Of a stretch of 32,000 nucleotides of DNA, positions 1-32,000 are shown in pieces. The translations under genes were made by a program, and so were the position numbers. A model generated the notes under the pieces. That model saw only the letters and a program-made list of their open reading frames with translations. It had not been told where the DNA came from and searched no databases. Source of the stretch: Nitrososphaera viennensis EN76 (GTDB taxonomy: Archaea > Thermoproteota > Nitrososphaeria > Nitrososphaerales > Nitrososphaeraceae); assembly GCF_000698785.1 (NCBI RefSeq), contig NZ_CP007536.1, forward strand, positions 2,280,001 to 2,312,000, written 5' to 3'. Every line of letters begins with the position of its first letter. The stretch's first letter is position 1.

Positions 1-57
1 GGGGTCGCAGTTGAGGAACACAAACGCAGACGTCATCTGGAGCGCCTACCACTACTA

Positions 58-138
58 CTACTTTTCTGCTCTAAGCAGGGAATAGGCCAGCACCGCTGCC
101 GAAACTGCAAGCGACGCGACAAATATTGCAAGGGCCAT
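58..138 (-). CDS. 26-aa hydrophobic KdpF-like peptide directly downstream of kdpC
   Basis: Too short for the ORF track, so I translated it by hand on the minus strand from the ATG at 138: MALAIFVASLAVSAAVLAYSLLRAEK, stop TAG at 60-58. It has a single TM helix. The tail Y-S-L-L-R-A-E-K resembles the Y-A-L-I-N-A-E-A-F tail of E. coli KdpF. A GGAGGAGGG motif lies at 164-156, just after the kdpC stop. Confidence 0.4.
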   Translation of the reverse strand: MALAIFVASLAVSAAVLAYSLLRAEK

Positions 139-164
139 GTCCATCCGGTTCTTTTCCCTCCTCC

Positions 165-641
165 TTATCCCTGTCCCGTTCCAAGGAACTCTGCATATGT
201 GTCCGGGTACTGCCTTGCAAGCTCTATGTTCAGCTCTAGCACGTTGACATGATCAGGGGCAAAAGCCACCAGGTTTGCCGACCTGTTTCTCTCGATGTTG
301 AGGTCTATCATCGTAACGAGGTAGTTCTCCGGTATGCCAGTAGCCTGGCTTACGCCCTTTGCCTGCGAATAGGCATCGTCGGGGGTTATGTGGGGGTCGA
401 CTCCTGACGCTGTTTCCACTGCAGGCCGGGGGTGGAAAAACTTGGGCGACGAAAATTCCTGCGCGACGAGCCGCGACCCGACCTCCTTTCCATTCAATTC
501 CAGGATGCTCCCGTTTGACTGGAACGGAAGCGCGCTCTGCCCTATCGCCACCAGCGCAAGAGGGTACGCTATTCCGGTCACGACCAGCATCAGCACAACC
601 ACCCTGATTGCGGGCTTTAGCGTTCCGGGCTTGATCTCCAT
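165..641 (-). CDS. kdpC: K+-transporting ATPase subunit C (KdpC)
   Basis: N-terminal TM helix, then QSNGS, FHPRP, DPHITP and VNVLELNIEL segments that align by eye with E. coli KdpC. I chose the ATG at 641 (MEIKPG...) because the longer ORF (to 713) would overlap the kdpB 3' end. An AGGAGGAG motif lies upstream. Confidence 0.85.
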   Translation of the reverse strand: MEIKPGTLKPAIRVVVLMLVVTGIAYPLALVAIGQSALPFQSNGSILELNGKEVGSRLVAQEFSSPKFFHPRPAVETASGVDPHITPDDAYSQAKGVSQATGIPENYLVTMIDLNIERNRSANLVAFAPDHVNVLELNIELARQYPDTYAEFLGTGQG

Positions 642-666
642 CTTTTTCTTGTCTCCTCCTCTCCTA

Positions 667-2823
667 TCACATAAAGATCGACAGAAGTACGTCGATCCCC
701 TTGATGGCCGCAAACGGCAGTATCGCCCCGCCTATTCCGTAGATGAACATATTCCTCACAAACGTCTTTTGTGGGGGCTCGGGCTTGAACCGCGTCCCCT
801 TTAGAGCCAGCGGTATCAGGAGCGGTATGATGATTGCGTTGAATATCAGAGTCGACAGCACCGCCGTCTCGGCGCTGTGCAGCTGCATTATGTTGAGCGC
901 CTGCATCTTGGGGTTGCTCTCCATGAACATCGCCGGCAGCAGCGCAAAGTACTTTGCCACGTCGTTGGCGATGCTGAACGTGGTTATGGCTCCCCTCGTC
1001 ATGAGCAGCTGCTTGCCGAGCTTGACCACCTTCAGTATCTTTGACGGGTCCGAGTCAAGGTCGACCATGTTTGCGGCCTCTTTTGCAGCAGCTGTCCCGC
1101 TGTTCATGGCAAGGCCGACGTCGGCCTTGGCAAGCGCAGGCGCGTCGTTGGTGCCGTCGCCTACCATGCCTATGACGTGGCCCCTTCTCTGCTCCTCCTC
1201 GACTTTTCTCAGCTTGTCCGTGGGCTTGGCCTCTGCTATCACCTGATCGACATTTGCCTCGTGTGCAATGACCTCTGCGGTCAGCTTGTTGTCCCCTGTT
1301 ATCATAACCGTGCTTATTCCCGTAGCCCTGACCTCGTCAAGCTTTTGCCGGATGTTTTCCTTGAGGTTGTCCTTTAGCGCAACAAGCCCTATGGCCGTCC
1401 TGTCGATCATCACGATGAGGGGCGTGCCGCCGGTCTTTGAGACTTCCTGGGACTTCCATTTCAGCTCAGCCTCGTTGAGGTTGTCGGCCATCGGAAGCAT
1501 GGCGTCTATGGAGCCTTTGAGGATCCTTGCGTTCCTGTTGGAGCGGGTGATCTCTCGCAGCATTGTCGCGACTCTGCAGCCGCTGCTTACCGGGCCGTTG
1601 AACGACTTGACTGCCTCCATCTCTTCCAGGGTCGCCCTCTTGCTCGGGATGAGCTCTATGCCGCTGTACCTTGTCTCTGCGCTGAACTCTATCGGCTTTG
1701 CAGTGATTATCTTTTCCAAAAGTGGCGGCACGAAATTCTTTGCCTCTGCAAGGTAGACCGTAGATTTGCCTTCGTGTGTAGTGTCGTGTATGGATGCTGC
1801 AAACGCTGCCTGGCCAATGTCCTCTTCAGTAAAGCCCTGCATCGGCATGAACGCTATTGCGCTCCTGCTTCCCTCGGTGATGGTGCCTGTCTTGTCAAGC
1901 ACCAGCACGTCGCAGTCGCCGGCCGCCTCGATCCCCTTGCCGGATTTTGCAATGATGTTGTCGCGCCCAAGCCTTGTGATCCCTGCGACTCCGATTGCGG
2001 GAAGCAGCGCCCCGATGGTGGTGGGCATCAGCGCCACCAAGAGCGCCACAAGAGTCGCGATGTCCACCGGGTATCCGAGGAAGCGGGCAAAGAACAGCAG
2101 GGTGCCTATGACCATGATGAATATTATCGACAGCCCTGCCAGGAGTATCGTCAGCGCGATCTCGTTCTTTGTCTTGGGCCTTGTCGCGCTCTCTATCAGG
2201 CCGACCATCTGGTCGAGAAAGCTGCGTCCTATTTCTGCTGAGATCTCTACCAGCAGCTTGTCGCTTGCGACCCTCGTCCCTCCAATCACCCTGTCGCCCT
2301 TTTCCTTAAAGACAGGATTGGACTCGCCCGTCATCATCGACTCGTCGACAAACGCCTTGCCTTCGTTGACAAGTCCGTCCCTGGGTATGATCTCGCCTGC
2401 ATGGACTATGACTTCGTCTCCCGGCTTTAGGCTGGTCGACGTGACTATTGTTTCCTTGCCGTTTACCCACTTGCGCGCTGGAACCTCTTTTTCCAGGCTC
2501 CGGAGCGAGTCGACCCTCGCCCTTGCCTGGGCTTCCGAGAGCGACTCTGAAAATGTCGCAAACCACACGGTGAGGATGAGTATTATCGCACTCTCTATGT
2601 AGAATACCTGGCTCTTGTTCACGTATTCGTTAGAGATGTCTGGAAATACCGCGATCGCAAGGACAAGAAAGAACCCTACTTCGACGGCAAACATCACCGG
2701 GCTGTTTCTGGCAAGATCGTACGGGCTCATTTTTGTGATCGAGTCGCGGATCACCCTGCCGCTTATCGCAGATTCTTTTTTTCCGCGTGCTGTTTGGATA
2801 TTGTTGTTATTATTTTTGCTCAT
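667..2823 (-). CDS. kdpB: K+-transporting P-type ATPase subunit B (KdpB)
   Basis: 718 aa with P-type ATPase signatures DKTGTIT (phosphorylation site), MITGDN and GDGTNDAPAL. It sits between kdpA and kdpC. Confidence 0.97.
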   Translation of the reverse strand: MSKNNNNNIQTARGKKESAISGRVIRDSITKMSPYDLARNSPVMFAVEVGFFLVLAIAVFPDISNEYVNKSQVFYIESAIILILTVWFATFSESLSEAQARARVDSLRSLEKEVPARKWVNGKETIVTSTSLKPGDEVIVHAGEIIPRDGLVNEGKAFVDESMMTGESNPVFKEKGDRVIGGTRVASDKLLVEISAEIGRSFLDQMVGLIESATRPKTKNEIALTILLAGLSIIFIMVIGTLLFFARFLGYPVDIATLVALLVALMPTTIGALLPAIGVAGITRLGRDNIIAKSGKGIEAAGDCDVLVLDKTGTITEGSRSAIAFMPMQGFTEEDIGQAAFAASIHDTTHEGKSTVYLAEAKNFVPPLLEKIITAKPIEFSAETRYSGIELIPSKRATLEEMEAVKSFNGPVSSGCRVATMLREITRSNRNARILKGSIDAMLPMADNLNEAELKWKSQEVSKTGGTPLIVMIDRTAIGLVALKDNLKENIRQKLDEVRATGISTVMITGDNKLTAEVIAHEANVDQVIAEAKPTDKLRKVEEEQRRGHVIGMVGDGTNDAPALAKADVGLAMNSGTAAAKEAANMVDLDSDPSKILKVVKLGKQLLMTRGAITTFSIANDVAKYFALLPAMFMESNPKMQALNIMQLHSAETAVLSTLIFNAIIIPLLIPLALKGTRFKPEPPQKTFVRNMFIYGIGGAILPFAAIKGIDVLLSIFM

Positions 2824-2832
2824 CGTAATCCA

Positions 2833-4467
2833 TCAACTCCCCATCGAAAATGGCCCTATTGCAAGGAACGGAAAGAACGTCAGCGCAGTCAAAAGGAACG
2901 TCATGACGACCAGCACGGTTATGAACAGCGGCCCCTGGGTCTTGATGGGCTCGATGACTTCCTTTCTGTCCTTGACGGTGAACGAGCCTGCGATTGCCAG
3001 CATCAGGCCAATAGGGATGTACCTGCCAAGCAGCATCACGATCCCTGTCGAATAGTTCCAGAACGGCGTGTCGGCCGACGTGCCAAAATAGTCAGAGCCA
3101 TTGTTTGCAGCGGCCGACGTGTATTCGTAGAGCGTCTGGGTATATCCGGTAGCCGTGACGGTCTGCTGGCCTTGCGTTCCAAGTACTGTCTGCGCGTCTC
3201 CACTCATAAGCGATATTGCAGTCGGGATGAGTATCAGCGCCGGATGTATCAGAAATATAAACACCGCCAGCTTGATGTCGTGCGAGCTTATCTTCATGCT
3301 CAGGTACTCTGGCGTCTTGCCTACCATCAGCCCGACTATGAACAGGGTCAAGACCACGTAGACTATCATGGTCATCATGCCCGTGCCGTCCGCGCCGGGG
3401 ATTGCCTGGACGAACATGCCAAGGAAGAGGCCGGTAACCGCGCTCGGGGACATGCCTGCAAGTGAGGACGCGACGGCGCCCGTGTTTGTGGATAAGGACC
3501 CTACGTTGAACAGCACGCTTCCAAAGCTGCCGAACCGGGTTTCAAGGAGCGCCGGCCCGCTTTCCTGTACAAGCGCTATTCCGAGCATCACTCCAAACCC
3601 TGCAAGCATTGCTATCAGGATCGAAACGCCCCTTCCCTTCCCGACCAGCTTTGCAAACGCAATCGGGAACGAGAGCGGTATGACAAGCATCAAGAGTGTT
3701 TCAAACATGCTTGAAAGCCCACTTGGGTTTTCAAACGGGTGGGCGGAATTAGCAGAGAAATAGCCGCCGCCATTGCTTCCAAGCTGCTTTATGGATTCGA
3801 GCGACGCCACGGGGCCCATGACCATCGTCTGCTGGCCGCCTTCCAACGTGCCCACGGTTGCCGATGGGGCGAGGGTCTGCGGGACTCCCAGGAACACCAA
3901 GAGCAGGGCAGAGACAAACGCCACGGGAAGTAAAAGCGTCACGATGACGCGGATAAAGTCGACGTAAAAGTTGCCCAGGCCGAAATTTTTCCTGATAAAT
4001 GCCCTGATGAAAGCAAATGCTGCCGCAATGCCGGACGCCGGCGCAACAAACATTATGAAAGTAATTACTGTCATCTGTGAAAATACCGAAAGCTGCTGGT
4101 CGCCTGCATAGTGCTGGAGGTTGGTATTTGTGATAAAAGATGCCGCCGTATGGAAGGCAAGGTCCGGGCTAAATCCATCTAGGCCCTGCGACACCGGCAG
4201 GAGGCCCTGGGCCATCAGCATGACGAATACAAAACCTGCCACTATGGCGTTGGTCACTACAAGGGCAAGGAGGTACTCCTTCCAGCTCATTTGCTGGTCC
4301 TTGTCGATCCCGACCATCTTGTAGAATCCGTTTTCAACCCTTGCCAGCGTCTTTTCCAGCGGCCTGCTCTCGTACGTTATCATCCTTGCCATGTACGTCC
4401 CAAACAGCACCGCCATCGTAACGGTGCTTCCAAGCAGTACTGCCAATTGCACGGTTGGATCTGCCAA
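2833..4467 (-). CDS. kdpA: K+-transporting ATPase subunit A (KdpA)
   Basis: 544-aa polytopic membrane protein. The segment TNTNLQHYAGDQQLSVFSQM and the overall layout match KdpA. TTG start at 4467 with AAGGAGG 12 nt upstream. The stop lies 9 nt before the kdpB ATG. Confidence 0.95.
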   Translation of the reverse strand: MADPTVQLAVLLGSTVTMAVLFGTYMARMITYESRPLEKTLARVENGFYKMVGIDKDQQMSWKEYLLALVVTNAIVAGFVFVMLMAQGLLPVSQGLDGFSPDLAFHTAASFITNTNLQHYAGDQQLSVFSQMTVITFIMFVAPASGIAAAFAFIRAFIRKNFGLGNFYVDFIRVIVTLLLPVAFVSALLLVFLGVPQTLAPSATVGTLEGGQQTMVMGPVASLESIKQLGSNGGGYFSANSAHPFENPSGLSSMFETLLMLVIPLSFPIAFAKLVGKGRGVSILIAMLAGFGVMLGIALVQESGPALLETRFGSFGSVLFNVGSLSTNTGAVASSLAGMSPSAVTGLFLGMFVQAIPGADGTGMMTMIVYVVLTLFIVGLMVGKTPEYLSMKISSHDIKLAVFIFLIHPALILIPTAISLMSGDAQTVLGTQGQQTVTATGYTQTLYEYTSAAANNGSDYFGTSADTPFWNYSTGIVMLLGRYIPIGLMLAIAGSFTVKDRKEVIEPIKTQGPLFITVLVVMTFLLTALTFFPFLAIGPFSMGS

Positions 4468-5126
4468 AACTATTACTGCCTCCTTGTCTGGCTTTGAAGG
4501 GACATCATTATCATCATCGCGTCCTCGGGATCTGACAGTAAAGAAATTCTGCCCAACTAGATCATCTAAACCGCATCTAGAACGTTGAATATTAAAGGGT
4601 TGTGAAAACGAAAATATGGAAAATTTTTATTTTTATTGCCTGATATTGCAAGAAATTATATGGCCTCTAGCTCATGAAAGTGGAGAACTGTCATGTTTCC
4701 AGCTTCTATTTTCAAAAAGGCACTTTTGCTAGGCCATTTTTTGCGGGTTTGCTTATAAAGCGTCACGCTCGATTCTTGCATGCCAGACCGGCTGCGTCAT
4801 ATTTTCAACTTTGGCACAACAATGTGAGATGAATTCCATGATTCTTGGCAGTTTTGATAGGGCTAGCAGTCCCTGTCCCGTTCAGTGGATTTAGTTCAAT
4901 CCTGGCTCAAAACTTGGAAGCGCGCTAAAACGACAAATTGCAGATCGCTATTTATTTCAACATAATGCGCCGCAAACAAAAATAGCCCCGGCGCTTTTCC
5001 TGTGTACAAAAAATATTTCCAGCAAACTCGAAGAGATCCGCATACATCTGTATGCCACTATTAAACATAGAAATATGATAGAACCTGATTCTATCGAAAA
5101 GCCAGATTTGCTGGAACAGGAAAAAC

Positions 5127-5450
5127 CTACGAGTAGTTACGCCAAGTGTGGTTGCACTTGGTGCACCTGAAAAACTGGGTCGTAGCCTCATCCGCCGACC
5201 TCGTCTGGAGCATCCACCATACTGCCGTGTTGTTGTCGCAGGTCGGGCACTGGATGGTTATAGTGGGCAGGTCCTGCTGCTTGTCGTCGTCCATGACCTT
5301 GAGCGACGCGTTCCTGCCGGTGACCTGCTTGACCTCCGTCACGCTCTTGCCGTCAGAAGCGCCCTTTTTTGCTCTAAATCCGCACTTTGGGCAGACTACG
5401 TCATCGCCTGATGGCTTCAAGCGCGTCTGGCATTCTGGGCAAAAGCGCAT
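5127..5450 (-). CDS. tfs: Transcription factor S (TFS, TFIIS/RpoM-type zinc ribbon)
   Basis: N-terminal zinc ribbon CPEC...CPKC. C-terminal TFIIS ribbon CPTC...QTRSADEATTQFFRCTKCNHTWR with the acidic DE loop. The ATG at 5450 (MRFCPEC) is preferred over the GTG at 5468. Confidence 0.9.
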   Translation of the reverse strand: MRFCPECQTRLKPSGDDVVCPKCGFRAKKGASDGKSVTEVKQVTGRNASLKVMDDDKQQDLPTITIQCPTCDNNTAVWWMLQTRSADEATTQFFRCTKCNHTWRNYS

Positions 5451-5475
5451 ATTTGTGTAAAACACCACCCGCGTG

Positions 5476-5751
5476 TTATTTTAGCGCCGCCTTGACAAGG
5501 CCGGCAAGCTCTTTGGAATAATCAGCAGCCGAAACAGCCGCGTCCTGTATGACCTCGACTGGGTCCTTTCTCTTTGTCGCAACCCTCATCTTGAAATCCT
5601 TGGTGAGTGGGTGCTGGAGCATCACCCCTGCAAAATCAACGCTTTTTTCCTTCAAGAGCTCGTGCTGGACGATGTAGAGGATAGAGATGTCCTCCTCGCG
5701 CACCTTCAGCTCAAGTTCATTGTCCTTAAAATCGGTGATCTCTGCAAGCAT
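5476..5751 (-). CDS. rpoL: DNA-directed RNA polymerase subunit L (Rpo11)
   Basis: About 91 aa with DNELELKV..EDISILYIVQHELLK...VDFAGVMLQHPL...KMRVATK, the pattern typical of archaeal RpoL. The ATG at 5751 is preferred over the TTG at 5769. A TTTATAT box (minus strand, 5783-5790) lies about 32-39 nt upstream. Confidence 0.85.
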   Translation of the reverse strand: MLAEITDFKDNELELKVREEDISILYIVQHELLKEKSVDFAGVMLQHPLTKDFKMRVATKRKDPVEVIQDAAVSAADYSKELAGLVKAALK

Positions 5752-5788
5752 GATACGTAACACAGACAACTACTTATTGAGGATATAA

Positions 5789-6319
5789 ATGATACCATGG
5801 CTGGAGATATTGTCGAGCTACATCAGCGGCGCAACTCTTGAAAAATCGCACGACACGGTCAAGGCCGACCAGCCGCTCACGCTGAGCCTCAGCTTCAAGA
5901 TAGACGGGGCGATCCGCGAGGCGTTTTCGCAAAAGAACTGGGAAAAGGCGTACAACAAGCACGACAACGGCTTCCGCATGACTATTGAAGTGGACATTAA
6001 ATCGGGTAGGAAGGTCGTCATGCCGCTCAAGTTCGTGAGAAAAGCCGCGCTGTTCTGGACCAGAAACCCCAAGATCCCGCACAGGATATGGGTGTCAGTC
6101 GTCAAGGACGAGACTCCGTTTTACCCGCTCTCCGAGGACGAGGCAAGGTCGCTCCTGTTCGACGTCAACAAGGTGATAGAGCTAACAGGAACAGAGCTTG
6201 CATCTGGCGCCCACCGGCTGTCTGCCGACATTCGCGTGCAGTGGGGCAAGCACGATTATACAGAGCCGGTGGAAATATCGGCCAGGTCAAACGAAGTAGA
6301 ATTGCGCGCCGTTGCTTGA
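5789..6319 (+). CDS. Hypothetical protein (176 aa)
   Basis: Long ORF with composition like the flanking genes, followed by oligo-T tracts (6323-6350). I recognise no family motif. The start is uncertain. Confidence 0.55.
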   Translation: MIPWLEILSSYISGATLEKSHDTVKADQPLTLSLSFKIDGAIREAFSQKNWEKAYNKHDNGFRMTIEVDIKSGRKVVMPLKFVRKAALFWTRNPKIPHRIWVSVVKDETPFYPLSEDEARSLLFDVNKVIELTGTELASGAHRLSADIRVQWGKHDYTEPVEISARSNEVELRAVA

Positions 6320-6368
6320 GATTTTTTGCCGCATTTTTTTGCATGCTTTTTCACTTTGTATAGATAGA

Positions 6369-6425
6369 GTACTGTGACGTCTCCGGCTCATCTGCCACTT
6401 GGATGAGACTATAACGTTACAGCGC
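6369..6425. repeat. 57-bp direct repeat, left copy (nested hairpin)
   Basis: GTACTGTGACGTCTCCGGCTCATCTGCCACTTGGATGAGACTATAACGTTACAGCGC. It is identical to 9089-9145 except G at 6376 versus A at 9096. Outer stem CTGTGACGT/ACGTTACAG, inner stem CTCATC/GATGAG. Confidence 0.95.
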
Positions 6426-6624
6426 CTGAAGACTACATCCTTTTTTGAAAGACTCTGGGAAGGATAACCAATATTCGGAGCTCAGATAAGAAACAGAAGT
6501 GCTTGACCGATGATTTATTCGACTGTACCCATGCAAGATTTGCAATGGCTCTGTCAGGAGTTCGACGAGTTATCGTGAGCTAAACTCAGGTAATGATGCA
6601 TGCCATCCTGTTAACGATAGCACC

Positions 6625-7281
6625 TCAGGAGTCAGAGTCGTATTTTAGAGATGCACGTCTAAAGAATAAGGCATCCTCATCGTCGCGGTTAATTTCCAAT
6701 ACCTTGTCGAAGCACGCTCGTGCCTCTTTGTATCTTTGTAGATTGAAAAATACTACTCCTTTCTCTTTGAGCAAAGCAGGGCTGCTAGGATTTTCCTTCA
6801 GTTTTTCATCTAATTCAGAAAGTCGGCTCTGTAAGGCATTTTGATACTTTTCGGATGTATTGACGTTGTGGGCATGACGTTTCCGCTTTAATTGCTGCGC
6901 AATCTTTTCTAGCAATGCCGCAGTATCATGATCGTCACGCCACTCGTCTAGTTTGTACTCTATGGACAAGTCGTAGAGAGGCTCATTATGTTCCTTATTG
7001 TTAATGCGATAAGCATCTATTCTTATTTCTGCAAGCTTTGTAGCCGTTTCTTTTTCAGAGATCTGAAATGTTGCACCTGTTGTGTAGGAAGATGCACTAT
7101 AAAACACTCGAGCCGGTATTGAATGGGAATCTAGATAAAATCCAGTGTCTGAGATATAGGACTCTTCTGGCATTATATGTATGATACTTGCTTGTTTCAC
7201 ATATTTAATTACTAGGCCAAGATCTGTTGAGTTCAGACATCGATTTGTGTAAATAAAAAATGAGGGATCGCCATACCTCAC
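6625..7281 (-). CDS. Hypothetical protein with a C-terminal TPR-like repeat
   Basis: 218-aa ORF in the AT-rich cassette. The C-terminal segment ALLKEKGVVFFNLQRYKEARACFDKVLEINRDDEDALFF reads as a TPR motif. It overlaps the upstream gene by 4 bp, suggesting an operon. Confidence 0.6.
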   Translation of the reverse strand: MRYGDPSFFIYTNRCLNSTDLGLVIKYVKQASIIHIMPEESYISDTGFYLDSHSIPARVFYSASSYTTGATFQISEKETATKLAEIRIDAYRINNKEHNEPLYDLSIEYKLDEWRDDHDTAALLEKIAQQLKRKRHAHNVNTSEKYQNALQSRLSELDEKLKENPSSPALLKEKGVVFFNLQRYKEARACFDKVLEINRDDEDALFFRRASLKYDSDS

Positions 7282-7907
7282 AGGGGGCTGTAGCTTGTGA
7301 AGGTAAACTCAACGTAGATGAACGAGCCTGCTTCTACACCTGTATTGCTGTCTGTAAGGGTTGGTGAATCTGTGTGCCCGGGCTGCAATATCTGTGCTTC
7401 CTTGAATGTGTAAGCTCCTACATTCGTCCATATCGAGTGCCAGTCTGGTGGTTCTGAAACGTCAGTTAGCCTTGCGCCGGAGTAGTACCCGGTGTATCCT
7501 GCTCTCATTTCATAATAGACCTGAATCCAAGGGTTGTATTCTTGAGTATAGCCAGTCAGTTGCTGCGGAGTCCCACCATAGGGAATGCTGGTCCAATCTT
7601 TGACAACTCTGTCACACACAAAGATCACATTGCATTGGTAGTGATAGCCTATTCTCGCTTGCAAGGAATCGGTTGGACCTGCTAATGTACTTGGTTGTTT
7701 GTCAAATTTTTGATTCTCTACGGGGTATTCTTCGATTGGCAAATATTCCTTCAGATGGTTCTTGAATTCTTCTTGCGTTCTGACCTTATCGGGTTTCTTT
7801 TCTTCCGCAAAGGCAACGTTCGCGGTAGTTAAAGGCACAGAGAATGCACCTATCAACAGAACCGCAGACATCAACATTGCAATGCGGATCTTGTTGTTCA
7901 AGATCAT
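7278..7907 (-). CDS. Secreted hypothetical protein (signal peptide)
   Basis: 209 aa. The N-terminus MILNNKIRIAMLMSAVLLIGAFSVPLTTANVAFA looks like a signal peptide. The mature part is rich in Tyr, Trp and Gly, and I recognise no family. Confidence 0.6.
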   Translation of the reverse strand: MILNNKIRIAMLMSAVLLIGAFSVPLTTANVAFAEEKKPDKVRTQEEFKNHLKEYLPIEEYPVENQKFDKQPSTLAGPTDSLQARIGYHYQCNVIFVCDRVVKDWTSIPYGGTPQQLTGYTQEYNPWIQVYYEMRAGYTGYYSGARLTDVSEPPDWHSIWTNVGAYTFKEAQILQPGHTDSPTLTDSNTGVEAGSFIYVEFTFTSYSPL

Positions 7908-7965
7908 CGAGTCAAAATATGGTACTCTGCCAATAAACCAGACTCACCTTTAACACAATCCTTGG

Positions 7966-8670
7966 GTGAGCAATGTTTTTAATATCATAAATTTTCTTTT
8001 CCTCGTGTTATCCTATATTACCATTAAATCATTATTGTTGTGCTTACTATTCGTATTATCATTGGATTCTATTGAAGTAATTTATGCTCAAAAAGCTACG
8101 ATTGAAGGAAGATTTGTGAGTCCGGATAACAATTTAGAAATCATTTTTCCTGAAGGATGGACAGGAAATTTTGTCAGATCTCCTGATAATTCCACTAGTA
8201 TCGTGGTGAGCCCGGGTCAGGCTATGGTAAACGAAACTTCGGTAACAACAACTGCAAGCATTTTCGTAAATACTGTGACAAGACAGGTAGCAAACCAGAC
8301 TAACCTCCTCAAGAACATTGATGAAAGTACCTGTAAGGAAAAAACAATAGAGGAAGTCATCATTAATGAAATGCAAGCAACATCCGTAAGTTTGACAGAA
8401 TGTGATGGTTTCCCATTTTATAAGGCGAAGGTCTACTTCTTTCAAACAGAGCAGGATATGATAACATTGGGTTATGTCGCACCATCAGACTCGGAATTTG
8501 AGAAACATCAATCTGATTTTGAATCTTCCGTCAATAATTTACATATAGCCAACACTATAAGCGCGCCCACAATACCTGAATTTCCGTATGTATTCATAGT
8601 GACTATGCTAGCTCTTGGGCTTATGATTGCTCTACGATCATTTGTCAATGGGTCTCCCCGGCCCTGCTAG
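7966..8670 (+). CDS. PEF-CTERM (archaeosortase-type sorting signal) secreted protein
   Basis: Hydrophobic N-terminus. The C-terminus reads ...APTIPEFPYVFIVTMLALGLMIALRSF..., that is, a PEF motif, a TM helix, then a basic residue. GTG start, and the exact start is uncertain. Confidence 0.6.
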   Translation: MSNVFNIINFLFLVLSYITIKSLLLCLLFVLSLDSIEVIYAQKATIEGRFVSPDNNLEIIFPEGWTGNFVRSPDNSTSIVVSPGQAMVNETSVTTTASIFVNTVTRQVANQTNLLKNIDESTCKEKTIEEVIINEMQATSVSLTECDGFPFYKAKVYFFQTEQDMITLGYVAPSDSEFEKHQSDFESSVNNLHIANTISAPTIPEFPYVFIVTMLALGLMIALRSFVNGSPRPC

Positions 8671-8779
8671 GCAGGTATGTATAGTATACGATCCTAAATT
8701 ACGGTGAATTCTAAGATTATCTTTACCTAGAATGTGATACTATAATTTTTATATATCCAAAAATAGATACAACGTGCTC

Positions 8780-9040
8780 ATGAAGTCGTTTGATCCAGAT
8801 ATACGCGTACTTTGCCGCTTAGCGGAAGCCTTCAGCAACGCGATATCTCTGAAGAAAACGCATTTGCACTTGGCAAGCCGACTAAGGTGGGATCTTTTTA
8901 ACAAGTATATTGAATGGCTATGCGCAAACAATTACGTACTAACAGACGGGAACACATACTGCTTAACCTCTTCCGGAAAAGAAATGTTTGCCAAATGCTT
9001 AGAATTTAATGTGTATCTTTACGGACAACGTCGAACATGA
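8780..9040 (+). CDS. Small winged-helix DNA-binding protein
   Basis: 86 aa. Its pattern (..ISLKKTHLHLASRLRWDLFNKYIEWLCANNYVLTDGNTYCLTSSGKEMF) parallels the wHTH protein at 21164-21469. TTTATATAT box at 8749-8757, 23 nt before the ATG at 8780. An in-frame GTG at 8774 is also possible. Confidence 0.5.
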   Translation: MKSFDPDIRVLCRLAEAFSNAISLKKTHLHLASRLRWDLFNKYIEWLCANNYVLTDGNTYCLTSSGKEMFAKCLEFNVYLYGQRRT

Positions 9041-9088
9041 TCTGAACCTTCCTTTTTTTGCTAGGACAACTTCCAACTTGGACAGCCC

Positions 9089-9145
9089 GTACTGTAACGT
9101 CTCCGGCTCATCTGCCACTTGGATGAGACTATAACGTTACAGCGC
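9089..9145. repeat. 57-bp direct repeat, right copy (nested hairpin)
   Basis: GTACTGTAACGTCTCCGGCTCATCTGCCACTTGGATGAGACTATAACGTTACAGCGC, matching 6369-6425 at 56 of 57 positions. Confidence 0.95.
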
Positions 9146-9203
9146 TATAGATGGCCAATATTTATTAGTTGGTTTGTCCCTTAATCATTAGGTTACTAAC
9201 TAA

Positions 9204-9695
9204 ATGCAAAAGAGCAATCAAGCTAACCTTGGATTGACGGTTAAAAATACTGTTATTATGATGCAAAAGGCATTTGATTTTGATCTCCAAAAGAGCGTGG
9301 GGATCAGCTGGAGTCAAGCAAAAGTGATCATGACGCTTGCGCAAAAGAACGGGATGGCCCAGAAGGAAATTGCAGACGGCATCTGCATCGAGGCCCCGAC
9401 ACTCGTCCCGATAATAGACAAGATGGAGCGTGAAGGGCTAGTCGAGAGGAGGCAGGACGAGGCCGACCGGAGAAACAACAGGGTATACCTTACTGAAAGA
9501 TCGCGGTCGCTTCAACATGCCATAGATGAAAGTATCGCACGGGTACGAAAGGTGGCGTACAAGGGCATAGCAAAAGACGATCTGGACACGACCAGGCACG
9601 TTTTGGACATGATCTCCAAAAACGTCGCCGACTACCTAGAGTCGCAGCAAAAGACCCCTGTCGCAGAGATCCAACAAAAAGCCGCAAGGCAGTGA
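9204..9695 (+). CDS. MarR family transcriptional regulator
   Basis: 163 aa with a winged HTH typical of MarR: SQAKVIMTLAQKNGMAQKEIADGICIEAPTLVPIIDKMEREGLVERRQDEADRRNNRVYLT. Confidence 0.9.
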   Translation: MQKSNQANLGLTVKNTVIMMQKAFDFDLQKSVGISWSQAKVIMTLAQKNGMAQKEIADGICIEAPTLVPIIDKMEREGLVERRQDEADRRNNRVYLTERSRSLQHAIDESIARVRKVAYKGIAKDDLDTTRHVLDMISKNVADYLESQQKTPVAEIQQKAARQ

Positions 9696-9701
9696 TTTTC
9701 C

Positions 9702-11204
9702 GTGGAAAAAGAAAAAAGCCCAAGCCCAGACAAGATCCCGCTTTCTGCGTGGAAGACACTGGCAATTCTCAGCTCCATCGCCACGATGGTGATGTACGCC
9801 GAGACCATGCTGGTGCCGTCACTTCCACACATAATACGCGAGTTCTCGCTTCCCTACAGCATCTCGCCGTGGATATTGACCACATACCTGATAGCCGGCG
9901 CGGTGATGACGCCAATTGCCAGTAGCCTTGCCAACATGCACGGCAAGAAAAAGATACTCTTGTACATAATGCTGGTCTATGGCGCAGGCGTGGTAATTGG
10001 CGGGGTCACAAACGACCTCTACAGCTTTATCGTGGCAAGGGGGATGCAGGGAGTGGGCATGGCAATGTTCCCGCTTGCATTCAGCATAGTAAGGGAGCAG
10101 TTCCCAAGGAGCCGGCTTGCCATAGGCCAGGGCATAATCACGTCCATGTTTGCAAGCGGGTCGATACTGGGCCTGCTCGTGGGCGCAGGGATTTCAGAAG
10201 CATTTGGATGGAGGATGACGTTTCTATCCATAGTGCCCATCACGGCCCTATTGCTAGTTGTCATCATGCGGTCAATACGCGAAGGCCAGATCCACCCGCA
10301 ATGGCAGCCGCAGCAGCAGGGAAACGGCGCCAGCGCCGGCCCTCCAGCAGTAGGAGTGGAGCCAAAGCCGTCGCTTGACATCTATGGCGCAGTTGCGCTT
10401 GCCATAGTGATAACGTCGTTCCTGCTCCTCCTCACATATCTCAGGCCCGACGCCGGCGGAGGCAGCAGCATGCCAATGTTGCTTGCAGTATCTGGAGTCT
10501 GCGCTGCTTCCTTTGCGGCATTCGTGCTCATAGAACGTCGGGCCACGCACCCGGTTGTAGATTACCACATCTTCAAGAACAGGACGCTGCTCTTGGCAAA
10601 CGTCATGATAATAGTCATCGGCTTTTCGATGTTCATGGTGTTCCAGACCATCCCGATACTTGCGGAGAGCCCCGAGCCGATAGGCTTTGGCGCGGACGTT
10701 ACAGAGGCGGCAACCATACAGCTTCCATTCGCAGTAATCCTTCTGGTGTTTGGGCCGACCTCCGGGTTTATCGTGTCAAAGATGGGCTCGATACGTCCTG
10801 CGATAATCGGTAGCGCCGTCAACGTCCTTGGCTTTGTACTTCTCGCCTCGTTCCATTCACTTCCTTGGATGGTGTCTGTGAGCCTCGGGATAATCTCTAC
10901 CGGCCTATCGCTTGGCAGCGTAGGCATAATGAACATAATACTGTTGAACACGCCCCAGCGCCAGATGGTATCATCGCTTGGCAACACTACGCTCTTGAGA
11001 ATAGTCGGAAGCTCGGTCGGGCCTGCCATGGCCGGGGTGCTTATGCAGACCCACCTTGTGGCCGCAGACGGGTTTTCTGGCACCTTTCCTGCGCCAGAGA
11101 CCTACACGATGATATTTGTCGGCGCCGCGATTCTGGCAACGCTGTCGGTAGTGATGTCTGTACTCTTGAGAAAATCGATTCCCGTATCGCTGCGCACTGC
11201 CTGA
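9702..11204 (+). CDS. MFS transporter, 14-TMS drug:H+ antiporter (DHA2/EmrB-like) type
   Basis: 500 aa with many TM helices and a central Q/P-rich loop. The GTG start lies 6 nt after the marR stop, so the two are probably co-transcribed. Confidence 0.88.
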   Translation: MEKEKSPSPDKIPLSAWKTLAILSSIATMVMYAETMLVPSLPHIIREFSLPYSISPWILTTYLIAGAVMTPIASSLANMHGKKKILLYIMLVYGAGVVIGGVTNDLYSFIVARGMQGVGMAMFPLAFSIVREQFPRSRLAIGQGIITSMFASGSILGLLVGAGISEAFGWRMTFLSIVPITALLLVVIMRSIREGQIHPQWQPQQQGNGASAGPPAVGVEPKPSLDIYGAVALAIVITSFLLLLTYLRPDAGGGSSMPMLLAVSGVCAASFAAFVLIERRATHPVVDYHIFKNRTLLLANVMIIVIGFSMFMVFQTIPILAESPEPIGFGADVTEAATIQLPFAVILLVFGPTSGFIVSKMGSIRPAIIGSAVNVLGFVLLASFHSLPWMVSVSLGIISTGLSLGSVGIMNIILLNTPQRQMVSSLGNTTLLRIVGSSVGPAMAGVLMQTHLVAADGFSGTFPAPETYTMIFVGAAILATLSVVMSVLLRKSIPVSLRTA

Positions 11205-11255
11205 CACACACAAGATCCATGTGGATTTATAAGATTATGACGCGAATATTGCACT

Positions 11256-12320
11256 ATGCAGAGCGAGGTCCCCGGCAGGGACGCAGAGCTTGGCGTTGCA
11301 CTGCCAAATGGCAGGGTGAGGTGCACGGCGTGCGCCCGCTACTGCGAGATACCTGAGGGAAAGACCGGCCTGTGCGGCGTCCGGGGAGTCGTCAACAACA
11401 GGTTGCGGCTGTTTGTGTACGGCCGGGTGATTGCAGGCAATATCGATCCGATAGAGAAAAAGCCCGTTACCCATTACCAGCCGGGCTCGTCGATATTTTC
11501 AATCGCGACAACCGGCTGTAATTGGTTATGCCAGTACTGCCAGAACTATGACATTTCGCAGCGGAGAAAGGTAGAGGGGACGGAAATGACGCCAGAGCAG
11601 GTTGTGCAGGCCGCAGAGCTGCAGGGCGCGCAGGGGATGGCCTACACGTACAACGAGCCATCAATATTCATCGAGTTTGCCCGCGACTGCGGGATTGAAG
11701 CGCACAAGCGGGGCATATTCAACATCTTTGTGTCAAATGGCTACGACACGCCCGAGTCCGTGAATGAAATGTCCAAGTTCCTCGACTGCATTACCGTCGA
11801 CTTCAAGGGTTCGGGCAAGCAAGAGTTTGTCAGGCGCTACATCGGCATCCCAAGCGCAGACCCGATATTTCAGACGCTCAAAGAGATAAAAAACAAGACG
11901 AAAATCCACGTCGAAGTCACGGACCTGATAGTGCCAAGGGTGGGCGACGACCTGGAGCAGGCAAAGAAGCTGTGCAGGTTTGTACGCGACGAGCTTGGGC
12001 CTGACACGCCGGTCCATTTCCTGCGCTTCCACCCAGACTACAAGATGATGGAGTTTGGGCTGACGCCTGTAGAGACGCTTGAAAAACACTACCAGGTCGC
12101 AAAAAACGAGGGCTTGACCTATGCATACCTTGGAAACGTGCCTGGACACCCCCTCGAGGACACGTACTGCCCCGGCTGCAACGCCGTTGCAATCGGGCGC
12201 TATGGCTTTTACGTCGACGAATGGAACCTTGATGCAGACAACCGCTGCAAAACTTGCGGCTACAATCTTCCAATAGTGGGCAGCCTGCACAAGCAGAAGC
12301 GGCGCTTCCAGTTTGTATAG
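11256..12320 (+). CDS. AmmeMemoRadiSam-system-type radical SAM enzyme (PFL-activase-like)
   Basis: N-terminal Cys cluster (RCTACARYCEIPEGKTGLCGVR) followed by the radical SAM motif CNWLCQYCQN. There is a C-terminal CPGC...CKTC zinc ribbon. The architecture is as I recall for the AmmeMemoRadiSam family. Confidence 0.8.
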   Translation: MQSEVPGRDAELGVALPNGRVRCTACARYCEIPEGKTGLCGVRGVVNNRLRLFVYGRVIAGNIDPIEKKPVTHYQPGSSIFSIATTGCNWLCQYCQNYDISQRRKVEGTEMTPEQVVQAAELQGAQGMAYTYNEPSIFIEFARDCGIEAHKRGIFNIFVSNGYDTPESVNEMSKFLDCITVDFKGSGKQEFVRRYIGIPSADPIFQTLKEIKNKTKIHVEVTDLIVPRVGDDLEQAKKLCRFVRDELGPDTPVHFLRFHPDYKMMEFGLTPVETLEKHYQVAKNEGLTYAYLGNVPGHPLEDTYCPGCNAVAIGRYGFYVDEWNLDADNRCKTCGYNLPIVGSLHKQKRRFQFV

Positions 12321-12351
12321 GTTAAAATTGCGCTTGCCGCCCGCAGTCTGC

Positions 12352-12426
12352 GGGGTCGTTGTCTAGCTTGGTTAGGATGCCAGCCTTGGGCGCTGGAGGT
12401 CGCTGGTTCGAATCCGGCCGACCCCA
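12352..12426 (+). tRNA. tRNA-Pro: tRNA-Pro (anticodon UGG)
   Basis: Cloverleaf folded by hand. Acceptor stem GGGGTCG/CGACCCC. Anticodon stem CCAGC/GCTGG with loop CTTGGGC (U33, UGG, G37). T arm GCTGG-TTCGAAT-CCGGC. Discriminator A. No encoded CCA. An oligo-T tract follows. Confidence 0.92.
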
Positions 12427-12539
12427 TTTTTCTGCTTGAAAATACTGATAATATCGTGGTGCCTAGTAGCGACCCGCCCTGCCTGCCGCTGGTACAAGCT
12501 TTTTTTGTTCTCTCTTCTTTTCTGCCGCTGCTAGCCTGA

Positions 12540-12665
12540 TTCAGCAGGACGCCCTTCCTGTGCCTCTGGACCGCGTCCCCTTCTTGCCCTTGTCGCAAAC
12601 AGCACCCCGACGAGGAACACAAAGATGCCTATGGTGATGGCGTACGTGCTCATTGCGTCAGCCAT
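12540..12665 (-). CDS. Candidate 41-aa single-TM protein downstream of amoA (not in the ORF track)
   Basis: Hand translation gives MADAMSTYAITIGIFVFLVGVLVCDKGKKGTRSRGTGRASC: one TM helix plus a basic tail. A CTTTATC TATA-like box (complement of 12691-12697) lies 26 nt upstream of the ATG. Caveats: no clear oligo-T terminator, and a competing 41-aa ORF exists on the plus strand (12625-12750). Confidence 0.3.
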
Positions 12666-12760
12666 GCTGTTCAATCAGGCGATCGTCGAAGATAAAGTTG
12701 TCGATGAGTGCCGAATTCCAAGAAGTGTTATAGCATGTGCTAGGTTGTGATAAATAAAAT

Positions 12761-12785
12761 GAGAAAAAGAAAGGAAAAGGGGAGG
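12761..12785 (-). terminator. Polypyrimidine/oligo-T terminator after amoA
   Basis: The minus strand reads CCTCCCCTTTTCCTTTCTTTTTCTC immediately after the amoA stop codon (12787-12789). It shares a 16-mer with the tract at 13990-14005. Confidence 0.5.
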
Positions 12786-12786
12786 T

Positions 12787-13437
12787 TTAGTCCCACTTGC
12801 TCCACGCGGCCATCCATCTGTATGTCCACGTGTTAAGTTTCGCACCCAACGCAGTCATGGGTACTGTTAGCACTGCACTAGCGCCAGAACCTAGCGCCAC
12901 AGGCGAGTTGTAAAACTTACCTACCTGGGGCTCTATAGGCGTCATGTATGCAGGCAGCGTCGGTCTCGGATACTTGAAGGCTACCTCAAGCGGGTCCCTG
13001 ACGAGCAACAGGTTGACCATGTTGAACAGCGGGAAGGATAGGCCAACCAGCGTGCCGCCAATGATGATGACAGCGTGCTTGTTGCGTCTTGTCGCCCAGT
13101 ACGTGAGGTCCAACAGCATTGCCGACGGAATCCACACTGGCACCACGATGAAGTCGTATGGATAGCCAAGTGCAAACCATGCACCCTTTGCGACCCATGT
13201 GTAGATAGTCATGATTGTGGCGTAGTATGTGGCTGTACCCGGAACGCCTGTGAACAACATGTAGTATACCGCACCCACAGCGAGCATCGTCGACTGTGAC
13301 ACGGAGAATACTACGAAGGATGTCCACATCCAGTCTGTGTAGAAGATGTAGTCTCCTGCGTTGATGGTTAGCAGCGTGCTGTTGACAGCAACGACTACTA
13401 TGAATATGTAGTGCGTTGTACGTCTAAGCCAGACCAT
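12787..13437 (-). CDS. amoA: Archaeal ammonia monooxygenase subunit A
   Basis: 216 aa. MVWLRRTTHYIFIVVVAVNSTLLTINAGDYIFYTDW...GVPGTATYYA...KGAWFALGYPYDFIV...KYPRPTLPAYMTPIEPQVGKFYNSPVALG is near-collinear with the thaumarchaeal AmoA sequences I recall. Confidence 0.97.
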   Translation of the reverse strand: MVWLRRTTHYIFIVVVAVNSTLLTINAGDYIFYTDWMWTSFVVFSVSQSTMLAVGAVYYMLFTGVPGTATYYATIMTIYTWVAKGAWFALGYPYDFIVVPVWIPSAMLLDLTYWATRRNKHAVIIIGGTLVGLSFPLFNMVNLLLVRDPLEVAFKYPRPTLPAYMTPIEPQVGKFYNSPVALGSGASAVLTVPMTALGAKLNTWTYRWMAAWSKWD

Positions 13438-13460
13438 TGGAAACCATGACAGAATGCTTG

Positions 13461-13468
13461 TATTTAAG
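13461..13468 (-). promoter_or_regulatory. TATA-like box of amoA
   Basis: The minus strand reads CTTAAATA. Its proximal edge is 24 nt upstream of the amoA ATG (13437), which suggests a leaderless or very short-leader mRNA. Confidence 0.4.
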
Positions 13469-13490
13469 ATTTACCATTGTCAAAAATCTT

Positions 13491-13505
13491 GTGCGAAATT
13501 CGCAC
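13491..13505. promoter_or_regulatory. Perfect 15-bp palindrome upstream of the amoA promoter
   Basis: GTGCGAA-A-TTCGCAC with 7-bp perfect arms. It lies 54-68 nt upstream of the amoA ATG and about 23 bp upstream of the TATA-like box. Confidence 0.4.
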
Positions 13506-13566
13506 ATACTCTCCGATTTGTAGAAGACATGACCTGAATAAAGCCTACTGTACGCAGAGGGATGGC

Positions 13567-13589
13567 GAAAAAGAAAAAGAGAAAAAAGG
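13567..13589 (-). terminator. Oligo-T terminator after amoX
   Basis: The minus strand reads CCTTTTTTCTCTTTTTCTTTTTC, starting 6 nt after the amoX stop. Confidence 0.5.
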
Positions 13590-13594
13590 CTTCC

Positions 13595-13903
13595 TTAAGC
13601 CCTTACCGTCTTCTCGCCCGTGATCTTCATGATGAAGAAGAATCCGAGGGCTTCGATTACGGTCAGAACGGATAGTGCGTATAATCCGCTAGGCAACGGG
13701 TATGCCCATGGGTAGACCGTGATGCCTACGTAAACACCGCCCGCAGTTGCAGCCCAGCACAGCGCAAAGCCCAGAATGTAAATCCCCTTCATGTTTTCGA
13801 CTCTGCGGCCGATCATGCGTTCGATGTCGTCACGGCTCTCGCCGCCGCCTCCACCGCTACCACCCTTACGTCCACCACTTCCATATCCCTTTGGTAGAGT
13901 CAT
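13595..13903 (-). CDS. amoX: Small two-TM membrane protein linked to amoA (AmoX-like)
   Basis: 102 aa with a Gly-rich N-terminus followed by two TM helices. It occupies the position directly upstream of amoA that the conserved amoX ORF holds in ammonia-oxidising archaea. The call rests on position and topology, not on an alignment. Confidence 0.65.
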   Translation of the reverse strand: MTLPKGYGSGGRKGGSGGGGGESRDDIERMIGRRVENMKGIYILGFALCWAATAGGVYVGITVYPWAYPLPSGLYALSVLTVIEALGFFFIMKITGEKTVRA

Positions 13904-13989
13904 TCTGCTATAGAATTAGGGCATGCCTTTTTAAATTTTGCTGTTGGCAGGTATGGCAAGGCCAGCTTGCGCGGATTTCGTATGTGTGT

Positions 13990-14033
13990 GAAAAAGAAAG
14001 GAAAAAGGGGGGAGGAAAAAGGGAGAAGGGGGG
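13990..14033 (-). terminator. Polypyrimidine/oligo-T terminator after the PEF-CTERM gene
   Basis: The minus strand reads CCCCCCTTCTCCCTTTTTCCTCCCCCCTTTTTCCTTTCTTTTTC. It contains the same CCTTTCTTTTTC core seen after amoA. Confidence 0.5.
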
Positions 14034-14042
14034 TTTGTTTGG

Positions 14043-15212
14043 CTAGAGCGCGTTGTTTCTTCCGCCAAACATGCTTCCCATGTTGCCCTTGAACCTGGTC
14101 ATGGCCACGATGAATGCAACCGCTATTGCGGCGATTATCGCTGCACTTACCGGGAACTCGGGCACGACTACTACGTTAAAGTCCGCTTCCTCTGTAAACG
14201 CGCCGGTGCTGACTCCACTCACCGAGTTGAGAATCACGCTGATGCTGACCGGTCCTCCGTCGCCCATCTTGACCGTCTGGGTTCCTGACGAACTAGAGCC
14301 TGTAAACGCGTTCTTTTTGTCGTAAATGACATTTCCGCTCTTGTCCGTCACGGTAAAGTCATAGCTGACCCTCTGAAGCCCCTGTCCGTTATTATCTGCA
14401 AAGCTGACGGTGAACGTCGTGTTGCCATTTGGCTGTATGTCGACCGGGTTCCAGCTCAGAGTCACGTCATAGGTTCCGCGCCGCGTGGACTGCTGGAGCG
14501 GGGGCTGCGGGATCTCTTCGACTGACTGTGGAGCCGGCGGCTGGCCCGTGCCTGTCGCAAGCAGTTCATACTTGAACTGGGTCGGCGGCTGGCCTGATGC
14601 CACCTCTACAAACGTCTCTGCCTTGACCGGGAACGGGAATTCGTTGAGTATCCACATCTTGTTGTCCACGCCCTTGTGCCATCCCACCACTGTCGTGTCA
14701 TACGTGCCTGCTGGCACCGTGACCTGTTGTGACCCCTGCGGCTTGAGCTCTTCTCCACCTATTGCAGCTATCTTGCCCCACGAGCCGGCTTTGAGCGAAA
14801 GGGGCTTTGATACCGATGTGAACGCTTCGAGCCACTGGAGCGAGCGGCCATAGCCTCCGACGAAAACCCTCATGTCGTCCGGCACCTGCGACCCTCCGCC
14901 GAGGGCTGCAAGGTTGTCTCCAAGTATGAGCGTGCCATTAAAGACCTCTCCTTTGTATTCAACAAACGTCGGCGCCACCCAGTTGCCGTCGGCATTCTTT
15001 TCCTTGAAGTAGATCGTCATGTCAAACGGCGCGCCGTTGTTGGTGTCATATTCCTGTATCCTGTATTTTACATACATGTCCTGTTTGGCGCCTTCGCCTA
15101 CATACCAGAGGTCGTCGACCGCGTAAGCGCTCTTGACGCTCATAACACTGGTCAGGACTCCGAAAACCAGTACTGCAGCTATCGCCGAGAAGGCGAAATA
15201 CCTGGACTCCAT
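14043..15212 (-). CDS. Secreted PEF-CTERM protein (signal peptide, two extracellular domains, archaeosortase-type anchor)
   Basis: I chose the start at the ATG at 15212 (MESRYFAFSAIAAVLVFGVLTSVMSVKSAYA, a signal peptide). The 93 codons upstream of it in the ORF track overlap a plus-strand ORF and a promoter-like AT-rich region. A Pro/Gln linker (GQPPAPQSVEEIPQPPLQQ) precedes a beta-rich domain. The C-terminus VVVVPEFPVSAAIIAAIAVAFIVAMTRFK is a PEF motif, a TM helix and basic residues. Confidence 0.8.
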   Translation of the reverse strand: MESRYFAFSAIAAVLVFGVLTSVMSVKSAYAVDDLWYVGEGAKQDMYVKYRIQEYDTNNGAPFDMTIYFKEKNADGNWVAPTFVEYKGEVFNGTLILGDNLAALGGGSQVPDDMRVFVGGYGRSLQWLEAFTSVSKPLSLKAGSWGKIAAIGGEELKPQGSQQVTVPAGTYDTTVVGWHKGVDNKMWILNEFPFPVKAETFVEVASGQPPTQFKYELLATGTGQPPAPQSVEEIPQPPLQQSTRRGTYDVTLSWNPVDIQPNGNTTFTVSFADNNGQGLQRVSYDFTVTDKSGNVIYDKKNAFTGSSSSGTQTVKMGDGGPVSISVILNSVSGVSTGAFTEEADFNVVVVPEFPVSAAIIAAIAVAFIVAMTRFKGNMGSMFGGRNNAL

Positions 15213-15335
15213 TATAATGGAAGTAAAATTTGCAACCTGATAAATGTTTATTTTTAGCCTCTTGCCCGCCGCTTTGCGGCGGCGACGATAAATAAATAAG
15301 TGGAGCACTTCAAGACAGATGCAGCAGAGAGACAT

Positions 15336-15497
15336 ATGTGCAAATGTGCCAAGGTCACGTTCTATGAAGTAGAGTTCAAGCTCTCGGGGTTGAGGGTCAT
15401 CCCGACGCACAAGAACTGCGGCGAGGGGCTGAACGACGACCAGTTCAACTCGTTCGAGAAGGAGCTCGTCAAGTACTGGGGCTTTGAGCAAAAGTAG
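15336..15497 (+). CDS. Small Cys-containing hypothetical protein (53 aa)
   Basis: MCKCAKVTFYEVEFKLSGLRVIPTHKNCGEG... An ATAAATAAATAAG TATA-like stretch at 15285-15299 precedes it. The GTG at 15300 given in the ORF track would sit inside the promoter. Confidence 0.4.
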   Translation: MCKCAKVTFYEVEFKLSGLRVIPTHKNCGEGLNDDQFNSFEKELVKYWGFEQK

Positions 15498-15628
15498 TGT
15501 GCTTCTTCTCTATTTATATTTGAAATTCTGTCACTGTTTAAATGCTCCAATAGCTGCCCTTGGCTCATATACGCCAACTTTATTAATGCCGGAGCAAAAT
15601 GCGTCCTTGGTGGTTTTGAGTGACCAAA

Positions 15629-15874
15629 ATGTATAGCGTAACGATCGAAACGACAGGCGTGGATGCAGCTGAAGCCAAGGACTGGGCAAACGAGCTCGCA
15701 AACGTGTATGCCGATATGGCAGTTTCGGACGTAAACGTCTCTGGCAACAAGATCTCATTCAAGGCTGGGATGACCGGCATGGATGACACCGAGCCGGACG
15801 ACATCAAGATGAAGCTTGATGAGTACGTCACGATGCACGAGGCGTTCAGCGTCAAGAAAATAGACATCCGCTAG
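15629..15874 (+). CDS. Small acidic hypothetical protein (81 aa)
   Basis: An ORF with even codon usage, followed by CCTTTTTTCTTGTTTTC (15886-15902). I recognise no family. Confidence 0.5.
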   Translation: MYSVTIETTGVDAAEAKDWANELANVYADMAVSDVNVSGNKISFKAGMTGMDDTEPDDIKMKLDEYVTMHEAFSVKKIDIR

Positions 15875-15986
15875 GCCAATTCCGGCCTTTTTTCTTGTTT
15901 TCATTCTCCACCGATGCATACAAATCATAACCGATTGTTACTAATATAGAAATAGAAATTTTGCAAAGTGTGGGGGTAATCAACAC

Positions 15987-16235
15987 ATGACTTGCAAGGG
16001 TATATGCATCCGTCACAAGGCTCAAAAGCCAGTCGGCTCGGGCAGGTACGCCAGCGGGCAGAAGAGGTGCCAGATCTGCGAGATATTCATCAAGTGGGAC
16101 GGCCTCTGGTGCCCGTGCTGCGGGTACAGGCTCCGCACAAAGCCAAGGAACCTGAAGTACAAGGCAAAGCTGCGCGCCAAGGCCGCCAAGATGGTCGAGG
16201 AAGCGCCGCCGGTCCTGACAGTCAGAAGAAAGTAG
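15987..16235 (+). CDS. Zinc-ribbon protein with a basic C-terminal tail (82 aa)
   Basis: Cys pattern C-x3-C ... C-x2-C ... C-x-C-C (MTCKGICIRH..KRCQICEIFIKWDGLWCPCCGYRLR) followed by a Lys/Arg-rich tail. An AATATAGAAATAG TATA-like element lies upstream. Confidence 0.6.
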   Translation: MTCKGICIRHKAQKPVGSGRYASGQKRCQICEIFIKWDGLWCPCCGYRLRTKPRNLKYKAKLRAKAAKMVEEAPPVLTVRRK

Positions 16236-17133
16236 CAGTAGTAGTAGCATCCGTCTTTAGGCCCCTTTTTGCGGCCAAAGACAGGCTCTTCTGCAGCTTC
16301 TCCAGCTGCTGCTCATCGCCAGATAAGTCCATCGCAAGCTGGACAAGCTTGGAATAGCGCCTGAAAAACGCGTCGTTTCTTGAAGCCAGGTTTTCCGCCG
16401 CGACCCTGCCGGCGTAATAGTAGCAGTCAGCAAGCATGCTCTTTTCGAGCAGGTGCTCTATCTTGGCGCGTACAAGCTCCCTGTCATAGTCCTTTGATTT
16501 CAGCTCCAGCATTGCTTCTGTCGACCTTGCTATTGCCGGCCTGGTGGCGCGCTCTATCCCGATGCATTCAAGCGCAACCTGGACGCCGTCTGCCGCGTCG
16601 GCAGGCAGATCCGCCTGCCTTGCCTGGGCAAGCTCGTGCAGGGGCATCGGACGCGCGCCGAAAACCGCAAGGGTGCCGGCGACAAGGTGGTACGAGGCCA
16701 TCTTGAGCCACATGGCGCCTGTCGCCGGCTGTTGTTTCTCCCTGGAAAGCTTGAACCTTTGCTGGCAGAAAAGCGAGCTTACAAGCGCCTTTCTGCCGGA
16801 CGCAAAAAGGGCCCTTTTGAACTTCTCCTCTGTTATGCCATTGAGAGCCGATGAAACGTAAAACTCTTTGGAATCTCTTATTATTGACATGCCCTTCAAG
16901 GCGACGAGGTGATCCCTGGGCCGGCTGATGTGCACCAGCTCTACAACGTGGCCGTCGACCTTTTCCAGCCTGTTCTCGCCCTGCCCAAACACGGCAATGT
17001 CGTACTCGCAGCAAGTGTGGGACATTTCGCCGGTGGCCCTGCAACCCACCAGGCCTGTCGGATGGGGCAGCTCTGCGGCATAATCCCTGACTGCCTTGGG
17101 CACCAACACCATGCCAAGGGCCGGTACACGCAT
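16222..17133 (-). CDS. Hypothetical protein (303 aa), possibly a degenerate nucleotidyltransferase fold plus a helical domain
   Basis: The N-terminal segment LVGCRATGEMSHTCCEYDIAVF loosely resembles the hG[GS]-x(9-13)-DhDh motif of Pol-beta-type NTases, but with the G/S and the second Asp replaced. The C-terminal half is predicted helical. The functional call is weak. Confidence 0.55.
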   Translation of the reverse strand: MRVPALGMVLVPKAVRDYAAELPHPTGLVGCRATGEMSHTCCEYDIAVFGQGENRLEKVDGHVVELVHISRPRDHLVALKGMSIIRDSKEFYVSSALNGITEEKFKRALFASGRKALVSSLFCQQRFKLSREKQQPATGAMWLKMASYHLVAGTLAVFGARPMPLHELAQARQADLPADAADGVQVALECIGIERATRPAIARSTEAMLELKSKDYDRELVRAKIEHLLEKSMLADCYYYAGRVAAENLASRNDAFFRRYSKLVQLAMDLSGDEQQLEKLQKSLSLAAKRGLKTDATTTATFF

Positions 17134-17175
17134 TAAAGCTTATACGGGCGACAGGGTGAAAATTGCCTGCGCAAT

Positions 17176-18549
17176 ATGAAAAAAAAGACTAGCAACAGCG
17201 CGGTTTCGGGTCTTGCAGGCAAGATAAAATCCGGCAAGGTGAAAATTGCCGTCTACGGCCTTGGCCATGTCGGCTCGCCTATAGCATCCGTGTGGCTCCG
17301 GTTTGGCGCCCACGTCATAGGAGTAGACAAGTCGCCTTCAGTTCTTGAAAGCGCCAGAAAGGGCAGGACGCACGTGCCAGAGCCTGGCGTGAACGAGGCG
17401 TTTTCAAAGGGGCTCAAGCAAAAGCGCTTCTCTGTTTATGATGATCCGGTCAGGGCGTCGCAGGACTCACAGGTGAAGATGATCTGCGTGCCGGTGCTGA
17501 CAGTCGGCCAGTCGCTTTCTGCCGACCTTGGCGCAGTCAAGCAGGTCGCCTCGTCGGTGGGAAAGGGGCTCAAAAAGGGCGACCTTGTGGTCCTGAACCC
17601 GAGCGTTCCTCCCGGCACTTCCGAAGACGTCGTCGTCCCGATACTGGAAAAGGAAAGCGGCGGGCTCCAGGCAGAGCGCGACTTTTTCATGGTCTACAGC
17701 CCCGAGCGCATCTACGAGGGAAGGGCGATTGAGGACATTGAGGAGCGCTACCCTGCAATAGTGTCTGGCGCCGGCCCAAAAAGCGTCGAGGCAGGCTCAA
17801 AGCTGTTCTCGCTCGTGTTCAGGCGCGGCGTGATAACGATGACAAACATGCGCACAGCCGAGGCAGAGAAACTGCTTGAAGGCGTGTACAGGGACGTCAA
17901 CATCGCCCTTGCAAACGAGATGGCGCGCTTTTGCGAAAAGGTGGGAGTCGACTTTTGGGAGGCAAGGGAAGGGGCAAACTCGCAGCCGTTCTGCCACATC
18001 CACAAGCCCGGAGTCGGAGTCGGCGGGGCCTGCATACCCGTCTACCCACAGTTCATACTGCACACGGCCGACATGGCAAAAGCCGAGTGCAACATCACCA
18101 GGCTTGGCAGGAACGTCAACGACTCGATGCCGGCGTACTGCGTGTCGCAGGCGCTAAGCCTCCTTGACGGGGTTACTGCGCCGGCGCAGTGCAAGGTGGC
18201 GGTCCTCGGCCTTGCGTTCCGCGGAGGCGTGTCCGACACCCGGCTTTCGCCGACCTACAGCGTCATCGACGAGCTGAAAAAGGCCGGCGTCGCGGAAATC
18301 CGCGTCCACGACCCGATGGTGAAAAGCGACCCGGCGCTTGCGGCAGACATCAAACTAACGCAGGACCTGCGGGCCGCGCTAAATGGCGCAGACCTCGTGG
18401 TGCTTGCCACCGACCACAAAGAGTACCAAAAGCTGTCAAAGCGTGACACGGGCGACGCAGCGGTGTACGACGGCCGGGGCATGCTTGACGGGACGAAATT
18501 TGCCGGCAGGTTTGCGTCGATAGGCCGAAAGAAGGAGAGCATCCCGTAG
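17176..18549 (+). CDS. Nucleotide-sugar (UDP-glucose/UDP-ManNAc family) dehydrogenase
   Basis: 457 aa. N-terminal Rossmann motif KIAVYGLGHVGSPIA and a catalytic-Cys region GVGVGGACIPVYP. The length and layout are typical of the family. Confidence 0.88.
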   Translation: MKKKTSNSAVSGLAGKIKSGKVKIAVYGLGHVGSPIASVWLRFGAHVIGVDKSPSVLESARKGRTHVPEPGVNEAFSKGLKQKRFSVYDDPVRASQDSQVKMICVPVLTVGQSLSADLGAVKQVASSVGKGLKKGDLVVLNPSVPPGTSEDVVVPILEKESGGLQAERDFFMVYSPERIYEGRAIEDIEERYPAIVSGAGPKSVEAGSKLFSLVFRRGVITMTNMRTAEAEKLLEGVYRDVNIALANEMARFCEKVGVDFWEAREGANSQPFCHIHKPGVGVGGACIPVYPQFILHTADMAKAECNITRLGRNVNDSMPAYCVSQALSLLDGVTAPAQCKVAVLGLAFRGGVSDTRLSPTYSVIDELKKAGVAEIRVHDPMVKSDPALAADIKLTQDLRAALNGADLVVLATDHKEYQKLSKRDTGDAAVYDGRGMLDGTKFAGRFASIGRKKESIP

Positions 18550-18577
18550 GCAAGCGCAAAAATATTTTGATACTCTT

Positions 18578-18853
18578 GTGTCCGTGAGAACTGGCGTGCA
18601 CAAGCTGGCGCTCGCCGGCCTAGCGGCCCTTGGAGTTGGGTTTGTTCTGGAGGTGCTCGCGTCATTCAGCTTTTCCGTCGTATGCAACTGCCCTGCGATG
18701 AGAGCCGGCGATGACGTGTCAGTGATGTGCCCCTGCATCGCCGAGCCGCGTCTTGCCGCAGCCGTGCTGTCGGCAGCCGGCTTTTCTGCGATCATTGCCG
18801 GGGCGGTCCTGCTTGCAATAGGGCTGAAAAAACGCAAGAAAAACCCTAGTTAG
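18578..18853 (+). CDS. Small two-TM membrane protein with a Cys-rich loop
   Basis: Two hydrophobic helices flank CNCP...MCPC, followed by a KKRKKNPS tail. Only GTG starts are available (18578, 18584, 18596). The AATATTTT box at 18561-18568 favours 18596. Confidence 0.4.
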   Translation: MSVRTGVHKLALAGLAALGVGFVLEVLASFSFSVVCNCPAMRAGDDVSVMCPCIAEPRLAAAVLSAAGFSAIIAGAVLLAIGLKKRKKNPS

Positions 18854-18888
18854 GTTTAATACCGCCCAAGAGGCGTTTTTCTTCCTGC

Positions 18889-19944
18889 TTGGCCAAGAGC
18901 AAGAAGAAGAACCTCGATCTTTTGCTTACCGTAGAATGGAAAGACAACGCAGTTGTCATGATTGACCAGACAAAGCTTCCAAACAAGCTGGTGTACGTCA
19001 AGTGCACCGACTACCACCAGGTTGCAGACGCGATAAAAAAGCTGGTGGTCAGGGGCGCGCCTGCAATAGGCGTGAGCGCGGCGCTGGGGCTTGCGCTTGC
19101 CGCGCAGAACAGTAACGCCAATACGCTTCCAGAGCTCATGACCGACCTTGACACCGCGTTCAAGGAGCTGAGGGCGACGCGCCCGACCGCGGTCAACCTG
19201 TTCTGGGCGCTAGAGCGCGTGATGGGAAAAGCCAAGCGCGCCAAGACGCTTGAAGATGCAAAAAAGACCGTGCTTTCCGAGGCGCAAAAAATGTGGGAAG
19301 AAGATGTCAAGGCCAACAAGGAGATGGGCGCAAACGGGGCAAGGCTGTTCCGGGACGGAGACGTGGTGCTGACGCACTGCAACGCCGGCTCGCTTGCGAC
19401 AGTCGCATACGGCACCGCGCTTGGCGTGATAAGGGCGGCAAGAGAATCGGGCAAGCGGCTGAGCGTGATAGCGACCGAGACGAGGCCGGTGATGCAGGGT
19501 GCAAGGCTCACCGCGTTTGAACTGCAGCATGACGGGGTCGACGTCAGCCTGATACCTGACACGGCCGTGGGCCACATGATGGCAAGGGGCGCAATAAAGC
19601 GCGTCATTGTCGGCGCAGACAGGGTGCTTCGTACAGGCCACGTCTTTAACAAGATTGGGACCTATCAGGTGGCGATACTTGCAGGCAGGCACAAGGTGCC
19701 GTTCTACGTCGCGGCCCCGTTGTCGACGTTTGACTTTGAGAGCGATCCAAAAGACGTCGTGATAGAGGAGCGCTCTGTCGACGAGGTGGTAAAGGTGGGC
19801 AAAAAGAGGGTCGCGCCAAAGGGCGTCAGGATATTTAATCCCGCGTTTGACATGACGCCTCCAGAGCTGATAACAGGCATCATCACCGAAAGGGGCGTGC
19901 TAAAGCCGCCCTTTGAAAAGAACCTGAAGGCGCTTTTGGGCTAG
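18889..19944 (+). CDS. mtnA: S-methyl-5-thioribose-1-phosphate isomerase (eIF-2B alpha/beta/delta family)
   Basis: 351 aa. WKDNAVVMIDQTKLPNKLVYV...VVRGAPAIGVSAALG and ...THCNAGSLATVAYGTALGVIRAA are typical of MtnA and aIF-2B-like isomerases. TTG start. Confidence 0.85.
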   Translation: MAKSKKKNLDLLLTVEWKDNAVVMIDQTKLPNKLVYVKCTDYHQVADAIKKLVVRGAPAIGVSAALGLALAAQNSNANTLPELMTDLDTAFKELRATRPTAVNLFWALERVMGKAKRAKTLEDAKKTVLSEAQKMWEEDVKANKEMGANGARLFRDGDVVLTHCNAGSLATVAYGTALGVIRAARESGKRLSVIATETRPVMQGARLTAFELQHDGVDVSLIPDTAVGHMMARGAIKRVIVGADRVLRTGHVFNKIGTYQVAILAGRHKVPFYVAAPLSTFDFESDPKDVVIEERSVDEVVKVGKKRVAPKGVRIFNPAFDMTPPELITGIITERGVLKPPFEKNLKALLG

Positions 19945-19986
19945 CGCGACAAGTATTTATCGTGTGGCAGACAAGTACCCCTGCCA

Positions 19987-20589
19987 ATGTCGGCTGCAAA
20001 ACAGGTCACCGAGGACCAGATTTACGGCGCGCTAAAGAAATGCATGGACCCAGAGATCCCAGTAAACGTGGTGGACCTTGGGCTCATTTATGGAGTCAAT
20101 ATAGCTGACGGCAAAAACGTCGACATCAAGATGACCATGACCACGCGCGGCTGCCCGCTGCATGACACGCTCGTAAGCGACGTCAAGCGCTACGTGGGCA
20201 AGGTGCCCGGGATAGGGAGCATCAACGTCGAGATAGTCTGGGACCCGCCATGGAGCCTGGACAAGATGAACCCGCAGGTGCGCGAGCAGCTCGGGTTTGG
20301 AAAGCCGAAACTGCGCTTCCAGATAGACTATGAAAAGGCCAGGCCCTTGAAGGCGGGCAGGTACGCCAAGCAGGAGGACGGCTCGATGATACTTGCAAAC
20401 GACAAGGACCAGGGATTCATGGTAAACGAGGCGATAATCGAGTTCTGGAACACGTGCGACGGCACAAAAACGATAAACCAGCTGACCGACCAGTTCTCTG
20501 CCAAGCTGGGCATGCCCAGGCAGCAGGTGGAGCAGGAAGTCGTGCAACTGGTGCAGCAGCTGCTTGAAGCAGAGCTTTTGAAGGCGTGA
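19987..20589 (+). CDS. Fusion protein: N-terminal DUF59/MIP18 (SufT-like Fe-S assembly) domain plus C-terminal PqqD-like domain
   Basis: The N-terminal half DPEIPVNVVDLGLIYGV...MTMTTRGCPLHD...VEIVWDPPW matches DUF59. The C-terminal MVNEAIIEFWNTCDGTKTINQLTDQFSAKLGMPRQQVEQEVVQLVQQLLEAELL has the PqqD/RRE pattern (ln..a..iW.l.DG..t..ei...l). Confidence 0.75.
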   Translation: MSAAKQVTEDQIYGALKKCMDPEIPVNVVDLGLIYGVNIADGKNVDIKMTMTTRGCPLHDTLVSDVKRYVGKVPGIGSINVEIVWDPPWSLDKMNPQVREQLGFGKPKLRFQIDYEKARPLKAGRYAKQEDGSMILANDKDQGFMVNEAIIEFWNTCDGTKTINQLTDQFSAKLGMPRQQVEQEVVQLVQQLLEAELLKA

Positions 20590-20590
20590 A

Positions 20591-21163
20591 ATGTCCGAGG
20601 AGCCGTCTCTAGTCCCGCCACACACAAGGACCATAGTGGAACTTGGGTCAGGTGACTGCAGGCTCCTTGAGGCGCTTGCAGAAAAAGACCCGGAGACGGT
20701 GTACATCGGGATAGAGCTTGACGGCGAGCAGTGCAGGCAGGCAAAATCGCGCATTAATCTGCAGAACGTGTTTGTAATGCAGGGCTCTTTTGAGGACATT
20801 GTCCCGCGCCTGCCTGACGACTCTGTCGACGGCTTTATCGCAGTCCTGCCTGACCCTGCGTTCATTGACGAAAAAAGGGAGGACAAGTGGAAACCGCTCT
20901 ACAGGGCCGTGTATGCAAAATTAAAGAGGCCCGGCGCGTTCCGGCTCGTGACGGAAATCACGGACGAGCTTTTGCAGCCCGTGTCAAACGAGGCGTTTGA
21001 CAGGTGGTCGATATGGCTTGTCTCGGCGTTCCACTCGGTCGGGTTCAAGGTGGCAGGCATGACGGAGGGTTCGCCGGTGGAATACTCGTCAAGGTGCATT
21101 GACCAGTTCAGGGGCGACCCTGAGCGGATTCGCATGGCGACGCTTGACTTTGTCAAGGAATAG
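20591..21163 (+). CDS. Class I SAM-dependent methyltransferase (TrmB-like layout)
   Basis: Motif I is VELGSGDCRLLEAL, and a later IAVLPDPAF segment is reminiscent of the FPDPW motif of TrmB. The ATG lies 1 nt after the upstream stop (TGAAATG), so the genes are tightly coupled. Confidence 0.65.
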   Translation: MSEEPSLVPPHTRTIVELGSGDCRLLEALAEKDPETVYIGIELDGEQCRQAKSRINLQNVFVMQGSFEDIVPRLPDDSVDGFIAVLPDPAFIDEKREDKWKPLYRAVYAKLKRPGAFRLVTEITDELLQPVSNEAFDRWSIWLVSAFHSVGFKVAGMTEGSPVEYSSRCIDQFRGDPERIRMATLDFVKE

Positions 21164-21469
21164 CTAGTACTCGCCGTCTCCCATGATCTCCAAAAAGCCC
21201 TTCATCTTCCAGTACGTGTCGAGAAATTCCGATCCCCTCGGGGTTATGCTGTACCTTGTGCCCTCGTCGTCGGCCATTTTTCTGGCAAGGCCAAAAGAAC
21301 ACAGGTCACTGGCCATGACGTTGAGCCTGTCAAGCGGGACCCCGACGCCGTAGGATATCCTCGTTATCCTGTCGGTGCCAAGCCTGATGACTTCAAGTAT
21401 TGTTGCATAGATTTCAAGCTTGTTTCTTTTGCTCTTTCTTCTTCCTGCCGTCATCTTTTGCACACACAC
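21164..21469 (-). CDS. Small winged-helix transcriptional regulator (archaeal HTH_45-like)
   Basis: KLEIYATILEVIRLGTDRITRISYGVGVPLDRLNVMASDLCSFGLARKM...YSITPRGSEFLDTY is the typical archaeal small wHTH layout. The start may instead be the internal ATG (MTAGRR). Confidence 0.7.
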   Translation of the reverse strand: MCVQKMTAGRRKSKRNKLEIYATILEVIRLGTDRITRISYGVGVPLDRLNVMASDLCSFGLARKMADDEGTRYSITPRGSEFLDTYWKMKGFLEIMGDGEY

Positions 21470-21480
21470 AATCCTCCAGC

Positions 21481-22656
21481 TTACAGTGGGAACGCGGCAA
21501 GGCTGGCAGTCTTTTCAGGGGGATTCCTGCATACGGCATTCCTGCCGGTTTCAAGCCGGCGCGTGTAGGTGGCCTGGCCTACCGTCCCGTCGTCATGGAT
21601 CTCTATTTCATCTGCAACTATCTTTTCTGCTTCGGCGCCTTTTCCGACAACAACCTTGGACCCATAGACGTCCTGCACCTTGCACCTCTTGCCAAGTTCT
21701 ACCGTGCCTCCCACCAGCGGGCCCTTGCACTCTGCATGGGGCGAGATCTTTATCTCGCCGCCTGCCTTCAACCCTGCACTCGTTTCCACCTGGCCTCCGA
21801 TCCAGGCCCGGCCTGCAAGCATCGCCTTGCTTCCGCTGAACCGGCCTCCAACTCTCATATCGGTGCCGGTTAAAGCGTCCCGAACCTGGAGGTCTCCGCC
21901 AACCCCGAGTTTGCCTGTCAGCACAAGGGATCCAAAGACCTTGGTCTCGCCACCGACTTCTAATATCTCCCCCGAGCAGTTTCCGCCAATCTCGACAATC
22001 CCTCCCACCTTGATCTCCTCGCAGGTCAGGTCGCCGGTGGTGGCTAGCCGCCCTCCCACCTTTATGCTCCTGCCCATGCCCGTGCCAAGCTCCACCTTTC
22101 CTCCAACCGATATGCTGTCAAACTCCAGCTCCGACTTGCTCTGAAAGGTCCCGCCGACCTTGATCTGGCCCTGCACTGCTCCGCTGCCAATCTCGGCTTG
22201 CCCACCCACGTTCAGGTCAACAAGCCGGGCCCTTTGCGAGACCATTTTTCTACCGACCTTTACGGATTCTGCGTCCAAGGTGTCTGACACTTCAAGCGTA
22301 CCTCCCACTTTGATGATCCTGCACTTGACCGAGCCCGCCTTGACTGTGCCTCCAACCGCTATTATCCCGTCTGCGGCAACGATGCTTCCGTCGACGTAAA
22401 GCGCGTTTGCGATGTCGGCATCTCCGTGCACCTGCAGGTTTCCCGCGATCTTCAGCGTTCCCTTTTCCACTCTCAGGGATCTGCACTCCAGGTCGCAGTT
22501 TACCGTACAGTCGCCCCTGAAACGCGCGCTGCCTGCTACCGTGACTTTGCCGCCGTCAGCGGCCTCTATCGTGGCGTCTTTATCGGCACTCAGGTTTCCT
22601 TCGACCCTGCCAAGGGCTGCAGAACCTCCGCGCTCAACACGAACGTCTTCTTGCAT
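21481..22656 (-). CDS. Long bactofilin-like (polymer-forming, beta-helical) repeat protein
   Basis: There are 11 x-V-G-G motifs plus variants (VGR, IGG, AGG, VGK), spaced 16-18 residues apart. Examples are IKVGGTLEV, LNVGGQAEI, IKVGGTFQS, ISVGGKVEL, IKVGGRLAT, IKVGGIVEI, LEVGGETKV, LGVGGDLQV and MRVGGRFSG. The ATG at 22656 is preferred. The GTG at 22698 would overlap the MFS stop by 4 nt. Confidence 0.7.
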   Translation of the reverse strand: MQEDVRVERGGSAALGRVEGNLSADKDATIEAADGGKVTVAGSARFRGDCTVNCDLECRSLRVEKGTLKIAGNLQVHGDADIANALYVDGSIVAADGIIAVGGTVKAGSVKCRIIKVGGTLEVSDTLDAESVKVGRKMVSQRARLVDLNVGGQAEIGSGAVQGQIKVGGTFQSKSELEFDSISVGGKVELGTGMGRSIKVGGRLATTGDLTCEEIKVGGIVEIGGNCSGEILEVGGETKVFGSLVLTGKLGVGGDLQVRDALTGTDMRVGGRFSGSKAMLAGRAWIGGQVETSAGLKAGGEIKISPHAECKGPLVGGTVELGKRCKVQDVYGSKVVVGKGAEAEKIVADEIEIHDDGTVGQATYTRRLETGRNAVCRNPPEKTASLAAFPL

Positions 22657-22694
22657 GGCTCTCAATCTCCCGGATCTGATAAAAAGAAGCTGGC

Positions 22695-23936
22695 TCACAA
22701 GACGTGATCATTTCCATTCTCCTCCTCTTCCTTCTGCCTCGGCGCAATTCTGGCCTGCCTTGTAGTAGCAAACCAAATTCCTATCGCCACCGCCGGAACG
22801 ATCACGGCTGCTGCAACCATGAATGGCAGGCCGCTGACGCCCACCGCGATTCCTTGGCTGAACACCGCCGCGCCAAAGCTCGGGCCGATTATCTGCGATA
22901 TGCCTGCAACAGACTGGCCTATGCCAAGCGTGGCGCCCTGCTTGTCTGCAGCCGTCCTGAGTGAGATCAAGGTCGTTGCTGATGCCGCAGTCAGTCCCAT
23001 CCCGAGGGGCACAAACGTAGAGCTGACTATTAGCATCGTAAGGTCCTGCGCAAAGCCAAGCAACGCAAGGCCTGCCGCCAGCGACGCGGCGCCTGCCACA
23101 AAGAGCGCCTGCGGCGTATACCTCTTTGACAGCCTGGGCACTAGGACGCCCTGCACCGCAGACACCACCCCACCTATGTAGAGGAACAGCAAGCCGACCT
23201 GGAAGGGCCCATAGCCAAACACTTTTTGAAGCCAGGGAGTCGACGTGCCCTCCATGATGTAGAACCCGAGCATCGTTATGAAATACGCCGCAAGGAGCAG
23301 CTTCATCCCGGGGCTTTTTGCGACGTGCCTGAACGACTGCAGGAACGAGTCTTTTGTCCTTGCGCCTCTGGATTCTGGCATCCTGAAATAGCCAAGCGCA
23401 AAGTTGGAGAAGGCAAGCGCGGCTGCTAGAAACGCCGGGACCGCGTACCCAAACGCGCTGCTCAGCGTGCCTCCCATCGCGGGGCCGAGGATGAGGCCCA
23501 TGCCAAACGCCGCGCCCAAACTGCCCATCTGCGCCATCCTGTTCTGTGCAGTAGTAATGTCTGACGCGTACGCCATTGCCACGGGGACTGTTGCGCCCAT
23601 TGCGCCTGCCGCCACCCTTGCAAGGAGCAAGAGCGCGATGTTGTTGGCAAGGCCAAAGAGCAGAAACGACGCTCCCGAGCCTGCAAGGCAGACGAGCATT
23701 ATCTTTTTCCGGCCCCGCCTGTCGCTCAGGGCTCCCCATACTGGCGTAAAGGCGAACTGGGCGACGCTGTACGACGTCAGCAAGAGCCCGTAAACCACCG
23801 GCGAGGCGCCAAGGCTTGTCGCATAAAAGTAAAGGTATGGAAGAACCATCGCAAAGCCGAGGAAATCCAGGAATACCGTGACAAAGAGCACGGAAAACAC
23901 CGATGATGACTGGCTTGCCGATGTTGCTGTTCTCAT
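22695..23936 (-). CDS. MFS transporter (12-TMS, drug/tetracycline-efflux-like)
   Basis: 413 aa. It has the MFS motif A-like loop GALSDRRGRKKIM between TM2 and TM3 and is hydrophobic throughout. Confidence 0.9.
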   Translation of the reverse strand: MRTATSASQSSSVFSVLFVTVFLDFLGFAMVLPYLYFYATSLGASPVVYGLLLTSYSVAQFAFTPVWGALSDRRGRKKIMLVCLAGSGASFLLFGLANNIALLLLARVAAGAMGATVPVAMAYASDITTAQNRMAQMGSLGAAFGMGLILGPAMGGTLSSAFGYAVPAFLAAALAFSNFALGYFRMPESRGARTKDSFLQSFRHVAKSPGMKLLLAAYFITMLGFYIMEGTSTPWLQKVFGYGPFQVGLLFLYIGGVVSAVQGVLVPRLSKRYTPQALFVAGAASLAAGLALLGFAQDLTMLIVSSTFVPLGMGLTAASATTLISLRTAADKQGATLGIGQSVAGISQIIGPSFGAAVFSQGIAVGVSGLPFMVAAAVIVPAVAIGIWFATTRQARIAPRQKEEEENGNDHVL

Positions 23937-24252
23937 TGCCTCGTAGCCCTCCTATGGAGGCCTTCTCTGCCGTACCAGTACAGTGCAAATGCCTTCCATG
24001 ACGAGTCTATGGCCGCGTATAACACATCGAAGCTATAGTTTTGGCCGCCGGCACTGCTGCCGGTGCAAAATTTTTCGTTCATGGAAGAAAAAGAAACGGC
24101 AAATGCCTAAAAGACTGGCTCACTGTACGTGATCACATATTGTGAGTAATAAGAAAATTATTAGTCAGTTAATTCTTTCATGCCGTTTTTGCAGCCTGTT
24201 TGAAAGAACTAGTTGGTCTGAATGCCACTTTACACCGGATAAAGATTTTCTT

Positions 24253-24272
24253 GTATAACGATATGGTTATAT
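24253..24272. promoter_or_regulatory. 7-6-7 inverted repeat overlapping the TATA box of the FMN-reductase gene
   Basis: GTATAAC-gatatg-GTTATAT. The proximal half-site ends exactly 24 nt before the ATG at 24296. The overlapping sequence GGTTATATAACC (24265-24276) is a perfect 12-bp palindrome. Confidence 0.5.
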
Positions 24273-24295
24273 AACCTCTAGATTATATTAGATGC

Positions 24296-24922
24296 ATGGA
24301 CATGGAAAGAAACATGCAATCAACAATTAACATCCTCGGCGTGGCAGGCAGCATGCGCTCTGGCTCGTACAGCACCGAGGCGCTGAAAATGGCGCTAGAG
24401 CTTGCCAAAAAGCACGGCGCAGAGGTGCGCCTGCTTGATCTGAGCAAAACAGTATTGCCGCTGCGTGACCCAAGCGCGCCAGCGTCAGAGCAGGTTGAAG
24501 CGGCGGCCAAGGCAGTAGCCTGGGCTGATGCGCTCATACTTGCTTCGCCGGATTATCACGGCTCGATGTCCGGTACAATCAAAAATTTCCTAGATCACTT
24601 TTACAAAGAGTTTGCCGGCAAGCTCTTTGGCTATATTGTGGCATCGCATGAAAAAGGCTTGACTGCAATGGACCAGATGCGCACTGCGGTGCGCCAGTGC
24701 TGTGGATGGAGCATGCCTTATGGCGTTTCAATAAATGGCGAGCAGGATTTTGCAAACGGTCAGATCGCAAACGCAGAAGTGTCAAGGCGCCTAGAGATGA
24801 TGTCCCGCGACTTGGTGGTATATGGCAGGCTGATGAGGGGGCAGTTTGCCCGCGACCTTGGGTCAAGCGAGCCATACACGTTTGCGGCCCACTACCGGGT
24901 TTTGCTAAAATCAGCAAGTTGA
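24296..24922 (+). CDS. NAD(P)H-dependent FMN reductase family oxidoreductase
   Basis: NILGVAGSMRSGSYS...ADALILASPDYHGSMSGTIKNFLDH is the flavodoxin-like FMN_red pattern. Confidence 0.85.
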   Translation: MDMERNMQSTINILGVAGSMRSGSYSTEALKMALELAKKHGAEVRLLDLSKTVLPLRDPSAPASEQVEAAAKAVAWADALILASPDYHGSMSGTIKNFLDHFYKEFAGKLFGYIVASHEKGLTAMDQMRTAVRQCCGWSMPYGVSINGEQDFANGQIANAEVSRRLEMMSRDLVVYGRLMRGQFARDLGSSEPYTFAAHYRVLLKSAS

Positions 24923-24923
24923 T

Positions 24924-24943
24924 ATATAACCAAACAGTTATAT
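24924..24943. promoter_or_regulatory. 7-6-7 inverted repeat overlapping the TATA box of arsR
   Basis: ATATAAC-caaaca-GTTATAT. The proximal half-site ends exactly 24 nt before the ATG at 24967, the same half-sites and spacing as at 24253-24272. Confidence 0.5.
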
Positions 24944-24966
24944 AGCTTAATAGCCATACAACGGGC

Positions 24967-25287
24967 ATGGATACGTTCTCTGCCGTGGCCGACCCGACTC
25001 GAAGGGCCATGCTGGATATGCTCATAGAGCACGAGCTCTCTGCAGGCGATATTGTCAGTGCATTTCCAAAGATTAGTCAGCCTGCGGTGTCAAAACACCT
25101 GCGAGTGCTCAGGGACGCAGGTCTTGTAAGCATGCGAGTCCATGCTCAGCAGAGAATCTATAGCCTCCAGCCAAAAGGTCTGGCGGAACTTGACGCCTGG
25201 ATAGCCAAGTACAAGGTCTTCTGGCCTGAGCGCCTAGACGCGCTGGAGGCGCATCTATCCAAAAAAGAAAAGAGTGAAAAGAAATGA
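24967..25287 (+). CDS. ArsR/SmtB family transcriptional regulator
   Basis: DPTRRAMLDMLIEHELSAGDIVSAFPKISQPAVSKHLRVLRDAGLV is the canonical ArsR wHTH. Confidence 0.9.
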   Translation: MDTFSAVADPTRRAMLDMLIEHELSAGDIVSAFPKISQPAVSKHLRVLRDAGLVSMRVHAQQRIYSLQPKGLAELDAWIAKYKVFWPERLDALEAHLSKKEKSEKK

Positions 25288-25826
25288 AGAATGTAAAATC
25301 AAATGATGCAAACAACCAAAATGGAACGGTGACTATCGAAGGCGACTATGCGACCCTCAAGTTCGAACGCCGGCTTGCTCATCCAAGAGAGGTAGTCTGG
25401 AAAGCCATTACAGATCCAAAAGAATTAGCCGCATGGTTTAACACCAAAGCAATTATCGACGGGCGCAACGGAGGCACCATAGACTTTATCAGCGCGCCGG
25501 CAGGATTTCATACGACAGGGCGCATTCTAGTCTGGGATCCACCGCGCGTTTTTGAGCATGAATGGCACATTGCTCCTCACCCAGACTTGCCAAACGGTGA
25601 ACCTGAGGCCGTCATACGCTGGGAACTGGCGCGGGATGGCGATTCAAACACGATCCTTACCGTGACGCACAGCCGCCTTACCAAATCTACGGGCCTTGGT
25701 TTCGCTCCGGGCATGCATGCCTTTCTGGACCGCCTTGCGGCTCTGCTCGATCACAGGGTGCCGCCGGACTGGATGGAGCGGTACGCAGCCGTCCAAGGAT
25801 CTTATCCCTCTTGGCAAGCACGATGA
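25284..25826 (+). CDS. SRPBCC superfamily protein (Aha1/AHSA1-like)
   Basis: FERRLAHPREVVWKAITDPKELAAWF... matches the Aha1-type SRPBCC N-terminus. It overlaps arsR at ATGA, a common ArsR-SRPBCC pairing. Confidence 0.8.
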   Translation: MKNVKSNDANNQNGTVTIEGDYATLKFERRLAHPREVVWKAITDPKELAAWFNTKAIIDGRNGGTIDFISAPAGFHTTGRILVWDPPRVFEHEWHIAPHPDLPNGEPEAVIRWELARDGDSNTILTVTHSRLTKSTGLGFAPGMHAFLDRLAALLDHRVPPDWMERYAAVQGSYPSWQAR

Positions 25827-25977
25827 CTTTATCGTGACGTCAAAGAAAAAGCGGCATACGCATGATATGTATGCATCAGTTGAGGTGCAATGCACCTTAC
25901 GTCTCCTTTTCTTTTTCTATTATGATGCCTCTACTAGTCTGACTGCATTTTGTTGTGCAATAAAATAATTAGCATTA

Positions 25978-26361
25978 TTACTTGTGCCTGCCAGCCGCGT
26001 GCTCGGCCATGCACTCTCGTGAGCAGAATTCCAGCTCGCAACTTTCGCTTGCGCACGGCACCGGCTCGTGGCCGAACTTTTTGTTGCAGTAGGTGCACCT
26101 CGATTCAAGCCCGGGATAGTTGCGGTTCATGTACGGCCCGCAGTTGCGCTTTTCCCGGAACCACAACACCTCCAGGTTCATCTTTTCTGCGTGCGTCAGC
26201 ACCGTGTCGTACGCCTCGTAGTAGCCGGGAGCATAGAACTGCCGTACAAACGTCGAGCCTTCTGGGCCCCTGCCTGAAGGCTTCCTGAATGCGGCAAGCC
26301 ACTTTTCAGCAGGGACGTCGCCCTCGCCTGCAAGCCTGTCCTTTTTCTTCTTCCTTATCAT
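25978..26361 (-). CDS. Hypothetical protein with a C-terminal HIT/MYND-like cross-brace zinc finger
   Basis: The C-terminus CTYCNKKFGHEPVPCASESCELEFCSRECMAEHAAGRHK has the spacing C-x2-C-x10-C-x4-C-x4-C-x3-C-x3-H-x4-H. The start ATG overlaps the glyS stop (TAATG). Confidence 0.6.
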   Translation of the reverse strand: MIRKKKKDRLAGEGDVPAEKWLAAFRKPSGRGPEGSTFVRQFYAPGYYEAYDTVLTHAEKMNLEVLWFREKRNCGPYMNRNYPGLESRCTYCNKKFGHEPVPCASESCELEFCSRECMAEHAAGRHK

Positions 26362-27842
26362 TACTTGATCTGAAGCGAAGCGCGCATAAAGCCTGCAAGC
26401 TCGCCCGTCTTGACCCTCTCTTGCTGCATGCTGTCGCGGTGGCGCACGGTGACCGTGTCGTCCTGCATCGTCTGGGGGTCGACCGTGATGGCAAAGGGCG
26501 CGCCGACCTCTTCAAGCCGCCTGTAGCGCCTGCCTATCGAGCCGGACTCGTCGTAAAAAGTGTCAAAGTCGAGTTTCAGCTCTGAATGTATCTTGCGGGC
26601 CTTCTCTCCGAGGCCGTCCTTGGTCATGAGCGGGAGGACGCCTACCAGCACCGGCGCAAGGTACGGCTTTAGCTTCAGGACTGCCCTCGTCTCCTCCTTT
26701 ACCTGCTCCTCGTAGTACGAATGCTCCAGGATGGTGTAGAGGCTCCTGTCGATTCCCATCGAGAGCTCAAAGACGTGCGGGAGGACCTTCTGCTGGTCTG
26801 CCGGGTCTACAACTTCGAGTTTCTGCTTGCTTGTACCAGCGTGCCCCTTGAGGTCATAGTCCGAGCGGTAGTTGCACGCGACAAGCTCAAGCCAGCCGGT
26901 GCTAGTCTGCACCTCAAAGTCAAACGCGACAGAGGCGTAGAACGCCTTTTCATCGTCGGAGAGCCGGCGGAACCTGCTCTTTGTGGTGTCAATCCCTGTC
27001 TTTTCATAGAATTCTGTTAGGAGCGCAAGGTAGTACGCGACCAGCTTGTTTGGCACAAGGCCCTTTGCGATCGCTTCTTCTGCAGTCACTGCAGTTATTC
27101 CGGAATCGCCGTCCTTGAACAGGCGCAGCGTGGCGCCCTTTACTTCGTCAAAGCGCGGCATGTCGTCAAGCTTTGCCGGGTTGCAAAACACCTCGATTTC
27201 TGCCTGGTAGAACTCGCGCAGCCTCAGGAGGGACTGCCTTGGAGCTATCTCGTTGCGAAAGCTCTTGCCAACCTGCGCTATCCCAAGAGGCAGCCGGCCG
27301 CGCATGGTCTTGAATACCCTGCTGAAATCGACAAATATCGTCTGGCACGTCTCGGGGCGCAGGTACGCCTCTTCTGCAGCCGGGCCGATGCCTACCCGAA
27401 ACATCATGTTGAACCTGCTGACGTTGCCAAGCTCGCCTTTGCAGTTCTGGCATTTCAGCCCGTGCTTTTTTATGAGCGCGTCAATGTCCTCGTTTGACAG
27501 CCTTTCAGGCACGCGCTCGCCGGTCTTTTCCTCGATAAAGCGGTCTGCGCGGAAAATAGAGCCGCATTTCGTGCACTTTACTATCGGGTCGGTGAAATTG
27601 CCTAGGTGGCCCGACGCGACAAAGACGCTCTTGCTCATTATCTGGCAGCCGTCTATCTCCATCATGCCGTCGCGCCTTACAAGCTCGCGTCTCCAAAGCT
27701 CGATGAACTTGTTCTTCATGGAGGCTCCGGTGGGCCCGTACTCCCAGAACCCCGCCGGCGCGTCGGAATAAATCTCGCAACTTGGAAAGTAAAAGCCGCG
27801 CTCAAGGGCCAGCTTCATGACCTTGTCGTAACTGTTTGACAT
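26361..27842 (-). CDS. glyS: Glycine--tRNA ligase (archaeal/eukaryotic alpha2 type)
   Basis: ERGFYFPSCEIYSDAPAGFWEYGPTG, FRNEIAPRQSLLRLREFYQAEIE (class II motif 2 region) and GIDRSLY (motif 3 region). The ATG at 27842 is preferred over the TTG at 27899, and a TTTAAAG box lies about 30 nt upstream. Confidence 0.93.
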   Translation of the reverse strand: MSNSYDKVMKLALERGFYFPSCEIYSDAPAGFWEYGPTGASMKNKFIELWRRELVRRDGMMEIDGCQIMSKSVFVASGHLGNFTDPIVKCTKCGSIFRADRFIEEKTGERVPERLSNEDIDALIKKHGLKCQNCKGELGNVSRFNMMFRVGIGPAAEEAYLRPETCQTIFVDFSRVFKTMRGRLPLGIAQVGKSFRNEIAPRQSLLRLREFYQAEIEVFCNPAKLDDMPRFDEVKGATLRLFKDGDSGITAVTAEEAIAKGLVPNKLVAYYLALLTEFYEKTGIDTTKSRFRRLSDDEKAFYASVAFDFEVQTSTGWLELVACNYRSDYDLKGHAGTSKQKLEVVDPADQQKVLPHVFELSMGIDRSLYTILEHSYYEEQVKEETRAVLKLKPYLAPVLVGVLPLMTKDGLGEKARKIHSELKLDFDTFYDESGSIGRRYRRLEEVGAPFAITVDPQTMQDDTVTVRHRDSMQQERVKTGELAGFMRASLQIK

Positions 27843-27942
27843 TGACAAACGGAAAGCAAACGGCGCTTTACAGGCTTTAAATCTATTCCCAGCCGACAAC
27901 GCATAACAATTTATCTCGGTCAGCTAGTCACCAATGTGCTAA

Positions 27943-29118
27943 TTGAAGGTCTCTGACAGGACGCACGGCGTCGAGTATGCCATCCGCGACATTACTGCCT
28001 ATGCAAACAAGTTCAGGGCGCAGGGAAAAGAGATCATCTACCTGAACATAGGCGACCCTGTAAAATTCGACTTTCCCACGCCGGAGCACATCAAGCGTGC
28101 CCTGATCGACGCGGTGAGCAAGAACGAGAACTATTACGCCGACTCGGAAGGTCTGCCGGAGCTTAGGAAGGCGATAGTCGAAAAAGAGTCGGAAAAGGGC
28201 CTTGACGTGACGGAGGACGACGTCATTGTCACAAACGGCGTGTCGGAGGGCCTCGACATGGCGCTTGCGTCAATCGTGGACCCAAACAGCGAGGTCCTCA
28301 TGCCCGGCCCGTATTACCCTCCCTATTCGTCGTACGTAAAGTTCTACGGCGGCAAGCCGGTCGAGTTCCGCCTGCACGAAGACGGCAGGCCGGACCTCGA
28401 AGACCTGCGCAAGAAAATCACTCCTCGTTCTAGAGCGCTTTGCATCATCAGCCCGAACAACCCCACCGGGGAGGTTTTCGACAGGAAGAGCCTGCAGCAG
28501 CTTATCGATATTGCGACAGAGCACGACCTCTATGTCATCTGCGACGAGATCTATGACAAGATAACTTTTGATTCGACATTCACCGGCATAGGCAAGGTGG
28601 CCAAGGACGCGCCGGTCGTGCTGTTGAACGGGTTTTCCAAGGCGTACCTGATGACAGGGTGGCGCTGCGGATACATCTGCATGAACAGCAGCTCCCGCAA
28701 GCTGGACCAGTTCCGGGAAGACGTGCCCAAGCTTGCGCGCGTGAGGATAGCGACAAACCTGCCTGTGCAGATTGCGGCTGTTCAGGCCCTCCGGGGACCG
28801 CAGGACCACATCCCTGTCATGGTGGAAAAACTGCGCAAGAGGCGCGACCTCGTGGTCAAGCGCCTCAACGGCATGGGCATCCAGTGCAGGCTGCCGAGGG
28901 GCGCGTTCTATGCGTTCCCCAGGATAGAGCTAGGAAGCAGGTGGAAGGACGACAAGCAGTTTGTCATCGAGCTTTTGAATGGCACCGGCGTGCTCACCGT
29001 GCACGGCTCAGGCTTTGGCGTCTCTTATGGCTCGGGGCATTTCCGCATAGTGTACCTGCCGCCAGAAGACGTGCTTGAAAGGGCAATGGACAAGCTTGAA
29101 AAATTCGTAAAGAGCTAA
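27943..29118 (+). CDS. PLP-dependent class I/II aminotransferase (alanine/aspartate aminotransferase-like)
   Basis: The PLP-lysine context NGFSKAYLMTGWRCGY, together with SPNNPTG and the YADSEGLPELR motif. TTG start. Confidence 0.88.
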   Translation: MKVSDRTHGVEYAIRDITAYANKFRAQGKEIIYLNIGDPVKFDFPTPEHIKRALIDAVSKNENYYADSEGLPELRKAIVEKESEKGLDVTEDDVIVTNGVSEGLDMALASIVDPNSEVLMPGPYYPPYSSYVKFYGGKPVEFRLHEDGRPDLEDLRKKITPRSRALCIISPNNPTGEVFDRKSLQQLIDIATEHDLYVICDEIYDKITFDSTFTGIGKVAKDAPVVLLNGFSKAYLMTGWRCGYICMNSSSRKLDQFREDVPKLARVRIATNLPVQIAAVQALRGPQDHIPVMVEKLRKRRDLVVKRLNGMGIQCRLPRGAFYAFPRIELGSRWKDDKQFVIELLNGTGVLTVHGSGFGVSYGSGHFRIVYLPPEDVLERAMDKLEKFVKS

Positions 29119-29122
29119 CTAG

Positions 29123-29560
29123 CTAGTTTTCCGGTATAACGCCTTCGCCCGTGAACAGCTTTTTCGCCTCGTCCACCGGCAGGTCGGCGCTCGGCAGGAT
29201 GATGTCTGACCTTACAATCTCTCCGGGTTCTACTGCCTTGCCGTACTTTATCGTGATCTGGTTGAGCTCGGCAAGTTTCTTTTTGAAACCTGCATCGTCT
29301 GCCTTTTCGCTTGCGACCATTTCAACAAGCTCGCTGTCGATGTCGTTAAGGCGCTTGAGCGTCCGTGCGTCGACCGTGAACTGGCCGTGGCCCATTATGC
29401 GCACGACTTTTTTCGTAGCCGGCGCTGCCTTGGCTTTCTTGGGGCGGGACTTGTGCGCGAGTCGAATGATTTTTTTTGCATGCCTTGGCTTGCTGCTCTT
29501 TGCGACGGCCTTGGCCCTCTTGCGCGCCTTGGCCTTCGCCTTGGTCATCTTCTTTTTCAT
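29123..29560 (-). CDS. PspAA-like (PspA-associated) domain protein with a Lys/Ala-rich N-terminal tail
   Basis: The C-terminal roughly 95 aa are VVRIMGHGQFTVDARTLKRLNDIDSELV...SDIILPSADLPVDEAKKLFTGEGVIP. This matches the RIMGEGQ...LN.lD...SD.ILP.aD...E....eGlIP consensus I recall for PspAA. The N-terminal roughly 50 aa are KAKAKARKRAKAVAK...KKAKAAPATKK. Confidence 0.55.
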   Translation of the reverse strand: MKKKMTKAKAKARKRAKAVAKSSKPRHAKKIIRLAHKSRPKKAKAAPATKKVVRIMGHGQFTVDARTLKRLNDIDSELVEMVASEKADDAGFKKKLAELNQITIKYGKAVEPGEIVRSDIILPSADLPVDEAKKLFTGEGVIPEN

Positions 29561-29728
29561 TGTATGGCTTCTGATAGTATTGTTTCATATGCACTCCGAC
29601 TTTAACTTTGCTAATTCTATCTCAATATTGCAATGTATTGTAATTTTTTTGCATTTCTCTCATGATTTCTTTATTAATCGAGGCTACCGGAAGCAAATAC
29701 AATCGGCAATTGACGTATTTTACTATAT

Positions 29729-30022
29729 TTACCTGTTGGACCTGCGCCACTCATGCTCGTCCGGCGGGCCGTGGTCCTCTTTTTTTCTGTAATAGCCCCA
29801 GAAGAGAAGGATCCCTCCGCCTATCGCCATGGCGATTACAAACTTTTCATTGTTTATCTCGGCATTGACAAAGTTGTCCAGGTAGAATCCGAACGTGTAT
29901 GCGGTGGATATGAGAAACAGGTCGCGCAGCGCGATTATTGCAGCGGCAATGAGAAAGAGTATTCCCATGGCAGTCATCCAGTTGCGACCTCGGCGCGTTC
30001 TTTCTTCTTTCCACCGGCCCAT
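29729..30022 (-). CDS. Small membrane protein (2-3 TM)
   Basis: 97 aa with hydrophobic segments MTAMGILFLIAAAIIAL and FVIAMAIGGGILLFWGYY and charged termini. It lies between the F420 reductase gene and the PspAA-like gene on the same strand. Confidence 0.5.
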   Translation of the reverse strand: MGRWKEERTRRGRNWMTAMGILFLIAAAIIALRDLFLISTAYTFGFYLDNFVNAEINNEKFVIAMAIGGGILLFWGYYRKKEDHGPPDEHEWRRSNR

Positions 30023-30048
30023 GACTCTGCCTCCAGCCCCTGTGTGTG

Positions 30049-30732
30049 CTATGTCAGCCTGACGCCGGGGTTCTTCATCTTGTTGCGCTTTGCCGCATTG
30101 AGGAGCATCGGGGTGAGCACCTCTGCCTGGTACGTGAGCGAAAGCGGGCCCAGGTACACTGGGCGCAGGCCAGTCACTTCAGACGCAAGCTCGCTCAGTT
30201 TTGCGACAACGTCCGGGTCGTCGCCGCAGACAAACGTGTCTGAGTCAAGGCTGAGATTGACGTTCTTTAGCTTCATTTCAGATATGGTGTGAAAAGCAGA
30301 CACCACGCGGGACCTTGGGGCCATCTTGTCTGCAACCCACTCCCCGGCGGTCTTTTTGCCCTGCTCCAGCAGCGGGATGTAGACAAAGCCGCTGTCAGTC
30401 CTTGTCATCGGGACGATGGGGGAGACTATTATGCAGTCGGGCCTCACCTGCGGGGCGAGCTTGCTGCACGTGTCCTCGATAAACTCGTAAGGTATCGACA
30501 GTATGAGCACGTCGCTGTCCTTTGCAAGCGAAATGTTGTCGTCGCCGGTGATGCTTCCGGCGATGACAGCGTTTGGCCCGTACGCCTGCCTGGCCGCGTT
30601 CATATAGTTTGCAGCCGCCTCCTTGGCCTTCTGGGCCTCCCTGGAGCCCACGATGACGTCGTGCCTGACGCACCACCTCATGGCAAATCCCTCGCCCATG
30701 CCGCCGGTGCCCCCTACGATTCCAATCTTCAT
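30049..30732 (-). CDS. npdG: NADPH-dependent F420 reductase (Fno/NpdG family)
   Basis: MKIGIVGGTGGMGEGFAMRW...VIVGSREAQKAKEAA is the Rossmann N-terminus typical of NpdG. The ATG at 30732 is preferred over the GTG at 30744. Confidence 0.78.
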   Translation of the reverse strand: MKIGIVGGTGGMGEGFAMRWCVRHDVIVGSREAQKAKEAAANYMNAARQAYGPNAVIAGSITGDDNISLAKDSDVLILSIPYEFIEDTCSKLAPQVRPDCIIVSPIVPMTRTDSGFVYIPLLEQGKKTAGEWVADKMAPRSRVVSAFHTISEMKLKNVNLSLDSDTFVCGDDPDVVAKLSELASEVTGLRPVYLGPLSLTYQAEVLTPMLLNAAKRNKMKNPGVRLT

Positions 30733-30913
30733 GGCGACTTTCACGGAAGCTTGCGATATTAACTTTGGGATTTGGCTGCTCCGGTGCAGAGCAAAAAAAA
30801 ATTGCGCGCGCTAGTGTGTGTATGTATAAAAGAAGAGGCAACGGGAATCGCCAGATTCTCTTGCAAACGCGCGCATGAAACAATAATTAACGGCTTTTGA
30901 CTGCACAGAATTC

Positions 30914-31537
30914 GTGCCACTTGTCATCTTTATGCGCCACGGGCAGGCCGACAACAACGTCAACCGTATACTCGTGGGCAGGCACATAGAGTCCCACCTG
31001 ACGGAGCAGGGCAGAAAGCAGGTCGAATACGCGGCAAAGGACCTGAAAAGCGTCCAGATAGACAGGGTGGTGGTATCGCCGGTCATCCGCGCAGTCGAGA
31101 CGGCGGAAATAGTCTGCAAGGAGGTGGGCGCAAGCTACGAAATAGACGAGCGGCTGTACGAGATAGAGCTGGGCAAGCTGGTGGGCATGAACTTTGACGA
31201 AGTGGTGAGCAAGTACGGCAACCTGTTCCTGAAATTCTACGACGAGCACGACCCCGCGCTTGAAAGCTTTGGGGTCGAGTCTTTTACCTCGGTGAAAAAG
31301 CGCGTCAAGAGCCTGCTTGAAGAAGCCGCAGAAAAGCACGTTGACCGCAACATCCTGTGCGTGACGCACCTTGACCCGATAAAGGCCGCGATTTCTACCA
31401 TCCTTGATCTGAACCCGGAGGCGCTCTACCGGTGGCACATACGCAACGCGTCGATGACGATTCTCCGGCAGGACGAAAGGCAGTACTCGCTTTCCGGCGT
31501 CAACGTCATGTCGATGCACCGCTATCCGCACGAGTGA
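30914..31537 (+). CDS. Histidine phosphatase family protein (phosphoglycerate-mutase-like)
   Basis: RHG catalytic motif at the N-terminus (VIFMRHGQADNN), a later VVVSPVIRAVETAE segment, and a CVTH histidine. GTG start. Confidence 0.85.
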   Translation: MPLVIFMRHGQADNNVNRILVGRHIESHLTEQGRKQVEYAAKDLKSVQIDRVVVSPVIRAVETAEIVCKEVGASYEIDERLYEIELGKLVGMNFDEVVSKYGNLFLKFYDEHDPALESFGVESFTSVKKRVKSLLEEAAEKHVDRNILCVTHLDPIKAAISTILDLNPEALYRWHIRNASMTILRQDERQYSLSGVNVMSMHRYPHE

Positions 31538-31591
31538 TTTTCCAAAGCCTTAAATAAGATATGGAAACTTTCTGAAACCAAAGGGACGAGT

Positions 31592-31861
31592 ATGGCATCG
31601 TACAAGTTACTTTTGCTTGCGATTCCCGTGGTCGCTGTGCTGTTCATGGACTTTTCAATCGCGTTTGCACAAGAGTCAGGGCAGTATGTCTACGGCAGGA
31701 TCGAGATCTGGTCACTGTTCTACAGGCTGATGGTAATTGCCTTTGTAATCGGCGCAATTCTGATGGGTGTGATATTCTACGTAGTGTACAGGTTCCGCGA
31801 GTCGCATCCGAAGAACAGGAACTTGCCGGTTAGGTCATCAACGGAGGGTGAGCACCACTAA
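31592..31861 (+). CDS. Small membrane protein (signal/TM plus a TM ending in YRFRE), CoxII N-terminal-like
   Basis: 89 aa. The second helix LMVIAFVIGAILMGVIFYVVYRFRES resembles TM2 plus the basic stop-transfer of heme-copper oxidase subunit II. The stop abuts the next ATG. Confidence 0.5.
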   Translation: MASYKLLLLAIPVVAVLFMDFSIAFAQESGQYVYGRIEIWSLFYRLMVIAFVIGAILMGVIFYVVYRFRESHPKNRNLPVRSSTEGEHH

Positions 31862-32000
31862 ATGGGGCACGCAACAATCGAGTGGGTCTACATTGGCGTG
31901 GTGGTCGCGCTTTTGATCTATGTCGGAGCTGACGCATGGAACATCGAGCGCATACTGGATCATGCCCCGCCAGATTCAAAGATCATCAAGGTCACCGGCC
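31862..32000 (+). CDS. Partial CDS (5' end): TM helix followed by the start of a cupredoxin/cytochrome-oxidase-subunit-II-like domain
   Basis: Hand translation gives MGHATIEWVYIGVVVALLIYVGADAWNIERILDHAPPDSKIIKVTG... The IKVTG segment after a TM helix resembles the first strand of CoxII cupredoxin domains. It is truncated by the window end. Confidence 0.35.
   Translation, partial: MGHATIEWVYIGVVVALLIYVGADAWNIERILDHAPPDSKIIKVTG

What the first reader, a model, noticed from the sequence alone, without database searches (positions are those of the whole stretch)
6369..9145. 57-bp near-identical direct repeats bracket a roughly 2.7-kb AT-rich four-gene cassette with no integrase
The 57-mer GTACTGTRACGTCTCCGGCTCATCTGCCACTTGGATGAGACTATAACGTTACAGCGC occurs at 6369-6425 and again at 9089-9145, in the same orientation, with one difference (G at 6376, A at 9096). 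The DNA between the copies (6426-9088) is visibly AT-richer than both flanks.

That DNA carries four ORFs with no housekeeping signature: a TPR-tailed protein, a signal-peptide protein, a PEF-CTERM protein and a small wHTH protein. Outside the repeats, core genes (rpoL and tfs on the left, marR-MFS on the right) resume at normal composition.

Long direct repeats around compositionally foreign DNA are the classic attL/attR footprint of site-specific integration. However, no integrase, transposase or replication gene lies inside. Three explanations are possible:
- It is a decayed integrated element.
- It is a cassette mobilised in trans.
- It arose by capture or duplication through recombination between copies of a dispersed hairpin element.

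The right-hand copy ends 16 bp before the TATA-like box of marR.
Basis: partly seen in the sequence, partly recalled or inferred. Interest (0 to 1): 0.7.

Follow-up and report, generated by a model that had tools for sequence, protein, structure and literature searches.

The report
Hairpin-bounded foreign gene cassette, Nitrososphaera viennensis
In the soil ammonia-oxidising archaeon Nitrososphaera viennensis, four AT-rich foreign genes sit between two near-identical 57-base hairpin sequences; every relative examined lacks both the genes and the hairpins, so this is a recent insertion with no mobility gene of its own, and how it moved is unresolved.

Summary
A 57-nt direct repeat (6369-6425 and 9089-9145, one mismatch) brackets 2,663 bp of GC 0.41, against 0.545 for the rest of the window.

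The window is N. viennensis (CP104300.1:2277779-2309778). In seven related Nitrososphaera loci, including N. evergladensis SR1, the 176-aa ORF is followed directly by marR. The spacer there is 80-105 nt and shows no similarity to the 57-mer. So both repeats arrived with the cassette. They are not a duplicated host attB.

A second, 88%-identical cassette (Logan contig L016) carries a diverged copy of the hairpin at the same end. Homology stops exactly at the hairpin, and the DNA beyond it is unrelated.

The cassette encodes a TPR protein, an exported ORFan, a PsbP-fold PEF-CTERM surface protein and a small wHTH protein. No recombinase lies in the cassette or in the 32-kb window.

No other copy of the hairpin turned up in metagenome, viral, phage or plasmid collections. 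Its copy number in the source genome could not be tested.

Best reading (about 0.4): a non-autonomous unit whose ends are the hairpins, moved in trans, most like IS200/IS605-type PATEs. A TATAGAT motif sits beside the left end and at the right end. The mechanism is not proven.

The parts
5789..6319 (+). Conserved 176-aa ORF of unknown function; left host flank
   Evidence: 1,103 homologues, 95% identical in N. evergladensis. In all relatives it lies directly upstream of marR. GC3 0.73.
6358..6364 (+). TATAGAT in the left flank, 4 nt before the left 57-mer; candidate target or transposon-adjacent motif
   Evidence: The same 7-mer directly follows the right 57-mer. The chance of any match of 7 nt or more between the two 20-nt flanks is 0.014-0.036, or 0.003 if the match must abut the right repeat. 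Suggestive only.
6369..6425 (+). Left 57-nt hairpin repeat (nested hairpin 6372-6422)
   Evidence: G6376 gives a G-U pair on the + strand but a C.A mismatch on the - strand.
6426..6624 (.). 199-nt non-coding stretch inside the left repeat
   Evidence: Only ORFs of 42 aa or less lie wholly within it. No Rfam match. Too short to hold an integrase remnant.
6625..7173 (-). TPR-tailed protein (182 aa; a 218-aa form is possible from GTG 7281)
   Evidence: TPR_1 E 2.5e-7 at the C-terminus. The N-terminal ~100-aa domain has only three weak relatives among 1.84 billion representatives. The AF2 model is unusable (pLDDT 51). GC3 0.39.
7278..7907 (-). Exported 209-aa ORFan
   Evidence: Only one 90%-identity cluster among 5.8 billion proteins: N. 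viennensis plus L016. No Pfam, NCBIfam, PHROG, PADLOC or PDB match.
8005..8670 (+). Signal peptide + PsbP/Mog1-like domain + PEF-CTERM anchor protein (221 aa)
   Evidence: Family alignment with invariant PEF and two invariant Cys. AF2 pLDDT 80.8. Best PDB fold matches are CyanoP/PsbP, E 2.6e-4. Relatives are 27-39% identical; the closest clusters checked that carry names are from Nitrososphaera MAGs.
8780..9040 (+). Small winged-helix protein (86 aa; HTH_45, Sso10a/ArnR1-like)
   Evidence: PF14947 E 1.8e-10. Sso10a family E 1.1e-8. The closest relatives are 45-56% identical; the two that carry names are from Nitrosotalea MAGs.
9089..9145 (+). Right 57-nt hairpin repeat (nested hairpin 9092-9142)
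   Evidence: Homology with the second cassette L016 ends here: 79% identity within the repeat, 37% beyond it.
9146..9152 (+). TATAGAT directly after the right 57-mer; candidate element-terminal motif or second copy of a target duplication
   Evidence: Homology with the relatives' spacers resumes at 9153 (GGCCAATRTTTATTAG).
9153..9203 (+). Conserved marR promoter/operator block; right host flank, left intact by the insertion
   Evidence: A (G)YCAATGTTTATTAG... block is present in all seven relatives at the same distance from the marR start.
9204..9695 (+). marR; first host gene on the right
   Evidence: PF01047 E 4.3e-15.

Best explanation
The segment from about 6365 to 9145-9152 is a recently acquired, non-autonomous insertion in the spacer between a conserved 176-aa ORF and marR of N. 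viennensis. Both 57-nt hairpins are the ends of the inserted unit. They are terminal direct repeats, not a duplicated host attachment site.

The unit encodes only cargo: a TPR protein, an exported ORFan, a PsbP-fold PEF-CTERM surface protein and a small wHTH protein. It must therefore have been moved by an enzyme supplied in trans that recognises the hairpin ends.

Its architecture is closest to IS200/IS605-type 'peel-and-paste' elements and their gene-less derivatives (PATEs):
- A stem-loop near each end, both in the same orientation.
- No terminal inverted repeats.
- A short motif (TATAGAT) next to the left end in the flank and again as the last bases of the right end, like the TAM/TEM pair of that family.
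- An empty site with no hairpin at all.

Shown: the insertion, its boundaries to within about 10 nt, its foreign composition, the absence of the hairpin at empty sites, a second diverged copy in another context, and the absence of any recombinase in cis.

Inferred: that the hairpins are the recombination substrates, that the reaction uses single-stranded DNA, and which enzyme does it.
For: 1. Seven orthologous loci have the ORF and marR adjacent. Their spacers are 80-105 nt with no similarity to the 57-mer. The window's spacer is 107 nt without the insert.

2. L016 carries a cassette 88% identical over 1.9 kb, with a homologous hairpin at the same end. Identity drops from 79% to 37% exactly after ...AGCGC, and the flank is not the marR promoter block. 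So the hairpin travels with the cassette and marks its edge.

3. The limits of the repeat coincide with the foot of the hairpin (stem 6372-6422 within repeat 6369-6425), as expected if the structure itself is the unit being recognised.

4. All four stem substitutions seen (one between the two copies, three in L016) keep G-U/G-T pairing on the + strand and give A.C mismatches on the - strand. As RNA, the L016 + strand still folds into the nested hairpin (-17.1 kcal/mol, z -3.4) while its - strand loses the outer stem.

5. TATAGAT lies at 6358-6364 and 9146-9152, asymmetric with respect to the hairpins. Homology with the relatives resumes at 9153. PMC10055086 describes LE and RE stem-loops, a TAM beside the LE, a similar TEM at the RE boundary, no target duplication, and flexible spacing that allows capture of extra DNA.

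6. IS200/IS605-family elements exist in thaumarchaea, including N. viennensis (PMC6563490).

7. No recombinase lies in the cassette or the window. The cassette is not among the six published EN76 integrated elements.
Against: - The published IS census of EN76 lists only 'aa2' (second-ORF) matches for IS200/IS605 (TnpB, from my own knowledge of ISfinder ORF numbering) and no 'aa1' (TnpA-type) match. So no HUH transposase is known in this genome.
- No other copy of the hairpin was found anywhere, whereas PATE families are usually multi-copy.
- Left and right ends identical over 57 nt is more than is usual for LE versus RE.
- The left end of the L016 cassette is not available, so the two-hairpin architecture rests on one instance.
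- The TATAGAT match could be chance (P about 0.003-0.04). In L016 the bases after the hairpin (TCGTATA) do not repeat it.
- The + strand bias of stem substitutions is only 4 of 4 (P about 0.06). Paired positions are not significantly more conserved than unpaired ones (3/30 versus 7/25, P 0.16).
- With DNA parameters the outer stem of the L016 hairpin is not predicted.
Confidence: 0.4

Rival explanations
1. Classical site-specific integration. A small circular element carrying the 57-mer as attP recombined with an identical 57-bp attB that already lay in this spacer in the N. viennensis lineage, giving attL and attR. The integrase was lost or is supplied by another element, as in CIME-like or satellite elements.
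For: Direct repeats around compositionally foreign DNA are the standard footprint (PMC6563490). The 57-mer's GC (0.526) is closer to the host's (0.545) than to the cassette's (0.409). L016 shows the hairpin at the cassette edge, as an attP-derived core would be. EN76 carries several integrase-bearing elements that could act in trans.
Against: None of the seven empty sites has anything resembling the 57-mer, and spacer lengths fit zero copies, not one. The 57-mer is not a tRNA or any Rfam family. Most thaumarchaeal att sites are shorter than 26 bp. There is no room for an integrase remnant. L016's flank is unrelated, so a second, different locus would also need the same long attB.
Confidence: 0.2
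2. Two-step origin. A solo hairpin element (MITE- or attC-like) inserted first. Later a circular molecule made of the cassette plus one hairpin joined it by homologous or structure-specific recombination at the hairpin. This is the logic of integron cassette insertion at attC, or of an IS26 translocatable unit. The result is a two-site array lacking its recombinase, like a CALIN.
For: The hairpin has the general layout of an attC: an outer stem with AAC...GTT (CTGTAAC/GTTACAG), an unpaired internal loop, an inner stem with a bulged A, a small apical loop, and a length of 57 nt. Two such sites less than 4 kb apart meet the formal CALIN spacing criterion (PMC9668308). The single mismatch between the copies fits recent recombination or gene conversion.
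Against: The R boxes match RYYYAAC/GTTRRRY (consensus quoted from my own knowledge) at only 5 of 7 positions each, and the left copy has GAC, not AAC. Four genes in two orientations with their own promoters are not a typical cassette. No IntI lies nearby. A survey of all archaeal genomes found integrons only in MAGs, so not in the EN76 isolate genome. No solo hairpin was seen anywhere.
Confidence: 0.15
3. Composite transposon. Two copies of a 57-bp palindromic MITE-like element, each with 9-bp inverted arms, bracket the genes. The whole unit was moved by a DDE transposase acting on the outermost arms, which duplicated a 7-bp target TATAGAT.
For: Each 57-mer carries inverted arms CTGTRACGT/ACGTTACAG. 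TATAGAT is present on both sides. EN76 has 26 IS-related ORFs, mostly IS6. Empty sites without hairpins fit this model too.
Against: The left TATAGAT is separated from the repeat by 4 nt (AGAG), whereas the right one abuts it. The inverted arms are subterminal by 7 nt on one side and 3 nt on the other, and the terminal bases do not match. No other copies of the supposed MITE were found.
Confidence: 0.1
4. No dedicated mobility. A foreign DNA fragment was fixed by illegitimate or homologous recombination. The 57-mer is a functional hairpin of the cassette, either an RNA structure or a palindromic operator for the cassette's wHTH protein, and was duplicated locally during or after insertion.
For: No recombinase and no other copies were found. 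The substitutions are compatible with a + strand RNA fold. Inverted repeats are typical operators for dimeric wHTH proteins. The cassette genes are intact after about 11% divergence and show mixed synonymous and non-synonymous change.
Against: This does not explain why the duplication is exactly the hairpin, placed at exactly the two edges of the foreign DNA. It does not explain why homology with L016 ends at the hairpin in another context. An oligo-T run (9052-9058) precedes the right hairpin and similar runs (6323-6353) precede the left one, so the hairpins are probably downstream of transcription stop signals.
Confidence: 0.1

Closest known systems
IS200/IS605-family elements and their non-autonomous derivatives (PATEs)
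   Same: A stem-loop near each end, both on the same strand. No terminal inverted repeats. A short motif flanks the left end and a similar one ends the right end. The empty site has no copy of the end sequences. The family can carry passenger DNA and be moved by TnpA in trans (PMC10055086). The family is present in thaumarchaea.
   Different: No Y1 TnpA is known in EN76. There is no tnpB and no omega-RNA. The ends are identical over 57 nt and the hairpin is longer and nested. The cargo is four genes. Only one locus is known, plus one diverged copy, rather than a multi-copy family.
Integron gene cassettes / CALIN (clusters of attC sites lacking an integrase)
   Same: Structured recombination sites of about 57-141 nt in direct orientation bracket promiscuous genes, with no recombinase inside. 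The sites have an AAC...GTT outer stem, an internal loop, a bulged base and a small terminal loop. They are less than 4 kb apart.
   Different: The R-box consensus is only partly met. The cargo is four genes in both orientations with their own promoters. There is no intI or attI. EN76 was not called in the archaeal integron survey. The empty site lacks any attC/attI-like site.
Cryptic integrated elements of Thaumarchaeota and cis-mobilizable elements (CIMEs: att-flanked islands without recombination genes)
   Same: Foreign, AT-rich DNA bounded by direct repeats in an intergenic site. The size is near the lower limit reported (2.6 kb). It carries a small wHTH gene.
   Different: The published thaumarchaeal elements were found through their integrases and mostly have att sites shorter than 26 bp, often in tRNA genes. 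Here there is no integrase, a 57-bp hairpin repeat, and no attB in relatives. The locus is absent from the EN76 list.
MITE-bracketed composite transposons and IS26 translocatable units
   Same: Two copies of a short repeat in direct orientation mobilise the DNA between them. A possible 7-bp duplication is present.
   Different: The candidate duplication is offset by 4 nt on one side. No transposase family can be matched to the arms. No other copies of the repeat were found.

Membership tests
Tyrosine-recombinase integrated element (attL/attR) | Direct repeats flank the inserted DNA | tested here: met
   57 nt, 56/57 identical.
Tyrosine-recombinase integrated element (attL/attR) | An integrase gene lies within the element, intact or as a remnant | tested here: not met
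   No Pfam recombinase in any of the four ORFs. Only 199 nt and 48 nt of non-coding DNA remain.
Tyrosine-recombinase integrated element (attL/attR) | The empty site carries one copy of the repeat (attB) | tested here: not met
   Seven orthologous spacers, none with similarity to the 57-mer. The closest available relatives are other species, so a lineage-specific attB is not fully excluded.
Tyrosine-recombinase integrated element (attL/attR) | The target is a tRNA or other conserved gene end (usual, not obligatory) | tested here: not met
   ARAGORN and Rfam find nothing at the repeats.
IS200/IS605 / PATE | Subterminal stem-loops at both ends, in the same orientation, without terminal inverted repeats | tested here: met
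IS200/IS605 / PATE | No target duplication; instead a motif beside the left end (TAM) and a similar one at the right boundary (TEM) | tested here: inconclusive
   TATAGAT at 6358-6364 and 9146-9152 fits, but may be chance. It is not repeated after the L016 hairpin.
IS200/IS605 / PATE | A cognate Y1 HUH transposase (TnpA) is available in the host | not testable with these tools
   The genome could not be scanned. The published census lists only 'aa2' (second-ORF) matches for this family in EN76.
IS200/IS605 / PATE | Several copies with the same ends in the genome | not testable with these tools
   The single genome-collection scan did not return the source genome. No copies were found in 190 kb of loci or in the other collections.
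Integron cassette / CALIN | attC with R''/R' boxes RYYYAAC / GTTRRRY (consensus from my own knowledge) and L boxes with extrahelical bases | tested here: not met
   CTGTAAC and GTTACAG match at 5 of 7 positions each. The left copy has GAC. One bulged A is present. The attC covariance model itself was not available.
Integron cassette / CALIN | At least two sites less than 4 kb apart | tested here: met
   The spacing is 2,720 nt. The criterion is quoted.
Integron cassette / CALIN | IntI and attI nearby, or detection by the standard survey | tested here: not met
   No integrase in the window. The survey of archaeal genomes found integrons only in MAGs.
MITE / composite transposon | Terminal inverted repeats at the very ends, plus a target duplication abutting both ends | tested here: inconclusive
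   The 9-bp arms are subterminal (7 nt and 3 nt from the candidate ends). The 7-bp match is offset by 4 nt on the left.
PEF-CTERM protein family (third cassette gene) | C-terminal P-E-F motif, transmembrane helix and basic tail, with an N-terminal signal peptide | tested here: met
   These features are invariant or conserved across 22 family members. The NCBIfam model did not fire.

The most novel reading that the evidence does not exclude
The two cassettes (N. viennensis and L016) are the first sightings of a class of hairpin-ended, gene-carrying, non-autonomous mobile cassettes in Nitrososphaerales. This would be an archaeal counterpart of integron cassettes or cargo-bearing PATEs. The cassettes would shuttle surface-protein genes between soil ammonia oxidisers as single-stranded DNA, using a host- or element-encoded HUH or tyrosine recombinase that has not yet been linked to them.
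Probability: 0.2. Interest if true: 0.7.

Novelty: new variant of a known kind. Interest (0 to 1): 0.45.

Why it matters
N. viennensis is the model soil ammonia-oxidising archaeon. Its integrated elements were catalogued by searching for integrases, so elements without one, such as this, were missed.

A cassette that moves surface and secreted protein genes without its own recombinase, bounded by structured ends, would point to a route of gene flow in Nitrososphaerales that is not yet described. It would also give a concrete, testable substrate: a 57-nt hairpin with a defined empty-site sequence.

If instead it is a one-off relic, it is still a cleanly delimited example of recent gene gain next to an intact marR promoter, but of local interest only.

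Tried and rejected
- **Genome-collection scan** with the inner 21-mer. It returned only a chance match in Paenisporosarcina and not the source genome.
- **Metagenome scans** with two relaxed hairpin patterns: 0 hits.
- **Viral-contig scans**, two DNA patterns and one with the wHTH protein: nothing. The PEF family alignment was too divergent to scan with.
- **Whole cassette and the 57-mer alone** against phage and plasmid records: no match.
- **Covariance model** of the hairpin over 193,650 bases of Nitrososphaera loci: only the known copies.
- **Rfam** at the gathering threshold and at a permissive threshold, and ARAGORN: no RNA family or tRNA at the repeats. I considered C/D-box sRNA, BHB intron and dif/Xer (IMEX) readings by eye and dropped them, because the motifs are absent.
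- **Concatenated query** of three cassette proteins in the search for homologous proteins: no hits, not even to the proteins themselves, so that search was wasted. The same query worked in the representative search.
- **Context of a PEF-family homologue** (L021-L023): normal GC and no hairpin repeats, so hairpin-bounded cassettes are not a general feature of that gene family.
- **A hidden HUH motif in the TPR protein** (HAH at the linker). It is not conserved in the N-domain relatives, and the AF2 model is too poor to use (pLDDT 51).
- **PHROG and PADLOC**: no viral or defence hallmark.
- **Locus tags** in the literature: no paper found. A MITE/Nitrososphaera paper was irrelevant.

Full report
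**1.

The 57-mer occurs at 6369-6425 and 9089-9145 in direct orientation, with a single difference (G6376/A9096). Its halves, searched with up to three mismatches, occur nowhere else in the window and in none of 100 shuffles.

The interior (6426-9088) has GC 0.409 against 0.545 for the rest of the window. The lowest other window of equal length has 0.501. GC3 of the four inner genes is 0.36-0.50, against 0.60-0.76 in the flanking genes. The tetranucleotide profile is further from the window average (0.275) than any other stretch (maximum 0.237).

Each 57-mer is a nested hairpin. The outer stem is CTGTRACGT/ACGTTACAG, followed by an internal loop, then an inner stem CTCATC/GATGAG with a bulged A, then a 7-9-nt loop. 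As RNA the energy is -20.9 kcal/mol (z -3.6 to -4.2); as DNA it is -10 to -12 kcal/mol. The repeat is only 3 nt longer than the hairpin on each side.

**2. Where the window comes from**

Exact protein look-ups place the window in Nitrososphaera viennensis. It corresponds to CP104300.1:2277779-2309778. The cassette proteins are AIC16995-AIC16998 of strain EN76.

The left flank holds kdpABC, tfs, rpoL and a conserved 176-aa ORF. The right flank holds marR, an MFS transporter, a radical-SAM gene, tRNA-Pro and amoA. No integrase, transposase or replication protein is encoded in the cassette, in the rest of the 32-kb window, or in the 4 kb further left.

The published census of integrated elements in EN76 lists NitVie-E1 to E5 and Nvie-Pro1 at other coordinates. 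This cassette is not among them. That census also notes that most thaumarchaeal att sites are shorter than 26 bp (PMC6563490).

**3. Empty sites**

The 176-aa ORF has more than a thousand homologues. I examined seven loci: N. evergladensis SR1, two NCBI MAGs, two JGI contigs and Logan contigs. In every one the ORF is followed directly by marR-MFS-radical SAM.

Their ORF-marR spacers are 80-105 nt and show no similarity to the 57-mer on either strand (best local score 6-8). All share a conserved block (G)YCAATGTTTATTAG... upstream of marR. In the window that block begins at 9153, 7 nt after the right repeat.

Removing everything from the left to the right 57-mer leaves a 107-nt spacer in the window, within a few nt of the relatives' range. 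Keeping one 57-mer would give 164 nt. So the insertion is real and specific to the N. viennensis lineage, and most simply it brought both hairpins with it.

**4. A second cassette**

The 209-aa exported protein is an ORFan. Among 5.8 billion proteins it has one cluster. One member of that cluster comes from a 1,960-nt Logan contig (L016, ERR14788032) that is 88% identical to window 7250-9146.

Identity by region:

| Region | Identity to L016 |
|---|---|
| Three coding regions | 89-91% |
| Intergenic DNA | 72-77% |
| Hairpin | 79% |
| 51 nt beyond the hairpin | 37% |

The hairpin therefore marks the edge of a unit that lies in at least two different genomic contexts. L016 ends before the left end of its cassette, so its left boundary is unknown.

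The two copies in N. viennensis differ at 1 of 57 positions, while the orthologous hairpins differ at 10 of 55. So the two copies were either duplicated or co-inserted recently, or they are being homogenised.

**5. Does the structure matter?**

Four stem substitutions are seen: one between the two copies and three in L016. All are transitions that keep G-U (or G-T) pairing on the + strand and produce A.C mismatches on the - strand. The inner stem is invariant. As RNA, the L016 + strand folds into the same nested hairpin (-17.1 kcal/mol, z -3.4), while its - strand loses the outer stem.

This hints that the + strand acts in single-stranded form, but the numbers are small. Four of four has a chance of about 0.06. 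Substitutions at paired versus unpaired positions (3/30 versus 7/25) give P = 0.16. With DNA parameters the outer stem of L016 is not predicted.

**6. Is the hairpin a dispersed element?**

No further copy was found in:
- JGI metagenome contigs, with two patterns tolerant of the differences seen in L016.
- IMG/VR viral contigs.
- Phage and plasmid records.
- A covariance-model search of 193,650 bases of Nitrososphaera loci.

It did not return even the two known copies, so the source genome is masked in, or absent from, that collection. The copy number in N. viennensis itself therefore remains untested. This is the main gap.

**7. What the cassette encodes**

- **6625-7173 (-):** a protein with a TPR tail and a ~100-aa N-domain that has only three weak relatives. 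Its model is unusable.
- **7278-7907 (-):** the exported ORFan.
- **8005-8670 (+):** a member of a family whose named members come from Nitrososphaera MAGs. It has a signal peptide, two invariant cysteines and an invariant PEF-CTERM anchor. Its model (pLDDT 80.8) is closest to CyanoP/PsbP-type folds.
- **8780-9040 (+):** an 86-aa HTH_45/Sso10a-like winged-helix protein.

None of these matches viral or defence families. Compared with L016, the three genes present on that contig (all but the TPR gene) are intact, with both synonymous and non-synonymous changes: 29/22, 22/37 and 7/16 codons. They are therefore coding but fast-evolving. Relatives of the PEF protein elsewhere sit in DNA of normal GC without hairpin repeats.

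**8. How it most likely works**

These facts must be explained together:
- There is no hairpin at empty sites.
- There are two near-identical hairpins in direct orientation exactly at the edges.
- There are no terminal inverted repeats and no recombinase in cis.
- A second copy lies elsewhere.
- TATAGAT occurs 4 nt before the left repeat and directly after the right repeat, with host homology resuming right after the second TATAGAT. The chance of this is 0.003-0.04.

This combination is what IS200/IS605-type elements look like. They have stem-loops in both ends on one strand, a motif adjacent to the left end, a similar motif ending the right end, no target duplication, and tolerance of extra captured DNA. 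Gene-less derivatives (PATEs) are moved by TnpA in trans (PMC10055086). The family occurs in thaumarchaea.

I therefore favour a non-autonomous, hairpin-ended unit moved in trans, probably as single-stranded DNA (confidence about 0.4).

Against this, the published EN76 census lists only 'aa2' (second-ORF) matches and no 'aa1' (TnpA-type) match for this family. No other copies are known, and the motif is not repeated in L016.

**9. Rival explanations**

- **Integration at a lineage-specific 57-bp attB, with the integrase lost or supplied in trans (0.2).** This is weakened by the empty sites and by the length and non-tRNA nature of the repeat.
- **A two-step, integron- or IS26-like route through a solo hairpin (0.15).** The hairpin resembles an attC in layout and size. 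But it meets the R-box consensus (quoted from my own knowledge) only in part, the cargo is atypical, and the archaeal integron survey found integrons only in MAGs (PMC9668308).
- **A MITE-bracketed composite with a 7-bp duplication (0.1).** The duplication is offset by 4 nt and the inverted arms are subterminal.
- **A non-mobile insertion whose hairpin is an RNA or operator element duplicated locally (0.1).** This does not explain the coincidence of hairpins with both edges.

**10. Verdict**

The insertion and its foreign origin are firmly established. The attL/attR interpretation is only partly supported.

The feature is a small, previously uncatalogued, hairpin-bounded gene cassette in a model archaeon. 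It is a new variant of known kinds of non-autonomous mobile DNA, known so far from one complete and one partial instance. Interest is moderate (0.45). It would rise if more copies, or a cognate enzyme, were found in complete Nitrososphaerales genomes.

Noticed in passing
window 12760-12785 and 13987-14012: A 26-nt purine-rich direct repeat (TGAGAAAAAGAAAGGAAAAGGGGAGG, 88% identical). Each copy lies just 3' of a minus-strand gene: amoA (12787-13437) and the ORF at 14043-15491. On the coding strand it reads as a C/T-rich run, possibly a shared terminator or 3'-UTR motif.
   Followed up: no
L011 15286-16134 (N. evergladensis SR1): A Phage_integr_3 integrase gene with several unannotated small ORFs lies about 3.5 kb beyond the radical-SAM gene. 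In N. viennensis, tRNA-Pro and amoA occupy that position. So a different island sits next to the same conserved gene block.
   Followed up: no
L011 5076-6685: kdpA is split into two ORFs (322 + 225 aa) in N. evergladensis but is intact (544 aa) in the window. This may be a frameshift or a pseudogene.
   Followed up: no
window 4251-5000, 15501-16000, 23751-24500, 29251-30000: Other short AT-rich dips (GC 0.41-0.48). The first is the long kdpA-tfs spacer. None is bounded by long repeats.
   Followed up: partly
window 8005-8670 and alignment A4: The PEF-CTERM protein belongs to a family of ~225-aa proteins with no Pfam or NCBIfam match; its named members come from Nitrososphaera MAGs. The family has a signal peptide, two invariant cysteines and a predicted PsbP/Mog1-like fold.
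   Followed up: yes
window 9153-9203 and the relatives' spacers: The marR upstream block (CAATGTTTATTAG, then TTAG..N..CTAACTAA just before the ATG) is conserved across all seven relatives. It is probably the promoter plus an autoregulatory operator.
   Followed up: partly
Genome-contig collection: The exact 21-mer scan failed to return the N. viennensis genome even though the window holds two copies. The source genome is therefore masked or missing in that collection.
   Followed up: partly
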